From Chthoniobacterales bacterium (GTDB taxonomy: Bacteria; Verrucomicrobiota; Verrucomicrobiia; Chthoniobacterales; JACTMZ01), in NCBI GenBank assembly GCA_044359955.1, contig JBIKLF010000005.1, forward strand, positions 54,843 to 118,842: a stretch of DNA of 64,000 nucleotides, written 5' to 3'. Position numbers and translations under genes: made by a program. This document shows positions 1-64,000 of this stretch, piece by piece. Within the stretch, counting starts at the first letter, position 1. Every line of letters starts with the position of its first letter. Below the pieces are notes generated by a model. That model saw only the letters and a program-made list of their open reading frames with translations. It ran no database searches and was not told where the DNA came from.

Positions 1-16
1 GAGTCCGCCGATCCCC

Positions 17-799
17 ATGAGATTCCTCCGCATCTGGCCCACCTGTAGCGGCGGCAGCCTGTCCGCCTGCGTGCGGATCCCCGCCGCCGGTCGTCTCCTC
101 CTGCTCGCCTACCTTCTGCTCCCGGCCTGCACGGGCGCCAAGCCTCCCGGCCCGGACACCAACGACCTCGCCGCGCAACGAGAAGTCATGGGGCGCGACC
201 AGATCGCCGCCCGCGGCATCACCGATCCCGCCACCCTCGAGGCCATGCGCACCGTGCCGCGCCACGATTTTCTCCCGCTTCGTCTGCGCAGCGAGGCCTA
301 CATGGACTACCCGCTTCCCATCGGCCACGGCCAAACCATCTCCCAACCCTACATCGTCGCCTTCATGACCGAAGCCATCCGTCCGCAACCCGGCGAAAAG
401 ATTTTGGAAATCGGCGCCGGCTCCGGCTACCAAGCCGCCATCCTCGCCGCCATGGGCGCCGAAGTTTATACCGTCGAAATCGTCGAACCCCTCGCCGCAA
501 TGGCGCGGCAAAATCTCGAGCGGCTCGGCTATGACAACGCTCAGGTCCGTTACGGCGACGGTCACAAGGGCTGGCCCGAAAAGGCGCCGTTCGACGCCAT
601 CGTTGTGACCTGCGCGCCGGACAAAATTCCACCCGCCCTCGTCGAGCAACTCCGCGACGGCGGACGCATGATCATCCCCGTAGGCAGCGGCCTGAACCAA
701 GACCTCATCCTCCTGCGCAAAGAGGGCGGGAAGATCGAAAAACAATCCATCCTCCCCGTCCGCTTCGTCCCCATGACCGGCGAAGCGCAGTCCTGGTAA
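17..799 (+). CDS. pcm: protein-L-isoaspartate O-methyltransferase
   Basis: 260-aa ORF with GQTISQPYIVAFMTEA and the SAM-binding LEIGAGSGYQAAILA motif typical of PCMT. The first ~57 aa are a hydrophobic signal/lipobox-like extension (LLLAYLLLPAC). An internal ATG at 188 would give a canonical ~203-aa enzyme. Confidence 0.85.
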   Translation: MRFLRIWPTCSGGSLSACVRIPAAGRLLLLAYLLLPACTGAKPPGPDTNDLAAQREVMGRDQIAARGITDPATLEAMRTVPRHDFLPLRLRSEAYMDYPLPIGHGQTISQPYIVAFMTEAIRPQPGEKILEIGAGSGYQAAILAAMGAEVYTVEIVEPLAAMARQNLERLGYDNAQVRYGDGHKGWPEKAPFDAIVVTCAPDKIPPALVEQLRDGGRMIIPVGSGLNQDLILLRKEGGKIEKQSILPVRFVPMTGEAQSW

Positions 800-807
800 A
801 AGTCGTT

Positions 808-916
808 GTAGCGGCGGTCAGCCGAGGCTTGGCGAGACGGGTCGCCGCGGCGACCAACTGATATGACCGCCGGAACATTTCCATTTGAGCCACCGGCGGA
901 CATAGTCCGCCGCTAC
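808..916. repeat. REPIN-like inverted doublet (GTAGCGGCGGT...CCGCCGCTAC), apparently interrupted by a second palindromic element at 819-861
   Basis: The arms match the 38307-38370 doublet (gtagcggcggt / tatgaccgccgg ... cggcggacatagtccgccgctac). The inserted 43 nt contain the perfect 14-nt palindrome gtcgccgcggcgac (841-854), also seen at 33217-33232. Lies between the convergent pcm and SMP-30 genes. Confidence 0.65.
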
Positions 917-926
917 AAACCGTCAA

Positions 927-1808
927 TCACCCTGCAAAAGCAAACCCCGCCATCCCCCGCACCCCGACCTTCGCCGCAAAAAGATTCCCCGCCTCCACCT
1001 CCGGCGAAGGCTCCGCATCTTCCCGCCCCTTCTGCGCCGTGGTGAAATAAAGCACGTCCAAGTCCGGTCCGCCGAAAGAAGGACACGTCACATTCGCCGC
1101 CGGACATTCAACCTTGGCCACCATCTCCCCCGTCGCCGGGTTCCACCGCGCCACCCCGTGCCCGGCCCACAACGCCGTCCACAAAAACCCCTCCGCATCC
1201 ACCGTCATCCCGTCCGGTCGCCCCATCGCTTTGTCCACTTCCACCACCAAACGACGGTTGCCAATGTCCCCGCTCCTCGCCTCGTAATCGAAAGCAAACA
1301 CGCACGACGTCTTGGTATCCGTCCAATAAAACCTCTTCTGGTCCGGTGACCAGCCCAGCCCGTTCGAATTCCCCACGCGGTCGATCAATTTCGCCCAGGT
1401 CAAATCCGGCTCGATCCGCCACAGCGCCGCTTTTTTGTCGGACCCATCATAAGCAATGGTCCCCGCGAACAGCCGCCCGCGCGGATCCGGCTTGCCATCA
1501 TTGAAACGATTCCCCACCACATTCGCTTCGGGGTCGCACAACAGCACAAATTTCCCGCTCTCGAAATCCATCCGCGCAATCCCGTCACGCGTCCCCAGCA
1601 CCAAGTCCCCCCGCGTCGTCGGTTGCACCAGCGAGACATGGCACGGCGTCTTCCGCACCTCGTCCTTCCCGGTCGCCGGATCGAACCGATGCACCTCGCA
1701 CCGCAAAATATCCACCCAATAAAGCCTTTGCTCCGCGGCGAACCAACACGCGCCCTCGCCCAATATGGCCCGCGCCGCGAGCACGCACTCCGCTACGAAT
1801 TCCTTCAC
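927..1808 (-). CDS. SMP-30/gluconolactonase/LRE family protein
   Basis: ORF 927..1868 with a beta-propeller motif pattern: LYWVDI, GNRFNDGKPDPRGRLFAGT, NGLGWSPD, FYWTDT, PDGMTVDAEGFLW. Start placed at GTG 1808, which forms a GTGA overlap with the upstream stop at 1805-1807. Confidence 0.85.
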   Translation of the reverse strand: MKEFVAECVLAARAILGEGACWFAAEQRLYWVDILRCEVHRFDPATGKDEVRKTPCHVSLVQPTTRGDLVLGTRDGIARMDFESGKFVLLCDPEANVVGNRFNDGKPDPRGRLFAGTIAYDGSDKKAALWRIEPDLTWAKLIDRVGNSNGLGWSPDQKRFYWTDTKTSCVFAFDYEARSGDIGNRRLVVEVDKAMGRPDGMTVDAEGFLWTALWAGHGVARWNPATGEMVAKVECPAANVTCPSFGGPDLDVLYFTTAQKGREDAEPSPEVEAGNLFAAKVGVRGMAGFAFAG

Positions 1809-3046
1809 GGTGCCCCCCCGCAAACCGTCCGATACAACTCCGCCGTTTTCCGCGCGATCGCCTCCCAACTGAAATTCTCCTCCACCCGCCGCCGCGCCTC
1901 TCGCGCCATGGACCGCCGCCGCACCTCGTCGCGCATCAACTCGTTGATCGCCTCGGCCAGATTGAAGGCAAAACTGTCCGCGCTGACCGGCTCAAACGGC
2001 GCCTCCTTGCTCTGCTCGACCGGCACCAGCAGCCCCGTCTCGCCATGCACCACCACCTCGGGAATCCCGCCCACCGCACTGGCCACCACCGGTGTCCCGC
2101 AGGCCATCGCTTCGAGATTGATGATCCCGAAGGGCTCGTAAATCGACGGACAGACAAACACCTCCGCGCCCGAATACAGCGCGATGACTTCATCCTTCGG
2201 CAGCATCTCCTCGATCCAGACCACGCCCGGACGCTCCTGCTGCGCGGCTTGCACCGCCGACTTCATTTCCGCCGCGATCTCCGGCGTGTCCGGCGCACCG
2301 GCGCAGAGCACCACTTGGAAACCCGGGTCCAAATGCCGCAACGCTCTGACCAGATGAATAATTCCCTTCTGCCGCGTGATCCGCCCGACAAACAAAATAT
2401 ACGGCCGCGCCGGGTCGACCCCGTGACGCTGCAACACTTCGTCGTCCCGCCGCTCCACGTATTCCTCGAGGTCGATGCCGTTGTGAATGACATGCACGCG
2501 CGCCGGATCGACGCGAAACAACCGCAGCAGGTCGGCCTTGGTCGACTCGCTCACCGCAACCACCGCATCAGCCATCTCGATCGCGGTCTTTTCCACCCAC
2601 ACGGAAAAATCATACCCGCCGCCGAGCTGCTCGCGCTTCCACGGACGCAGCGGCTCCAGCGAATGCACCGTCAGCACCAGCGGCCGGCCGTAATTTAACT
2701 TCATCAAGACCCCCGCAAAATGGGTATACCAAGTGTGCACGTGCACGAGATCGGCATCCGTCCCCGCCGCCGCCATGGCCGTGTCCCGCTGCACGGAAGT
2801 AAACACCGGACGCAGCGCCTTCGCGCAACCGTAGCCCGACGAATCCACCTCGACCCCGCGCACCGTCAGATTCCCGTCGCTCCAATGCTGTTCCCCGAAG
2901 CACCGCACCTCCACCTCCATCAACCGGGCCAAAGCCCGCGACAAATAATCCACATGCACCCCGGCCCCGCCATACACATGCGGCGGATACTCATTGGTCA
3001 GCAACAGCACTTTCACAAAAAAAAGCCTACGCCACCCCGCCCGCAT
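1805..3046 (-). CDS. GT4 glycosyltransferase, glycogen-synthase-like (actinobacterial GlgA type)
   Basis: N-terminus LLLTNEYPPHVYGGAGVHVDYL and GT-B C-terminal region EPFGIINLEAMACGTPVVASAVGGIPEVV. First ATG is at 3046; the ORF track starts at TTG 3058, and GTG 3016 is also possible. Confidence 0.8.
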   Translation of the reverse strand: MRAGWRRLFFVKVLLLTNEYPPHVYGGAGVHVDYLSRALARLMEVEVRCFGEQHWSDGNLTVRGVEVDSSGYGCAKALRPVFTSVQRDTAMAAAGTDADLVHVHTWYTHFAGVLMKLNYGRPLVLTVHSLEPLRPWKREQLGGGYDFSVWVEKTAIEMADAVVAVSESTKADLLRLFRVDPARVHVIHNGIDLEEYVERRDDEVLQRHGVDPARPYILFVGRITRQKGIIHLVRALRHLDPGFQVVLCAGAPDTPEIAAEMKSAVQAAQQERPGVVWIEEMLPKDEVIALYSGAEVFVCPSIYEPFGIINLEAMACGTPVVASAVGGIPEVVVHGETGLLVPVEQSKEAPFEPVSADSFAFNLAEAINELMRDEVRRRSMAREARRRVEENFSWEAIARKTAELYRTVCGGAP

Positions 3047-3049
3047 CTG

Positions 3050-3068
3050 AAATTTCAAATTTCAAATC
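3050..3068. repeat. 2.6 tandem copies of the heptamer AAATTTC just upstream of the GT4 start
   Basis: aaatttc aaatttc aaatc read directly. It is an AT-rich patch in the divergent GT4/dprA intergenic region. Confidence 0.5.
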
Positions 3069-3169
3069 CCCATCACCGCCCTCGATTCCACCCGTGCCCT
3101 CTTCCCCTGAAAACAGAACACTGAAATCTCTCCCCTCCCTCGCCCGCCCCTGTTTAGCATGTCGCCCCC

Positions 3170-4261
3170 ATGACCCACCTCGAGGCCTGCGTCGCGCTGA
3201 ACATGATCCCGCAAATGGGACCCGTCCGCCTGCGCCGCCTCCTCGACGCCTTCGGCTCCGCCGAGAAAATCCTCCTCGCCCGCACCGACCAGCTCGCCGC
3301 CATCGATGGCATCACGCGCCCGCTCTCCGAAAACATCGCGCGCTGGCAAGACCACGCCGACCCGGCCGCCGAATTGAAAAAAGCCGCCGACCTCGGCGCC
3401 CACATCATCACCGCGCAGGACGACGAATATCCGTCCGCCCTTCGCGAGATCCACGACCCGCCCATTGTGCTCTACGTCCGCGGCGAAATCACCGAACGCG
3501 ACCGCCACGCCGTCGCCGTCGTCGGTTCCCGCAAAGCCAGCCACTACGCCACCGAATGCGCCAAAAAGCTTTCCTTCCAGATGGCTTACGCCGGACTCAC
3601 CGTTATTAGCGGCCTCGCCCGCGGCATCGACACCGCCGCCCACCAAGGTGCCCTCGCCGCCAAAGGCCGCACCCTCGCCGTCATCGGCGCCGGCCTCGGC
3701 GAACTCTACCCTCCGGAAAACGCCCAACTCGCCGATCGCATCGCCACCTCCGGCGCCGTCCTCTCGGAATTCCCCATCGACACCAAACCGGACCGCCAAA
3801 CCTTCCCCATCCGCAACCGCATCGTCACCGGTTGCTCGTTCGGCGTCCTCGTCGTCGAAGCCGGCGCCAACAGCGGCGCCCTGATCAGCGCCAACATGGC
3901 CGCCGAACAGGGCCGCACCCTCTACGCCGTGCCCGGACGCATCGACAGCCCCGCCGCCCTCGGCTCCAACCGCCTCCTCCAACAAGGCGCCAAACTCGTC
4001 ATCACCGTCGACGACATCCTCGACGACCTGCCCATGATTTTCAAAGAGCAGCCCGAACTCCCCGCCGCCGCCCCCGTGGCCGAACTCACCCCCGACCAGC
4101 AAAAAATCCTCGACGCGCTCGGCTCCGACGAGACCGCGCTTGATTCTGTTATCGCGACAAGCGGGTTGACAGCCGCCGCCGTGTCTTCCACGTTGCTCGC
4201 CCTCGAAATGCGCCGGTTGGTCAAACAACTGCCGGGCAAACGCTTCGTCAAACTCGTCTGA
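3170..4261 (+). CDS. dprA: DNA-processing protein DprA
   Basis: 363-aa ORF with the Rossmann-like DprA core (VAVVGSRKAS, GLARGIDTAAHQGAL, FPIRNRIVTG) and a C-terminal winged-helix-like tail. Confidence 0.9.
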   Translation: MTHLEACVALNMIPQMGPVRLRRLLDAFGSAEKILLARTDQLAAIDGITRPLSENIARWQDHADPAAELKKAADLGAHIITAQDDEYPSALREIHDPPIVLYVRGEITERDRHAVAVVGSRKASHYATECAKKLSFQMAYAGLTVISGLARGIDTAAHQGALAAKGRTLAVIGAGLGELYPPENAQLADRIATSGAVLSEFPIDTKPDRQTFPIRNRIVTGCSFGVLVVEAGANSGALISANMAAEQGRTLYAVPGRIDSPAALGSNRLLQQGAKLVITVDDILDDLPMIFKEQPELPAAAPVAELTPDQQKILDALGSDETALDSVIATSGLTAAAVSSTLLALEMRRLVKQLPGKRFVKLV

Positions 4262-4263
4262 AG

Positions 4264-6780
4264 ATGTCCAAAACCCTCGTCATTGCGGAAAAACCCAGTG
4301 TCGCCGGCGACCTCGCCCGCGCCCTCGGGAAATTCAAAAAAGAAAAAGGCTACTACGAAGGCGACACCATGGTGATCTCGCACACCGTGGGCCACCTTCT
4401 CGAAATCCAGGAGCCCGACAGCTTCAAAGTCGTCCGCGGCAAATGGTCACTCGAAAATCTCCCCGTCCTCCCCACCCACTTCGACCTCATCCCCCGCGAA
4501 AAAGCCCAGGACCAACTCCGCATCCTGAAAAAACTCCTCGCCCGCAAAGACGTCAGCGAAGTGGTCAATGCCTGCGACGCCGGCCGCGAAGGCGAACTCA
4601 TCTTCCGCTACGTCGCCCAGCACTTCAAAAACGAGAAACCGGTCAAACGTCTCTGGCTGCAGTCCATGACCGCCGACGCCATCCGCCAAGGCTTCGCCAC
4701 CCTGCGAGACGACGCCGAAATGATCCCGCTCGGCGAAGCCGCCACCTGCCGCTCCGAAAGCGACTGGCTCGTCGGCATCAATGGCTCGCGAGCCATGACC
4801 GCCTTCTATAAGGAACTCCTCGGCGGCTTCCAAGTCACCCCGGTCGGACGCGTCCAGACCCCGACCCTCGCCATCCTCGTCGAGCGCGAAGAAAAAATCC
4901 GCAACTTCAAAGCCCGCTCCTACTTCGAAATCCACGGCACCTTCGCCGTCGCCGCCGGCACCTACCCCGGCAAATGGTTCGATGAGGATTTCAAAAAGTC
5001 CGACGACGAGGACACCAAATCCGAGCGCCTCTGGGACCGCGTCCGAGCCGACGAAATCCAAGCCAAGTGCCAAGGCAAGACCGGCACGGTGCACGAAGAA
5101 CGCAAACCGACCACCCAAGCCCCGCCCCTCCTCTACGATCTCACCACCCTCCAACGCGAAGCCAACGGACGCTTCGGCTTCAGCGCCAAACGCACCCTGC
5201 AACTCGCCCAATCCCTCTACGAACGCCACAAAGTCCTCACCTACCCCCGCACGGACTCACGCTACCTGCCGTCCGACAACCTCCCCATCGCCAAAAAGGT
5301 CCTCGCCGGCCTCGACGAACCCCTCGCCACCCACGCCCGCAAAGCCCTGGCCAACGACTGGGTCAAACCGACCCCGCGCATCTTCAACAACGCCAAAGTC
5401 AGCGACCACCACGCCATCATCCCGACCGGGGCCAGCCCGGACAAACTCGACGAATACGAAATGAAGCTCTACGACCTCGTGGCGCGCCGCTTCATCGCCG
5501 TCTTCTACCCGCCCGCCAAATTCGAGGTGACCAAACGCATCACCACCATCGAAGGCGAAAAATTCAAAACCGACGGGAAAATTCTCCGCGAACCCGGCTG
5601 GCTCGAAGTCTACGGCAAACTCGCCGCCGGCGAGGACGACGACTCGCTCGTCCCCGTCAAAGAAGGGGAACCGGCCGCGGCCGAGTCCATCGAGGTCAAG
5701 GAACTCGAGACCAAACCACCCGCCCGCTACAACGAAGCGACCCTCCTCTCCGCCATGGAAGGCGCCGGCAAGCTGATCGAAGACGAGGAACTGCGCGAAG
5801 CCATGAGCCAACGCGGACTCGGCACGCCCGCCACCCGCGCCGCCATCATCGAAGGGCTGCTCACCCAGGAATACATCCGCCGCGAAGGCCGCGAACTCGC
5901 CGCCTCCGCCAAAGGCATGAAACTCATCACCGCCCTGCGGGAAATCAAAATCGACGCCCTCAGCTCGCCCGAACTGACCGGCGAGTGGGAACACAAGCTG
6001 AAGGAAATGGAGGCCGGACGCTTCAAGCGCGACGCTTTCATGGAGGAAATCCGCACCCTTGTGGCCAACGTCATCGCAAAAATCAAAGACGCCTCCGGCC
6101 ACGTCAACAGCGAGACCATGCGCGGCAACTTCCACGACCTCCCCACCAAGTGCCCGAGGTGCGGCAGCACCGCCGGCTTCAAGGAATCCTTCAAGGCCTA
6201 CGACTGCAAAAACCAGGAGTGCAAACTCGTCGTCTGGAAAACCGTCAGCAGCCGCGAACTCGAACCCACCGAAGTCACCACCCTGCTCGAAACCGGCAGC
6301 GTCGGACCGATCAAAGGCTTCAAAAGCAAAATGGGCCGCCCGTTCGAAGCCAAACTCGCCCTCAGCGAAGGCACCGAATGGAAAACCACCTTCGACTTCG
6401 GTGACGGCGGCATCCGCAGCAACGAACCCTTCAACAAGGAAGCCGCCACCCTCATCGTCGAAAAATGCCCCGTCTGCGAAAAAGGCGGCATCTATGAGGC
6501 CGGCATCGTCTACGCCTGCGAGCACGGACTCGGACCCGAGAAAAAATGCGCCTTCCGCATGGGCAAGATGATCCTCCAGCGCGAGATCAGCCCGGACGAC
6601 GTCCGCAAAATTTGCACCGAAGGAAAAACCAATCTCCTGACGAAGTTCATTTCGAAAAAAGGCCGCCCCTTCAACGCCTTCCTCGTCCTCGACAAAAAGT
6701 CCGGCAAAGTTGGCTTCGAGTTCGAAGAACGCAAACCCAAGGCCCCGAAAAAAGCCGCCGCCAAGGCCGCCGCCGCCTGA
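4264..6780 (+). CDS. topB: type IA DNA topoisomerase, topoisomerase III-like, with C-terminal zinc ribbons and GRPF repeats
   Basis: N-terminal Toprim LVIAEKPSVAGDLARAL (IAEKPS is the Topo III style) and active-site region LTYPRTDSRYLP. The C-terminus has CPRCGS...C..C and CPVCEKGG..C motifs plus two KKGRPF repeats. Starts 3 nt after the dprA stop. Confidence 0.85.
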   Translation: MSKTLVIAEKPSVAGDLARALGKFKKEKGYYEGDTMVISHTVGHLLEIQEPDSFKVVRGKWSLENLPVLPTHFDLIPREKAQDQLRILKKLLARKDVSEVVNACDAGREGELIFRYVAQHFKNEKPVKRLWLQSMTADAIRQGFATLRDDAEMIPLGEAATCRSESDWLVGINGSRAMTAFYKELLGGFQVTPVGRVQTPTLAILVEREEKIRNFKARSYFEIHGTFAVAAGTYPGKWFDEDFKKSDDEDTKSERLWDRVRADEIQAKCQGKTGTVHEERKPTTQAPPLLYDLTTLQREANGRFGFSAKRTLQLAQSLYERHKVLTYPRTDSRYLPSDNLPIAKKVLAGLDEPLATHARKALANDWVKPTPRIFNNAKVSDHHAIIPTGASPDKLDEYEMKLYDLVARRFIAVFYPPAKFEVTKRITTIEGEKFKTDGKILREPGWLEVYGKLAAGEDDDSLVPVKEGEPAAAESIEVKELETKPPARYNEATLLSAMEGAGKLIEDEELREAMSQRGLGTPATRAAIIEGLLTQEYIRREGRELAASAKGMKLITALREIKIDALSSPELTGEWEHKLKEMEAGRFKRDAFMEEIRTLVANVIAKIKDASGHVNSETMRGNFHDLPTKCPRCGSTAGFKESFKAYDCKNQECKLVVWKTVSSRELEPTEVTTLLETGSVGPIKGFKSKMGRPFEAKLALSEGTEWKTTFDFGDGGIRSNEPFNKEAATLIVEKCPVCEKGGIYEAGIVYACEHGLGPEKKCAFRMGKMILQREISPDDVRKICTEGKTNLLTKFISKKGRPFNAFLVLDKKSGKVGFEFEERKPKAPKKAAAKAAAA

Positions 6781-6808
6781 AAAAGCAGAAGCGGCGTCCC
6801 CGCCGCTT
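6778..6808 (-). terminator. candidate intrinsic terminator for the minus-strand sugar operon
   Basis: Perfect 8-bp stem aagcggcg/cgccgctt with loop tccc (6789-6808). On the minus strand it is followed by ctgcttttt (a T5 run). Confidence 0.4.
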
Positions 6809-6940
6809 AACCACCATCAACCAGCGGACGGGAGGCCGCGTCTACTTTCCAGCGAGCGACTTCCAGGCTTCTGCGCCCACCGCGAACCACTCTCATCCCG
6901 CTGCACCCTCGTGGCGCGTGACGCTGCGCTTGCTTCGGGG

Positions 6941-7909
6941 TCACACCTCCCGCCAATCGAAGAGCACGGTCGGGGCGGGGCAGGTTTGCCGGGCCAGAGC
7001 GTCATAAGCCTCCCCCGCCCGGGCCGGGGAGTAATGCGCGGCGAGCGGGCGCACTTGGAGGACACCCTCGGCAATCCAACGCATGGCCTCCTCGTGGTTC
7101 TCTTTGATCGAGTGGAACGCAAAAGGCGCCGGTCCGCGAGAAATCTCCCACTCCCAACCGCTGCGCAGGACAATGTATCGGTGGAACACCGCATGGAGCA
7201 AATCGCAGGCCGCCAGATCGGTCTTCTTCTGCCATGGCACGCCGACCAGAACCACTTCGCCTTTTCGGCGAACCAGCTTGCAGCCATCCAGCACAGCCTG
7301 CTCGTGTCCGCTGCACTCGACATGCAGGGCGACTTGATCGAGCAGGTCGGCGGGCGCATCGGCGATCGATGCCCGGACATCATGTATTCCCGTTTGGTGG
7401 GCCAGCGCGCGCCGCGACTCGACCGGGTCCACCCCGGTGACCCGGTAGCCGCAGTGCTGGAAAATTTGAGCCGCCAGATTTCCGACCGGCCCGAGTCCCG
7501 TAATGAGAACCTTGGCGGGTGTGCGCGCGGCGGCCGTGTTCAACGTGGTCATGCTGACTCCGGCGAGGCGGGCAAAGGCGGCATCCGCCGCATCCAGTCC
7601 CTCTGGAAGCGCCGACACACTTGCGGCGGACAGGCTCTGCCTTTCGGCATGTCCGCCGCTGCAGAAGACAAGGTTTCCGACACGGAGGCCCTCGACTTCC
7701 GGGCCGACCTCTTCAATTTCAAACACGCACGCATAGCCCACACCCGCGGGGAACTTCGTGCCCTGATAGGCAGCGTTGAGCTCCGTGCCGGGGCTGACGA
7801 GTGAAAACAAAGTTTTTCCGTGAACCCATCCCGGCGCGACCGGGCGAGGCAGGTTGGGGACATCGGCCAGTTCCGCCCGGCCGGGAGCAGTGAATTGAAT
7901 TTGTCGCAT
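6941..7909 (-). CDS. medium-chain dehydrogenase/reductase (alcohol dehydrogenase-like) family oxidoreductase
   Basis: Rossmann motif ITGLGPVGNLAAQIFQHCGYRVTGVD in a ~320-aa protein. Start placed at ATG 7909 (MRQIQFTAPG), 16 nt downstream of the preceding gene. Confidence 0.75.
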   Translation of the reverse strand: MRQIQFTAPGRAELADVPNLPRPVAPGWVHGKTLFSLVSPGTELNAAYQGTKFPAGVGYACVFEIEEVGPEVEGLRVGNLVFCSGGHAERQSLSAASVSALPEGLDAADAAFARLAGVSMTTLNTAAARTPAKVLITGLGPVGNLAAQIFQHCGYRVTGVDPVESRRALAHQTGIHDVRASIADAPADLLDQVALHVECSGHEQAVLDGCKLVRRKGEVVLVGVPWQKKTDLAACDLLHAVFHRYIVLRSGWEWEISRGPAPFAFHSIKENHEEAMRWIAEGVLQVRPLAAHYSPARAGEAYDALARQTCPAPTVLFDWREV

Positions 7910-7925
7910 GGCTCGTGGATTTCTG

Positions 7926-8774
7926 TCAGGAAACTGATTCGGGGCTCCAGGAACGCGGCACGGGCAACGGACCGGGATCTTGTCCGTCAAGCTTCGCCGC
8001 CAGCCAAGCCAAGCCTTCCAGGTTGTCCCGCAGCCTCAACTCGGCATCTTCGTCGGTGGTGTGGTTGAGGATCCCCACCGGACCGCTCCAACCGCTCTGC
8101 GACAACATCCGCAGGATATCCAAGTCCCGCTCGCCCCGGGCGAGCGGAAGCAACTTCTTCCCCTGCCGGTCCCCTCCCTCGACCATGCCGTTCAAATTGA
8201 AAGCCAGCAAATGCGGCTTCATCAGATCGATCAGCTCCTGCATCCGTCCCAAATGGGCGTGCCCATGGTGCAGGTTGTAAACAATCCCGGTGTTGGTGAG
8301 CCCCCGTGACTGGATCTCCCCGATCAACCGGAGCTGATTTTCAGGCTCACCGAACCATCCGCCGTGGTTGTAGAAAGCCACGCGCAGGCCTCGCTCTGCC
8401 GCGGCCTCGACGAGAGGCAGGAGGACGTCCAGAACGGACTCCGCCACCGTCGGATCCTCGGGCGAGACATGGAATGTCACCCACAAGTCGGGCCGGATGC
8501 CGTGCCGTTCGATCACCTCGAGGATCTTTCGGCCCTGCGCGTTGAGGTTCGCGGGAAACCACCACGCATTGATCGTTAGCCCGGCATCCCGAGCCGCCTC
8601 CACCTCCTCGTCGAAAGTGGGAACATGCTCGTCCCTCCAGTCGTAAGCGTAGCGGGTCAGACCCAGCCGGCGGAGCATGGCCGCGCGGGCGGCGGGGCCG
8701 CGCTTCAACTTGTCAAAAGGCACGAAGCACCAAGCGTGCAGGTTTTCTTTATGGAAGAGAGATGCATTGTTCAT
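7926..8774 (-). CDS. sugar phosphate isomerase/epimerase (xylose isomerase-like TIM barrel)
   Basis: Motifs VAFYNHGGWFGEP, NLHHGHAHL and LLAFNLNGM typical of AP endonuclease 2/xylose-isomerase-like TIM barrels. ATG at 8774; the ORF track starts at TTG 8792. Confidence 0.8.
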   Translation of the reverse strand: MNNASLFHKENLHAWCFVPFDKLKRGPAARAAMLRRLGLTRYAYDWRDEHVPTFDEEVEAARDAGLTINAWWFPANLNAQGRKILEVIERHGIRPDLWVTFHVSPEDPTVAESVLDVLLPLVEAAAERGLRVAFYNHGGWFGEPENQLRLIGEIQSRGLTNTGIVYNLHHGHAHLGRMQELIDLMKPHLLAFNLNGMVEGGDRQGKKLLPLARGERDLDILRMLSQSGWSGPVGILNHTTDEDAELRLRDNLEGLAWLAAKLDGQDPGPLPVPRSWSPESVS

Positions 8775-8800
8775 CGCGAACACTGTTGCCAAGTTGACTG

Positions 8801-9664
8801 ATGCGGACCATGGATATGGCTCCCGACAATATGTCTATTTCTCCGATCTGGTCCCTGTCCCCGTTTGCGCTGCAGCTGGATTATTTTCACCCGGGCCGGA
8901 TGAACCGCCCGACACACGGAGCGGTGCACCACAAAACCGTTCCGGACACCATCTTGGCGCAGGTCTTGGAGGGCAGCTACGAGGTCGTTTGCGACGGGCA
9001 GGAGGAACTTCTGCAGGCAGGGGAGGTCTTTGTGGTCCCCGCGCGGCACCCGGTCACTATCACCCATCATGACAGCCGGGCCGGACGCTTCCGCGCCCGC
9101 TGGATCCACATGCGGTTTTCGTGGATGGGAGTGTTCGATTATTTGCAGAGCTTCTCCCTGCCGCTGGCCGTGCGGGGACCCGCCGCGGCCCGGCTCGGGC
9201 ACTGCATGGGCCGGGCGTTGCACTTGCACGCCGAGCCGGCAGCCCATCAGGCGCCGCTCGCCCTCCAAATCCAGACCATGGCGATCCGCACCTTGAAAAT
9301 CCTCTGCGAAGTGTCGCCACTGCGGGAGGCGCCGCCGCAGGACGATCCCCGCTGGCGGCGTTTGCGCCCGGTTTTGCAATGGATCGGCGACCATCCGGAG
9401 GCCGCCCACGGAGTCCCCGCCCTGGCCGCACGCGCGAGCCTTTCGCCTTCCCGGTTCTATGAGCTTTTCAAGTCGGCCATGGGCCTTTCTCCCATGCAGC
9501 ATGTGTGGAAGATCCGCCTGGAGGGCGCCGCCCGCCTGCTGCTCTCCAAACGCCTCCTCGCCCTCGGAAAACCCAAAAAGCTCGCACTCACCGTCCTCAT
9601 GCGAAAACTCATCCTCCTCGCCAACCGTCTCCTAAAAAATCCCAACTTTTCTCTCGCAAGTTAA
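8801..9664 (+). pseudogene. AraC-family regulator truncated after the first HTH and fused to an IS110-type transposase C-terminal remnant
   Basis: Cupin-like N-terminus, then LAARASLSPSRFYELFKSAMGLSPMQHVWKIRLEGAARLLL (first AraC HTH). The expected second HTH is replaced by LALGKPKKLALTVLMRKLILLANRLLKNP. Confidence 0.6.
9548..9664 (+). mobile_element. IS110-family transposase 3' fragment (about 38 codons)
   Basis: KRLLALGKPKKLALTVLMRKLILLANRLLKNPNFSLAS resembles the conserved C-terminal end of IS110/IS1111 transposases (GKPKKVAL..MRKLL..LNA.L). No N-terminal DEDD domain is present. Confidence 0.55.
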
Positions 9665-9890
9665 GACAGTTGCTGACCCCTATGGCCGCGCCGCAAGTTG
9701 CCTTTGAGTATCTGGTTTCGGGCGATGTGGCAGGTGACCTCCCAGAGGAACGGCCAAGCCTCCTGCGTCGGAGAACTCCACTCGCCCGGCGACTTCCTTC
9801 TTCTCCCCGCGCAAGCCTCCACACCGCTGGAACCCGTCGGCGCAAGCTGCACCATCCTCGTCACTACGATCCCTCGAACGCCGGGCGACC

Positions 9891-11594
9891 TCAACCGGCC
9901 GGGGCGCTCCGCAACATGAGAAAATTCGACGATTTTTCGTAGAAGGTGGGCGGCTCGACCGTGCTTCCCTCGGCCAGGCGGCGCTCTTCGCGAAGCAACA
10001 TGTGGTAAACCCACCGCCCACCCAGGGCCGAGGCCACGCGACACCGCACACCGAACTCTTTGCGCAACTGACGCAGCAAGCGGTCGGCCCGTTGATGCAG
10101 CGGGTTTTGGACACGAAAATACCGGCGGATCGCCCACAGAGCCGCCGCGTAGTCCACCGCCAGCCTGCCGGCCTCGCGACGAAAACGCGCCCGCACCCTT
10201 AGGTCGGCGTCTTGACCATAGCGAATCCAACCCTGCCAAGCGGTTTGTGCCATGCGCAGCACGCTCGGGCCGTTGACCTCGAAATCCCGCTCGAAAGCCC
10301 GCAGTAACCAGTCCGATTCACTTCCGGCCGGCAACTGCGGGTGGCGGTGGGCAAAACGCAATTGACCGTGCACATCCGCACCATCCTCCCACTGAGGATC
10401 CAACAACGCTCCGTTGGCCTTGTGCTCCTCAAAGAGCGGCGTTCCGGGCACCGGCGTGTAAAGCATGAATTGATGGAACTCCGTCGCGTGACTCACCGCA
10501 TGCTCGATGACCTCCGCCATGTTGTCCGGACGGTGTTCTTCGAGACCGATAATCGTGGAGCCGAGAACGCTGATGCCGTGTGACCGCAAGGTTCGCACAA
10601 CCTCGAGCGTGTCGACTCCTCGCAGCTTCTGATAGCGGCTCTCCTTGCCCTCCAGCCCCATCCACACCCAGGAAATCCCGAGACTCACAAGCTGGTCGCT
10701 GGTGTAGGACTTGAGCACGTTGGCCGAGCTGAACACGTAGAGAGACCAGCTCTTGCCGTGCTGCTGCATCAGCTCGAGCAGCCGGAGCGCCCGCTGGCGG
10801 TGCAGGAGAAAGTTCTCGTCCATCACGAAAAACGACTGCACCCGCATGTCCCGCTCCAGACCTTCCATTTCCCGGAAAAGCTCGTCCCCGCTCTCGTAAA
10901 AATTGATGAACTTTCCCTTGCCGCCGAACATCGCCGACGTCGCGCAAAAGTTGCACCCCATGGGACAGCCGACCGACGGGATCAAGGTCGCCGCCGTGTC
11001 GCACGAGTCATCCTTCAGTCGCATGCCCATGGTGCGCGCACCGATTCCGGAAAGAATCCGCGGATGCCGCACCGGCGCGTCCTCATCCTCGCCGAGGAAC
11101 CGCCGAAACCACCGCACCCCCTCCCCGCGCACCACATGGTCCGCCTCCAGACGTTCGAGCAGGCGCGGCATCCCTGAGATGTGTCCGCCCACCACAATCA
11201 GCGCGTGCGGTTGAATTTCCCGGATCAGGCGGCACATTTTCCGGGCCTTTAGGTAGTTCGGAGGGATCGCACTGATCGCCACCACATCGTAACGAACCGT
11301 GCGCAACTCCTCGATGAAGCGGTCGAGGGTCGGAAAATCCAGCAGCGCGTTCGGCGCCGAAATGTTTTCCCGGATCATCATCAGCCCCCACGAACGGTGA
11401 AACATCCGCAGCGAAAACGGCCCCTGCACCCGCGTCACCTGATTATGGTAAAGCTCCATCGGGTTGATGGCGCGGCTGCCATATTCATCGTCCCGGGCAT
11501 ACGGCCCGAAAACACTGGTGAAAAGAATGCGCGGGTTCGGAATGGTGCAACGTGAAGCGGTCGCACCAGCCGCAGGAGAGTGATCAATAGTCAT
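9891..11594 (-). CDS. B12-binding domain-containing radical SAM protein
   Basis: CxxxCxxC cluster CPMGCNFCATS, preceded by a cobalamin-binding-like Rossmann segment (YDVVAISAIPPNYLKARKMCRLIREIQPHALIVVGGH). ATG at 11594; the ORF track starts at TTG 11633. Confidence 0.85.
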   Translation of the reverse strand: MTIDHSPAAGATASRCTIPNPRILFTSVFGPYARDDEYGSRAINPMELYHNQVTRVQGPFSLRMFHRSWGLMMIRENISAPNALLDFPTLDRFIEELRTVRYDVVAISAIPPNYLKARKMCRLIREIQPHALIVVGGHISGMPRLLERLEADHVVRGEGVRWFRRFLGEDEDAPVRHPRILSGIGARTMGMRLKDDSCDTAATLIPSVGCPMGCNFCATSAMFGGKGKFINFYESGDELFREMEGLERDMRVQSFFVMDENFLLHRQRALRLLELMQQHGKSWSLYVFSSANVLKSYTSDQLVSLGISWVWMGLEGKESRYQKLRGVDTLEVVRTLRSHGISVLGSTIIGLEEHRPDNMAEVIEHAVSHATEFHQFMLYTPVPGTPLFEEHKANGALLDPQWEDGADVHGQLRFAHRHPQLPAGSESDWLLRAFERDFEVNGPSVLRMAQTAWQGWIRYGQDADLRVRARFRREAGRLAVDYAAALWAIRRYFRVQNPLHQRADRLLRQLRKEFGVRCRVASALGGRWVYHMLLREERRLAEGSTVEPPTFYEKSSNFLMLRSAPAG

Positions 11595-11645
11595 GTGATT
11601 TATTAGATTAACTAATAGTTTGCATGCAATCAAACAATAGACGTG
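11595..11645 (-). promoter_or_regulatory. AT-rich island with a candidate sigma70-like promoter and a TTGCATGCAA palindrome
   Basis: On the minus strand: TTGATT (11633-11628), 17 nt, TAATCT (11610-11605), then ATG at 11594, giving a near-leaderless transcript. Perfect 10-nt palindrome at 11620-11629. Its composition contrasts strongly with the flanks. Confidence 0.3.
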
Positions 11646-11657
11646 CGCCCCCCCGCT

Positions 11658-13844
11658 TCAACCCTGCTCCAGCCTGACCCTCAACCCCCCGAATCGCCGC
11701 CGCGTGTCGTTCTGCCGCACCGCCGTGGCCAGGGCTTTGCGCTGTCCCGCCACCACCACGAGCCGCTTGCCGCGCGTGATCGCCGTGTAAAGCAGGTTGC
11801 GCTGCAAGAGCAGAAAATGCTGCATGGCCAGCGGGATCACCACCGCGGGAAATTCCGACCCCTGGCTCTTGTGGATGCTGATGGCGTAGGCGGGCTCGAC
11901 CTCGTCCAGCTCGTTGAACTCGTAAACCGCCCGCCGCCCGTCGAACTCGATCGCCACCTGACGCTGGTCCCCGTCGATTGACATGATCCTCCCGATATCA
12001 CCATTGAACACATCTTTGTCATAGTTGTTCCGCGTCTGCAGCACCTTGTCCCCCGCCCGGAATTTCGTGCCGAAGCGCTCCACTTCCGCGCGGTCCGGAT
12101 GCGGCGGATTGAGCGCCGCCTGCAGCGCCGTGTTCAGCTCCCGGATCCCCAAGCTCCCGCGGTGCATCGGCGCCAGCACCTGGATATCGCGGACTGCGTC
12201 CAGCCCGAGCCGCCGCGGAATTTCCTCCCGCACGAGACGAACCACCAGCTTGGCGATTTCTTCCGGTTCTTCCCGGTGCAGGAAGGCAAAATCTGTGTTC
12301 TTTTCCCCCGCCTCCTCCGGCACCCGCCCGTGCCGGATATCATGGGCGGCCCGCACAATGCGGCTCGCTTCGGCTTGGCGGAAAATTTCCGTCAGGCGCA
12401 CCGAGGGCACGGCGCCGCTGGCCAGCAGGTCGGACAAAATGGACCCCGGGCCCACACTGGGCAACTGGTCCGGATCGCCGACCAGGACAAGGGACCCGTG
12501 GGACGGCAGGGCACGACACAAGGCCGCCATGAGCGGGACGTCAACCATGGAAAATTCGTCGACCACCACGAGGTCCGTATCGAGCGGGTGGCGCTTCCCG
12601 CGCTTGAATCCGCCGGAGGGCAATATCTCGAGCATCCGGTGGATGGTTTGGGCCGCACACCCCGTCGATTCACCCATCCGCTTGGCCGCGCGTCCGGTCG
12701 GCGCGCAGAGGAGGAACCTCACCCGCTTGGCCGCGAGAATCTTCAACAAGCTGTCAAGCAAGGTGGTCTTGCCCACGCCCGGACCTCCGGTGACCACGAC
12801 CACGCGCGAGCCAAGCACCTGACGCAGCGCGTCCACCTGGCTCGGCGAGAGCGTCTTGCCGGTTTTCTGCTGCACCCAGCCGAGCGCTTTTTCGAATTCG
12901 ATCTCCGGATACTTCGGCGGCTGGGCGGACAATCTTCGCACCGTCTCGGCAATCGTCTCCTCCGCCGCGCGCAAGGCAGGCAGGAAAACCATGGAGTCAC
13001 CGGCGATTTCCTCGACGGTCAAATGTCCGTCCGCCACTTCCCGGTCGAGGGCACCAACCACGATGCCTTCATCAACGCCGAGCAATTGCCCGGCCGTCGA
13101 GAGCAGTGCCGCCCGCGGCAACGCGGTGTGCCCTTCGGCCGTGGCCTCGGACAACACGTGTTGCAACCCGCCGCGGGCCCGCAGGATGGAATCATGACCG
13201 AATCCGAGTTTTGCGCCGACCGCGTCCGCCGACTTAAAGCCGATGCCCGGGATATCCCGCGCCAGCAGGTAAGGATTGGCCCGCACGCGCACGATGGCTT
13301 CCTCCCCGTAGAGTTTGAAGACCCGGAGCGCACGACTCGTGCTGATCCCGTGGCTGTGCAGGAAGACCATGATGTCCCGCACGACCCGCTGCTCGGCCCA
13401 AGCCGCCTTGATTTGTTGCCGCCGCCCCGATCCGATTCCCTCCACATCTTCCAAGCGCGCCGAGGAATTTTCGATGATCTCGAAAATTTTCTCACCGAAT
13501 TTCGCCACCATCTTTTTCGCGTAAACCGGACCGATCCCACGGATCAGTCCGCTGCCGAGATATTTTTCAATGCCCTCGAGGGAGGTCGGGGCGTGGCAAC
13601 GGATGTCCGTCGCGCGCAGCTGCATCCCATGGTCGCGGTTCCGCTCCCACCGCCCCTCCGCCGTGATCCATTCGCCGGGCGAGACCGCCGCCACGACACC
13701 GACCACCGGCACCAGATCGCGCCGGCCTTTTACTTTCACCTTGAGCACCGCAAAGCCGGTGTCCTCATTGTGGAAAGTGACCCGCTCGACCAGGCCGGAA
13801 AGCCCGTCAACCGGTGCGGTAATTTCGGAAGCCATCGCCCCCAT
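11658..13844 (-). CDS. recD2: ATP-dependent RecD-like DNA helicase (RecD2, SF1B)
   Basis: 728 aa. N-terminal OB/HhH region (VTFHNEDTGFAVLKV; GIGPVYAKKMV), Walker A VVVTGGPGVGKTT, DExx LVVVDEFSMV, C-terminal SH3/UvrD-like end YAISIHKSQGSEF. Confidence 0.9.
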   Translation of the reverse strand: MGAMASEITAPVDGLSGLVERVTFHNEDTGFAVLKVKVKGRRDLVPVVGVVAAVSPGEWITAEGRWERNRDHGMQLRATDIRCHAPTSLEGIEKYLGSGLIRGIGPVYAKKMVAKFGEKIFEIIENSSARLEDVEGIGSGRRQQIKAAWAEQRVVRDIMVFLHSHGISTSRALRVFKLYGEEAIVRVRANPYLLARDIPGIGFKSADAVGAKLGFGHDSILRARGGLQHVLSEATAEGHTALPRAALLSTAGQLLGVDEGIVVGALDREVADGHLTVEEIAGDSMVFLPALRAAEETIAETVRRLSAQPPKYPEIEFEKALGWVQQKTGKTLSPSQVDALRQVLGSRVVVVTGGPGVGKTTLLDSLLKILAAKRVRFLLCAPTGRAAKRMGESTGCAAQTIHRMLEILPSGGFKRGKRHPLDTDLVVVDEFSMVDVPLMAALCRALPSHGSLVLVGDPDQLPSVGPGSILSDLLASGAVPSVRLTEIFRQAEASRIVRAAHDIRHGRVPEEAGEKNTDFAFLHREEPEEIAKLVVRLVREEIPRRLGLDAVRDIQVLAPMHRGSLGIRELNTALQAALNPPHPDRAEVERFGTKFRAGDKVLQTRNNYDKDVFNGDIGRIMSIDGDQRQVAIEFDGRRAVYEFNELDEVEPAYAISIHKSQGSEFPAVVIPLAMQHFLLLQRNLLYTAITRGKRLVVVAGQRKALATAVRQNDTRRRFGGLRVRLEQG

Positions 13845-13915
13845 CCTGCCTGCGGCAGACCCGTCGGGGCAAGCGGGCGGCTTTTTCTTGCCAACCGGCT
13901 CCCTCGGGCGCTACT

Positions 13916-14155
13916 TTGATCGGTTCTTCCATGAAAGCTGGTCTCCATCCTGAATACGCCGAAACAACGATCACCTGCACCTGCGGGGCTGTTTACCACA
14001 CCCGTTCGACCCGACGGAACATCAAGATCGGCATCTGCGCGGCCTGCCACCCTTTCTTCACCGGCGAACAGAAGTTCATCGACACCGCCGGACGCGTCGA
14101 GAAATTCACCCGCCGCTACGGCACGGTCAAATCCACCCGCGCCCAAAAAGCTTAG
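13916..14155 (+). CDS. rpmE: 50S ribosomal protein L31
   Basis: MKAGLHPEY...CTCG...CAACHPFFTGEQKFIDTAGRVEKFTRRYG, a full-length L31 signature. Confidence 0.95.
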   Translation: MIGSSMKAGLHPEYAETTITCTCGAVYHTRSTRRNIKIGICAACHPFFTGEQKFIDTAGRVEKFTRRYGTVKSTRAQKA

Positions 14156-14173
14156 TTGGTTTGTTGCCCATCC

Positions 14174-14215
14174 GGTGATCGCGCCGCCCCGCGGCCGGTC
14201 GCCGTTTTTCGTTTT
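14174..14215 (+). terminator. candidate intrinsic terminator/attenuator between rpmE and prfA
   Basis: Hairpin ggtgatcg-c-gccgc-ccc-gcggc-cggtcgcc (two G-U pairs) followed by gtttttcgtttt. The T tract ends directly at the prfA ATG (14216). Confidence 0.45.
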
Positions 14216-15292
14216 ATGGATCTCGCGCCGCTCATCGCCAAAAAACGTGAGCGTCTGGCCGAGTTGGACCAACTCGTCTCCTCCGACGACTTCTTCGCCG
14301 AACCCGCCAAGGCGCGCGACATCATGCGCGAACAAGCCCGACTCAAGGAACTCGCCGCCGCCCAAGACGAAGTGCAAAGCCTGCGCACCCAGCTGAAAGA
14401 AAACAGCGAACTGGCCAGCAGCCCCGATCCCGAGATGGCCGAACTCGCCGCCGCCGAAATCCCGCAGATCGAAGCACGCCTCGCCGTCCTTGACCGCGAC
14501 ATCCAATTCGCCCTGCTGCCGCCGGACGAAAGCGAGGACCGCAATGCCATCGTCGAAATTCGCGCCGGCACCGGTGGCGATGAGGCCGCCCTTTTCGCCG
14601 CCGACCTCTACCGCATGTATCAGCGCTACGCCGAAGCGCAGGGACTCAAACTCGAGTCCGTCGATTCCAGTCCCTCCGGCCTCGGCGGTTTCAAAGAAAT
14701 CATCTTCAAAGTGATCGGTGACGCCGTCTTCCGCCGCCTGCGCTATGAAAGCGGCGTCCACCGCGTGCAACGCGTCCCCGCCACCGAAGCACAGGGCCGC
14801 ATCCACACCTCCACCGCCACCGTGGCCGTTCTGCCCGAAGCGCAGGAAGTCGACATCGAACTGCGCCCGCAAGACCTCCGTATCGAGGTCTGCCGCTCCG
14901 GCGGACCCGGCGGACAGGGCGTCAACACGACCGACTCCGCCGTCCAGATTCTCCACATCCCCACCGGGAAAATTGTCCGCTGCCAGGACGGACGCTCGCA
15001 GCAAAAAAACAAAGCCGCCGCTCTGGAAATCCTCCGCACCCGTCTCCTCGAGGACAAACGCAACGAGGAAGAAGCCAAGTATTCCGCCCACCGCCGAAGC
15101 TTGATCGGACGCGCCGGACGCGAGGAGAAAATCCGCACCTACAATTTCCCGCAGAACCGCATCACCGACCACCGCATCGGTCTCACGCTTTACAATCTCG
15201 ACCGCGTGATCGACGGCGACCTCGACGAAATGGTCTCCTCCCTCCAACAACGCGACATGGAAGACCGCCTCTCCGAAGCCGGACTCGCGTAA
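14216..15292 (+). CDS. prfA: peptide chain release factor 1
   Basis: GGQ motif (SGGPGGQGVNTTDSAV) and RF1-type tripeptide region RVQRVPATEAQGRIHTS. Start at ATG 14216 (MDLAPLIAKK); the ORF track begins at TTG 14156. Confidence 0.95.
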   Translation: MDLAPLIAKKRERLAELDQLVSSDDFFAEPAKARDIMREQARLKELAAAQDEVQSLRTQLKENSELASSPDPEMAELAAAEIPQIEARLAVLDRDIQFALLPPDESEDRNAIVEIRAGTGGDEAALFAADLYRMYQRYAEAQGLKLESVDSSPSGLGGFKEIIFKVIGDAVFRRLRYESGVHRVQRVPATEAQGRIHTSTATVAVLPEAQEVDIELRPQDLRIEVCRSGGPGGQGVNTTDSAVQILHIPTGKIVRCQDGRSQQKNKAAALEILRTRLLEDKRNEEEAKYSAHRRSLIGRAGREEKIRTYNFPQNRITDHRIGLTLYNLDRVIDGDLDEMVSSLQQRDMEDRLSEAGLA

Positions 15293-15326
15293 AAAGTGAT
15301 CACTCTATCCCGCACAAGCCAAGGGG

Positions 15327-15424
15327 CACGGGCAGCCTGCCCGTCACGACCCAATCCACACCCCACTGCAGCGTCGCCGTCCCCGGCGACGATCCCCAGT
15401 AGGGCCCGCTGGCCCCAGCGGGCC
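15327..15424. repeat. cluster of three REP-like hairpins between prfA and prmC
   Basis: Three hairpins: acgggcagcctgcccgt (15328-15344), gtcgccg-tccc-cggcgac (15373-15390, headed GCAG rather than GTAG), and GTAG + ggcccgctggccccagcgggcc (15399-15424), followed by a T6 run. Confidence 0.6.
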
Positions 15425-15437
15425 GCTGCTTTTTTCC

Positions 15438-16281
15438 ATGCCTGAAACCCTCCCGCTCCTGGAAGTCCTCCGCGCCAGCGAGCGCTACCTCTCCGACCGC
15501 GGCGTGGAAAATCCGCGCCTCAATGCCGAGCACCTTCTCGCCCACGCGCTCGGCCTCAAGCGCATGGAACTTTACCTCCAATTCGATCGCCCGCTGACCG
15601 AAACCGAACGCGCCCCGTTGCGCGACACGGTCAAACGCCGCGGCACCCGCGAACCACTCCAGCATATCCTCGGCACCGCCGAGTTCCACGGACGTACCTT
15701 CGGCTGCGATCAACGCGCGCTGATCCCCCGCCCCGAAACCGAGCAACTCGTCGAACTCGCCCTCGAAATCAGCAAGGCACACCCGGCAGCCAAGATCCTC
15801 GACCTCGGCACCGGGAGCGGAGTCATCGCCCTGACCCTGGCCCTCGAACTTCCCACCGCCGAAATCCACGCCACCGATTTCTGGCTGGACCCCTTGGCCC
15901 TTGCCTCGGACAACGCCGCCCGCCACAACCTCGCTGACCGCGTCCGTTTCACCCAAACCGACCTTCTCCCGACGGGTGACACCACATTTGACCTGATCGT
16001 GGCCAACCTCCCCTACATCCCGACGGCGGAAATCGCCACCCTCTCGGCCGAAGTCCGGCACGATCCCACCTCCGCGCTCGATGGTGGCGCCGACGGCCTC
16101 GACCTCATCCGCCGCCTCATCGAGGCTGCTCCCGCCCGGTTGTCACCCGGCGGCGCCCTGCTCCTCGAAATCGGCGCCGGACAGGCAAATGCAGTTAACA
16201 CCCTACTGACAGCGCTCAAATTTCGGGACATTTCTGTCCGTCCCGATTATGAAAATGTCCCGCGGTTCGCGGTTGGTTTCC

Positions 16282-16289
<8 letters not shown>
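15438..16289 (+). CDS. prmC: release factor glutamine N5-methyltransferase
   Basis: HemK/PrmC pattern: EPLQHILG, LDLGTGSGVIAL, and catalytic NPPY variant IVANLPYIP. Sits downstream of prfA, as in many bacteria. Confidence 0.9.
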
Positions 16290-17541
<1,252 letters not shown>

Positions 17542-17589
17542 ACAGTCAGAGCATGCGTTGCAACCATGACCACTCATGCATCTCCGCAG

Positions 17590-17653
17590 GTAGGGACGAG
17601 CGGCCCGCTCGTCCGCCTCGTTTCATACGGGCCCGCGAGCCGCGGGCCCCTAC
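17590..17653. repeat. REPIN-like inverted doublet of GTAG-headed palindromes
   Basis: gtagggacgagcggcccgctcgtcc (17590-17614), a 14-nt spacer, then gggcccgcgagccgcgggcccctac (17629-17653). Intergenic between murA and the KamA-family gene. Confidence 0.75.
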
Positions 17654-17663
17654 CTTGACCGCC

Positions 17664-18839
<1,176 letters not shown>

Positions 18840-18869
18840 AGACAATGCCCGAACCCCTCATTCCCCCGG

Positions 18870-18895
18870 GTAGGGCGCGGCGTCCCCGACGCGCC
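18870..18895 (+). repeat. GTAG-headed REP-like palindrome
   Basis: gtagggcgcggcgtccccgacgcgcc forms a hairpin with one internal mismatch. It lies 30 nt after the KamA-family stop. Confidence 0.6.
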
Positions 18896-18960
18896 GGGAA
18901 CCTTCCCATCAAACGACACGACCATCCGAAGACCGGGTTCTACCGGAAAATGCCAAGCCA

Positions 18961-19022
18961 AGTGCCATGGGCATCCTGCCCATGACGACCGGACATCATC
19001 GGCAAGATGCCGGTGCCACCCC
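18961..19022 (+). repeat. 62-nt two-hairpin repeat, copy 1 (family B)
   Basis: catgggcatcctgcccatg and catcggcaagatgccggtg hairpins. Collinear with 49425-49486 (about 49 of 62 identical by hand alignment, including a compensatory stem change). Confidence 0.7.
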
Positions 19023-19031
19023 CTAAACCCC

Positions 19032-20273
19032 ATGGCCACAATCATCATCCGCCCCCGCGCCCGCCTTTTCCACGGACACGACTGGGTCCACGACAACGAA
19101 GTCCTCAAGGTCACCGGCCAACCCGCAGACGGCGCCGTTGTCGGCCTGAAAGACCAGCGCGACCGCTTCCTCGGCAGCGCCATCTACAACAGCCGCTCGA
19201 AAATCCCGGCCCGCCGCTTCTCGCGCCAACGCCAAGACCTCGATCCTGACTTCTTCCGCCGCCGCCTTACCATGGCGAGCGAATACCGCGACAAACTCGG
19301 ACTCGACCCCCGCGCCCGCCGCGAGGTCTGGAGCGAAAGCGACGGACTCCCCGGACTCATCCTCGACCGCTACGGCGACTGCGTTGTCCTGCAAACCCTG
19401 ACCCTCGCCATGGACCAGCGCAAAGACCTCATCGCCGACGCCGTCGAAGAAATTCTCAAGCCCGCTTGCCTCATCGAACGCAACGACGCCCCCGTCCGCC
19501 AAGCCGAAGGACTCGAACTCCACGTCGGCATCCTCCGTGGCGCCGCCCCCGCCCCCTTCGAAGTCACCCTGGCCGGCGTGAAGTTCGGCCTCGACCTCCC
19601 CGGCGGACAAAAAACCGGCCTCTACCTCGACCAAGCCGACAACTACGCCCTCGTCGCGCAACATGCGAAAGGCCAGCGCGTCCTCGACTGCTTCAGCAAC
19701 CAAGGCGGCTTCGCCTTGGCCTGCGCCCTGGCCGGCGCCAGCGAAGTGATCGCCCTCGACATCTCCGCCGACGCCTGCGCCGCCATCGAGTCCAACGCCC
19801 GACGCAACAATCTTTCCGTAGGTAGGGACGAGCGGCCCGCTCGTCCTCTCGAAAACAACACGGACGGTCGCCACGACGACCGTCCCTACCTCCATGTTGT
19901 CGAAACCAACGTCTTCGACTGGCTCAAAGCCGCCGTGGCCCGCGGCGACAGCTACGACCTTATCATCCTCGACCCCCCCAGCTTCACCCGCGACCGCGCC
20001 CGCTTGAACGACGCCCTCCGCGGTTACAAGGAAATCCACCTCCGTGCGGCCCAACTCCTCAACAACGGCGGCCTGCTCGCCACCTTCTGCTGCTCCCACC
20101 ACGTCAGTGACGCCATGTTCCTCGACGTCATCCGCGACGCCATGATCGACGCCAAGAAAACCGCCCGCCTCCGCGCCACCTACACCCAACGGGCCGACCA
20201 CCCGGTCATCCTCGGCCTCCCCGAGTCCGCCTACCTCAAGGGTCATCTCCTCGAAATGGCTCCGGGGCGCTGA
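19032..20273 (+). CDS. class I SAM-dependent rRNA methyltransferase, RlmI-like (PUA + MTase)
   Basis: N-terminal PUA-like segment, then VLDCFSNQGGFALACALAGA (SAM motif I) and DLIILDPPSF (motif IV). Carries a 24-codon REP-derived insert at 19818-19889. Confidence 0.8.
   Translation: MATIIIRPRARLFHGHDWVHDNEVLKVTGQPADGAVVGLKDQRDRFLGSAIYNSRSKIPARRFSRQRQDLDPDFFRRRLTMASEYRDKLGLDPRARREVWSESDGLPGLILDRYGDCVVLQTLTLAMDQRKDLIADAVEEILKPACLIERNDAPVRQAEGLELHVGILRGAAPAPFEVTLAGVKFGLDLPGGQKTGLYLDQADNYALVAQHAKGQRVLDCFSNQGGFALACALAGASEVIALDISADACAAIESNARRNNLSVGRDERPARPLENNTDGRHDDRPYLHVVETNVFDWLKAAVARGDSYDLIILDPPSFTRDRARLNDALRGYKEIHLRAAQLLNNGGLLATFCCSHHVSDAMFLDVIRDAMIDAKKTARLRATYTQRADHPVILGLPESAYLKGHLLEMAPGR
19818..19889 (+). 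repeat. REP doublet embedded in frame in the methyltransferase CDS
   Basis: gtag-gtagggacgagcggcccgctcgtcc ... ggacggtcgccacgacgaccgtccctac. The left arm is identical over 25 nt to 17590-17614. It spans 72 nt and translates as VGRDERPARPLENNTDGRHDDRPY. Confidence 0.75.
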
Positions 20274-20332
20274 CCAATTTTTTCTCGCCACCTCGGGCGC
20301 GAAAAATCTACCTTGCGGTCGGAGACCAACCC

Positions 20333-20950
20333 ATGGCCGAACACCGATCAACCCGCGACGATTTCCTCGACCTCGACGAGGACAAAACAACCACCGCCTC
20401 TTCGGTCGAACAACTCGACGACCAGGTGGCCCAAGCACAGGACCGCCTGCAGGCCCTCAAACGACAGGCCGAACAACTCGAGCGCGAAAAAGCAAAACTC
20501 GAAGAACTGAGCCGCCGTCAGGATCAGTTCGACCGGGGGCGCTCCGAGATGGTCGACAAATTCACGTCATCCCTCGTGCACGTCCAACGGGAGACGGACC
20601 AGACGCTGAAGCGTCTCGAAATCTTGAAAAATGTGCAGGAAAGTTTCACCACCTACCTGCACGAGCTGGAAGCGATCAATCCGAAGGACTGGGCATCGGC
20701 CGAATTGAACAAGGAACTCTCCCAAGCGCTCGGCGCGGTGGAGGATGCGCGTTCGGTTTATACCAAGGCCCAGGCGCAGGTCGGGGCGGACGAAGACATC
20801 TCCGCCGCCAGCCCCTTTGAAGGCGGCGAAGGCGGTGGGCACAGCTTCGGTTATTGGCTGATGGCCGGCTTCGCCTTCACTTTGCCGCTGTTTGCTCTCG
20901 GCTTGCTCGGCTTGCTCCTGTGGTTCATCCAACTCGGCTCGGCGAACTGA
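20333..20950 (+). CDS. hypothetical tail-anchored coiled-coil membrane protein
   Basis: 205 aa. Heptad-rich N-terminal half (LQALKRQAEQLEREKAKLEEL) and a single C-terminal TM (YWLMAGFAFTLPLFALGLLGLLLWFI). No family recognised. Confidence 0.6.
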   Translation: MAEHRSTRDDFLDLDEDKTTTASSVEQLDDQVAQAQDRLQALKRQAEQLEREKAKLEELSRRQDQFDRGRSEMVDKFTSSLVHVQRETDQTLKRLEILKNVQESFTTYLHELEAINPKDWASAELNKELSQALGAVEDARSVYTKAQAQVGADEDISAASPFEGGEGGGHSFGYWLMAGFAFTLPLFALGLLGLLLWFIQLGSAN

Positions 20951-20957
20951 CGCACCC

Positions 20958-21311
20958 ATGGCGCGCCGTCCCTCGAACCCGCTATCCGAGCAAGCCCAAC
21001 TCTTGCAGGAGCAATACGAGCAAACCCTGCGCGAACTGGCTGATGCCGAGAAAGCCCTGCGCCGGAAGCCGAAGGCAGCGGCCCCGGCCAAGCCCGCACC
21101 AGAACGCAAGGTGCGCCTCAACAACATGCCCGCCGCAATCAGCCTGCCCCGTCCGCAGGAGCACACTTTCCGGGGCGGCGCATCGCGGGCCCCGCGGCGC
21201 AACACCCGCCGCCGTAAGACCGATGCACGTCTGGCCCAGATCAAATTCCTCCTCCTCTGCCTGCTCCTCGCCGGTTTGGTTATCTTCGTCTGGAAGCATT
21301 TGCCGGGCTGA
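20958..21311 (+). CDS. hypothetical small tail-anchored membrane protein
   Basis: 117 aa from ATG 20958. Short coiled-coil (LLQEQYEQTLRELADAEKAL), a basic Pro/Arg-rich linker, and a C-terminal TM (IKFLLLCLLLAGLVIFVW). Starts 8 nt after the previous gene. Confidence 0.5.
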   Translation: MARRPSNPLSEQAQLLQEQYEQTLRELADAEKALRRKPKAAAPAKPAPERKVRLNNMPAAISLPRPQEHTFRGGASRAPRRNTRRRKTDARLAQIKFLLLCLLLAGLVIFVWKHLPG

Positions 21312-21327
21312 CCGGAATTTTCCCCCG

Positions 21328-21360
21328 GTAGGGCCCGCTGGACCGGCGGACCGCCCGACC
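21328..21360 (+). repeat. degenerate GTAG-headed REP-like element
   Basis: gtagggcccgctggaccggcgg shares its first 14 nt with the 15399 element. Lies between convergent genes. Confidence 0.35.
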
Positions 21361-21409
21361 AAGCCAGCCGCCTCAACCCGCGCGAGCAAACTGCCTGCCG
21401 GGTTTGGCA

Positions 21410-23902
21410 TCACTCTTCCTTCGCGACAAACAAAGCCGATTTCATCGGCTCCAGTTTGAAGGCAGCGCGACCATCTTTCACTTCGATCACCTGCCCCGAG
21501 AGCGCGTCTTCGTAAGAGCCGTCCGGCATTTCCGGCCCGGGCTCAAGAACGAATTCCGTGAGGTTCTCCCCCCGGTTCCACACCGCCAGCACCGTGTCTC
21601 CAAGGTGCGCGCGCACAAAGGCATAGCGGTCGCCCTCGGCGACCAGCGCCCGGCGGCTTCCGTAGCGCAGGGCCGGATGCTGATGACGCACCGCCGCCGC
21701 TTTGCTGAAGTGCTCGCGCACGGAATTCTCCTCAGCGGACAACTTGCCGTCCCACGGCATCATCCGGCGGTTATCCGGATCGCCCGCGCCACTCATGCCG
21801 ATCTCGTCGCCGTAGTAGATCATCGGCACGCCGTCGACCGATAAGACAAACGTCAGGCCGAGTTGGAGTTTCTCGTACGCCACCGGGTTGTCGACCTGTG
21901 GCGGGAACTTCCAACCGACCTCTTCTTCGTCGGGTTCCTCGGGGTGCGGCAGGTCGCCATCGGCGTAGGCCATGAAGCGGGCCTTGTCGTGGTTGCCGAG
22001 CAGCGGAGACATCAGCGTCTCCTTGCCGTAGATGCTCTCGGAAGCGGACAGCGAGCGCTCCAGCTCGTCCATTCCCGACTTCTGCTGGGCGAAGACGTCG
22101 ATGATCGTGTCATAGAGCGGGAAATCAAACTGCCCGTCCAGCATGTTGGGTCCGACAAAGCTCATGATCCCCTCGCGATCCATGAGGGTATCGCCGACAT
22201 TGTAGAGCGGTATTTTCCGGCCGGGATCGACCGCGGTGCGCAGGGCGGTTCGGTAGCGCCACCAGAACGAGCGGTTGATATGCTTCGCGGCGTCGAGACG
22301 GTAGCCGTCGAGTTGGAAACGGGTGGCGAAGTCGACGGCATTGCCCATCAGGAATTTCACCACCTCCTGATTGTCAAAATCGAAGCCGGGCAACCACTCC
22401 TCGAACCATGTGGTGAATTGCTGATCGTCCCCACGGCGCAAGTTTTTCGACCCGTCCGGCAATTCCAGCGAGCCGAACAGCTCGGGCCGTTCTTTCCAGA
22501 GCGGATGGTCGGTGTGGACGTGCTTGAGCACGAGGTCGGCCATGATGAACATTTCATTGTCGTGCGCCGCGGAAATCATTTCGGTCAGGGCGCTGGCCCC
22601 GCCGAAACGCGGCTCGACCTCGGTGTGCGAGACCGGCCAGTAGCCGTGGTAGCCCGTGTAGAAACGGTAGGGTTCGAGGTTTTCCTGCCAGGCGCCGTCG
22701 GGGTTGCGGTTGAGCGGGGCGAGCCAGAGAATATTGACCCCGAGCTTGTCGAAGTAACCTTCGTCGATCTTTTTGCGGATACCTTGGAAATCGCCGCCTT
22801 GGTAGTTGGCCTGCGGCAGGACCCGCTCGTCGTCGACCGGACGGTCGTTGCTCTCGTCGCCGTTGGCGAAGCGATCGGTGAAGGCATAGTAGATGATGCC
22901 GTCCTGCCACTGGAACGTTTCAGACACCTTGACCGGGGCCCGCGCGGCATTGCTGACGTTGCCCTTGGCGTCAGCCACCACCACGCGCACCCACGTTCCC
23001 TCCGGCCAATCACCGGTGGATACCTGCACGGTGTCTCCCGACAAATCGTACTTCGCAATCCGGCTGGTTCCATCGGGCATCTGCGCCACGGCGGAAACTT
23101 GGGTGAGGTCCGAGCCACCGGTCACGATGCGGAAAACTGCTTTGCCCTCGCCGGTTTCGGCGGCGTAGACCACCGGCGGACGCCCCCGGTCGACCACGCC
23201 GACCCGTGCCACCGAATTCTCGTGGCCCGTGCCATCACCGAGCTTTTCCGGATTGGCCGGATCGAGCATCCACTGGCCATCGATGACCAGCCTGTAAGGA
23301 TGCGCCCCGGGAGGCAGGCGCACGAAAAGTTCGTAAATTCCCTCGTCCGTCGGCGGCAACGGGTGCGACTCGGAATTCCAGCCGTTGAACTGCCCGGCCA
23401 CGTGGACTGTTTTGACGTCCGGCCGGTTCGGACGATAAGTGAAGGTGTAGCCGTCGGCCGGTTGCACCCCGATCAAGAGCACGCCCTGGAGAAGAGGTTG
23501 GCCCGCGCCCCCATCGGCCTCGACCGATCTCGAAGTGTCCTTCCGGCCGATATCACCGACTACGGTGCGGCCACGCGCGAAAATCTGGAGAGGAATTTCC
23601 ACCAACCCGGACGCGTCTTGGCCGATCTGCACCCCCAGCGTGAAGGAGGCCTTGTCGAAAAGCGCCGTAAAGCGGGCCGAGTCGGGCTCGGGCAAGACCA
23701 ATTCTTCGTCCAACCCCGGTCGGGCAAAATAAAACCGATGCATGTCGAGCACGAGCTGCCCGCCCGCCGTAACCGGCTGCATCGGCATCCAGCCGAGAAA
23801 ACTGCGCAACTGCCCCGGTGCGTTTTCCTGCGCGGAGGCCACGGACGCGACGGCCATGACGATCATGGCGGGGAGAAGCCGGAGGGCAGATTTCGTTCTC
23901 AT
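21410..23902 (-). CDS. secreted GH13 alpha-amylase-family glycoside hydrolase with an N-terminal E-set/CBM48-like domain
   Basis: Signal peptide MRTKSALRLLPAMIVMAVASVASAQE. GH13 regions: GYHGYWP, GYRLDAAKHI (region II), LLGNHDKARF (region IV). An AMPK-beta/CBM48-like segment (VHVAGQFNGWN...YRLVIDGQW). Confidence 0.85.
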   Translation of the reverse strand: MRTKSALRLLPAMIVMAVASVASAQENAPGQLRSFLGWMPMQPVTAGGQLVLDMHRFYFARPGLDEELVLPEPDSARFTALFDKASFTLGVQIGQDASGLVEIPLQIFARGRTVVGDIGRKDTSRSVEADGGAGQPLLQGVLLIGVQPADGYTFTYRPNRPDVKTVHVAGQFNGWNSESHPLPPTDEGIYELFVRLPPGAHPYRLVIDGQWMLDPANPEKLGDGTGHENSVARVGVVDRGRPPVVYAAETGEGKAVFRIVTGGSDLTQVSAVAQMPDGTSRIAKYDLSGDTVQVSTGDWPEGTWVRVVVADAKGNVSNAARAPVKVSETFQWQDGIIYYAFTDRFANGDESNDRPVDDERVLPQANYQGGDFQGIRKKIDEGYFDKLGVNILWLAPLNRNPDGAWQENLEPYRFYTGYHGYWPVSHTEVEPRFGGASALTEMISAAHDNEMFIMADLVLKHVHTDHPLWKERPELFGSLELPDGSKNLRRGDDQQFTTWFEEWLPGFDFDNQEVVKFLMGNAVDFATRFQLDGYRLDAAKHINRSFWWRYRTALRTAVDPGRKIPLYNVGDTLMDREGIMSFVGPNMLDGQFDFPLYDTIIDVFAQQKSGMDELERSLSASESIYGKETLMSPLLGNHDKARFMAYADGDLPHPEEPDEEEVGWKFPPQVDNPVAYEKLQLGLTFVLSVDGVPMIYYGDEIGMSGAGDPDNRRMMPWDGKLSAEENSVREHFSKAAAVRHQHPALRYGSRRALVAEGDRYAFVRAHLGDTVLAVWNRGENLTEFVLEPGPEMPDGSYEDALSGQVIEVKDGRAAFKLEPMKSALFVAKEE

Positions 23903-23942
23903 AGGAAGAGTCGAAGGATTCGGTTCGCGCTCAGGGGGCGGA

Positions 23943-26468
23943 CTACTTGATTCCGGCTTGCAATGCGTAATATGCCGCCGCCATGGGTTGAAGCTCTTTG
24001 ATCAGCAAACCGGGTTGCTCCATCTGGGCCGGCGTGGACGTGACTTCGGCAACCTCACCCGGGACATCCCCGAGGCAATCCCGAGCCACCACGGGCACGG
24101 TTGTCGAACCCGCCATCGTGTCCCAGCCGAGAAAACGCATGGCGCGGCGCGGAAAAATGATGCGTACATCACGCAGGGTGTCGCGCGGATGCAGGTTGAC
24201 CACCACCAACATGCGCTGGCCGCTGGCCTGGTCGTAGCGGAGGTAACTGTAGAGCCAGTGCCCGCTCACGCCACCTTCGGGGCGGCCGTAGGCGGGGTTG
24301 GTGAGGTTGTCCGGATTCAACGGATAAAAATCGCCGTCACGGAAGGCCGGTTGGTCGACCGCGGAAAGAAGCCGCCGGTAAAAGTCGCGCAGGGATTTCT
24401 GCTCGGGGGACAGGCGTCCGCCATCGAACTTCCCGCCATGGACCCATTTCACGAATTCCGGCATCGACCAATAATCGTAAATGCTGGTGCGCGCGTCATC
24501 CCGGCCGAAACCCTCGGCCCCCGCACCCGGTTCGCCGACCTCCTGGCCGTGGTAGAGCATGACCGGACCGCGCGAGAGACCGAAAAGCAGGGCGGAAACC
24601 GGACGCCCCACATTCATGCCGGACCCGCCCCATTGCGAGGCCGCCGCCAGACGCACCTCGTCGTGGTTTTCGGCGTAGCGAAGCGCGTTATCGAAGAAGA
24701 ACTCACCCGGCCGGCCGGCATCAAGGTTGTTGGCCGTGCCCTCGCCGTCGTAGATGTTTTTCAACGCATCATAGGTGACACCGTCGTAAACCGCATCGAA
24801 CCCCGCCGCGAGCAACTCGGGCATGACCGCACCTTCCGTGACCGCGATAACCTGGGGGTCGCCCCCGGGCACGCGGGCCGGATCCGTATCGCAAGCCTCG
24901 GCCATCCAATAGACCTCCGGCTGCCGCACGTGCGAGCGTCCGATGAGCCAGCGCCAAAACTCAGGCGGCACCATGTGCGCCATATCCGCGCGAAAACCAT
25001 CGACCCCCAACTCCTGCCAGTAGGCGATGATCTCGTCCATTTTCTTCCAAGTGTCCGGCACCGCCAGATCCGGCTTCGCTCCATGCGGATACCGTCGCGT
25101 GGACTTTTCCGGATCGGTGAAGTCGTAGCCGTAATTGAGTTTGACCGTTTCATACCAGGTGCTCTGCGAGGGGCTCCAAGTGACCGCGTTGTTGCCGGTG
25201 ACGCGGCCGAACTCTTTTTCCCCGTCGAACAGACCGTCACCCCCGCCGACGGCCTGCACGGTCGGACTGGTGGCACGGCCATCGCCGTCCACCGTCGGCA
25301 GACGCAGCGGCGGCCCCTCTCCTGCCACACCCGCTCCGTCCACGAGGTAGTAGAAATTGTTTTTCGGATCGAAAAACTTCGAGCGGTCGTCCTTGGTGCC
25401 GAAGGATAATTCGGGCCGGACCGTCGAGGCATAGCTGCGGGCCACATGATTGGGAACGAAGTCGATGAGAATTTTGAACCCTTTGGCCTGGGCCCGCGCG
25501 ATGAGCGCCTTGAACTCCTCGAGCCGCCGCTCCGGATCGTCAGCGTAATCGGGCGAAACATCGAAGTAGTCGCGGATGGCATACAGGCTGCCAGCCACGC
25601 CCTTGAGCAAATCGGGATCGTCGGCCGGTTCGCCGATGCTTCCATAGTCCGTCGCGGTGGCTTGCTGGAAGACGCCGGTCACCCAAAGGTGGGTGAAACC
25701 CATGGTCTTGAGTTCCGCCAGCGCCGTCTCGTCGAGGTCGCTGAACTTGCCGGTGCCGTTCTCCTCCATCGTGCCATTCGGCTTGCGCGTCTCGTTTGTG
25801 TTGCCAAAGAGTCGCGGCAAAAGTTGGTAAATGCGCACCTTGGGATCGCCCGGTGCCGTGCGCCCGGTGCGACGGAAACTCGTACCCGCTTTGCCCGTCT
25901 CGGCCACCAGGTAGTGACGAATCGTCTGCACCCCGGTCCCCGATGGCGCCGTCGCATCGATCGCCCCGTAGAGCCGCCCCCAGCCTTCCTCCACCGCGAG
26001 GTCTTTGAGGTAAATCGCGATGTCCATGACCGGCCCTCGCCCGGTCAATTTTCCGGGCACCCGGAGCAGCACCTGCGCGGGTTCGGATGACACGGTGAAG
26101 GCGTCGCCAGCCGCCTCGAGCGGACCCCATTGCGTCTCCTGCCAACGCTGCACATAGTTTTCTTGGCGATCAACACTTCGGTTGGCGACCAAAAGCAAGT
26201 CCGCGGAAAAGGGCAGCCAAACCGCTGATCCGGTTTTCTCCTTGGCCCCGGGCAACAGCGGGGACCCCGCCCCGGGCTTCGTTCCCAACGCGACAAAAAT
26301 CGCCTGGTCGGGACGATCCACACCCGCCCCGAGCACCAGGATGTCCCAACCGCTCGCCGTCTTGGTGATGCGGTAACGCACCTCGTCCGCGCCGGCCGCA
26401 TCGTAGCGACCACCCTCGGCCAAAGCCGGACCGGAAAGGAAAATCAGGGCACATAAAACGCGAAGCAT
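23943..26468 (-). CDS. secreted GH13 alpha-amylase-family protein
   Basis: Signal peptide MLRVLCALIFLSGPALAEG. All four GH13 regions are readable: DFVPNHVA, GVDGFRADMAHMVP, YWMAEA, YAENHDE. Confidence 0.85.
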   Translation of the reverse strand: MLRVLCALIFLSGPALAEGGRYDAAGADEVRYRITKTASGWDILVLGAGVDRPDQAIFVALGTKPGAGSPLLPGAKEKTGSAVWLPFSADLLLVANRSVDRQENYVQRWQETQWGPLEAAGDAFTVSSEPAQVLLRVPGKLTGRGPVMDIAIYLKDLAVEEGWGRLYGAIDATAPSGTGVQTIRHYLVAETGKAGTSFRRTGRTAPGDPKVRIYQLLPRLFGNTNETRKPNGTMEENGTGKFSDLDETALAELKTMGFTHLWVTGVFQQATATDYGSIGEPADDPDLLKGVAGSLYAIRDYFDVSPDYADDPERRLEEFKALIARAQAKGFKILIDFVPNHVARSYASTVRPELSFGTKDDRSKFFDPKNNFYYLVDGAGVAGEGPPLRLPTVDGDGRATSPTVQAVGGGDGLFDGEKEFGRVTGNNAVTWSPSQSTWYETVKLNYGYDFTDPEKSTRRYPHGAKPDLAVPDTWKKMDEIIAYWQELGVDGFRADMAHMVPPEFWRWLIGRSHVRQPEVYWMAEACDTDPARVPGGDPQVIAVTEGAVMPELLAAGFDAVYDGVTYDALKNIYDGEGTANNLDAGRPGEFFFDNALRYAENHDEVRLAAASQWGGSGMNVGRPVSALLFGLSRGPVMLYHGQEVGEPGAGAEGFGRDDARTSIYDYWSMPEFVKWVHGGKFDGGRLSPEQKSLRDFYRRLLSAVDQPAFRDGDFYPLNPDNLTNPAYGRPEGGVSGHWLYSYLRYDQASGQRMLVVVNLHPRDTLRDVRIIFPRRAMRFLGWDTMAGSTTVPVVARDCLGDVPGEVAEVTSTPAQMEQPGLLIKELQPMAAAYYALQAGIK

Positions 26469-26501
26469 AAAAGCAACACATCTGAAACGTGTGTCCCAGC
26501 C

Positions 26502-27440
26502 GTGTCAAGGAACCGCCCCCGCCGTGAGCATCTGTCCTTGCACCACGCGGCATCATGTCCTCTCCTCGAGGGCGTGTCACCCACCGTGAGAGCCGAACGT
26601 CCTGCCACCACCCGGGAGGCACCCGGCCAGACCCACCGAGCCTCGGTGCTCCGTCAACTGGCCTCCTACATCTTTCTCACCCTCACCGTTCTGCTGGCTG
26701 CGGTCCCGCTCTGGGAAATCTCGGTGCGCGCCCTCTATCCCTCCGGCCCGGCCAGTGCCGCCGGCCTCGGCCACTTTTCCCGCTTGCTGGCCTCCACGGA
26801 TTTCCTCCGCTGGCTGGGCAACTCACTTTTCGTCGCCCTGGCCGTCACGGTCGTCGGCGTCATTCTGGCCGCCACCGCCGGCTACGCCCTGTCGCGCTTC
26901 CATTTCCTCGGACGTCTTGCCGTGCTCAACAGCCTCCTCGTCACCCAGATCTTTCCCGCCACCCTGCTCCTGCTGCCGATCTTCCTTATTCTCGTGCAGC
27001 TCAAACTGATCAACACCTTCCTCGGACTCATCCTTGTTTACCTCGTGACCGTTCTGCCTTTTTGCGTCTGGCAGATGAAGAATTTTTATGACACTATTCC
27101 GGAAACAATCGAAGAGGCGGCGGCCATGGATGGCTGCACGCCAGCGCAGACTTTCCGGCGGGTCGTGCTGCCCATTTCGGCCCAGGGCCTGGCCGTGACC
27201 GCCTTGTTTTCCTTCGCCGCCGCGTGGAACGAATACGTCGTGGCGGCGATTCTCATGCAGGATTCCTCGAGGTTTACCCTGCCGGTCGGGCTGCGCCTGT
27301 TGCACAACGAGAGCATGGCCGGCGAAGCGGGCCTCTTCGCCGCAGGCGCGCTCCTCGTCACCCTGCCGGTTCTAGTCCTTTACCTCCTGCTCAGCCGCTT
27401 TCTTGTCGCGCGCGTCCAGGACATCTCACTGCGCAATTAA
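26502..27440 (+). CDS. carbohydrate ABC transporter permease (MalG-like)
   Basis: Six-TM pattern and EAA loop IEEAAAMDGCTPAQTFRRVVLP. GTG 26502 is the longest start, but GTG 26646 would give a typical ~265-aa permease. Confidence 0.8.
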   Translation: MSRNRPRREHLSLHHAASCPLLEGVSPTVRAERPATTREAPGQTHRASVLRQLASYIFLTLTVLLAAVPLWEISVRALYPSGPASAAGLGHFSRLLASTDFLRWLGNSLFVALAVTVVGVILAATAGYALSRFHFLGRLAVLNSLLVTQIFPATLLLLPIFLILVQLKLINTFLGLILVYLVTVLPFCVWQMKNFYDTIPETIEEAAAMDGCTPAQTFRRVVLPISAQGLAVTALFSFAAAWNEYVVAAILMQDSSRFTLPVGLRLLHNESMAGEAGLFAAGALLVTLPVLVLYLLLSRFLVARVQDISLRN

Positions 27441-27457
27441 GCCGCGCTGCGCGCACG

Positions 27458-27820
27458 TCAATCGCCGCGGTAAATGCACCGCGAGGTCGGCGTCTCGTGG
27501 ATGGCGATTTCGCTAAGATACGGCAATTGCGGTTTGAGTTCCCGCCACAGCCAACCCGCCAATTGTTCGAAAGTCGGATTTTCCAGACCCGGGATCTCAT
27601 TGAGATAACGGTGGTCGAGTCGCGCGATGAGCGGCTTGACCACTTTGCTGATTTCCGCGTGGTCCATCAACCAGCCCGACTCCGCGCCGACGGGGCCCGC
27701 TGCCGAGACTTCCACTTGGTAGCTGTGGCCGTGCATCCGGGCGCATTGATGGTCGGGCGGCACGTTGGGCAGGGTGTGCGCGGCCTCGAAGTGGAAAATT
27801 TTGGTCAGCGTGATGTTCAT
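27458..27820 (-). CDS. queD: 6-carboxy-5,6,7,8-tetrahydropterin synthase
   Basis: 120 aa from ATG 27820: MNITLTKIFHFEAAHTLP...CARMHGHSYQVEV, the QueD/PTPS signature. Confidence 0.9.
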   Translation of the reverse strand: MNITLTKIFHFEAAHTLPNVPPDHQCARMHGHSYQVEVSAAGPVGAESGWLMDHAEISKVVKPLIARLDHRYLNEIPGLENPTFEQLAGWLWRELKPQLPYLSEIAIHETPTSRCIYRGD

Positions 27821-27860
27821 CGCTCTTCTTCTACCCCGCCGCCCGCCCCGCGGCAAACGG

Positions 27861-28505
27861 TCAAACGCCCCGCGCCTTGGGCTCCCAGATGAACTTGTGC
27901 ATCTGCAACTGGAAGCGCGCCGGCAATTGATCCTCCAGCATCCAGGCAACGATGTCGCTGGGGGCAATTTTTCCGAAGACCGGACTGAAAAGGACCGCCC
28001 GCACTTTGCCGGCCAAGCCGTGCTCCCGCATCATGCCCCGCGCCCACTCGTAATCCTCCCGTGACCCGAGCACGAACTTCACTTCGTCGCGGTCCGTGAG
28101 TTGCGCGATATTCGCGTAAAGATTGCGCGCGCATTCCCCGCTCGACGGCGTTTTCAGGTCCATGATGCGGTGGACCCGCGGGTCGACCGCCGAAATATCG
28201 TGCGCTCCCGAAGTCTCCAGCAACACGGTGAAACCCGCCGCGCAGAGCATGGCCAACAGCGGCACACAGGCCGGCTGCAGGAGCGGTTCACCCCCGGTCA
28301 CCTCGACCAGCGGACACCCGAAGAGCCGCACGGCCGCCACAATCTCGTCGAGCGGCATCTTTTTTCCCTCATAGAAGGCATACTCGGTATCACAGTAGGT
28401 GCAGCGCAGGTCGCAAAAGGTCAGGCGGACAAAAACGCAAGGCAGCCCGGCCCAGGTACTCTCGCCCTGCACCGACTGGTAGATTTCGTTGACCGTGAGC
28501 TTCAT
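27861..28505 (-). CDS. queE: 7-carboxy-7-deazaguanine synthase
   Basis: From ATG 28505: MKLTVNEIYQSVQGESTWAGLPCVFVRLTFCDLRCTYCDT, the QueE radical SAM signature (Cx14CxxC type). Confidence 0.9.
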   Translation of the reverse strand: MKLTVNEIYQSVQGESTWAGLPCVFVRLTFCDLRCTYCDTEYAFYEGKKMPLDEIVAAVRLFGCPLVEVTGGEPLLQPACVPLLAMLCAAGFTVLLETSGAHDISAVDPRVHRIMDLKTPSSGECARNLYANIAQLTDRDEVKFVLGSREDYEWARGMMREHGLAGKVRAVLFSPVFGKIAPSDIVAWMLEDQLPARFQLQMHKFIWEPKARGV

Positions 28506-28596
28506 TGCCGCGGACAGCTTAGCCGCGACGAGCCGCGCGGCCAACCGGACAATTCACTTTTGCCCCGCGGCGCGAATCAGCGTAAGTTCACCGCTC

Positions 28597-29397
28597 ATGA
28601 AGCACCCGGAGGACACCGCAGCCACCCTGCTCGACACCCAAAGCGAGTCCGACCACCGCCGCATCGTCATCGACCGCGTCGGGGTCAAGAACCTCCGCTT
28701 CCCCATCCAGGTTGCCGTCGGCCCCGGCGCCCCGCAAAGCACCATCGCCACCGTGCAGCTCACCGTCGAGCTGCCCCAGGAGTTCAAAGGCACCCACATG
28801 AGCCGCTTTCTCGAGGTCCTCCAGGCCCACGGTCCCGTCTTGCACCCCGAGGACATCGAAAATCTCTTGCGCTCGCTCATCGACCGGCTGCACAGCAAGC
28901 GGGCCCATCTCGAGTTCGAGTTCCCTTTTTTCCTCGAGAAAAAGGCGCCCGTCACCGGCGCACCCGGTCTGGTTGACTACACCGCGCGCTTCACCGCGAC
29001 GGCCGGCCACGAGAGCCACGACCTCGTCACCACCGTGGTGGCCAATGTCACCACCTTGTGTCCCTGCTCCAAAGCGATCAGCACCAGCGGTGCGCACAAT
29101 CAACGCGGGCAAGTCACCCTTTGTTTGCGCTCCCAACGTCCGTTGCCGCTGCCCGAAATGGTCTCCCTCATCGAACGCTCGGCCAGCAGCGAACTCTACA
29201 GCGTGCTGAAACGCCCGGACGAAAAGGCGGTGACCGAACGCGCCTACGCCAATCCGGTTTTTGTCGAGGACCTCGTGCGCAACATCGCCTCCCAAGTCAT
29301 CGCCGACCCCCGCATCACGTGGTGGCGGGTCGAAGCGGAAAACTTCGAGAGCATCCACAACCACAACGCCTACGCCATGGTTGAGAAACACGCATGA
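28597..29397 (+). CDS. folE2: GTP cyclohydrolase I type 2 (FolE2)
   Basis: From ATG 28597: RRIVIDRVGVKNLRFPI, GTHMSRF, TLCPCSKAIS and AENFESIHNHNAYA, typical of FolE2/MptA. Divergent from queE-queD. Confidence 0.85.
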   Translation: MKHPEDTAATLLDTQSESDHRRIVIDRVGVKNLRFPIQVAVGPGAPQSTIATVQLTVELPQEFKGTHMSRFLEVLQAHGPVLHPEDIENLLRSLIDRLHSKRAHLEFEFPFFLEKKAPVTGAPGLVDYTARFTATAGHESHDLVTTVVANVTTLCPCSKAISTSGAHNQRGQVTLCLRSQRPLPLPEMVSLIERSASSELYSVLKRPDEKAVTERAYANPVFVEDLVRNIASQVIADPRITWWRVEAENFESIHNHNAYAMVEKHA

Positions 29398-30287
29398 AAC
29401 CCGCCATCCTGCTCGTTCCCCTCCTCTTCCTCGCCGGTTGCGCGACCTCACCCCGTGAAGTCCGCCGCGCCAGCCCGGCCACCTCACCCGTGGCCGCGGC
29501 GCCGAGCCATGCGCCGGTCTGGCCGGCCAATGCCCCCGGCCTGGCTGCGCAGTCGGCCATCATGATCGATGCGCGCAGCGGAGAGGTCCTTTTCCAAAAA
29601 AATGCCGACGCACGCCGGGTGCCGGCCAGCACGCAAAAACTCCTCACCGCCTTGCTGGTCAGCCGCCGCGGCAACCTCGATGCACTGGTCACCGTCGCAC
29701 CCGAAGACACGCGCGTCGAACCGACCCGCCTGGGTCTCCGGGCCGGCGAACGCTACACGCGGCGCGACCTTCTTCAATCCATCATGGTGAAAAGTTCGAA
29801 TGACGCCTGTGCCGCGCTGGCCCGCGACCACAGCGGCTCCGAAGCGGCCTTCACCGACCATATGAACCGCGCCGCGTGGTCACTCGGGGCGCGGAGTTCC
29901 CATTTCGCCAACAGCCACGGCCTGCCAGCCAGCCAATTTTCCACCGCCCGCGACATCGCGCGCATCGCTTTCCTCGCCTACCGCGATCCGACCCTGCGCC
30001 GCATGATGCAGCAACGCATCGTCTTCTTCCGTCACAACACCGGGCGCATCACGCGCCTCGAGGCAACCAACAAATTGCTCGGTCGCTCGTCCGCTTACAA
30101 CGGGATGAAAACCGGCTACACCAACGCCGCCGGACGCTGCCTGGTCTCGAGCGGACGCCTCAACGGCCGTGAGGTCATCCTCGTGCAGCTCGGCAGCAAA
30201 ACGAGATACATCTTTGACGACGCCCAGCGGCTCATGGCCTGGTCCGGCCGCGGCACCTCCGGCGACACATCCTACGCGACCTTCTGA
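29394..30287 (+). CDS. D-alanyl-D-alanine carboxypeptidase (peptidase S11), lipoprotein
   Basis: Lipobox LLFLAGC. SxxK (ASTQKLLT), SxN (KSSNDA) and KTG (MKTGYT) motifs. ATGA overlap with the folE2 stop. Confidence 0.85.
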   Translation: MKPAILLVPLLFLAGCATSPREVRRASPATSPVAAAPSHAPVWPANAPGLAAQSAIMIDARSGEVLFQKNADARRVPASTQKLLTALLVSRRGNLDALVTVAPEDTRVEPTRLGLRAGERYTRRDLLQSIMVKSSNDACAALARDHSGSEAAFTDHMNRAAWSLGARSSHFANSHGLPASQFSTARDIARIAFLAYRDPTLRRMMQQRIVFFRHNTGRITRLEATNKLLGRSSAYNGMKTGYTNAAGRCLVSSGRLNGREVILVQLGSKTRYIFDDAQRLMAWSGRGTSGDTSYATF

Positions 30288-30320
30288 CCGGTCATTTCGC
30301 GCGATGTGGTTGCCGCACCG

Positions 30321-31418
30321 CTAAAGTTTGGAGACGACAAATTCCGCAGTCTGACGCGCCGCCGCGGGATGGCTGACCTTGAGCAAATTTTCCCGCCAGC
30401 GCGTCCACTCGGACCCGCCATTTTCCAGCAGTGCACGCTGCACCGTCCCGATGATTTTTTCGGGAGTCGTCGCCAACGCGCCCGCGCCGATCTCGGCCAG
30501 CAGCGTCACATTGCCTTCCTCCTGCCCCGCGACCACGTGGCTGATGATCATGGGGCGCGCGATGGCCAGCGTCTCCTGCACGATTGCCCCGCCCGCTTTG
30601 CCGATGAAAAGATGACTTTCGGCCAACAACTCCGGCATGCGGTCGGTCCAGCCAAGGAGGCTGAAGGCGCCGACCGGCAGATCGAGCCGTTTCAAAAACC
30701 CGTGCAGATGCTGGTGCCGCCCGGTCACCACGGTCAACTCGACGCCCGGCAACGCGGTCAGCCCCCGCACCACCGCCGAAACCGTGCGGCGACTGGCCGA
30801 GGGCAGATAAAGAATTTTCCAAGGCGGCCCCGGCGGCAATGGCCGGCGCGCCAACTCTTCGAAACGCGGACTGACCGGAAAACCGAGCACGACAATTTTC
30901 TCCGGCGGTGTGCCGCCTTGCGTCATGGCCTCGCGCGTCGGCTCATTGGCCACGAGGACCCAATCGGCCGGGGCGAGGTTCCAGACGCGGTTGATCACGA
31001 TGGAGTCGGTCACCACCATGAAATGCGGACAGACCGGCACCTCGCCGCCCTTCATCAGCTCGCTGATCAAATAGCTGTAAACCGGATAAGTCGTCATGAC
31101 CGCCGCCGGTTTTTTCTCGCGCAGCAAATCCCGGAGGGCTGCTTTGAGATTGCCCAGCGTCGGCAACGTCCAATCGAAGACCGGAGTTTTGTCATAAAGC
31201 CAGAAAAAGGCTTTCCACGTCACCGGCACGCGCTGGATGGAGAAATTGTAGGCCACTTGCAGGGTCTTCGAAGCGCGAGGGTTGACCTCGACATAGGGAT
31301 CGTGGACCTCGGTGTCGTAACCGCCGATGGCCTCGAAGGCGTCGCGCACATTGCGTGCCGCCGAGTTGTGGCCGTCACCGAAACCGGTGGTGAAAATGAG
31401 GATTTTTTGGCGACTCAT
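30321..31418 (-). CDS. GT28 MGDG-synthase-family glycosyltransferase (diacylglycerol glycosyltransferase-like)
   Basis: N-terminus KILIFTTGFGDGHNSAARNV and C-terminal GT-B region LFIGKAGGAIVQETLAIARPMII, typical of the MGDG synthase/UgtP family. Confidence 0.8.
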   Translation of the reverse strand: MSRQKILIFTTGFGDGHNSAARNVRDAFEAIGGYDTEVHDPYVEVNPRASKTLQVAYNFSIQRVPVTWKAFFWLYDKTPVFDWTLPTLGNLKAALRDLLREKKPAAVMTTYPVYSYLISELMKGGEVPVCPHFMVVTDSIVINRVWNLAPADWVLVANEPTREAMTQGGTPPEKIVVLGFPVSPRFEELARRPLPPGPPWKILYLPSASRRTVSAVVRGLTALPGVELTVVTGRHQHLHGFLKRLDLPVGAFSLLGWTDRMPELLAESHLFIGKAGGAIVQETLAIARPMIISHVVAGQEEGNVTLLAEIGAGALATTPEKIIGTVQRALLENGGSEWTRWRENLLKVSHPAAARQTAEFVVSKL

Positions 31419-31423
31419 GGAGA

Positions 31424-32167
31424 TTACAACTGGCGGAGGGATTCCTTGGCGCGGCTCTGGGCTCCCGCATCATCGCGGCTGCGCTGGGGCAAGCTGATCG
31501 CCTTCTGCAGCTCCCGCCGCGCATCATCTTTGCGCCCTACCGTAAGATAAGCCCGCCCGAGTTCGGCGTGGAAAAGAGCGTTGCCAGGTTCCAGTTCCAC
31601 CGCTTTCTGCAGGCAGCGGACGGCCTCCTCGTTGCTGGCCGGCGGCATTTTGCCGTAGATGGCCTCGGCCATGACGCGAAGCAAGGCATTGAGGTTGGCA
31701 ATTTCGTAGTTCCACCGCCCGAGAACGTGCCACCCGAGAGCGTAGCGGGGGTCGAGTTTGACCGCTTCGGCCGACTCGGATCTGACCACACTCGAGAGCT
31801 CCAACCGCCGGCGCGACTCGCTGTAAAAAGCCAGGCGGCCTGCCGCGATAGCGAGCGTGACCCGCGCGGCCGGATCCCGTGGCGCCAAGTCTTTCGCTTT
31901 CCGGGCCGTCTCGTAGCCGAGGGTAGCCAACCGCAACCTTTCCGCGCGCGATGGGGCGTCCAAGACCATCTCGACATACTGTTTGGCCATCTTGCGCTGC
32001 AGCGCCGCATCACCCGGTCGCTGGGCGGCGGCTTTTTGGTAGGCAGCCAGAGCCTCGGCCGACTTGAACTGGCGATCGAGGCTGTCGCCCTGCTCGATCC
32101 ATTCCGCAGCACCATGAACGCTCGATACCGCGGCCCAGACCACGGCGGCACAAAGTATCGTCCTCAC
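31424..32167 (-). CDS. TPR-repeat protein with an N-terminal signal-like segment
   Basis: Start at GTG 32167 ([19 protein letters not shown]) forms a GTGA overlap with the upstream stop. TPR-like repeats include [47 protein letters not shown]. Confidence 0.6.
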
Positions 32168-33195
32168 TTGGCGAAAAGATAATGCGAGACGATCCATTCC
32201 TCGCCGTAGCGGTAACCCCAAAGTCCCGCGCACGCCATGAAAAACACACGCCAATAGACCCGCCACTTGGTCACATTCTCCGCACCGTAAGTTGCAGTGA
32301 GGATCGGCGTGATCTCCGCCTCGTGGCGGTCCATGTTGGCCAGCCAAGCCTCGGAGGTCCTGGCGTAGTGCGTGCCGTTGACGCACCAATGATCCCGCAA
32401 GTTCAGGTCATCCTGGAAATAGGTCAGCAAATCATCCGACGGCATCGTCCCGCCCTCGAAAAAATACCGCGTGATCCAGTCGCTCGGATCCGTGCCCTCG
32501 AAATGGTAAGCCAACGAGCGGTGGGTGAAAATATGCACGAAGAGCAGCCCGCCCGGCTTCATCCACGACGCGACCTTGCGCAGCAGGAGTTCGTAATTCT
32601 TCATGTGCTCGAACATCTCGACCGACACCACGCGGTCGAATTCCCCGTGCGGCAGATCCAACTCCGCCACATTGGCCGTGTGGATTTCCACATTGCCCAA
32701 CCCCCGCCGCGCCGCCTCGCCCATGATGTATTCTTTCTGCGTGCGCGAGTTGGAAACCCCGAGAATCCGCGAGTTCGGATACTTCTCCGCCATCCACAAG
32801 GTCAGCGATCCCCACCCGCAACCCAACTCCAACACGCGCTGGCCGTCCTCCAACTTCGCCCGCTCACAACTCAGCGCCAGCATCGCCTCCTCCGATTCCG
32901 CGAAGGTCGTGTGCCGCCCGGACCACAGCCCGCTACTGTATTTCATGCGCGGACCGAGCACGTATTTGAAAAATTCCGTCGGCACTTCGTAATGCTGCTC
33001 GTTCGCCTCCCGTGTCTTCACCGCGATCGGCAGGGACTTCAGCTCGCGCACAAAATCCATCAACGCCTTCTGCTGCGCCTCCACCCCGCCGCGGTTCTCG
33101 TCCTTCAGCTTGCGCGCCAACAACTGATGGATCCCCGCCCGGATGACAAAATCCGGCAGCATCCCTTTCTCCAAAATGCGGTCGAGAACACTCAT
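32164..33195 (-). CDS. cyclopropane/mycolic-acid-synthase-like SAM-dependent methyltransferase
   Basis: [44 protein letters not shown]: the CMAS-family motif series in a 343-aa protein. Confidence 0.8.
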
Positions 33196-33209
33196 GGCGT
33201 CCTCCCCCG

Positions 33210-33270
33210 GTAGGAACGGTCGCCGCGGCGACCGTCCGCTGCCCTTGTAGCGGCGCCGTCCTCGGCGCCG
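33210..33270 (+). repeat. two tandem GTAG-headed REP-like palindromes
   Basis: gtaggaacggtcgccgcggcgaccgtcc (33210-33237) and gtagcggcgccgtcctcggcgccg (33247-33270). The second matches 48538-48561 with 1 mismatch. Confidence 0.7.
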
Positions 33271-33292
33271 ATCGTTATACGTTCAGCCCCCA

Positions 33293-34102
33293 TCATCCCC
33301 TCCGCACAAACCAAGGAAAAAACGCGTTCACCGTCCGCTGATACTCCCGGTAATCCTCGCCCCGCGACCGCACCGCATGCTCCTCGGTTGCCTTGATCCC
33401 CGTCACTTTGGTCAAAAATAAATACATCAGGGCCGGAGCATAAACCGCCATCCACCCGCCCGGCGAGCCCAGCGCGTAGATAAAATACGCGACCCAGACC
33501 AGCCATTCGCAAAAGTAATTCGGATGACGCGAATAGTTCCACAACCCGACCCGGCAGGTTTTCCCCTTGTTAGCCGAATCCGACCGGAACCGGTTCAGCT
33601 GCGCATCGGCCGCCGATTCCCCCAGCATGGCCAGCAGCCACAACGCCGCTCCCACATACTCGAAAACCCCCAGCCCCGGCGCCCCGTTGATAAAGACAAA
33701 TACAAACGGCACGCTCAGCAGCGCGATGAGAACCCCCTGCGCCTCGAAAAACCCGAAGAACATGGCCCACGTGTGGTTCGGGAACTGTTGCCGCAGCGCC
33801 GCATAGCGCCCGTCCTCCTCCGGATGGTGCTTGGCCACGCGGATCCACAAATACGTCCCCAGCCGCGCCGCCCAGATTGTCACCATCAACACGAGCACGA
33901 AACTGCGCGTGACGTCCCCACCGCCCAAGACAGCGCAGGCCAAGGCCACGGGAATGAATCCGTAGGACCAGAAAATGTCGACGATCCCCGCGTTGTTCAG
34001 CACGCGGGAAATCACCCACACCCCCGCCATCATGACCATCGGAATGGCCAGCGCGAAGGCCATCAACCGCCAGAACTCCGCCCACTCCGGCATCATGAGC
34101 AC
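33293..34102 (-). CDS. DUF1295 family membrane protein (steroid 5-alpha-reductase/ICMT-like)
   Basis: Multi-TM protein with C-terminal GLWNYSRHPNYFCEWLVWVAYF, typical of DUF1295. A start at ATG 34096 would give an ATGA overlap with the cfa stop. Confidence 0.8.
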   Translation of the reverse strand: MLMMPEWAEFWRLMAFALAIPMVMMAGVWVISRVLNNAGIVDIFWSYGFIPVALACAVLGGGDVTRSFVLVLMVTIWAARLGTYLWIRVAKHHPEEDGRYAALRQQFPNHTWAMFFGFFEAQGVLIALLSVPFVFVFINGAPGLGVFEYVGAALWLLAMLGESAADAQLNRFRSDSANKGKTCRVGLWNYSRHPNYFCEWLVWVAYFIYALGSPGGWMAVYAPALMYLFLTKVTGIKATEEHAVRSRGEDYREYQRTVNAFFPWFVRRG

Positions 34103-35331
34103 CCCCGATTCAGACCCGTCGAAAAATCGAGCGTCTCATTGTCCGCCCGCGTGTAAATGGCCTGCACCACGCTGATGTGACGCGTGGCAAACGCCGCCTC
34201 GCAATACGCGAGGTAGTAGTCCCACTTGCGGAGGAACGTCTCGTCGAACCCCTGCGCCCGCACTGCAGCGAGCACACGATGGAAATTCTCCCGCCAGACA
34301 TGCAGGGTCCGCGCGTAATACGGTCCCATGTCGTCCAAATCATGCAGGAACAAATCCCCCGTGCGATTCAGCGCCGTGTTGACCCGCCCAATGCTGTTGA
34401 GTAGCGAGCCCGGGAAAACATGCCGCTGAATAAAATCCACCCCGCGCCGCAACACCTCGTATTGCGCATCCGGACACGTGATGTATTGCAACCCGAGCAG
34501 CCCCTTGCGCTGGAGCAAGCGGTGGCACTGCGCGAAATACCCTTCGAGGTATTTGTCCCCCACCGCCTCGAGCATCTCGATGGAGGCAATCTTGTCGAAC
34601 TGCCCGGTCAGCTCCCGGTAGTCGGTCAGCCGCAGATCGATCTGGTCGTTCAACCCCGCCGCCGCGATCCGCCGCGAGGCCTCGTCGAACTGCGCCGGCG
34701 AGATCGTCACCGTGGTAACCCGGCATCCGAAATTTTGCGCCGCGTGCATAGAAAACCCGCCCCACCCGCTCCCGATCTCCAGCACATGATCCGACGGCTG
34801 CAACCGCAGCTTGCGGCAGAGCACATCGTATTTGCGCACCTGCGCCTGCTCCAGTGTCGCGCCCGGCTGATCCCAATACGCCGCCGAATACGTCATGGTC
34901 GGATCCAACCACAGCGCGAAGAACTCGTTGCTCAGATCGTAGTGCTCTTGGATATTCCGCCGGCTGGTCCGCCGGCTGTTCGGCCGCAGCTGGTGCGCCA
35001 CCTTGTGCGCGAAATTCATCAGCCCGATCCGCAAGTCCGTCCGCCCCGATCCCTCCAGCACCGTCGACTCGTCGGCATTGCGGATAAACCACGCAATCAC
35101 CCCGACCAAATCCTCCGTCTCCCACAACCCGTCCATATACGCCTCCCCAAACCCGACCGGCCCGTAAAGCACGCACGTCCGGAAAAATTCCACGTCCTTG
35201 ACCCGAATCTCCGCCCGCGGCTCCTCCCCCACCCCCCCGAAGACCTTCTCGCTCCCGTCCGGCAAAACCACCCGCAACCAGCCGCACTGCATACCGGAAA
35301 GCACGGAAAAGAGGATCGACTTAAAATTCAT
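34093..35331 (-). CDS. cfa: cyclopropane-fatty-acyl-phospholipid synthase
   Basis: From ATG 35331: HYDLSNEFF, TYSAAYW, VLEIGSGWGGFSMHAAQNFGCRVTTVTIS, IASIEMLEAVG: the full CFA synthase motif series. Confidence 0.9.
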   Translation of the reverse strand: MNFKSILFSVLSGMQCGWLRVVLPDGSEKVFGGVGEEPRAEIRVKDVEFFRTCVLYGPVGFGEAYMDGLWETEDLVGVIAWFIRNADESTVLEGSGRTDLRIGLMNFAHKVAHQLRPNSRRTSRRNIQEHYDLSNEFFALWLDPTMTYSAAYWDQPGATLEQAQVRKYDVLCRKLRLQPSDHVLEIGSGWGGFSMHAAQNFGCRVTTVTISPAQFDEASRRIAAAGLNDQIDLRLTDYRELTGQFDKIASIEMLEAVGDKYLEGYFAQCHRLLQRKGLLGLQYITCPDAQYEVLRRGVDFIQRHVFPGSLLNSIGRVNTALNRTGDLFLHDLDDMGPYYARTLHVWRENFHRVLAAVRAQGFDETFLRKWDYYLAYCEAAFATRHISVVQAIYTRADNETLDFSTGLNRGCS

Positions 35332-35478
35332 CACGCGAAGCGGCAATATACATCTTCCACCGGCGCGGCGAAAGCAGGTTTGCACCGATTGATCTAGCAG
35401 GCTGCGACGGCTAAACCTTCCGTGTCGATGCGGAAACTGCTCCTCACCAGCGCCCTGCTCTTGGCAGCAGCGCGAAGG

Positions 35479-35931
35479 TCAAGCCTCGCGCCTCGGTGGG
35501 GAGCGACGTTGACGTGAGGGTGTCGGTTTTTTGGCCTCGTGCAGCACGATGGGCAAGAACTTTGCGAAGTGCCTGAAATCCCCGTCCGTTGTGAAGATGA
35601 CCAAGTCGCACCGGACAGCCACTGCGCAAATGAGGAAATCGGTGTTCGACCCCTGAATGCCCTTCGACCGGCACACGTTGAAAAACTTCGCGGCCGTCAC
35701 GTAATCTTCCGTCAGGAGCGGAATATCGGGGAATGCCGCGAGGTGGGTTTCCAAACGCGCGAACTGCACCCGATCCCGCACACCGGAAAGAATTTCCTGC
35801 CGGATGGGGCCGACGATCTCGGCTCTATGGGCGGAAACGAGCCGCCGCAATTCCTCCCTCTCCGGATGCTGCCGTCCATCGTCACGCCGCAAGGCCAACG
35901 ACCAGACGCTCGTATCGACGAGCGCCCTCAA
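35479..35931 (-). CDS. vapC: type II toxin VapC (PIN domain)
   Basis: MRALVDTSVW (first acidic residue), RQEIL, NTDFLICAVA, IFTTDGDF: the four PIN acidic positions. ATGA overlap with the upstream antitoxin gene. Confidence 0.85.
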   Translation of the reverse strand: MRALVDTSVWSLALRRDDGRQHPEREELRRLVSAHRAEIVGPIRQEILSGVRDRVQFARLETHLAAFPDIPLLTEDYVTAAKFFNVCRSKGIQGSNTDFLICAVAVRCDLVIFTTDGDFRHFAKFLPIVLHEAKKPTPSRQRRSPPRREA

Positions 35932-36128
35932 GCCCGCGCCCGCTGGCGTTTGTAGTCGTAGGCCGGGTCGAACTCGACCTTCCCGAAAAGGTCCAAGATG
36001 CGATCCTGTCGCAAGTGGCTGATGTAGTCCGTGAGGGCGCGGGTGACCGCCTCTTTCTTGGTGCGATGTTTTCCCAGGGCCGCGGCCTCTGTGATCAGCC
36101 GATCGTCAAGTTGCAGATTCGTCGCCAT
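35928..36128 (-). CDS. vapB: type II antitoxin, VapB-like
   Basis: 66 aa from ATG 36128: MATNLQLDDRLITEAAALGKHRTKKEAVTRALTDYI (DNA-binding-like N-terminus) and an acidic/aromatic tail. Position and 4-nt overlap with vapC. Confidence 0.7.
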   Translation of the reverse strand: MATNLQLDDRLITEAAALGKHRTKKEAVTRALTDYISHLRQDRILDLFGKVEFDPAYDYKRQRARA

Positions 36129-36138
36129 AGTTCGATCC

Positions 36139-36177
36139 CACACACAGTGTCACACATTGTGATGTGTGAGTCAATGG
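36139..36177 (-). promoter_or_regulatory. candidate vapBC promoter/operator
   Basis: Perfect 8-bp inverted repeat tcacacat (36150-36157) / atgtgtga (36162-36169), plus acac-a-gtgt (36142-36150). Minus-strand TTGACT at 36174-36169 overlaps the repeat, immediately upstream of the vapB ATG. Confidence 0.45.
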
Positions 36178-36227
36178 ATTCGGAAGACCGACCGCGTCCA
36201 CTCTGCGGGCAAGCAAGCTTGGAAAAG

Positions 36228-37022
36228 CTACTTCTGCAAGGACTTATGCGGACGGAACACCCCGCGCTGGTCTTCGGCGCGCGCCTCTTTCCGGAAAAAC
36301 GGCACGCGTTTGAGCCAGAGACGGAAGGCCTGCCAGTGGATGAGGCCGATGACCTTGAGCGTGATGAATGGAAACCTGGCCGTGAAGCCGAGGAGGTTGG
36401 CCAAGGTAATTTCCTTGCGCCGGCCGGTCAGCGTGCTGATCAGCACTTTGCCCTCCGCATCGTAGTCATCAATGAAGACCCGCAGCTTTTCGTCCGGCAG
36501 GTGGAAGCGGAAGTGGAACTTGAGATCCACCGGACTGAACGGCGACACATAGTAGTCCTTCGGCACCCGCACCTCGAAGTCACACTTGCCGTCCGGCGTG
36601 CGCGGCACCAGATACGGCTTCAATTCGCGGAAGGTGTTGCCCACCTGCACCACCGACCCATGCGGCGTGCCCTCGGCCCGGAAGCAGAAATAAATGGTGA
36701 TAGGATTGAAGGTGTAACCAAGCATCCGCGGGAAACAGAGCATGCGGATCGAGCCGCCCTCCTCCAGCGGACACCCCGCGCGCTGGAGGAACTCGCGCAC
36801 GTTGTCCGCGATCGGACGCTCCCCGGGGCCGTATTGCAGATGGTCGCGGTCGCGCAAGCTGTAAATATTCGGACGATTAACCCCGAAAATTTTCAGCTTC
36901 CGTGCCACGACGTCCAACTCGGCGAGATCGAGGTAGAAGTAAAAAACGCGGTAAAGAAACTCATGCTGCTTGGGCCGCAGGCGCCGGTGGAAGACGTCGC
37001 ATTCGTAGAAGCAAGAGTTCAC
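36228..37022 (-). CDS. DUF1365 family protein
   Basis: YECDVFHRRLRPKQHEFLYRVFYFYLDLAELD, YYVSPF: DUF1365 pattern. GTG 37022 forms a GTGA overlap with the stop of the upstream oxidoreductase (37019-37021). Confidence 0.8.
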   Translation of the reverse strand: MNSCFYECDVFHRRLRPKQHEFLYRVFYFYLDLAELDVVARKLKIFGVNRPNIYSLRDRDHLQYGPGERPIADNVREFLQRAGCPLEEGGSIRMLCFPRMLGYTFNPITIYFCFRAEGTPHGSVVQVGNTFRELKPYLVPRTPDGKCDFEVRVPKDYYVSPFSPVDLKFHFRFHLPDEKLRVFIDDYDAEGKVLISTLTGRRKEITLANLLGFTARFPFITLKVIGLIHWQAFRLWLKRVPFFRKEARAEDQRGVFRPHKSLQK

Positions 37023-38296
37023 CTCCAAGGATCCTCCCCGCACACCGCATGCGCGCATTGCACGGCCGAGGCGAAGGCATCCTCATGGAAACCGTAGCGG
37101 AAGTAGCTACCGCAGAAAAAGACGCGCTGGTCGCGCGACTCGGCATTGATCGAGGGCAAATGGTGCTGCGCGGCCAGCGCGCCGCGGTCGAAGACAGGGT
37201 GCGTGTATTCCGTCTTCCACAGCACGGTCGCCGGGTCGATGCGGTCGGCGTAATTCAGACTGACAAAATAATTCCGGCGATCCGACACCCCCTGCAGGCG
37301 GTTCATGTAGTAATGGGTCGACGGACGCTCGCCCTCCGCACTCGGCTCCATGCGGTAATTCCAGGCCGCCCAGGCCAGCCTGCGCTGCGGCATGACCGTC
37401 GCATCGGTGTGCAGCACGGTCTCGTTGGCCTGATAGCGGAAGGCGGGCAGCAACTTCTCCTGCAATGGACTCGGCCGCGCCAGCATGGCCAGCGATTCGT
37501 CGGCATGGGCGGCCATGATGACACGATCAAACGCATGAGTTTGGCCGTCCTTGGTCCGCACCGTGACTCCGTCAGCTTCCGTCTCGACACCGGCGACCGG
37601 CACGGACGCCCGCGCGCCGGGCAAACTCGCCACCATGCGTTTCACGTATTCGCGCGACCCGCCGTCCACCGTGAACCACGGATGATGCGTGCTGACGCCG
37701 AGGAATCCATGATTGTGGAAAAACCGCACCAGCGTGGCGGCCGGAAAATCCAACGCGCCACCCGGGGTAATGCTCCAGATCGAAGCGCTCATCGGCACGA
37801 GGTAAAGCCGTAGGAAGTCGTCGCCGAGACGGTGGAGGCGCACAAACTCGTCGAGCGACATGGACTCGAGTGACTCGTCCTGCAAGGCCGCATTGGCCAC
37901 GCGGAAAAACCGCATGATCTGCGCCAGCAACTTGAGGTAACGCGGTCGCACCAGATTCCGCCGTTGGGCGAAGACGCGGTTCAAGCCCATCCCGTTGTAT
38001 TCCACATCGAGTCCCTCGTGCCGCACGCTGAAACTCATCTCGGTCGGCTTGATCGGCACCCGCAACTCTTCGAACAAACGCAGCAGATACGGGTAGGTCA
38101 CCTTGTTGAAAACCATGAACCCGGTGTCGATCGGCACCCGTCGCCCGTCTTCGTCCACCTCGACGGTATTCGAATGACCGCCGATGTGGCCCTCGCGCTC
38201 GAAGACCGTGACGTCGTAGCGCCGCCGCAACAACCATGCCGCGCCCAATCCGGCGATGCCGCCGCCGATGACGGCCAAGCGTTCGCGGCTCACCAA
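37019..38296 (-). CDS. FAD-dependent oxidoreductase (flavin amine-oxidase/phytoene-desaturase-like)
   Basis: Dinucleotide fold LAVIGGGIAGLGAAWLL...VTVFE and C-terminal FFCGSYFRYGFHEDAFASA. Start at TTG 38296 or GTG 38293. Confidence 0.85.
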   Translation of the reverse strand: MVSRERLAVIGGGIAGLGAAWLLRRRYDVTVFEREGHIGGHSNTVEVDEDGRRVPIDTGFMVFNKVTYPYLLRLFEELRVPIKPTEMSFSVRHEGLDVEYNGMGLNRVFAQRRNLVRPRYLKLLAQIMRFFRVANAALQDESLESMSLDEFVRLHRLGDDFLRLYLVPMSASIWSITPGGALDFPAATLVRFFHNHGFLGVSTHHPWFTVDGGSREYVKRMVASLPGARASVPVAGVETEADGVTVRTKDGQTHAFDRVIMAAHADESLAMLARPSPLQEKLLPAFRYQANETVLHTDATVMPQRRLAWAAWNYRMEPSAEGERPSTHYYMNRLQGVSDRRNYFVSLNYADRIDPATVLWKTEYTHPVFDRGALAAQHHLPSINAESRDQRVFFCGSYFRYGFHEDAFASAVQCAHAVCGEDPWR

Positions 38297-38306
38297 CTCC
38301 CCCCTT

Positions 38307-38370
38307 GTAGCGGCGGTCTATGACCGTCGCTGCCTTTCCAAATGCTCCGGCGGTCATAGACCGCCGCTAC
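38307..38370. repeat. REPIN-like inverted doublet
   Basis: gtagcggcggtctatgaccgtcgc (38307-38330), a 16-nt spacer, then ccggcggtcatagaccgccgctac (38347-38370). Predicted long hairpin between the desaturase and oxidoreductase genes. Confidence 0.8.
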
Positions 38371-38381
38371 ATTAAACACCC

Positions 38382-39344
38382 TCACGCCGAGGCCTGCCCG
38401 CTGATCTGCCCATCCTCGCGGTAGGCGGAGTCGGGCACCGCGCGCAGATTTTTGATGATCCCGAGCCAAGAGAGCACCTTGAGCGTGTAGTAAGTCGGGT
38501 CGAACTCCCACCAGTAGAAACCCTGCCGCGCGGCGGCCTGATACCGGTGGTGGTTGTTGTGCCATCCCTCACCCAGCGTGATGAAGGCGAGGATCATGCT
38601 GTTGCGGCTGTCATCTTTCGTGTCATAGCGCTTCCTGCCCAGCACGTGGGCCAGCGAGTTGATGCACGATGTGCCGTGGAAAAGGAAGGTCGTGCTGATG
38701 AAGAAACCCCAGACCAGCATCTGCAGCGGCGTGGTGCCGAACAACGGGAAAAACGCCTGCAAAAACCAGCCCCACCCGAGCATGACGATGGCGAGGAAGA
38801 TCGGCCCGATCAGATCGAAGCGGTTGAGGAAAACCAACTCGGGATACTTGGCGAGGTCTTTGATCCGCGAGTAGTCGGTCGGGAAATTGCAACTGCTGGT
38901 GATCCAGCCGATGTGAGACCAGAGGAAGCCCTGCACGCCGGGCGAATGAAAATCCTCTTCTTCGTCCGAGTGCTTGTGATGATGCCGATGCACCCACGCC
39001 CACCAAAGCGGACCGCGCTGCGTGCAGGTCAGACCAAGGAACGCGACAATGAATTGTCCGGCCCGCGAAATCTGGAACGTCTTGTGGCTGAAATACCGGT
39101 GGTAAAAACCGGTGACGAGGAACATCCGCGCGAAGTAAAGAAACACCGCGGTGGCCACCGCGATCCAACTCCACCCGGTCCAGATAACCCCGAGGCAGCC
39201 GAGGTGCAGGATGATGAAGGGCACCAGACGCCGCCACTCCATGCGCTCGGGCTGGTTGCGGATCACTTCCGCGTCGCCCTCGAAATAATCGCTGTCGAGG
39301 CAGTTGATGATCCGGCGGAGCGGTGAAACGGAGGCGGCAGTCAT
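38382..39344 (-). CDS. acyl-CoA/acyl-lipid (delta-9-type) fatty acid desaturase
   Basis: Three histidine boxes HRYFSH, HRHHHKHSD and HNNHHRY, with four TM segments. Confidence 0.9.
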   Translation of the reverse strand: MTAASVSPLRRIINCLDSDYFEGDAEVIRNQPERMEWRRLVPFIILHLGCLGVIWTGWSWIAVATAVFLYFARMFLVTGFYHRYFSHKTFQISRAGQFIVAFLGLTCTQRGPLWWAWVHRHHHKHSDEEEDFHSPGVQGFLWSHIGWITSSCNFPTDYSRIKDLAKYPELVFLNRFDLIGPIFLAIVMLGWGWFLQAFFPLFGTTPLQMLVWGFFISTTFLFHGTSCINSLAHVLGRKRYDTKDDSRNSMILAFITLGEGWHNNHHRYQAAARQGFYWWEFDPTYYTLKVLSWLGIIKNLRAVPDSAYREDGQISGQASA

Positions 39345-39348
39345 GACT

Positions 39349-40239
39349 TTACTCTTGGGCCAAACCTAGCTGCCCAAGGAGACGCTGCAAGTCGTCGTTC
39401 CCGTAATACTCGATGAGAATCCGGCCTTTGTCCTCGCCATGATGGACTTCCACGCGGGTCGAAAGATGCTGCTGCAGGCGGTTTTCCAGATGCTGAACGG
39501 CAGCCGAGGCGGCGCGCTTTTGACGGGTGCGTCCTTTCCGGACCACGCCATCTTGGGTCAGGGTGGTATTGACCAGATCCTCGGTGGCGCGCACCGAGAG
39601 ATTTTTCCGCATGACTTGCCCGGCCACGTTGCGCTGCTCCTCGGCCGTGCGTAGCCCGAGCAGGGCCTTGGCATGTCCGACACTGAGGCGACCTTGCACC
39701 AAGTGCGTCTGCAATTCTCCGTCCAACTCGAGCAAGCGCATGGTGTTGGCCACCGCGGCGCGGCTTTTGCCGACTTTTTTGGCGATCTCGTCTTGGCGCA
39801 GTTTGAATTCCTCGGCCAGACGCTTGTAGGCCTGCGCTTCCTCGATCGGGTTGAGATCCTCGCGCTGCAGGTTCTCGACCAGCGCGAACTCGAGCACCTC
39901 GAGGTCGGTGGCGTCGCGGACGATGACCGGAACCTCTTTGCGTCCCGCTTGCCCCGCGGCGCGCCAACGGCGTTCACCGGCGATGAGTTCGAGGAGTCCA
40001 TTGACCCGGCGCACAATGAGCGGCTGAATGATGCCGTTCTCACGGATGGAAGCGACAAGCTCGGCCAAATGATCCGCCGAAAACGTGGTGCGCGGTTGCA
40101 GCGGACTGGGCACGACCTGCGTGAGCGCAACCGACTGCACCCGCTCGCCCGCCGCTTCCGCCGCGGCGACCGCTTCAGCGGCTGTTTTGGCCGGAGCGAT
40201 GAGTGCGCCGAGTCCGCGTCCGAGTGCTGGTTTGGCCAT
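39349..40239 (-). CDS. parB: ParB/Spo0J chromosome partitioning protein
   Basis: From ATG 40239: KPALGRGLGALI, GIIQPLIVR, IAGERRWRAA (CTP-binding box), HTH region QDEIAKKVGKSRAAVANTMRLL. Confidence 0.9.
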   Translation of the reverse strand: MAKPALGRGLGALIAPAKTAAEAVAAAEAAGERVQSVALTQVVPSPLQPRTTFSADHLAELVASIRENGIIQPLIVRRVNGLLELIAGERRWRAAGQAGRKEVPVIVRDATDLEVLEFALVENLQREDLNPIEEAQAYKRLAEEFKLRQDEIAKKVGKSRAAVANTMRLLELDGELQTHLVQGRLSVGHAKALLGLRTAEEQRNVAGQVMRKNLSVRATEDLVNTTLTQDGVVRKGRTRQKRAASAAVQHLENRLQQHLSTRVEVHHGEDKGRILIEYYGNDDLQRLLGQLGLAQE

Positions 40240-40339
40240 GACCCTTGATCCTAGCGAAGGTGCCGCCCCGATGGGAAGCGTCGGCATGGGCCCAAGACCC
40301 CACTGGCCTCCGGGCGGGTGGTGCGTCTATAAAAGAGCG

Positions 40340-41011
40340 ATGTCGCATCTCTTCGGCCGGCTCTCCCTCTGGATCGACCCGGTGCCGCGCGATGGACCCG
40401 CTCAGATGGCCTGCGACGAGGTGCTCTTGGCCCACGCCCGGGGGCCGCTGCTCCGGGTTTTCCGATGGACCGGGCCATGGGTGAGTATCGGATACTTTGT
40501 TCCGTGGCGGGAGGCCGCGGCAACCCGGCCCGGTTGGCCCGTTTGCCGCCGTTGGACCGGCGGGGGCGTGGTGGTGCACGACGGAGATTTCACCTTCTCG
40601 TTGGTCGCGCCGCGCACCGAGTCGTGGTCGGTGCTACGGCCTGACGAAAGCTACCGCGTGCTGCACCTCGCGCTCGCTTCAGCACTCCATGATGCCGGAT
40701 GCGAGGCGGTTCTTTTCCAGGGCGAGGCGCAGGGTGCCGCGGCCTGCTTTGCCGGACCCGTCCGTTACGATGTGGTGGACGGAACTCGCAAGGTCGCGGG
40801 AGGAGCGCAGCGGCGCACCAAACGCGGACTCCTCCACCAAGGATCGGTCCGGCAGTCAGGCCTCGAAGCCGGGTTCGGTCAACGTCTCGCCGCCACCTTG
40901 GCTGCGGAAACCGAGTCGTGGACCCCCCCGGAGAGTTTCGAGGCGGAGACGACCGACCTGGAGACTTCCAAATACGGACGGGACGAGTTCCTGCGGAAGG
41001 AACAGCCTTGA
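40340..41011 (+). CDS. biotin/lipoate A/B protein ligase family protein (LplA/LipB-like)
   Basis: From ATG 40340: VSIGYF, RRWTGGGVVVHDGDFTFS, KVAGGAQRRTKRGLLHQGSV (catalytic Lys context). Confidence 0.75.
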   Translation: MSHLFGRLSLWIDPVPRDGPAQMACDEVLLAHARGPLLRVFRWTGPWVSIGYFVPWREAAATRPGWPVCRRWTGGGVVVHDGDFTFSLVAPRTESWSVLRPDESYRVLHLALASALHDAGCEAVLFQGEAQGAAACFAGPVRYDVVDGTRKVAGGAQRRTKRGLLHQGSVRQSGLEAGFGQRLAATLAAETESWTPPESFEAETTDLETSKYGRDEFLRKEQP

Positions 41012-41084
41012 GCAAAATCTCGCACTGCGGCAACGTGCCTGGAGATTCGCCCGCGCTTTGTCGCGCCCGAGCGCAAGTGTCGCC

Positions 41085-42227
41085 ATGAAAAAACCGATCA
41101 AATCCGCGGTCAAAAGCGCGAAAGCGAAAACCAAAAAAGCACCGGCCAAAAGCAAGATGGTCACCGCAAGCCGGAAGTCCGCGAAGATCACCAAAGACGT
41201 CCGTCAAGCCGCCGCCCGAAAACCGGCCCCACGGACTCGCGCCAAGAAAATGGCTGGCGCGAACATTGACCATCTCGGTGACCTTCCTCGCAGCTACGGC
41301 GAAGAAGGCATTTTCGTGGTCGCGCAGGAACCGCATTGGCTTTTTTGTTATTGGGATTACACGCTGACCGAAGGCGTCAAGGACACCATCTTCCTGCGCC
41401 ACGGTCGGGAGGGCGCGGATCGCCCGGAGGCCGAAGTGCCCGTGCCTTCGGAAACCAACAGTTGGTATCTCGCCGTGCGCGAGACCGATGCGGACTATTA
41501 TGTCGAACTCGGGCACTACAATGGGGGCCATTGGAAGACACTCGCCCGCAGCGGCACCGTGCTCACCCCGCGCGACACCATGACCGGATTCGGCGAGCCC
41601 GTTTTCGCCAACATGCCCTTTCATTCCAACTTCCAACAACTCGTGGAGAAAATCCGCGGCACGATGCGCGAGGGCGAAAGCCTGGCCGATGCCCTGGCCC
41701 GTCTTCAAGGACACGGTGCAGGGCCGATCGGACGACTGACCCCGGCCAGTCTTTTTTCCGGCGGGTTCGCCCTATCGTCGTGGGCCTCGGCGCCCGGCGG
41801 GTCACCGGGAGGCTTCCTGGCCGCACTCGGGATCTCCGGCGCATCGTGGGAAAGCGCGCCGGGCAACTGGTCTTCCGCCGCACTCTCGGGTCGGGGGGCA
41901 CCAAGTAGCTGGTCGTCGAGTTGGCACGGAGGCCGCGAGTTCTTCATGCACCTCAATGCCGAGGTCATCTTCTACGGCGGCACCCATCCCGACGCCAAGG
42001 TGACCGTCGACGGAAAGGAAATCATGATCCGCCCCGATGGAACGTTCCGTTACCACTTCGTCCTGCCCGACGGCGCCTTCGAGATTCCCGTCGTGGCCAC
42101 TTCACCCGACGGCGCGGAAACACGGCGCGGCGTGCTGCGCTTCGAGCGCTCGACCACGCGCGAGGGGGATGTCGCCTCCACCACGCAGCCACCGCTCGGT
42201 GTGCCGATGGGGCGCAAACGTTCCTGA
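41085..42227 (+). CDS. DUF4912 domain-containing protein with a lysine-rich N-terminal tail
   Basis: From ATG 41085: K/A-rich 50 aa, then LPRSYGEEGIFVVAQEPHWLFCYWDY (DUF4912-like core), a Ser/Trp-rich low-complexity segment and a C-terminal beta-rich domain. Confidence 0.7.
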   Translation: MKKPIKSAVKSAKAKTKKAPAKSKMVTASRKSAKITKDVRQAAARKPAPRTRAKKMAGANIDHLGDLPRSYGEEGIFVVAQEPHWLFCYWDYTLTEGVKDTIFLRHGREGADRPEAEVPVPSETNSWYLAVRETDADYYVELGHYNGGHWKTLARSGTVLTPRDTMTGFGEPVFANMPFHSNFQQLVEKIRGTMREGESLADALARLQGHGAGPIGRLTPASLFSGGFALSSWASAPGGSPGGFLAALGISGASWESAPGNWSSAALSGRGAPSSWSSSWHGGREFFMHLNAEVIFYGGTHPDAKVTVDGKEIMIRPDGTFRYHFVLPDGAFEIPVVATSPDGAETRRGVLRFERSTTREGDVASTTQPPLGVPMGRKRS

Positions 42228-42283
42228 ATCGCTACCGCAGACCGGGATTCCCGTCCGCCACGGCGCGAGTTAATCTGTTCCCC

Positions 42284-43177
42284 GTGCCTGCTCCCGACGA
42301 TCCCCTCGCGCCGGCTTATCTCGATTACCTGCGCGACGAACGCAACGCCTCGCCGCGCACCGTGAGCAACTACGACCGCGCCTTGACTGCCGCGGCCGGA
42401 TTCCTCGGTGAAAAGTCCTGGCCCGAGGCCACGGCCGATGATTTCCGCGCTTACCTCTTCGCCCTCATGAAGCGCGATCGCGCGCGGGCCACCATCCGTC
42501 TCGACTTTGCTGCGCTGCGCAGCTTTTACCGCTTTCTCTGCGAGCGAAAAAGTCTCGCCGCCAACCCGCTCATGGCCGTCTCGCTGCCCAAAGCTGAGAA
42601 ACGTCTTCCGGGCTTCCTCACCACCACGCAGATCGATGCCCTGCTGCGGTCCCCACATGAGGCGAAGCGCGCGAAACAGGCGCCGGATTGGCTGCCCTGG
42701 CGCGATGCCGCCATCCTCGAATTGTTCTATTCCAGCGGACTGCGTCTCGCCGAGTTGGCGGCCCTCGAGGTGAACGATATCGACCCTTACAACGAATCGG
42801 TCCGGGTCCTCGGCAAAGGGTCCAAGGAACGCATCGTGCCCGTGGGCCAGCCCGCTCTCGAAGCCATCCAGCATTACCGTCAGCGGGCCAAGGTGCAGTC
42901 CGGACCGCTCTTCCTGAGCAAGCTGCGCCAGCGGCTTGGTCCCACTTCAATCTGGTCGCTGGTCAAAAAATACCTCCGGCTCGCGCAGATACCCGTTCCG
43001 GCCAGCCCGCACAAACTCCGCCACAGCTTCGCCACGCATCTCCTCGATGCCGGCGCCGACCTCCGCAGCGTGCAAAGCATGCTCGGACACGCCAGCCTCT
43101 CCACCACCCAAATCTACACGCACGTGACGACCGAAAGACTCAAGAAAGCTTACGATCAGGCGCACCCGCGAGCGTAA
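42284..43177 (+). CDS. tyrosine recombinase XerC/XerD family
   Basis: Core-binding domain YLDYLRDERNASPRTVSNYDRAL. Catalytic ELFYSSGLRLAEL, HKLRHSFATHLL, LGHASLSTTQIYTHV. Start guessed at GTG 42284. Confidence 0.85.
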   Translation: MPAPDDPLAPAYLDYLRDERNASPRTVSNYDRALTAAAGFLGEKSWPEATADDFRAYLFALMKRDRARATIRLDFAALRSFYRFLCERKSLAANPLMAVSLPKAEKRLPGFLTTTQIDALLRSPHEAKRAKQAPDWLPWRDAAILELFYSSGLRLAELAALEVNDIDPYNESVRVLGKGSKERIVPVGQPALEAIQHYRQRAKVQSGPLFLSKLRQRLGPTSIWSLVKKYLRLAQIPVPASPHKLRHSFATHLLDAGADLRSVQSMLGHASLSTTQIYTHVTTERLKKAYDQAHPRA

Positions 43178-43605
43178 AACCAGACCAAACCCGCCGAGCG
43201 CGCGGTCCACAAAACCGTGCGCAGCCAGTTGCCGTTGACAAGGGCCCGGACCAATTCCGGACGCGCCCCCTCGCGCGACAACCGCCCGTGCAAAGGCCCC
43301 TGCCACAAGGCAGTCGACAACCAGATGACCAACAACAGAGCCAACATGGTCCGCCAAAACCAAAGGGGCTCGCCGGCGAAGGCCAACAAGACCGCGGTGA
43401 ACAATTCGAGGACCATGAGCGGTCCGACCACCGCGCCGATGGAGCGGCAATGATGCCGGTGGAAATCACCGAATTCCGCCGCGCCAACCCGGGTAAAGGC
43501 CGGGTATTGGACAAACTGCACCAGCCAAATGAGGCCGGACAGGCCGAAGGTCGCCGCCGCTTGGAGGGCCTGTGCCCACGCCAGCCATTCGGGCGCGCCA
43601 CTCAT
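43156..43605 (-). CDS. hypothetical four-TM membrane protein (DUF1772-like?)
   Basis: From ATG 43605, four hydrophobic segments. The family call is tentative. The 3' end overlaps the convergent recombinase gene by 22 nt. Confidence 0.5.
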   Translation of the reverse strand: MSGAPEWLAWAQALQAAATFGLSGLIWLVQFVQYPAFTRVGAAEFGDFHRHHCRSIGAVVGPLMVLELFTAVLLAFAGEPLWFWRTMLALLLVIWLSTALWQGPLHGRLSREGARPELVRALVNGNWLRTVLWTARSAGLVWFYARGCA

Positions 43606-43618
43606 GCGCGCGGCAGCC

Positions 43619-44227
43619 TCAGTTGACCACGCGCACCGGCGTGCCCTGCGAAACGTTGGCGAAGAAAATCTGCGCCATGCGCTCGGGCATGCGCACACAA
43701 CCATGCGAGGCCGCAAAGCCCGGGAGAAATCCGGCATGCAAGCCGTAGCCGCCGTGGAAACGCAAAAAATAGGGCATGGGCGCCCCGCGGAATGAGGTGC
43801 CCGGCGGCTTGGGATCGCGCTTCACTCCAACATTGGCCACCATGACATTGCCGCCCTGATCGACGTAGTCCCCGTAAAGATTCGACACGTGGTCTTTGCT
43901 TTTCTGGATGATTTTGTATTGACCGGACGGTGTGCGGTAGCCTTCGCGGCCGGAGGAAATCATCGAGACCCCGACGAGGCGCCCGTCCTTGTAAAAGAAC
44001 GCTTTCTGCTCGCCCAAATCGATGGTGATCGAGGGATTTCCGGACACTCCATCCCCGTCCCAGTAGGACACTGTGTCGTTGATGCCGACATTCGACGGCT
44101 TGGCCACCACGTCGCCGCCGGACGTGAGGTAGCGGGTCGTGGAACTGGTCAGACGCCGGTCATGTGTCGCGCATCCGGCCAAAACCGCGAGCAACAGGCA
44201 GAAGCCGAGTCGCATAATGGTGTTCAT
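43619..44227 (-). CDS. L,D-transpeptidase (YkuD domain) lipoprotein
   Basis: From ATG 44227: lipobox LLAVLAGC. YkuD core ISSGREGYRTPSGQYKI ... HAGFLPGFAASHGCVRM (catalytic His/Cys). Confidence 0.85.
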   Translation of the reverse strand: MNTIMRLGFCLLLAVLAGCATHDRRLTSSTTRYLTSGGDVVAKPSNVGINDTVSYWDGDGVSGNPSITIDLGEQKAFFYKDGRLVGVSMISSGREGYRTPSGQYKIIQKSKDHVSNLYGDYVDQGGNVMVANVGVKRDPKPPGTSFRGAPMPYFLRFHGGYGLHAGFLPGFAASHGCVRMPERMAQIFFANVSQGTPVRVVN

Positions 44228-44282
44228 AGCAGGCGTGGGAATAAAGCCTCTTGTCGGCGTCTGGTCAAACCCAAAGCACCGG

Positions 44283-44738
44283 TCAATGCGGACGCAAGAC
44301 GACCGTCGAAGCAGTCTCGGGGTGGCCGGCGAGCAGAGCCTCGACAGTGTAAACGCCCCCCACCGCCATCTCCCGAGTCGGCACGGCGACCTCATATTCG
44401 AGTCGCTCCCCGGGGTTGACCACAACCGAAGAGGCCGTGGCGGCAAAGCTGCGGTCCTCTGACCACAGAAAGAGCCTCTGACCGCCGGAACCTCGCATGG
44501 CAACTTCGAGGTGCTGCTCGGTCGGGAACTCCAAATGCAGCACCTGCCGCGAGGCATTGACCAAGGAGAAGACCACCCGGACGTCCCGGTGCAGGGACAG
44601 CCTGAATTCGCCGGGTTCGGCCTGCAGACTCGGTTGCAGGGCCGCCGCCGAGGTGACCCTCGTCGCGCCTTCCCGTTCGGCCGGCGCACAGGCCGCCACC
44701 ACCGCGGCCAAGATGATGGTGAGCCCCGCGCTTCGCAT
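44283..44738 (-). CDS. BsuPI-related putative proteinase inhibitor, lipoprotein
   Basis: Lipobox-like AAVVAAC. Pattern VVFSLVNASRQVLHLEFPTEQHLEVAM..GGQRLFLWSEDRSF...VNPGERLEYEV......GGVYTVEALL follows the BsuPI beta-sandwich consensus as I recall it. Confidence 0.5.
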   Translation of the reverse strand: MRSAGLTIILAAVVAACAPAEREGATRVTSAAALQPSLQAEPGEFRLSLHRDVRVVFSLVNASRQVLHLEFPTEQHLEVAMRGSGGQRLFLWSEDRSFAATASSVVVNPGERLEYEVAVPTREMAVGGVYTVEALLAGHPETASTVVLRPH

Positions 44739-44804
44739 GACCTGCGATTTAAGCGCGCCGCGCGCACGGTTGCAATTCCCCGCGCGCCCCGTTTACTTAT
44801 CCGC

Positions 44805-45272
44805 ATGCGCCACCCTTTTCTTTTCCTTTGCACGGCCGCCCTGCTCTGCACCGGCGGGGCCAAGAAGCCGACCGTCGAACTGCGCATCCATGGCGAAGGC
44901 ATCGCCGCCGAAGCCCCGACCTTCGCCTTTCCCGCCACCTTGCTTAACGGCCGCGAGACATTTCTCTCCCGTATGCCGCTGATCACGCAGCGCGAAATCC
45001 ACTCGGTCTTTCCGTTTGCGGCCGCGGACGGATCGCAGGGCGTCTACCTCAAACTCGACAACCACGGCTCCGGCCTGCTCAAGCAGCACACCATGGAAAG
45101 AAGCGGACGCCTGCTCGCCGTTTTTTTCAACGGCCGCCAGGTGAGCAATCTGGTCGTCGACCGGCCCGTCAATGATGGAATTGTCAGTATCCCGCGCGGA
45201 CTCGACAGCGCCGAGGTGGAGATGCTCACCGCGGCTTATCCGGTCATCGGCCAGAGCGGCCAGAAGCGATGA
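44805..45272 (+). CDS. hypothetical secreted/lipoprotein, possible SecD P1-head-like fold
   Basis: From ATG 44805: signal MRHPFLFLCTAALLCTG. The segment LLAVFFNGRQVSNLVVDRPVNDGIVSIPRGLDSAEVEMLTAAY resembles the SecD periplasmic head motif (weak). Confidence 0.5.
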   Translation: MRHPFLFLCTAALLCTGGAKKPTVELRIHGEGIAAEAPTFAFPATLLNGRETFLSRMPLITQREIHSVFPFAAADGSQGVYLKLDNHGSGLLKQHTMERSGRLLAVFFNGRQVSNLVVDRPVNDGIVSIPRGLDSAEVEMLTAAYPVIGQSGQKR

Positions 45273-46369
45273 TGAAAGTCTTCGCCGCCACGCTCCCCCT
45301 TCTTTTTCTCCTCGTCATCACCCCGGCGAGGCCCTTCTCCCCCGTGTTGCCCACGGACAACGATGCGCTTTTCCGAGGACAACCGGAAAAGTTTTACATG
45401 TATACGGACCGCGATTTCGAAGGCGTGAAAAGCCGGCCGTGGCAGGGCGGCAGCTACGGGTTCACCCGCAACCAGCAACGCGTGGGAGGGAACATCCTGC
45501 TGACCAAATTCCACGAGGGCATCGACGTGAGCCCCCTCCGTCGCGACGCATCCGGTCGACCGCTCGACGAGATTCGCGCCATCGAGGGAGGACGCGTTGT
45601 GCACGTCAGCGACGATGCGAAGGATTCCAACTATGGAAAACTCGTCGTGATCGAACACCGGGTCGAAGGCGCCCCCGTCTTCAGCGTGTATGCCCACCTC
45701 GCCACGATCGATGTGCGGCGCGGACAAACCATCGCGCCAGGCGACCGCATCGGCCTCCTCGGCTCCACCGGTGTCGGCCTCAACCAACGCCGCGCCCACC
45801 TGCATCTCGAGGTCGCCCTCCTCTGGCACGACCAATTCGAAAGCTGGCACCCCGCGAATTTCCCCTCGCCGAACAAACACGGACTCTACAACGGCATCAA
45901 TCTGATGGGCCTCGACGTTGCGGAATTCTACCTCCAGCAACGCAAAAAACCTTCCCTCACCCTCCCCCAATTCATCCGCCAACAAGAGCCGTTCTTCCGC
46001 GTCCGCATCCCGGAATCCCCCCACTTCCAACTCCCCCGCCGCTACCCCTGGCTGGTCAAAGGCAATGCCGCTGGCGCGCGCTCATGGCTGGTTTCGTTCA
46101 CCGCACCCGGGTTTCCCGTCCTGATCGAACCCTCGACCGAGGCCGCCTCCGCCCCGCGCGTCGAATGGGTCGCCCCGGCAAAATTCCCTTACGCCAAACT
46201 GACCCGCCGGTTGATCGACGGCTCGCGCCAGCAACCGCGCCTCGGGGAGAGCGGAGAAAAACTCATCGACCTCCTCACTTGGGATCCCGCCTCCCGACCG
46301 GCGCCCGAACCGCAACGCGGCTTGTCAGAAGACGCCGCCAACCTTAGGCTTTCGCCACCTGATGAGTGA
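45269..46369 (+). CDS. M23 family metallopeptidase
   Basis: Signal peptide. HEGIDV (HxxxD), [18 protein letters not shown] (HxH). ATGA overlap with the upstream gene. Confidence 0.85.
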
Positions 46370-46883
46370 CCGCAGCCCTTACGCCTACGATTCCAAAATC
46401 GAGGGCAACATCATCTTCACGCAACTCGACACCGCCATCAATTGGATGCGCAGTAACTCGCTCTGGCCCATGCCCATGGGCCTGGCCTGCTGCGCGATCG
46501 AACTCATGGCCGCGGGCGCCGCGCGTTTCGACATCGCCCGCTTTGGCGCGGAGGTCATGCGTTTCTCCCCCCGCCAAGCCGACGTCATGATCGTTGCCGG
46601 CACCGTGACCTACAAAATGGCCCTCGCAGTCAAACGGATCTACGACCAAATGGCCGAGCCGAAATGGGTCATTGCCATGGGCGCCTGCGCGTCCTCCGGC
46701 GGCATGTATCGGAGCTACGCCGTGCTCCAGGGCATCGATCATCTCATTCCGGTCGACGTCTACGTTTCCGGTTGCCCGCCCCGCCCCGAGGCCCTCCTCG
46801 ACGGCCTCATGCGCCTGCAGAAAAAAATCATGGGGGAACATTCTTTCCTCGAGCAGAAAAAAGAGCTGCTCGCCTCGATCTGA
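46362..46883 (+). CDS. nuoB: NADH-quinone oxidoreductase subunit B
   Basis: [18 protein letters not shown] and VSGCPPRPE supply the four N2-cluster cysteines, in a typical 173 aa. ATG 46362 overlaps the M23 gene end by 8 nt. Confidence 0.95.
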
Positions 46884-47492
46884 ATGAAGCTTCCCGACGT
46901 TGCCGAAGCTCTGTCCTCGCGATTCGGCGCGGGGGTAACCGGTCGCGTGGAATTCCGCGGCGAGACGACCTTATTGCTCCAACCCGCAGCCCTCCGCCCG
47001 GTCTGCGAATTCTGCCGCGACGAACTCGGTTTCAACATGCTTCTCGATATCTCGAGCATCGACCATTTCGAAAACGAACCGCGCTACGAAGTCGTCTACG
47101 AACTTTACTCGCTGGAGAACGGCCTTCACCTCCGCCTCAAGACGTCCGCCCCCGAGGACGAGCCCGAAGTCCCGACCGTCTGCGACCTCTGGCCGACCGC
47201 CAACTGGCACGAGCGCGAAGTGTGGGACATGATGGGCATCCGCTTCGCTCGCCATCCCGACCTCCGCCGCATCATCATGTGGGACGGCTACCCTTACCAT
47301 CCCCTGCGCAAAGATTTCCCGCTTGAAGGCAAATTCAGCGACGTGCCCGACGTTGCCTTCACCGAACCCGCCCCGCTGGCCGGCGGCCCGTTCGTCACCG
47401 CACCCGTCAAAGGCACCACCGAAGTCCGTGAGCCGCGCGCCCGTCGCGCCGGCGATCTCCCGCCCGAGCAGGCCTTCATCGCGGAACCTTGA
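46884..47492 (+). CDS. nuoC: NADH-quinone oxidoreductase subunit C
   Basis: LLDISSIDH, EPRYEVVYELYS, ANWHEREVWDMMGIRFARHPDLRRI: the NuoC signature. Starts 1 nt after the nuoB stop. Confidence 0.9.
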   Translation: MKLPDVAEALSSRFGAGVTGRVEFRGETTLLLQPAALRPVCEFCRDELGFNMLLDISSIDHFENEPRYEVVYELYSLENGLHLRLKTSAPEDEPEVPTVCDLWPTANWHEREVWDMMGIRFARHPDLRRIIMWDGYPYHPLRKDFPLEGKFSDVPDVAFTEPAPLAGGPFVTAPVKGTTEVREPRARRAGDLPPEQAFIAEP

Positions 47493-48541
47493 TCTCCACG
47501 CCGGAACAACTCGCGGACTTCACCACCCGCCTCGACACGCACAAGGTCATCGGACTCGATACCGAGGCCGACAGTCTGCACAGCTACTACGAGAAGGTCT
47601 GTCTCGTGCAGGTCTGCTCGCCCGACGGTTACTTTTTGGTCGACCCCCTGGCCGAAGGACTCGACCTCTCCGCATTCTACGCGTCTCTCACCCCGCACAC
47701 CCTCATCATCCACGGGGCGGATTACGACTTGCGCCTGCTCGGACGCCACCCCGCCTTTGACGCCATCGATATTTTCGACACCTCCATCGCCGCGCGTTTC
47801 CTCGGGCTCGAACAAATCGGCTACGCCGCCCTCGTGCAGAAATTTTTCGATGTCACCCTCTGCAAAGCCTCGCAGCGCGCCGACTGGGGACGCCGTCCCC
47901 TCCCGCCACGCATGGAAGAATATGCGCTCAACGACGTCCGCTACCTCCTCCCCCTCGCCGAAATCCTCGAAAACCAACTCAAAGAGCTCGGCCGCTGGGA
48001 ATGGTATGGCCAATCCCGCGACGCCATGGTGCAAAGCGCCCGCGAGCCCCGCGAACGGGATTTGGAAAATGCCTGGCGCGTCAACGGGAGCAGCAAACTC
48101 CCGCCCCGCGAGGCTGCGGTCCTCCGCGCCCTCTGGCACTGGAGGGATGCCGAAGCAAGCGCTTGGGACCGTCCGACCTTCCACGTCATTTCCAACGAGC
48201 GCATGATCGATGCGGCCTGCGCCGCGGTGGCCGGACACAAATTCGAGGTTCATCGCATGCCGCCGCCGCGCTACGCCCGCATGAAAGAAGCCCTCCGTGC
48301 CGCGCTCGAACTTCCCGAAAACGAATGGCCGGTCTTCGAACGCGAACGCAAACCCCGTCCGAGCGGTGCAGCCTGCCGCCTCTTCGAGCACCTCCGCGAA
48401 AAGCGCGACGCCGTGGCCCGGGAACTGGCCATCGACCCCTCGCTCATCGCCTCGCGCCTCACCTTGATGTCCGTCGCCCAACAAAACGGCAGCCGCCTCC
48501 TCCCCTGGCAACGCGACCTGCTCCAGCCCGATTCCATGTAG
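47489..48541 (+). CDS. rnd: ribonuclease D (DEDD 3'-5' exonuclease + HRDC)
   Basis: IGLDTEADSLHSYYEKVCLVQV (ExoI), IIHGADYDLRLL (ExoII), YALNDVRYL (ExoIII), HRDC-like C-terminus. The TTG start overlaps the nuoC stop. Confidence 0.85.
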   Translation: MISTPEQLADFTTRLDTHKVIGLDTEADSLHSYYEKVCLVQVCSPDGYFLVDPLAEGLDLSAFYASLTPHTLIIHGADYDLRLLGRHPAFDAIDIFDTSIAARFLGLEQIGYAALVQKFFDVTLCKASQRADWGRRPLPPRMEEYALNDVRYLLPLAEILENQLKELGRWEWYGQSRDAMVQSAREPRERDLENAWRVNGSSKLPPREAAVLRALWHWRDAEASAWDRPTFHVISNERMIDAACAAVAGHKFEVHRMPPPRYARMKEALRAALELPENEWPVFERERKPRPSGAACRLFEHLREKRDAVARELAIDPSLIASRLTLMSVAQQNGSRLLPWQRDLLQPDSM

Positions 48542-48561
48542 CGGCGCCGTCCCCGGCGCCG
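48538..48561 (+). repeat. GTAG-headed REP-like palindrome
   Basis: gtagcggcgccgtccccggcgccg. The TAG inside the GTAG head is the rnd stop codon (48539-48541). Confidence 0.65.
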
Positions 48562-48574
48562 ATCGATCGGATCC

Positions 48575-49414
48575 ATGACCCCGACCGCCCGCGAAACCAT
48601 CCGGCGAGCCCTCGCTGAAGACCTCGGCCCCGGCGACATCACCTCCGAGTGCTTTATCCCCGCGGAGCATCATTCCACCGTCCGCCTCATCGCCAAGGAA
48701 CCCGCCACCCTCGCCGGCACCGCCGCCGCCATGGAGGTCTTCCGCCAAGTCGATCCCACCATCGAAATCACCCTCGAGAAAAACGACGGCGACCAACTCA
48801 CCCCCGGCACCCTCATCCTCACCGCCCACGGTCCGACCCGCGCCCTCCTTTCGGCCGAACGCACCGCGCTCAACTTCCTCCAGCGCCTCAGCGGCATCGC
48901 CACCCTCACCCGCCGCTTTGTTGACGCGGTGGACGGCACCAAAGCCCTCATCCTCGACACCCGCAAAACCACCCCCGGACTCCGCGAATTCGAACGCTTC
49001 GCCGTCCGCGCCGGCGGCGGCACCAACCACCGCTTCGGCCTCTTCGACCGCGTGCTGGCCAAGGACAACCACCTCGCCATCACCGGCGACGCCACCGGAC
49101 TCCAACGCGCCATCGACCAAGCCAAAAAACGCGCCCCTGACATTCTCATCGAAATCGAAGCCGATACCCTCGATCAGGTCCGCCTCCTCTGCAGCCTGCG
49201 CGACATCGACCTCATCCTCCTCGACAACATGTCGAACGAACAACTCCGCGCAGCCGTGCAAATCCGCGGTGAAAAGAAAATTCTCCTCGAAGCCAGCGGC
49301 GGCGTAAACCTCGACACCGTCGCCGCCATCGCCGCCACCGGCATCGACCAAATCTCCGTCGGTGCCCTCACCCATTCCGCAATAGCCATCGATCTCTCGC
49401 TCGAAATCGCGTAG
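48575..49414 (+). CDS. nadC: nicotinate-nucleotide pyrophosphorylase (carboxylating)
   Basis: ERTALNFLQRLSGIAT, DTRKTTPGLR, AGGGTNHR, LLDNM, ASGG: the QPRTase motif series. Confidence 0.9.
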   Translation: MTPTARETIRRALAEDLGPGDITSECFIPAEHHSTVRLIAKEPATLAGTAAAMEVFRQVDPTIEITLEKNDGDQLTPGTLILTAHGPTRALLSAERTALNFLQRLSGIATLTRRFVDAVDGTKALILDTRKTTPGLREFERFAVRAGGGTNHRFGLFDRVLAKDNHLAITGDATGLQRAIDQAKKRAPDILIEIEADTLDQVRLLCSLRDIDLILLDNMSNEQLRAAVQIRGEKKILLEASGGVNLDTVAAIAATGIDQISVGALTHSAIAIDLSLEIA

Positions 49415-49424
49415 CAACAGGAAA

Positions 49425-49486
49425 AGTGGCATCGGCATCTTGCCGATGAATCCTGGTCATCCTCGGCAAGATGCCGAGGCCACACC
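49425..49486 (+). repeat. 62-nt two-hairpin repeat, copy 2 (family B)
   Basis: catcggca-tct-tgccgatg and cctcggca-aga-tgccgagg. The two hairpin cores are reverse complements of each other. Collinear with 18961-19022. Confidence 0.7.
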
Positions 49487-49540
49487 TCCCTCACCGCCGC
49501 CGCAAGCCAGCGGCTCAGACCAACGTCCTTTTGCTTTTCG

Positions 49541-49583
49541 ACTCCCTACTAACTCAATGAGAGTTACTCTCTCGAAAGGGAGT
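49541..49583 (+). other. low-GC nested stem-loop (candidate structured RNA element)
   Basis: actccct (49541-49547) pairs with agggagt (49577-49583) and encloses gagag-tta-ctctc (49559-49571). About 40% GC in a ~65% GC context. Confidence 0.3.
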
Positions 49584-49621
49584 AAAGACAGGCCACTGAT
49601 AGAAGAAGATGAAAGAGGATA

Positions 49622-49700
49622 AGCGGGGCGCGCTGACACGCGCCCCGCTCATGGCATCTCTCCGAGGACTGTGTTTGCGCCGTGTCAGCGGCGCGAACAC
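49622..49700. repeat. pair of strong hairpins with reverse-complementary hexaloops
   Basis: agcggggcgcg-CTGACA-cgcgccccgct (49622-49649, 11 bp) and gtgtttgcgccg-TGTCAG-cggcgcgaacac (49671-49700, 12 bp with one G-U). On the minus strand the first is followed by a T-rich run, so it could be a minus-strand terminator. Confidence 0.5.
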
Positions 49701-49830
49701 CATCTTCTGGCATCTTCTTCCATCCGTGGCTTTCTTGCCTCTGCCTGCCCAAGCTCACAGTCGACGCCGGCCCCAGTTACTCCCAGCACACACCCGCCAA
49801 TGCGCGGGTTCAGGGACTATGGACCGAGTG

Positions 49831-49906
49831 GTAGGGCTGGGCCTCCGGGACCGGCCGTGTCAAATCCCCGAGAAGGTTCGCGGTCGGCCCGGAGGTCCGA
49901 CCCTAC
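49831..49906. repeat. REPIN-like inverted doublet
   Basis: gtagggctgggcctccgggaccggccg (49831-49857) and cggtcggcccggaggtccgaccctac (49881-49906), an imperfect long hairpin. Confidence 0.7.
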
Positions 49907-50053
49907 CCCGGGGCGGAAAGACAAAGTCCCAAGGCGATGGGCCCTTGGTCTCAATCCTTCGTTCGCTTCGTTAGCTTTTGTTCAAACCCTGTCACACCTG
50001 TCTCTCCCCAGCTTGCCTAAAGCTCGCAACCTGCTTAATTCCTTATTAAGCGC

Positions 50054-50878
50054 ATGCATCCGCAAAAAGCAGCCCTGGTCCGCCTGCTCGCCGACGACGA
50101 CGAGCAGACCGTGCGGCTGGTCAAAGCACAGCTCGCGCAGGAAGGCGCCGGCCAGCTCGATGACCTGCGCGACCTCGCCGGTTGCGACCATCCCGTGGCC
50201 GCGCTCCATGCGCGCGATGTTCTCCACGAGGTGATGCAAAACGAGGCCCTCGAGCGCTTCGAAAACCTGTGCGGCTCCTTCAACGACAGTTCCGATCTCG
50301 AAGAAGCCTGCTGGCTTTTGGGAGCCGCCATGCTCCGGGGCTTCGAGCCAACCCCTTACCGGCAACGCCTCGCCACCTGGGGCACCGAACTGGCCCGCCG
50401 TCTTCGCCGCGCCTCAGCCAGCCGGCAACGTGTGGCCATCATGGCTGACTTTCTCGCCGGCGAACTCGTCTTCGCTGGCAATACCGACGACTACTACAAC
50501 GACCGCAACTCGCTCCTGCCCTGCGTGCTCGATTCGCGCAAAGGCATTCCGATCAGCCTCACCTTGGTCTACATGCTCGTCGGCCATCATGCCGGGGCAC
50601 CAGTCGAAGGGGTCAACCTGCCCGGGCACTTCCTCGCCCGTTATGACGACGTTCTTTTCGACCCGTTCCACCAAGGGAGAATCCTGACCCGGCGCGATTG
50701 CGAGGAAATCCTCCGCCGCCAGAATCAGCGACTTGAGGATTGGCACCTTGCGCCCGCTTCGCCGCGCCAAATGCTGGCCCGCATCCTCGCCAACCTCCTC
50801 CACGTTTACCACCGGCAAGGCGACAGCTCCCAATACACTCGGCTCAAACGCTGGAGCCACCTGCTCGTCCGCGGCTGA
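50054..50878 (+). CDS. transglutaminase-like/TPR SirB1 (YchA) family protein
   Basis: DYYNDRNSLLPCVLDSRKGIPISLTLVYMLVGHHAGAPVEGVNLPGHFL matches the SirB1-family core as I recall it. Confidence 0.75.
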   Translation: MHPQKAALVRLLADDDEQTVRLVKAQLAQEGAGQLDDLRDLAGCDHPVAALHARDVLHEVMQNEALERFENLCGSFNDSSDLEEACWLLGAAMLRGFEPTPYRQRLATWGTELARRLRRASASRQRVAIMADFLAGELVFAGNTDDYYNDRNSLLPCVLDSRKGIPISLTLVYMLVGHHAGAPVEGVNLPGHFLARYDDVLFDPFHQGRILTRRDCEEILRRQNQRLEDWHLAPASPRQMLARILANLLHVYHRQGDSSQYTRLKRWSHLLVRG

Positions 50879-52155
50879 TGCAGGCCGAAGTGATCAACAC
50901 GGGATCCGAACTCCTGCTCGGGCTCGTCACCAACACCCACCTCGGTTATCTCGCCGGGGAACTCACCCCCTGCGGCGTCACCATCGCCCGCCAAGTCTGC
51001 GTGCCCGATGGCCCACCCATCCGCCAAGCCCTCGAGGCCGCCCTCGACCGCGCGGATCTGGTGTTCACCACCGGAGGACTCGGGCCGACAACCGACGACC
51101 TCACGCGTGAAGCTGCCGCGGAGTTGCTGGGACTTCCTTTGTTGCCCGACGAAGAAATTCTTTCCGGCATCCGCGAACGGTTCGCCCGCCGCGGACTCCC
51201 CATGGCCGACCGCATTGCGCGCCAGGCCATGGTTCCGGCCGGCACGGAAGTCCTGCCTAATCCGCACGGGACTGCACCGGGACTTTACTTTCCCCCGTCG
51301 GTGCTGGGCGGACACCGCGCGCGCCATCTTTTCCTGCTGCCCGGACCTCCGCGCGAATTGCGCCCCATGTTTGCCGATCACGTCCTGCCCAAATTGCAGG
51401 CCGTTCTGCCCCCTTCATCCTTTCGCGAGCGCCGCATCTACCGCCTCACCGGCATCGGCGAAAGCCAGGTCGAAGAACGTATCGGCAAACAACTCGAAGA
51501 ACGCGGCGACCTCGAGGTCGGTTATTGCGCGCGCCCTTCCGAAGTGGACTTCCGCCTCATTGGGCCACCCGCCATCCTCGCAGAGACCGAGGCGGCCATC
51601 CGCGCGGTGCTCGGTGATTGGATCTATTCGGACGGCGACTCCCTCGAATCGGCGGTCGTCCGACTGCTGTGCGAAAAGAAACTCACGGTGGCCACAGCCG
51701 AATCATGCACCGGCGGTTCCTTGGCCGGGCGCATCACTAATGTGCCCGGCGCCTCGGAGGTCTTTCTCGCCGGTTATGTCACCTATGCCAACCAAGCCAA
51801 GGAAAACACCCTCGGCGTTCCCGCCAGTCTGCTCGCCGCCCACGGTGCGGTGAGCGAACCCGTCGCGGTGGCCATGGCCGAAGGCGCGCGCCGCATCTCC
51901 GGCGCTCAATACGCCCTCTCCACGACCGGCATTGCCGGACCCGGCGGCGGAACGGAAAGCAAACCGGCCGGCACGGTTTACCTCGGGTTGGCCTCGGCCG
52001 GACATCCCACCGTCGTGCGCCGCTGCTACTTCCCGCTCGATCGCACAACCTTCAAGCACATGGCGACGAGCGCGGCGTTGGATTTGCTGCGGCGGCAGGT
52101 GCTGGGCTTGTCGCTGGAATTGGGCGGAGGATCGTCGTCGCCGCGGCTGGGTTGA
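50878..52155 (+). CDS. cinA: CinA family protein (MoCF-binding domain + nicotinamide-nucleotide amidohydrolase PncC domain)
   Basis: MQAEVINTGSELLLG, TTGGLGPTTDDLT, ESCTGGSLAGRITNVPGAS, STTGIAGPGGG. The ATG shares 1 nt with the upstream TGA. Confidence 0.9.
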   Translation: MQAEVINTGSELLLGLVTNTHLGYLAGELTPCGVTIARQVCVPDGPPIRQALEAALDRADLVFTTGGLGPTTDDLTREAAAELLGLPLLPDEEILSGIRERFARRGLPMADRIARQAMVPAGTEVLPNPHGTAPGLYFPPSVLGGHRARHLFLLPGPPRELRPMFADHVLPKLQAVLPPSSFRERRIYRLTGIGESQVEERIGKQLEERGDLEVGYCARPSEVDFRLIGPPAILAETEAAIRAVLGDWIYSDGDSLESAVVRLLCEKKLTVATAESCTGGSLAGRITNVPGASEVFLAGYVTYANQAKENTLGVPASLLAAHGAVSEPVAVAMAEGARRISGAQYALSTTGIAGPGGGTESKPAGTVYLGLASAGHPTVVRRCYFPLDRTTFKHMATSAALDLLRRQVLGLSLELGGGSSSPRLG

Positions 52156-52218
52156 GGGGGGCGGCGGGTCCGGAGGCCGCGCCCCCGACGCGCCGCGAGC
52201 GGGAACCGCGCGATCCAC

Positions 52219-54792
<2,574 letters not shown>

Positions 54793-54810
54793 AGGACCGA
54801 AAAACTATCA

Positions 54811-56064
54811 TTACTTCAGCCGGATACGCATGCGAATAAATGCGGGAATATCGAGGTCCTGGCCATCCACCATGGTCGGGTCAAGGTCCTTGAACCGCCC
54901 GCGCATCGCCTGATCCAAGGGCAACTCTTCCTGCGTCTGGCCGGCCTCGTTTTTCTTTCCTTTGCCCTTGCCGCGCTTGGCTCCGGACTCGCCCGGCTTC
55001 TCGCCGACCACGGACTCGGCAGCCTCCTCCACTGGCTCAACCGGCGCCTCCAGCTCATCCTCGTCCTCCAGCACAACCGACGGCACACCCGAGCGCGTAC
55101 AGCCGAGGACAGTCACCCCAAGATGCTCGCCGGCTGCGGGATCGTTGGCCACCCCGACATGCACCAGCGTGGCGGGACCGAAATGGGCGGAAAGGCGACG
55201 GAGCACCGATTGCAACTCCGACAAGGTGAGCGAATCGTCACCGGTCAAGTGAATGAGCACGCGCCCGGGTTCGGACAAAAGTTTTCCTTCCTCCAAAAGC
55301 GGACAGCGCAGCGCCTCTTCCACGGCGAGCCGCACGCGATCGGGTCCGGACGCCGCACCATAGCCAAAATGAGCCCGGGCATCGGCTCCTTCGAACATCT
55401 GGAGTAATTCGTCGAGTCCGACCGGCATGACTGCGGGCAAGGCGACCATTTGCGCGATGGCCCGCACGGCCAGCGAGAGAACGCCCGCCGCCGCACCAAA
55501 AGCCTCGGCAACCGGTGCCTCCGCCCCGACGACTTCGACCATGCGGTCGTTTTCAAAACACAGGACGGCAAGGCAGTTCCTCCCGAGCCGTGCGAGCGAT
55601 TCCTCAGCCAGCTCCCGCTTGCGCGAGCCCTCGGCGGCAAACGGCAAAGTGACCAGCGCAATGACCAGCGCGCCGGATTTCTTGGCCTGTTCGGCCACGA
55701 CGGGCGCAGCTCCGGAGCCAGTCCCGCCGCCCAACCCGGCACACAAGAGCACGACTTCGGCCCCTTTGCACTCGGCCCGTAAATCGGTGAGACTCTCGCT
55801 GGCCGAGGCACGGCCGCGCGCGGCGTCACCACCCGCCCCGAGGCCCTTGGCCACGTCATGACCCATCTGCATTTTGCGGACAGCCGGCGAGGCCGCCACC
55901 GCCTTGGCATCCGTGTGCACCGCCACAAGATCAGCCGGTGCTCCTTGCTCATGGGCGAGACGCGCGAGCACGGCCAGACCGGCGTTGCCGAGGCCGATCA
56001 CCTTGACGGTAGAAACGGCGGTAGCGGGCGTGGAAAAGCGCTCGTTGGTGCCGACCGTAATCAT
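54811..56064 (-). CDS. ftsZ: cell division protein FtsZ (divergent)
   Basis: Tubulin signature GLGGGTGSGAAPVVAE, PFAAEG, and the C-terminal peptide DIPAFIRMR. The T1 loop reads GLGNAGLA instead of GGGGxN. Located after ftsA. Confidence 0.85.
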   Translation of the reverse strand: MITVGTNERFSTPATAVSTVKVIGLGNAGLAVLARLAHEQGAPADLVAVHTDAKAVAASPAVRKMQMGHDVAKGLGAGGDAARGRASASESLTDLRAECKGAEVVLLCAGLGGGTGSGAAPVVAEQAKKSGALVIALVTLPFAAEGSRKRELAEESLARLGRNCLAVLCFENDRMVEVVGAEAPVAEAFGAAAGVLSLAVRAIAQMVALPAVMPVGLDELLQMFEGADARAHFGYGAASGPDRVRLAVEEALRCPLLEEGKLLSEPGRVLIHLTGDDSLTLSELQSVLRRLSAHFGPATLVHVGVANDPAAGEHLGVTVLGCTRSGVPSVVLEDEDELEAPVEPVEEAAESVVGEKPGESGAKRGKGKGKKNEAGQTQEELPLDQAMRGRFKDLDPTMVDGQDLDIPAFIRMRIRLK

Positions 56065-57275
56065 AGTCCGGGAATGATCCGTCCAATTTTGCTGCGCAGC
56101 CGGTCGAAAACGGAAGTTTCCGCCAGCGCCTCCTGCGCGGCCTGCGCGTAAAGGACCAGCCCGACCGCGGTGCTCCAGCGCGGACTTTCACAAATGGCTG
56201 TCGGGCCCATGAGTGGCCGGGGGCTGGCCACGCGGGCCGGCACGCCGAAGACATCCGCGGCCAGAGGAGCGATGCCCTTGAGCTCCGCCGTGCCACCGGT
56301 CAAGACCACGCCGCCTCCGATGAATTGCGCTTGGCGGTCGAAATGGATCCGGCGTTTGATCAAAGTGAAAACCTCCCGCACCCGGGCTTCGGCCACTTTA
56401 TTCAAGCTCGAGCGCTCGATTTCCCCGCCGGCATAAGTCGGGTCCTCGATGCGCACCGTGCCGCGCGCAGCGGTGGCTCCCGGCGCCACATCGGTCTCTT
56501 CGGTCTTGAGCTTGTCGGCCCACTTGGTCGGCACCCGCAGCCCGATCGAAATGTCATTGGTCACGTGATCCCCGCCCACCGCAAGCACGCCGCTTTGACG
56601 GACGGACCCCTCGCGGAAAAGAATGAAGTCCGTGGTGCCGCCGCCGATGTCGATGACGAGGACACCGCCTTCGCGGTCGCTCTGGTCGAGCACGGCATGC
56701 GCCGAGGCCACCGCACTCATCACGACATTGGTCACTTTGAGGTTGGCCTCGCGGATGCAGCGCAAGCTGTTTTGGATGCGTGTCTTCGTGCCATGCACGA
56801 TGTGGAACTCGGCTTCGAGTTTGCGGCCGATCATCCCGAGCGGACTGGACACGCCTTCTTGTCCGTCGACATAGTAATGCTGGTTGATGGTGTGCAGGAA
56901 AACATTGCCCGCGGGAATACTGACATCGAGCGCGCTTTGCTCGACCTCCTGGATGTCCTCCTCTTCGATTTCGTCGCGATCATCCGGGATCGGAATACCG
57001 CCGCGATTGTTCAGGCTTTCGAGGTGCGCTCCGGTGATCGAAGCCACCACCCCGGCAATCTCGCGATCGGCTTTTTCTTCCGCTTCGGAGACCGCCTCGT
57101 TGAGACAGAGGGTGATTTTTCCGATGTCGACGATCTCGCCTTTGCGGACACCGCGCGAGAGCGCTTCGCCGGTGCCGATAATGCGCAGGAGCCCGTCGCT
57201 GCGCGTCTCGGCAATGACCGCGGCAACTTTGGAGGTTCCGATTTCCAAGCCAACATGAAGGTGGGAGCGGGCCAT
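56061..57275 (-). CDS. ftsA: cell division protein FtsA
   Basis: From ATG 57275: actin-fold motifs VGLEIGTSKV, VIDIGGGTTD, VLTGGTAELKG. ATGA-type overlap with the ftsZ start. Confidence 0.9.
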   Translation of the reverse strand: MARSHLHVGLEIGTSKVAAVIAETRSDGLLRIIGTGEALSRGVRKGEIVDIGKITLCLNEAVSEAEEKADREIAGVVASITGAHLESLNNRGGIPIPDDRDEIEEEDIQEVEQSALDVSIPAGNVFLHTINQHYYVDGQEGVSSPLGMIGRKLEAEFHIVHGTKTRIQNSLRCIREANLKVTNVVMSAVASAHAVLDQSDREGGVLVIDIGGGTTDFILFREGSVRQSGVLAVGGDHVTNDISIGLRVPTKWADKLKTEETDVAPGATAARGTVRIEDPTYAGGEIERSSLNKVAEARVREVFTLIKRRIHFDRQAQFIGGGVVLTGGTAELKGIAPLAADVFGVPARVASPRPLMGPTAICESPRWSTAVGLVLYAQAAQEALAETSVFDRLRSKIGRIIPGL

Positions 57276-57282
57276 GGCGGGG

Positions 57283-58221
57283 TCAGCGTTTTTTGGCGGT
57301 GGTCGGAACCGGGGCCGGTTCGGCCGGCGGGGCTTCGCCCACAAAAGTCACCGGTGTATTGCGCGCGGGCATGAGATTGACCGTGGCCACCCGGCGCGAG
57401 GTCTGGCCGACGTGGAGCAAAATGAGTTGGAGGCGGTCGAGTTGGGCCGGAAGATCATCGGGCCCGAAAGTGAGGCGGGTCTGGGGATCATTCCAAGCCG
57501 TGATGCACCAACCCTTGCTGATATCCACGGCGCGCAACTTCACCTCGGGATTGGTGCGCTCGGCGGCGCGGCTGAGCAATTCGAGGGCGGCGAGCAATTC
57601 GGGCATTTCGATTTTATCGCCCAGGCGCCACTGCTCTGTCGGCACCCCGTAAACCACAGGCAACCGGGTATGCGAGGCCTCGAAACCATGGGGTTTGATC
57701 ATCACCCCGGTCGCGTCGACCAAGCAGGCCGTCTCCATGGTCGAGGGGTCGGCACCCGTATCGGCCGGCGCCACCCACGCCACGGGACGGCGCGCCTCGA
57801 TCGAAATGGACACCGTGTCGGGCAAGATGCGTTCAACCCGCGCTGACTGGATCTCCGGAATGGAAGTGAGGGCGCTTTGGGCGGACTCAAGATTGAGCGA
57901 GAAAATGTTGAGTCCCTCGTGGATACCCGTCTTGGACAGCGCCTCCTCGCGAGTCATCACACCGTCGGTGTTCACCTCGACGACCCGCACCTCGTAGTTC
58001 TTGTTCTTGGTGAAGAAATTTTCGATGAACAAATTCACCCCGAACCACGCCACGACGAGCAACCCGGTGAGGAACAAGGCCTCGCAGGTGTAGAGCAGGA
58101 CCTTCTGGTTGCGCCGGCGGCGCTCGGTTTCCGCCGTGGCGGTCACCTCCAACAAATGCTCCCGGCGCCGACGGCGCACCGGACGGCGGCGGCGCGATTT
58201 TTTGCTGGAGAAAAGACTCAT
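57283..58221 (-). CDS. ftsQ: cell division protein FtsQ (POTRA)
   Basis: From ATG 58221: basic N-terminus, a single TM (LLYTCEALFLTGLLVVAWFGV), then a POTRA-like VRVVEVNTDGVMTREEAL. Sits between ddl and ftsA. Confidence 0.75.
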   Translation of the reverse strand: MSLFSSKKSRRRRPVRRRRREHLLEVTATAETERRRRNQKVLLYTCEALFLTGLLVVAWFGVNLFIENFFTKNKNYEVRVVEVNTDGVMTREEALSKTGIHEGLNIFSLNLESAQSALTSIPEIQSARVERILPDTVSISIEARRPVAWVAPADTGADPSTMETACLVDATGVMIKPHGFEASHTRLPVVYGVPTEQWRLGDKIEMPELLAALELLSRAAERTNPEVKLRAVDISKGWCITAWNDPQTRLTFGPDDLPAQLDRLQLILLHVGQTSRRVATVNLMPARNTPVTFVGEAPPAEPAPVPTTAKKR

Positions 58222-59138
58222 GGATGTTTGGTCGTGTGGCGTTGCAGGGAGAGCCGGGCGATTTCTTCGCACAGCCCGAGAAAACTGATGCCGGCCACCG
58301 CTGCCGCCTTGGGCAGGAGGCTGGTTTCGGTCATGCCGGGAATCGTGTTGGCCTCGAGGACAAACGGCGTGCCGTCGGCCCGCAAGAGAATGTCGACCCG
58401 CGAGTAAACTTTCAACCCGAGCGCGCGATGTGCGGCCAGCGCGGTCTCCTGCATGAGACGGGTCGTAATTTCGTCGAGTGGCGCGGGGCAGAAATACTCG
58501 GAGGCTCCCTTGGTGTATTTGTGCGCGTAGTCGTAAAACCCTTCGTGCGGCCGGATCTCCACCACCGCCGTGGCTTGGTCGCCCACCACCCCGACGGTCA
58601 ATTCACGTCCTTCCACCAATTCTTCGACCAGAATTTCCCGGTCCAAGGCCGCGCAGTCGGCCAGTGCTCCCTCCAACTGCGCCGGTTCGCGCACGAGATG
58701 CACACCGACACTCGAGCCCTCACGGGGAGCCTTCACCACAATCGGCAAGGGCAGCGTCGGCCGCTGGCCGGGGGCCAGCACTTCCCAGCGCGGAGTGGAA
58801 ACACCGGCCTGCAAAAACAGTTTTTTACTCTCCAGCTTGTCGAAGGCCACCCGACTGGCTGCCTCGCCCTCGCCGGTGTAGGGAATTCCCCGGCGCTCGA
58901 GAATGGCTTGAATTTGTCCGTCCTCCCCGAAAGTGCCGTGCATCATCAAGACGCAAAGACCGGTATCCTCCGGCAGGATGAACTCCGGCCCGCGCACATC
59001 AACCTCGCTGACCCGATAGCCGGCCTGACGCAAAGCATGGGCCACCGCCCCGCCGGAGCGCAGGGAAACCTCCCGCTCCGATCCGGGGCCGCCCATGAGG
59101 ACGGCAAGATGCAGGCCTCGCAAATCGGTCGCACTCAT
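58218..59138 (-). CDS. ddl: D-alanine--D-alanine ligase
   Basis: From ATG 59138: LAVLMGGPGSEREVSLRSG, HGTFGEDGQIQAILE, VVKAPREGSSVGV, EANTIPGMTETSLLPK. Confidence 0.9.
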   Translation of the reverse strand: MSATDLRGLHLAVLMGGPGSEREVSLRSGGAVAHALRQAGYRVSEVDVRGPEFILPEDTGLCVLMMHGTFGEDGQIQAILERRGIPYTGEGEAASRVAFDKLESKKLFLQAGVSTPRWEVLAPGQRPTLPLPIVVKAPREGSSVGVHLVREPAQLEGALADCAALDREILVEELVEGRELTVGVVGDQATAVVEIRPHEGFYDYAHKYTKGASEYFCPAPLDEITTRLMQETALAAHRALGLKVYSRVDILLRADGTPFVLEANTIPGMTETSLLPKAAAVAGISFLGLCEEIARLSLQRHTTKHP

Positions 59139-61417
59139 GACGCCTCCTCCCCGATGATTTGCACCTCGGTCTCGAGACGCACACCCTGCTTCTTCAAAAC
59201 CTCGGCACGCACTTGTTCGACCAGAGCAAGCACCTCGGAAGCGGTGGCGCCCCCTTCGTTGAGAATAAAGTTGGCATGAACCCCGGAGACCCGGGCCGCG
59301 CCAACCTGCGCCTCCTTGAGACCGGAAGCATCGATCAACTGGCCGGCTTTGCCGCCCGACGGATTGCGGAAGATGCAACCGGCACTCGCCCCGACCGGCT
59401 GCGAGGATTTGCGCTTCGTCGCGTAGTCACGCGTCCGGCGCCCGACTTCCTCCGGACTCGCAGGCTCGCCGCGGAAAACCGCGGACAGCGCGTAATTGGT
59501 CCGCAAAATCGGCACGTTGCGGTAATGTACTTCGAGGTCACGCGGTGATTTTTCAAAAATATTGCCCTCGTGATCGGCATAACGGAGCCGTTCGACCTGA
59601 TCGAAGGCCTCGACTCCCATCGCCCCCGCATTCATGCGCAGGCAGCCGCCCACGTCGCCCGGAATCCCTTCCATCCACTCAAAACCACCGAGACCGGCCG
59701 TCACCGCCGCACCGCTCAGCGCCTTGAGCCGCACGCCGACTCCGGCCCGGATCCGCGTGCCCTCGACGGTGAATTCGCCGAAGATGCCGCGGCGGAGACG
59801 AACCACCACGCCGCGCAGACCACCATCCCGCACGATGAGATTCGATCCGCGGCCGATGACCATGAAAGGAAGCCCGGCTTCGTGGGACGTCCGCACCAAA
59901 TCGCAAAATCCCTCTTCCGTTTCAGGCTCGAGCCAGAATTGCGCGGGTCCGCCCACCCGCATCGTGGTGTGCTTGGCCAGCGGTTCGTAGAGACGCGCCA
60001 CCCCCGGACCCATCACGTTGCTCAGATTTTCCAAAGTCTGCAGATCCTTGGCCAGGACCGCACCTTGCTCGTGAATATTGCCCGCGCCGAGTGTGACCAG
60101 CAAATCGCCCGGACGCAGGAGCCGCCCGGCCTCCCGCCCGGCCTCCTCCCGCCCCGCGATATAAATGGCGTGGGCGCAGCCGGCCGCACTGGCTGCGTCG
60201 GCAATCAGCCGGCCACTCACGCCGGGAATCGGATCCTCGCTGGCCGGATAAACTTCGGTCACGACAACCGCATCGGCCAGAGCCAAGGCGCGCCCGAACT
60301 CCTCCTTTAGCGCCTGCGTTCGCGTGTAGCGGTGCGGTTGGAAAAGCAGAAGGACCCGGCCGCGACCCGCATCACGCGCGGTGCGGATCACCGCGGCGAT
60401 CTCCGTCGGATGATGCCCGTAGTCGTCGACGAGCACATGAAGGTCCGAGGCATGCAGCACTTCGAAACGCCGACGCGCGCCCCGGAAACTTTCCAACGCG
60501 GCCGCGCACCTGCCCACGTCGAGCCCCAGCTCGGCGGCGAGGGCCAGCACCGCGGTCGCATTGACCACATTGTGCTCCCCCGGAACATTAAGGGTGACGC
60601 GCGCCAACTCTTGGCCCTCCCGACGGAAAGAAAAAGTCGAGGCAAAGCCCGCGGGCCGGATATCGGTGCAAGTATAAGTGCCGGTCTTCCCGTAGGAGAC
60701 AGCCTGGGCGCGACCCGCACAAACCCGCACCGCTCCGGCATCGTCGGCACAATAGAAAACTTTTCCCGTCGTCTGGTCGAGCAACTGACCGAACGCCGTG
60801 TCAATCGCCGCCAGATCGGCATAGTGGTCGAGGTGCTCGGGTTCGATGTTGAGCACGATGACGTGTTCCGGATGGTAAAGGACGATCGTGCCGTCGCTCT
60901 CATCGCCCTCGGCCACAAAATACTCCCCGCCCGCATCCCAGCGTGCGTTCGTGCCGAGGATCGGGATTTCTGCGCCGACATAGTGCGAAGGATGCGCGCC
61001 CGCGGCACGCAAGGCATGCGCCGTCATGGCCGAAACGGTTGTCTTGCCATGCATTCCCGCGACCAGAATTCCTTTTTTCCCCAGCATGAGGGCCGCCAGC
61101 GCCTCCGCGCGCCGCACCATGGGCTTGCCCACCCGTCGCGCCGCGTCGAAGGCCGCATTACCTTCGCGAATGGCCGAGGAATAAATGACCAGCTGAGCCT
61201 CGACCACGTCATCGGCCCGCTGCGGAGTATGGAAATCCAGACCGAGCGACTGCAACCGTTTGACTTCCACGGTATCCACCTTGTCCGATCCGCTGACCCG
61301 GTGGCCGAGGGCGAGCAGCAGGGCGGCAAGACCGCTCATGCCCGAGCCGGCCACCCCGATGAGGTGAATCCGGCGCGGCGCGCCATGGAACAAATCGGCC
61401 AGTTCTTTTGTGGTCAT
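59135..61417 (-). CDS. murC/murB: fused UDP-N-acetylmuramate--L-alanine ligase / UDP-N-acetylenolpyruvoylglucosamine reductase
   Basis: From ATG 61417: MurC (IHLIGVAGSGMSGLA; GMHGKTT; DDYGHHPTE) continues without a stop into MurB (LAKHTTMRVGGPAQFW; VIGRGSNLIVRDGG; AGCIFRNP). About 760 aa in total. Confidence 0.9.
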   Translation of the reverse strand: MTTKELADLFHGAPRRIHLIGVAGSGMSGLAALLLALGHRVSGSDKVDTVEVKRLQSLGLDFHTPQRADDVVEAQLVIYSSAIREGNAAFDAARRVGKPMVRRAEALAALMLGKKGILVAGMHGKTTVSAMTAHALRAAGAHPSHYVGAEIPILGTNARWDAGGEYFVAEGDESDGTIVLYHPEHVIVLNIEPEHLDHYADLAAIDTAFGQLLDQTTGKVFYCADDAGAVRVCAGRAQAVSYGKTGTYTCTDIRPAGFASTFSFRREGQELARVTLNVPGEHNVVNATAVLALAAELGLDVGRCAAALESFRGARRRFEVLHASDLHVLVDDYGHHPTEIAAVIRTARDAGRGRVLLLFQPHRYTRTQALKEEFGRALALADAVVVTEVYPASEDPIPGVSGRLIADAASAAGCAHAIYIAGREEAGREAGRLLRPGDLLVTLGAGNIHEQGAVLAKDLQTLENLSNVMGPGVARLYEPLAKHTTMRVGGPAQFWLEPETEEGFCDLVRTSHEAGLPFMVIGRGSNLIVRDGGLRGVVVRLRRGIFGEFTVEGTRIRAGVGVRLKALSGAAVTAGLGGFEWMEGIPGDVGGCLRMNAGAMGVEAFDQVERLRYADHEGNIFEKSPRDLEVHYRNVPILRTNYALSAVFRGEPASPEEVGRRTRDYATKRKSSQPVGASAGCIFRNPSGGKAGQLIDASGLKEAQVGAARVSGVHANFILNEGGATASEVLALVEQVRAEVLKKQGVRLETEVQIIGEEAS

Positions 61418-62502
61418 GACTTCACTCCGGTCAAAACCGCGGCCACCCGCGCCGCCGCATCCCGCGGGGCCAGAGCCTTGGCTGCCGTGGCCATGGTGGT
61501 CAAACTCTCCGGCGATTCCAGCAAAGAGATCAAGAGGCGCGACAGGCTTTCGCCCGTGGCCTCCTTCTCGGCCAGCATCTTCGCCGCACCGACGCGGGTG
61601 AAAATCTCCGCATTCAGTCTTTGGTGGTCCTCGGCGGCATAGGGAAAAGGCACCAGCACCGAGGGCAGACCGAACCAGGACAATTCTCCGAGGCTGGCTG
61701 CGCCCGAGCGGGAGATAGCCAGGTCCGCGGCTGGATAAACTTCCTGCATGCGGTCGCAAAACGGCAGCACCACGGCAGGCACTCCCGCTGCGGCGTAAGC
61801 GGACTGCACCGTCTCGACATCACGCTCGCCGGCCAGGTGCACCACCTGCAAGTCCGCGGCGGACATATGCGGCGCAGCCTGGGTCATCAGCGCATTGATT
61901 CCGGCCGCGCCCTGACTCCCTCCCATGACGAGAAGCGTCTTCCGCTCCGCCGCCAAGCCCAGCGCCCGCCGTGCTTCGGCGCGCGTGGGCACGTTCTCGG
62001 TCAATTCCCGGCGGATCGGCGTTCCGGTGACCTGCGTCATGCTTTTTGCAAAATGACGCGCACAGTCGTCAAAACCGAGCAACACGGAGCGGCAGAAGCG
62101 CGCGGCCAGACGGTTCGCCTTGCCCGGAATGGCGTTCGATTCGTGCAAAAAAGCCGGGATACCGCGCCGCCGTGCCGCGATGAGCGGGGCGATGCTGGTG
62201 AAGCCTCCCATCCCCAAGACCGCATCGGGGCGATCCGCGGCATAGGAAGCGCCACAGGTCTTGAAACTGGAACGCAGGCGGCGCAGGAACGTGACCATGG
62301 CCGCAGAGAAAATCGCGGGCAGGCCGATCGACGGAAGTTTCTTGCTCGGCAGATCCGGATGAGCCCGCAGGGCGCGGGCATCGACCTCCTTCTCCGAAAC
62401 AAAGAGCAGAACCTCGTGACCTTGCCCGCGCAGCACTTCCGCCACCGCCAAACCCGGAAAGAGATGCCCCCCCGTTCCTCCGCAGGCAATGGCAAACTTC
62501 AT
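61414..62502 (-). CDS. murG: undecaprenyldiphospho-muramoylpentapeptide beta-N-acetylglucosaminyltransferase
   Basis: From ATG 62502: MKFAIACGGTGGHLFPGLAVAE, LLVMGGSQGA, SRSGAASLGEL. ATGA overlap with the murC start. Confidence 0.9.
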   Translation of the reverse strand: MKFAIACGGTGGHLFPGLAVAEVLRGQGHEVLLFVSEKEVDARALRAHPDLPSKKLPSIGLPAIFSAAMVTFLRRLRSSFKTCGASYAADRPDAVLGMGGFTSIAPLIAARRRGIPAFLHESNAIPGKANRLAARFCRSVLLGFDDCARHFAKSMTQVTGTPIRRELTENVPTRAEARRALGLAAERKTLLVMGGSQGAAGINALMTQAAPHMSAADLQVVHLAGERDVETVQSAYAAAGVPAVVLPFCDRMQEVYPAADLAISRSGAASLGELSWFGLPSVLVPFPYAAEDHQRLNAEIFTRVGAAKMLAEKEATGESLSRLLISLLESPESLTTMATAAKALAPRDAAARVAAVLTGVKS

Positions 62503-62504
62503 GG

Positions 62505-63647
62505 TCAGAAGCGGACCGCCAGGCTGGTGGCCGGGACGGCGCGCGCGCGGCGTTTCGGTTCGCGGCGTCCTTGGCGGTGGATGTTGATCAGGATGCCGAT
62601 GAGCGCCATCGACACGGCAAGATTGCTGCCTCCATAGCTGATGAAGGGCAAAGGCATGCCTTTGTTCGGCAGGAGCGAGGTGGTCACCCCGATGTTCACC
62701 GCCGCCTGCAGCGTGATAATGATGGTGATACCGAACCCGAGCAGCATGCCGAAGCGGTCCTTGGAATTCATGGCAATAAGCACCCCGGCCAAAAGGATGA
62801 GCAGAAAGCAAAAAACGGTCAGCAGGGTGAAACGCAGTCCGAGTTCCTCGCCGATCATGGGAAATATAAAATCGGTGTGCGCATACGGCAGGTAGAGCAT
62901 CTTCTGCCGCCCGTTGCCCAGACCCAGTCCGTCCACGCCTCCGGCCCCGAAAGCGAGGAGTGCCTGCCACTGCTGCAACCCTTCGCCCAACTTGTATTTT
63001 TCCGGATCGAGAAATGCGATGATGCGCCCCATGCGCTCCTCGATGTGGAAAGCGGCCACGGACAAGAGAGCCACCCCCGCGCCGACCAAAGGCACCAGCC
63101 AGCGCAAGCCAGCCCCGGCGACAAAGGCCACGGCCAGCGCCGTGGTCCCGATCAGCGCCGTGGCCCCGAGGTCCACCTCGACTACGATGAGAGCCATGAT
63201 GACACCCGCCACGGCCAGCGGCAGGGCAAAGCCGCGCCAGAATTCCGCGGCCCGCTCCTCGTGACGCGCATACCACGAGGCGAGGAAAAAGAGCACAGCC
63301 ACTTTGCCCAATTCGCTCGGCTGAAAACTGGCGAAACCGAGATTGATCCAACGCCACGCTCCATTGACCTTCATGCCGATCGGTGGCACGAAGCAGAGGA
63401 TGAGCATGACGACCGCCAATCCGTAGATCCACGGCCACCAACGCGCCCACACGCGGTAATCGACCAGGGCGGCGGCCACCAACGCCGATCCGCCAATGAC
63501 CAACCACATGAGTTGGCGTTTGACGAAAAAATACATGTCGCCCCGGCTGTCGTGGGCAAAAGCTCCCGTGCTAAAAAGCATGACAATCCCGATGGCGAGA
63601 AGACTCCCCATGGAAAGGATCAGGATGTAGCCGGTGCGGCGGCGCAT
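62505..63647 (-). CDS. ftsW: SEDS peptidoglycan glycosyltransferase FtsW
   Basis: Ten-TM SEDS pattern: QPSELGK, LPYAHTDFIFPMIGEELG, LPNKGMPLPFISYGGS. Start at ATG 63647; the ORF track starts at 63695. Confidence 0.9.
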   Translation of the reverse strand: MRRRTGYILILSMGSLLAIGIVMLFSTGAFAHDSRGDMYFFVKRQLMWLVIGGSALVAAALVDYRVWARWWPWIYGLAVVMLILCFVPPIGMKVNGAWRWINLGFASFQPSELGKVAVLFFLASWYARHEERAAEFWRGFALPLAVAGVIMALIVVEVDLGATALIGTTALAVAFVAGAGLRWLVPLVGAGVALLSVAAFHIEERMGRIIAFLDPEKYKLGEGLQQWQALLAFGAGGVDGLGLGNGRQKMLYLPYAHTDFIFPMIGEELGLRFTLLTVFCFLLILLAGVLIAMNSKDRFGMLLGFGITIIITLQAAVNIGVTTSLLPNKGMPLPFISYGGSNLAVSMALIGILINIHRQGRREPKRRARAVPATSLAVRF

Positions 63648-63657
63648 GGACCGGTCC

Positions 63658-63999
63658 TCAGTTCGCTTTGGCCGGGACCTTGAGGATTTGGTCAATCTGC
63701 AATTTGGTCGGATCCTCGATGCTGTTGACCTGAAGCAAGGCTTGGGAAGTCACACCAAGTTTCTTGGCGATGTTGTAGGGATTGTCGCCCTTCACCACCT
63801 TGTAAGTGCCCGCGGCGGCCGCAGTGGTCGACGCTCCGGAGACGGGTCTGGGTGCCGCTTTGCTTGCTCCCGCGGCTTTGGGCGGCGAAGTCTGGGTGAC
63901 GGCTGGTGCCACCGCAGTGGAAGCCGCGGCCGGAGCAACCGGTTTCGTCGTCGCGACCAAGGCCGCCGTCGATGCCACCGGCGCTTCGGAACCGATCAT
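63658..63999 (-). CDS. LysM domain-containing protein (possibly 5'-truncated by the window edge)
   Basis: C-terminal LysM YKVVKGDNPYNIAKKLGVTSQALLQVNSIEDPTKLQIDQILKVP, preceded by an Ala/Pro/Thr-rich linker. An ATG at 63999 exists but the ORF may continue beyond the window. Confidence 0.6.
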   Translation of the reverse strand: MIGSEAPVASTAALVATTKPVAPAAASTAVAPAVTQTSPPKAAGASKAAPRPVSGASTTAAAAGTYKVVKGDNPYNIAKKLGVTSQALLQVNSIEDPTKLQIDQILKVPAKAN

Positions 64000-64000
64000 G

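Follow-up and report, generated by a model that had tools for sequence, protein, structure and literature searches.

In-frame palindromic repeats in Bacteria

According to Di Nocera et al. (2013, BMC Genomics 14:522, PMC3733652), REPs of the GTAG type, either single or as dimers, can lie in frame within genes whose protein product is known. The dimers located in genes encode 20–30 amino acids, for example the 24-residue sequence VGPALAAGREQRARLPAAGERPPY in Oter_0490, and in-gene copies are most numerous in Opitutus terrae, a member of the Verrucomicrobia, while the authors argue that the in-gene REPs lie in loops and are neutral. The RPEs of Rickettsia (Ogata et al. 2000, Science 290:347) are selfish palindromes residing in frame in many housekeeping genes, and PMC3733652 and PMC3184786 cite their peptide segments as thought to be surface-located without destroying function. 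In the REPIN/RAYT systems (Bertels and Rainey 2011, PLoS Genet 7:e1002132) and in the BIMEs of Escherichia coli, an inverted REP pair with a short spacer forms the unit. REPIN/RAYT systems are further characterized by a single-copy REP-associated tyrosine transposase (RAYT) flanked by REPs and by long persistence in a lineage with mostly vertical inheritance. A REPIN, as described, lies outside genes and contains the same REP twice, forming one long hairpin.

The element described here lies in an rlmI-like gene within a 64-kb stretch of DNA from a member of the Chthoniobacterales (the window, i.e. the whole stretch of 64,000 nucleotides that was analysed). It is a further case of the in-gene REP doublet, a kind that is already known, also from this phylum. 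As the phenomenon was described in 2000 for Rickettsia and in 2013 for GTAG REPs including those of Verrucomicrobia, the locus does not constitute a new class of system. The preliminary description of this DNA overrated its interest in this respect, as in-frame GTAG REP dimers of 20–30 amino acids had been published, with the largest number from a Verrucomicrobium (PMC3733652).

The element shares with the GTAG REPs of Di Nocera et al. the GTAG-headed, GC-rich palindromes, the in-frame position and the phylum, but the REP sequences differ and the window peptides GRDERP and TSGPLV are absent from their table. The host order also differs, and an RlmI-like gene is not among the methyltransferase entries examined in that table (PMC3733652). 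Furthermore, the earlier cases come from single genomes, whereas here an allelic series extends over relatives and comprises empty, full, trimmed, arm-swapped and decayed alleles. The RPEs are ~100–150 bp long and AT-rich, lack a known RAYT and form other sequence families, RPE-4 and RPE-6 being of the CGTC type, whereas the element in the window is a GC-rich GTAG REP doublet of 68–72 nt. It thus differs from the RPEs in length, composition and head motif and does not belong to an RPE family, although it works in an RPE-like manner, as a selfish palindrome in frame. The inverted pair with a short spacer is as in REPINs and BIMEs, and the REP-flanked RAYT and the long, mostly vertical persistence are likewise shared with the REPIN/RAYT systems, but unlike a REPIN the unit is intragenic and each arm has its own stem, as with the Y and Z REPs of BIMEs. 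Because of these two stems it departs from the standard REPIN and is closer to a BIME than to a REPIN in the strict sense.

The rlmI-like gene and its insert

The host gene and the parts of the insert are the following.

19032..20273, plus strand: rlmI-like host gene, 413 amino acids including the insert, PUA_3 and Methyltrans_SAM domains, predicted RlmI-like 23S rRNA m5C methyltransferase
19818..19889, plus strand: in-frame block of 72 nt (24 codons), net +72 nt compared to the empty-site alleles L001, L009, L175 and L176
19820–19891: alternative block limits, also 72 nt, set by a perfect inverted repeat at the two ends (AGGTAGGGAC / GTCCCTACCT)
19818..19821, plus strand: extra GTAG directly 5' of the GTAG head of the element itself (GTAG GTAGGG)
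19822..19846, plus strand: left REP arm, with GTAG head 19822–19825, stem 19826–19834 / 19838–19846 and loop GCC 19835–19837
19847..19861, plus strand: spacer tctcgaaaacaacac, a variant of the spacer type with consensus gcccgaaaccgccac, which is found in rlmI inserts only
19862..19889, minus strand: inverted right REP arm, reading GTAGGGACGGTCGTCGTGGCGACCGTCC on the minus strand, with stem 19862–19870 / 19877–19885, loop 19871–19876 and CTAC tail 19886–19889

The host protein has the layout of the RlmI family, with an N-terminal PUA domain (PUA_3, PF17785, E 1.2e-14) and a C-terminal class I SAM methyltransferase domain (Methyltrans_SAM, PF10672, E 5.5e-18), both scoring above the Pfam cut-offs. 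Domain architecture and motifs are the same as in E. coli RlmI (YccW, PDB 3C0K) and Thermus thermophilus TTHA1280 / RlmO, with strong sequence similarity. The relatives listed from the PDB include RlmO (m5C1942). E. coli RlmI aligns at E 5.5e-71 in two blocks flanking the insert, and the top Foldseek match of the host model is likewise 3C0K. The motifs DPPSF and TFCCSHH align with DPPKF and TFSCS of RlmI, and the catalytic motifs are intact. These similarities identify the enzyme as RlmI-like, with C1962 of the 23S rRNA as a putative target only.

The block is codon-aligned, as the distance from 19032 to 19818 (786 nt) equals 262 codons, and contains no stop codon; the open reading frame reads ...NARRNNLS VGRDERPARPLENNTDGRHDDRPY LHVVETNVFDWL... 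around it. The 24 codons that had been claimed to start on a codon boundary and to read through without stops were thus reproduced. The boundaries of the block are ambiguous by 2 nt. Both arms consist of a GTAGGG head followed by a 9-bp stem with a 3–6 nt loop, with the heads pointing outward. The additional GTAG is also present in L055 and L096, and absent from L008 and L177. As had been noted from the letters, the left arm is identical to 17590–17614 over 25/25 nt, a match found zero times in shuffles of the window, and the right arm is the reverse complement of 33210–33237 with 3 mismatches in 28. An intein, an intron or a programmed frameshift was considered and dropped, as the 24 codons are plain repeat DNA without such motifs and are read through in frame. 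Predicted tryptic peptides across the insert junctions include NNLSVGR, PLENNTDGR and PYLHVVETNVFDWLK.

In the solved homologues of the RlmI family nothing corresponds to the insert of the host protein. The preliminary comparison with E. coli RlmI holds up, with HMMER breaking the 3C0K alignment at residues 266/289, while the alignment to TTHA1280 has a 23-residue gap exactly at the insert. In an AF2 model, which is poor (47 close homologues, mean pLDDT 60, TM ~0.4 to 3C0K) and was used for local secondary structure only, the insert is modelled as coil of low confidence, preceded by a helix (246–258) and followed by a strand (286–291). Within the Rossmann fold the segment would occupy the loop leading from the helix to strand 3, and a location on the surface is suggested mainly by the alignment to solved homologues together with general Rossmann-fold topology. 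Between insert-bearing alleles, the dN/dS of the flanks is 0.11–0.24. In view of this purifying selection and of the predicted loop position, the gene is most likely functional.

Integrity and expression of the locus

In lake metagenomes the left arm has ~100 times the depth of the gene flanks, and a high-copy repeat is the sort that confuses assemblers. The insert could thus be a repeat misplaced in the gene, or the gene could be dead, a pseudogene that is open by chance. The expression data do not reach across the insert: metatranscriptome contigs from four lake runs stem from ~95% identical relatives and cover 19026–19804 only, the 5' two-thirds of the gene, with none crossing the insert, while the same runs contain REP fragments from other loci. 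However, each junction (19760–19849 and 19821–19930) is found intact within unitigs of three independent lake metagenomes, with 0 mismatches and at flank depth, which settles the question of misassembly that the preliminary description had raised. The insert is moreover present in many independent assemblies (P0001 on 24 contigs; L055 and L032 in genome bins), and the dN/dS values given above argue against a dead gene. An artefact or a pseudogene is therefore highly improbable.

The RNA of 19800–19910 is predicted to fold at -42.7 kcal/mol compared to -28.8 +/- 3.2 for shuffles (z -4.3), forming two local hairpins with GGUAGG/CCUACC pairing of the ends. The strong mid-gene hairpin proposed for the mRNA is thereby borne out as a prediction. 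A search of 19600–20100 against Rfam yielded no family, with one sub-threshold chance match (19.7 bits compared to a gathering score of 45), and a terminator scan gave none on the sense strand at the insert.

The REP family and its transposase

The 64-kb window contains 8 hairpins with a GTAG head and a GC-rich palindrome, 6 of which are intergenic. The copies outside the rlmI-like gene include the following.

15399..15425, plus strand: single REP with GTAGGG head and a different stem
17590..17653, plus strand: intergenic doublet of this REP family whose left arm is identical; its end lies 10 nt before the ATG (17664) of a KamA-like radical-SAM gene
18870..18895, plus strand: single REP with GTAGGG head, between the KamA-like and rlmI-like genes
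33210..33237, plus strand: single REP of the right-arm type, located between genes
49831..49906, plus strand: head-out REP doublet whose stem type is different again

The left-arm REP is a high-copy repeat of the Chthoniobacterales that usually resides in intergenic doublets, and GTDB genomes contain at least 88 copies of the exact 25-mer, spread over at least 85 stretches. Most Chthoniobacterales copies consist of the left arm, ~14 nt and an inverted second arm, and the usual doublet has the form GTAGGG..arm..spacer..arm..CCCTAC, preceded by AG and followed by CT. A true REPIN with two identical arms is found in L053. Related bacteria also have the left-arm REP in frame within RHS proteins and within an o-succinylbenzoate synthase-like gene. 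Mobility of the family is indicated by a syntenic gene that has both empty and filled alleles, and the intergenic copy at 17590 is missing in L006, where the neighbouring genes abut.

In L089, from a related genome, copies of the exact 25-mer bracket a RAYT gene (4473–4982). This protein scores 88.1 bits (cut-off 80; E 4.9e-25) with the NCBIfam model NF047646 (REP_Tyr_transpos) and matches PDB 4ER8 (E 1e-8) with aligned HVH and YIxxNPV motifs; the identification relies on NCBIfam and PDB, as a Pfam scan of the candidate gave no family. Within the 64-kb window, no RAYT was found by tblastn with one RAYT sequence as the query. The assignment to a GTAG-type REP family is thus confirmed by the many, mainly intergenic copies and by their position around a RAYT gene.

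Filled and empty alleles among orthologues

The orthologue alignment proposed in the preliminary description shows that the insert is absent not only from the solved homologues but also from most orthologues. The segment is missing from 106/120 of the closest orthologues, which are 389 amino acids long and read RNNVRLNVTETN (...RNNV-RLNVTETN...), and from 77/80 metagenome loci, including every one at 52–58% identity. Insert variants of +8 to +32 amino acids are present in 14 relatives, all 14 in frame, with net lengths of 24, 60, 69, 72, 75 and 87 nt, each divisible by 3; this retention of frame is partly an ascertainment effect, as frameshifted copies are not returned as full-length proteins. 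The right arm comes in two types, B (GGTCGCC..) and C (GCGCG..). The insert is cut to 8 amino acids in two lineages and truncated in two others, and in L006 and L097 it has decayed past recognition as a REP, with the left hairpin in another frame. The flanking codons differ between filled (NNLSV..YLHVV) and empty (NNV-RLNVT) alleles, which obscures the exact point of insertion and its mechanism.

The REP family of the element, its absence from most orthologues, the frame kept in 14/14 carriers and the purifying selection on the flanks support the idea that it is tolerated as a loop of the protein. The second option offered at the time, that it was recruited, finds no support, as peptide and spacer drift and the insert was trimmed to 8 amino acids or decayed in several lineages.

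Origin and later history of the insert

The best explanation, which we consider probable, is the insertion of a REP doublet that was tolerated in frame and subsequently inherited, recombined and in part decayed. A head-out GTAG-type REP doublet of the BIME/REPIN-like kind, a non-autonomous DNA that would be mobilised by a RAYT, probably entered the rlmI-like gene in the ancestor of one sub-group of freshwater Chthoniobacterales. Three factors would have favoured tolerance: a net length that is a multiple of three, the fact that the sole stop-bearing frame (the TAG in GTAG) is not the frame used, and a site in the predicted loop between helix B and strand 3, at the edge of the Rossmann fold away from the SAM pocket. 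The gene would have stayed open and acquired an additional hydrophilic and probably disordered loop of 24 residues, with the enzyme most likely working. Afterwards the insert would have been inherited, and homologous recombination would have transferred it between lineages or restored the empty allele. Later changes, comprising a 48-nt internal deletion, indels of 3 and 9 nt and a swap of the right arm to another REP type, have all been in frame, and in some lineages the insert has decayed.

Alternatively, the site could be a hot spot at which REP doublets inserted repeatedly and independently, which would account for filled alleles amid empty ones and for differing right arms. The filled alleles are indeed scattered in the tree and polyphyletic in NJ trees, the right arm has its two types B and C, and the very close pair L008 (filled) and L175 (empty), with 1.7% DNA divergence, differs in insert state. 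The empty site moreover has GTCCGC, similar to the left arm at its 3' edge together with the GC that usually flanks it. However, the insert alleles share a single site-specific spacer type (gcccgaaaccgccac) that is found at no other REP copy, canonical doublets elsewhere having the spacer gctctctttccaac, which argues for one old insertion. The changed flanking codons are also common to the filled alleles (L-S/T-V before and L-H/Q/K-V after the insert). The alleles are mosaic, and recombination would also fit the scatter of filled alleles in the tree: 17 of the 20 nt differences between L008 and L175 lie within nt 480–900 near the site and 0 after nt 900, as an imported patch would give, the empty L001 equals the filled L002 over the first 480 nt only, and segment trees conflict with one another. 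Taken together, these observations make repeated insertion unlikely.

Conservation of the arms

Across seven lineages the left arm changes ~3 times less than the spacer (6/182 compared to 12/105, p 0.01); these counts cover alleles found by protein similarity only, with L032 and L055, which were found by an exact left-arm match, left out. In four lineages separated by a dS of ~0.4 the left arm is unchanged (0/26 sites altered), while in three of these the spacer is variable at 7/15 sites and four-fold degenerate sites vary at 36%. This pattern points to maintenance of the arm at the DNA or RNA level and not to selection on the peptide.

Together with the persistence of the insert over a dS of ~0.4, the arm/spacer contrast could be taken as a sign of co-option, in which the loop aids the enzyme or the hairpins have a role in the mRNA or the DNA, such as in pausing, stability or protein binding, and are selected in the host. 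This is very unlikely, as the insert is missing from most of the clade, the peptide is not conserved, and the shortened, truncated and decayed alleles, including those of L006 and L097 with their left hairpin in another frame, lie on the other side. In L002, which has a GCAG-head variant, the element changes more (17%) than the four-fold sites (10%), and gene conversion with the many genomic copies could equally conserve the arm.

We tentatively put forward, as a possibility to which we assign a minor chance, that the coding-region element is a still live member of the REP population of the genome. A process at the nucleic-acid level would keep the arms canonical or swap the REP type, while spacer and peptide drift, with neutral decay setting in after loss of the GTAG head. 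This process might be gene conversion, either RAYT-dependent or homology-driven, or selection for binding of the RAYT or a host factor. The idea that decayed inserts belong to REP-poor genomes was also examined: L006/L007 (21 kb) and L097 (6 kb) have no REPs, compared to 1.2 per 10 kb in the window, a comparison for which the sequence is too short to reach significance, and the insert of L002 decays although REPs are nearby. If the element is indeed a live member, coding-region REPs would be a natural read-out of the maintenance of REP sequences.

Implications

The allelic series of empty, full, arm-swapped, 8-residue and decayed inserts can be used to test the constraints on REP sequences, as well as to gauge how much insertion a Rossmann-fold loop tolerates. 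For annotation pipelines, the locus implies that palindromes classed as extragenic are not necessarily non-coding. The locus also shows that a conserved housekeeping enzyme can bear a 24-residue piece of selfish DNA over the long term, with carriers separated by a dS of ~0.45.

Anatomy of the insert

The rlmI-like gene (ORF 19032..20273, + strand, 413 aa) reads ...ESNARRNNLS-VGRDERPARPLENNTDGRHDDRPY-LHVVETNVFDWL..., and the 72-nt block at 19818-19889 begins with the first base of a codon, 786 nt past the ATG. Two inverted GTAG-headed palindromes, together 24 codons in frame and free of stop codons, were found in this block as in the preliminary description, and are arranged as follows.

Elements of the insert (window positions, read along the gene)
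19818-19821, extra GTAG
19822-19846, left arm GTAGGGACGAGCGGCCCGCTCGTCC, 9-bp stem with loop GCC
19847-19861, spacer tctcgaaaacaacac
19862-19889, right arm, inverted, GGACGGTCGCCACGACGACCGTCCCTAC

The left arm is identical to 17590-17614 (25/25 nt) and the right arm differs from the reverse complement of 33210-33237 by 3 mismatches, which confirms both resemblances originally proposed; as such matches occurred in 0 of 100 shuffles, they are not expected by chance. An alternative delimitation at 19820-19891, also 72 nt, is equally valid and has a perfect terminal inverted repeat (AGGTAGGGAC/GTCCCTACCT). Misassembly is ruled out because three lake metagenomes, produced by different studies, have unitigs that contain both junctions with 0 mismatches and at the depth of the flanks (22-25x). 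Part of the spacer, TCGAAAACAAC (19849-19859), agrees at 10/11 positions with host TCGAAACCAAC (19903-19913), which covers the V-E-T-N codons 12 nt past the insert; the shuffle p is 0.01 in the window and 0.03 in the related locus L002, and is not significant for the remaining alleles. Rather than element DNA, the spacer might represent duplicated target sequence.

The strong mid-gene mRNA hairpin suggested earlier agrees with the predicted RNA fold of 19800-19910 (-42.7 kcal/mol, z -4.3), which contains two local hairpins and paired ends. Metatranscriptome contigs from relatives (~95% identical) span 19026-19804, and none crosses the insert. An Rfam search returned no family matches, and no sense-strand terminator was found after the insert hairpins. 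On the antisense strand (19885-19852, minus), the right-arm hairpin followed by GTGTTGTTTT fits the intrinsic-terminator pattern; this T-rich run is present in the window allele only and is not kept in other alleles.

The REP family and its transposase

Eight GTAGG(G)-headed hairpins of several stem types are present in the window, three head-out doublets among them:

17590-17653, head-out doublet
19822-19889, head-out doublet, in the rlmI-like gene
49831-49906, head-out doublet

The longest-ORF call of the KamA-like radical-SAM gene (window 17538-17666) begins at GTG 17538 and takes in the first doublet, which would then read ...AGRDERPARPPRF.... The true start is likely ATG 17664, 10 nt past the doublet, so that the doublet belongs to the 5' leader; a metatranscriptome contig contains a related version of leader and REP.

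Among species-representative genomes, the exact left-arm 25-mer was found in at least 85 stretches (at least 88 copies), and left-arm depth in lake metagenomes is ~100 times that of the flanks. The matches listed are mostly from Chthoniobacterales MAGs and also from Opitutaceae, Akkermansiaceae, Luteolibacter and Kiritimatiellae, a spread over several families and classes that is unusual for a REP sequence. One 'Pirellulales' contig with the 25-mer also holds the rlmI insert and is probably misbinned. Among the matches listed, the usual Chthoniobacterales unit is AG|GTAGGGACGAGCGGCCCGCTCGTCC - gctctctttccaac - GGACACGCGAGCCGCGTGTCCCTAC|CT; the copies listed (L010-L089) are doublets after AG in Chthoniobacterales and mostly singlets after CG elsewhere.

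A 169-aa ORF (4473-4982) in L089, one of these loci, has the same REPs on both sides and is a REP-associated tyrosine transposase (RAYT; NCBIfam NF047646, 88.1 bits at a cut-off of 80; similarity to 4ER8, E 1e-8). The region 4330-5200 has the layout of a REPtron, in which the RAYT gene stands between two tail-to-tail pairs, each of a GACGAGCGG-type and a GACACGCGG-type REP, and is followed by a third such pair downstream. A RAYT was not found within the 64-kb window. Because of the family features and the REP-flanked RAYT in L089, these repeats are, on sequence criteria, a GTAG REP/BIME family with a RAYT.

Host protein and position of the loop

The gene product contains PUA_3 and Methyltrans_SAM (Pfam), and among solved structures it is closest to E. 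coli RlmI/YccW (3C0K, E 5.5e-71), ranked first by Foldseek with the AF2 model, and to T. thermophilus TTHA1280. The host motifs DPPSF and TFCCSHH align with RlmI DPPKF and TFSCS. The comparison in the preliminary description, that E. coli RlmI has no comparable segment, was right, since the HMMER alignment to RlmI is interrupted at residues 266/289 and the one to TTHA1280 has a 23-residue gap that coincides exactly with the insert.

Overall the AF2 model is weak (pLDDT 60); locally it gives a helix at 246-258, coil at 265-285 (pLDDT <50 at 269-282) and a strand at 286-291, by which the insert is predicted to lie in the loop that joins helix B to strand 3 in the Rossmann fold. In the general topology of class I methyltransferases, strand 3 has its N-terminal end at the side remote from the SAM pocket, which suggests the same side for the insert. 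With 13/24 residues charged and three prolines, the peptide is composed as expected for a disordered surface loop.

Distribution among orthologues

The homologues can be taken as orthologues because gene order (L31, RF-1, PrmC, EPSP-synthase-family gene, KamA-like gene, rlmI-like gene) is kept. The empty 389-aa form (...RNNV-RLNVTETN...) accounts for 106 of the 120 best homologues (83-93% identity), and the 14 filled ones carry +8 (3), +20 (3), +23 (2), +24 (2), +25 (2), +29 (1) or +32 (1) residues. As the segment is also absent from 77 of 80 metagenome loci, including every locus at 52-58% identity, it is not a homologous segment shared by orthologues at large. Carriers and non-carriers coexist, since the same lake metagenomes hold the filled allele at 22-25x beside the empty allele at 10-21x; in runs X2 and X3, empty-allele contigs over window 19810-19901 read ...AACAA-CGTCCGCCTCAACGTCAC-CGAAACC... 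at the latter depth.

History of the insert alleles

The history of the insert was read from the DNA of 13 insert alleles, which differ as follows.

Forms of the insert in the window and related loci
Right arm type B (GGTCGCC...): window, L055, L032, L096, L002
Right arm type C (GCGCG...): L008, L177
Right arm truncated: L178, L179
48-nt internal deletion, leaving GRDERPY: L005, L180
Decayed copy, GTAG head absent: L006/L007, L097

One spacer type (consensus gcccgaaaccgccac) is common to all insert alleles and occurs at no other REP copy among the matches listed, which argues for a single insertion event. All net insert lengths (24, 60, 69, 72, 75 and 87 nt) are multiples of three, in a set from which frameshifted copies would not be retrievable as full-length proteins. 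L005 and L180 have the identical deletion, with its junction (GAGCG[G/A]^CCCTAC) between two CCC runs, yet are placed apart in the gene tree; recurrent microhomology deletion or spread by recombination may account for this. The decayed copies use a different frame for the left hairpin (QGARASRPSRP), which has one compensatory A-T to G-C change. In L006 (10001-11245) the insert further contains cagggggca twice in tandem, a 9-nt duplication that gives QGAQGA. GTAGG-headed hairpins are missing from the 21-kb loci L006 and L007, compared to 1.2 per 10 kb in the window.

In NJ trees the filled alleles are scattered among the empty ones. This is attributed to recombination on two grounds. Of the 20 nt that separate L008 (filled) from L175 (empty), 17 fall within nt 480-900 around the site and 0 after nt 900 (5/7 protein substitutions touch the insert). 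L001 (empty) is the sister of L002 (filled) at almost zero branch length when the tree is built from the first 480 nt, and groups elsewhere in that of the 3' part.

Selection on the gene and conservation within the insert

Between insert-bearing alleles, flank dN/dS is 0.11-0.24 (dS up to 0.6), indicating purifying selection while the insert is carried. Among the window, L008 and L096, alleles found by protein similarity, the 26-nt head and left arm are invariant, whereas 7/15 spacer sites and 36% of flank four-fold degenerate sites vary (Fisher p 3e-4; probability of 0/26 at the neutral rate, 8e-6). L177 has the identical left arm. Over seven lineages, likewise found by protein similarity, the arm has 6/182 changes and the spacer 12/105 (p 0.01). 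In L002 both GTAG ends are gone, and its element differs from that of the window at 12/70 positions, compared to 10% at four-fold sites. With such uneven contrasts within the insert, the peptide is not what is conserved. Of the initial proposal that the doublet is 'tolerated, or recruited' as a protein loop, tolerance is thus supported, given the flank dN/dS and the kept frame, and recruitment is not.

In some lineages the arms themselves appear to be maintained at the nucleic-acid level, and in others to decay; the exchange of a B for a C arm over an unchanged spacer points to upkeep at that level. Two processes would fit the arm pattern: gene conversion by the many copies in the genome, or selection acting on REP function.

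REP copies inside other genes

A second housekeeping gene with the REP element of the rlmI insert is present in L053 (Verrucomicrobiae MAG CAVZLI010000004.1). It is o-succinylbenzoate-synthase-like (OSBS_N, E 1.3e-19) and carries in frame, immediately behind its RLDAN motif, two inverted copies of the same 25-mer (6641-6704) that form a true REPIN (...ANAQ[GRDERPARPLDSVRTSGPLVPT]QFLAKL...). Single exact 25-mers, read VGTSGPLV, lie in large RHS/YD-repeat proteins (one ORF of 2291 aa) of a Kiritimatiellae MAG (L017, ~6085-6109) and a Verrucomicrobiota MAG (L031, 4194-4218). They occupy the equivalent YD-repeat place in two otherwise divergent proteins (NRLI..[VGTSGPLV]R..YD), and the repeat spacing, with the REP counted in, looks normal and not lengthened.

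Relation to known intragenic repeats

[quoted passage not shown] 2013; PMC3733652). More than half of the latter are dimers or grouped repeats encoding 20-30 aa, and their authors suggested a location in linkers or loops. The REP peptides GRDERP and TSGPLV are absent from the table of that catalogue, and no RlmI-like host gene appears among the table entries compared. Taken together, it is probable that one old insertion explains the rlmI-like alleles: a RAYT-type REP doublet would have inserted once, in frame, into a permissive loop, would then have been reshuffled among alleles by recombination, and would now be slowly eroding. The comparative allele series and the contrast between arm and spacer are what this case adds.
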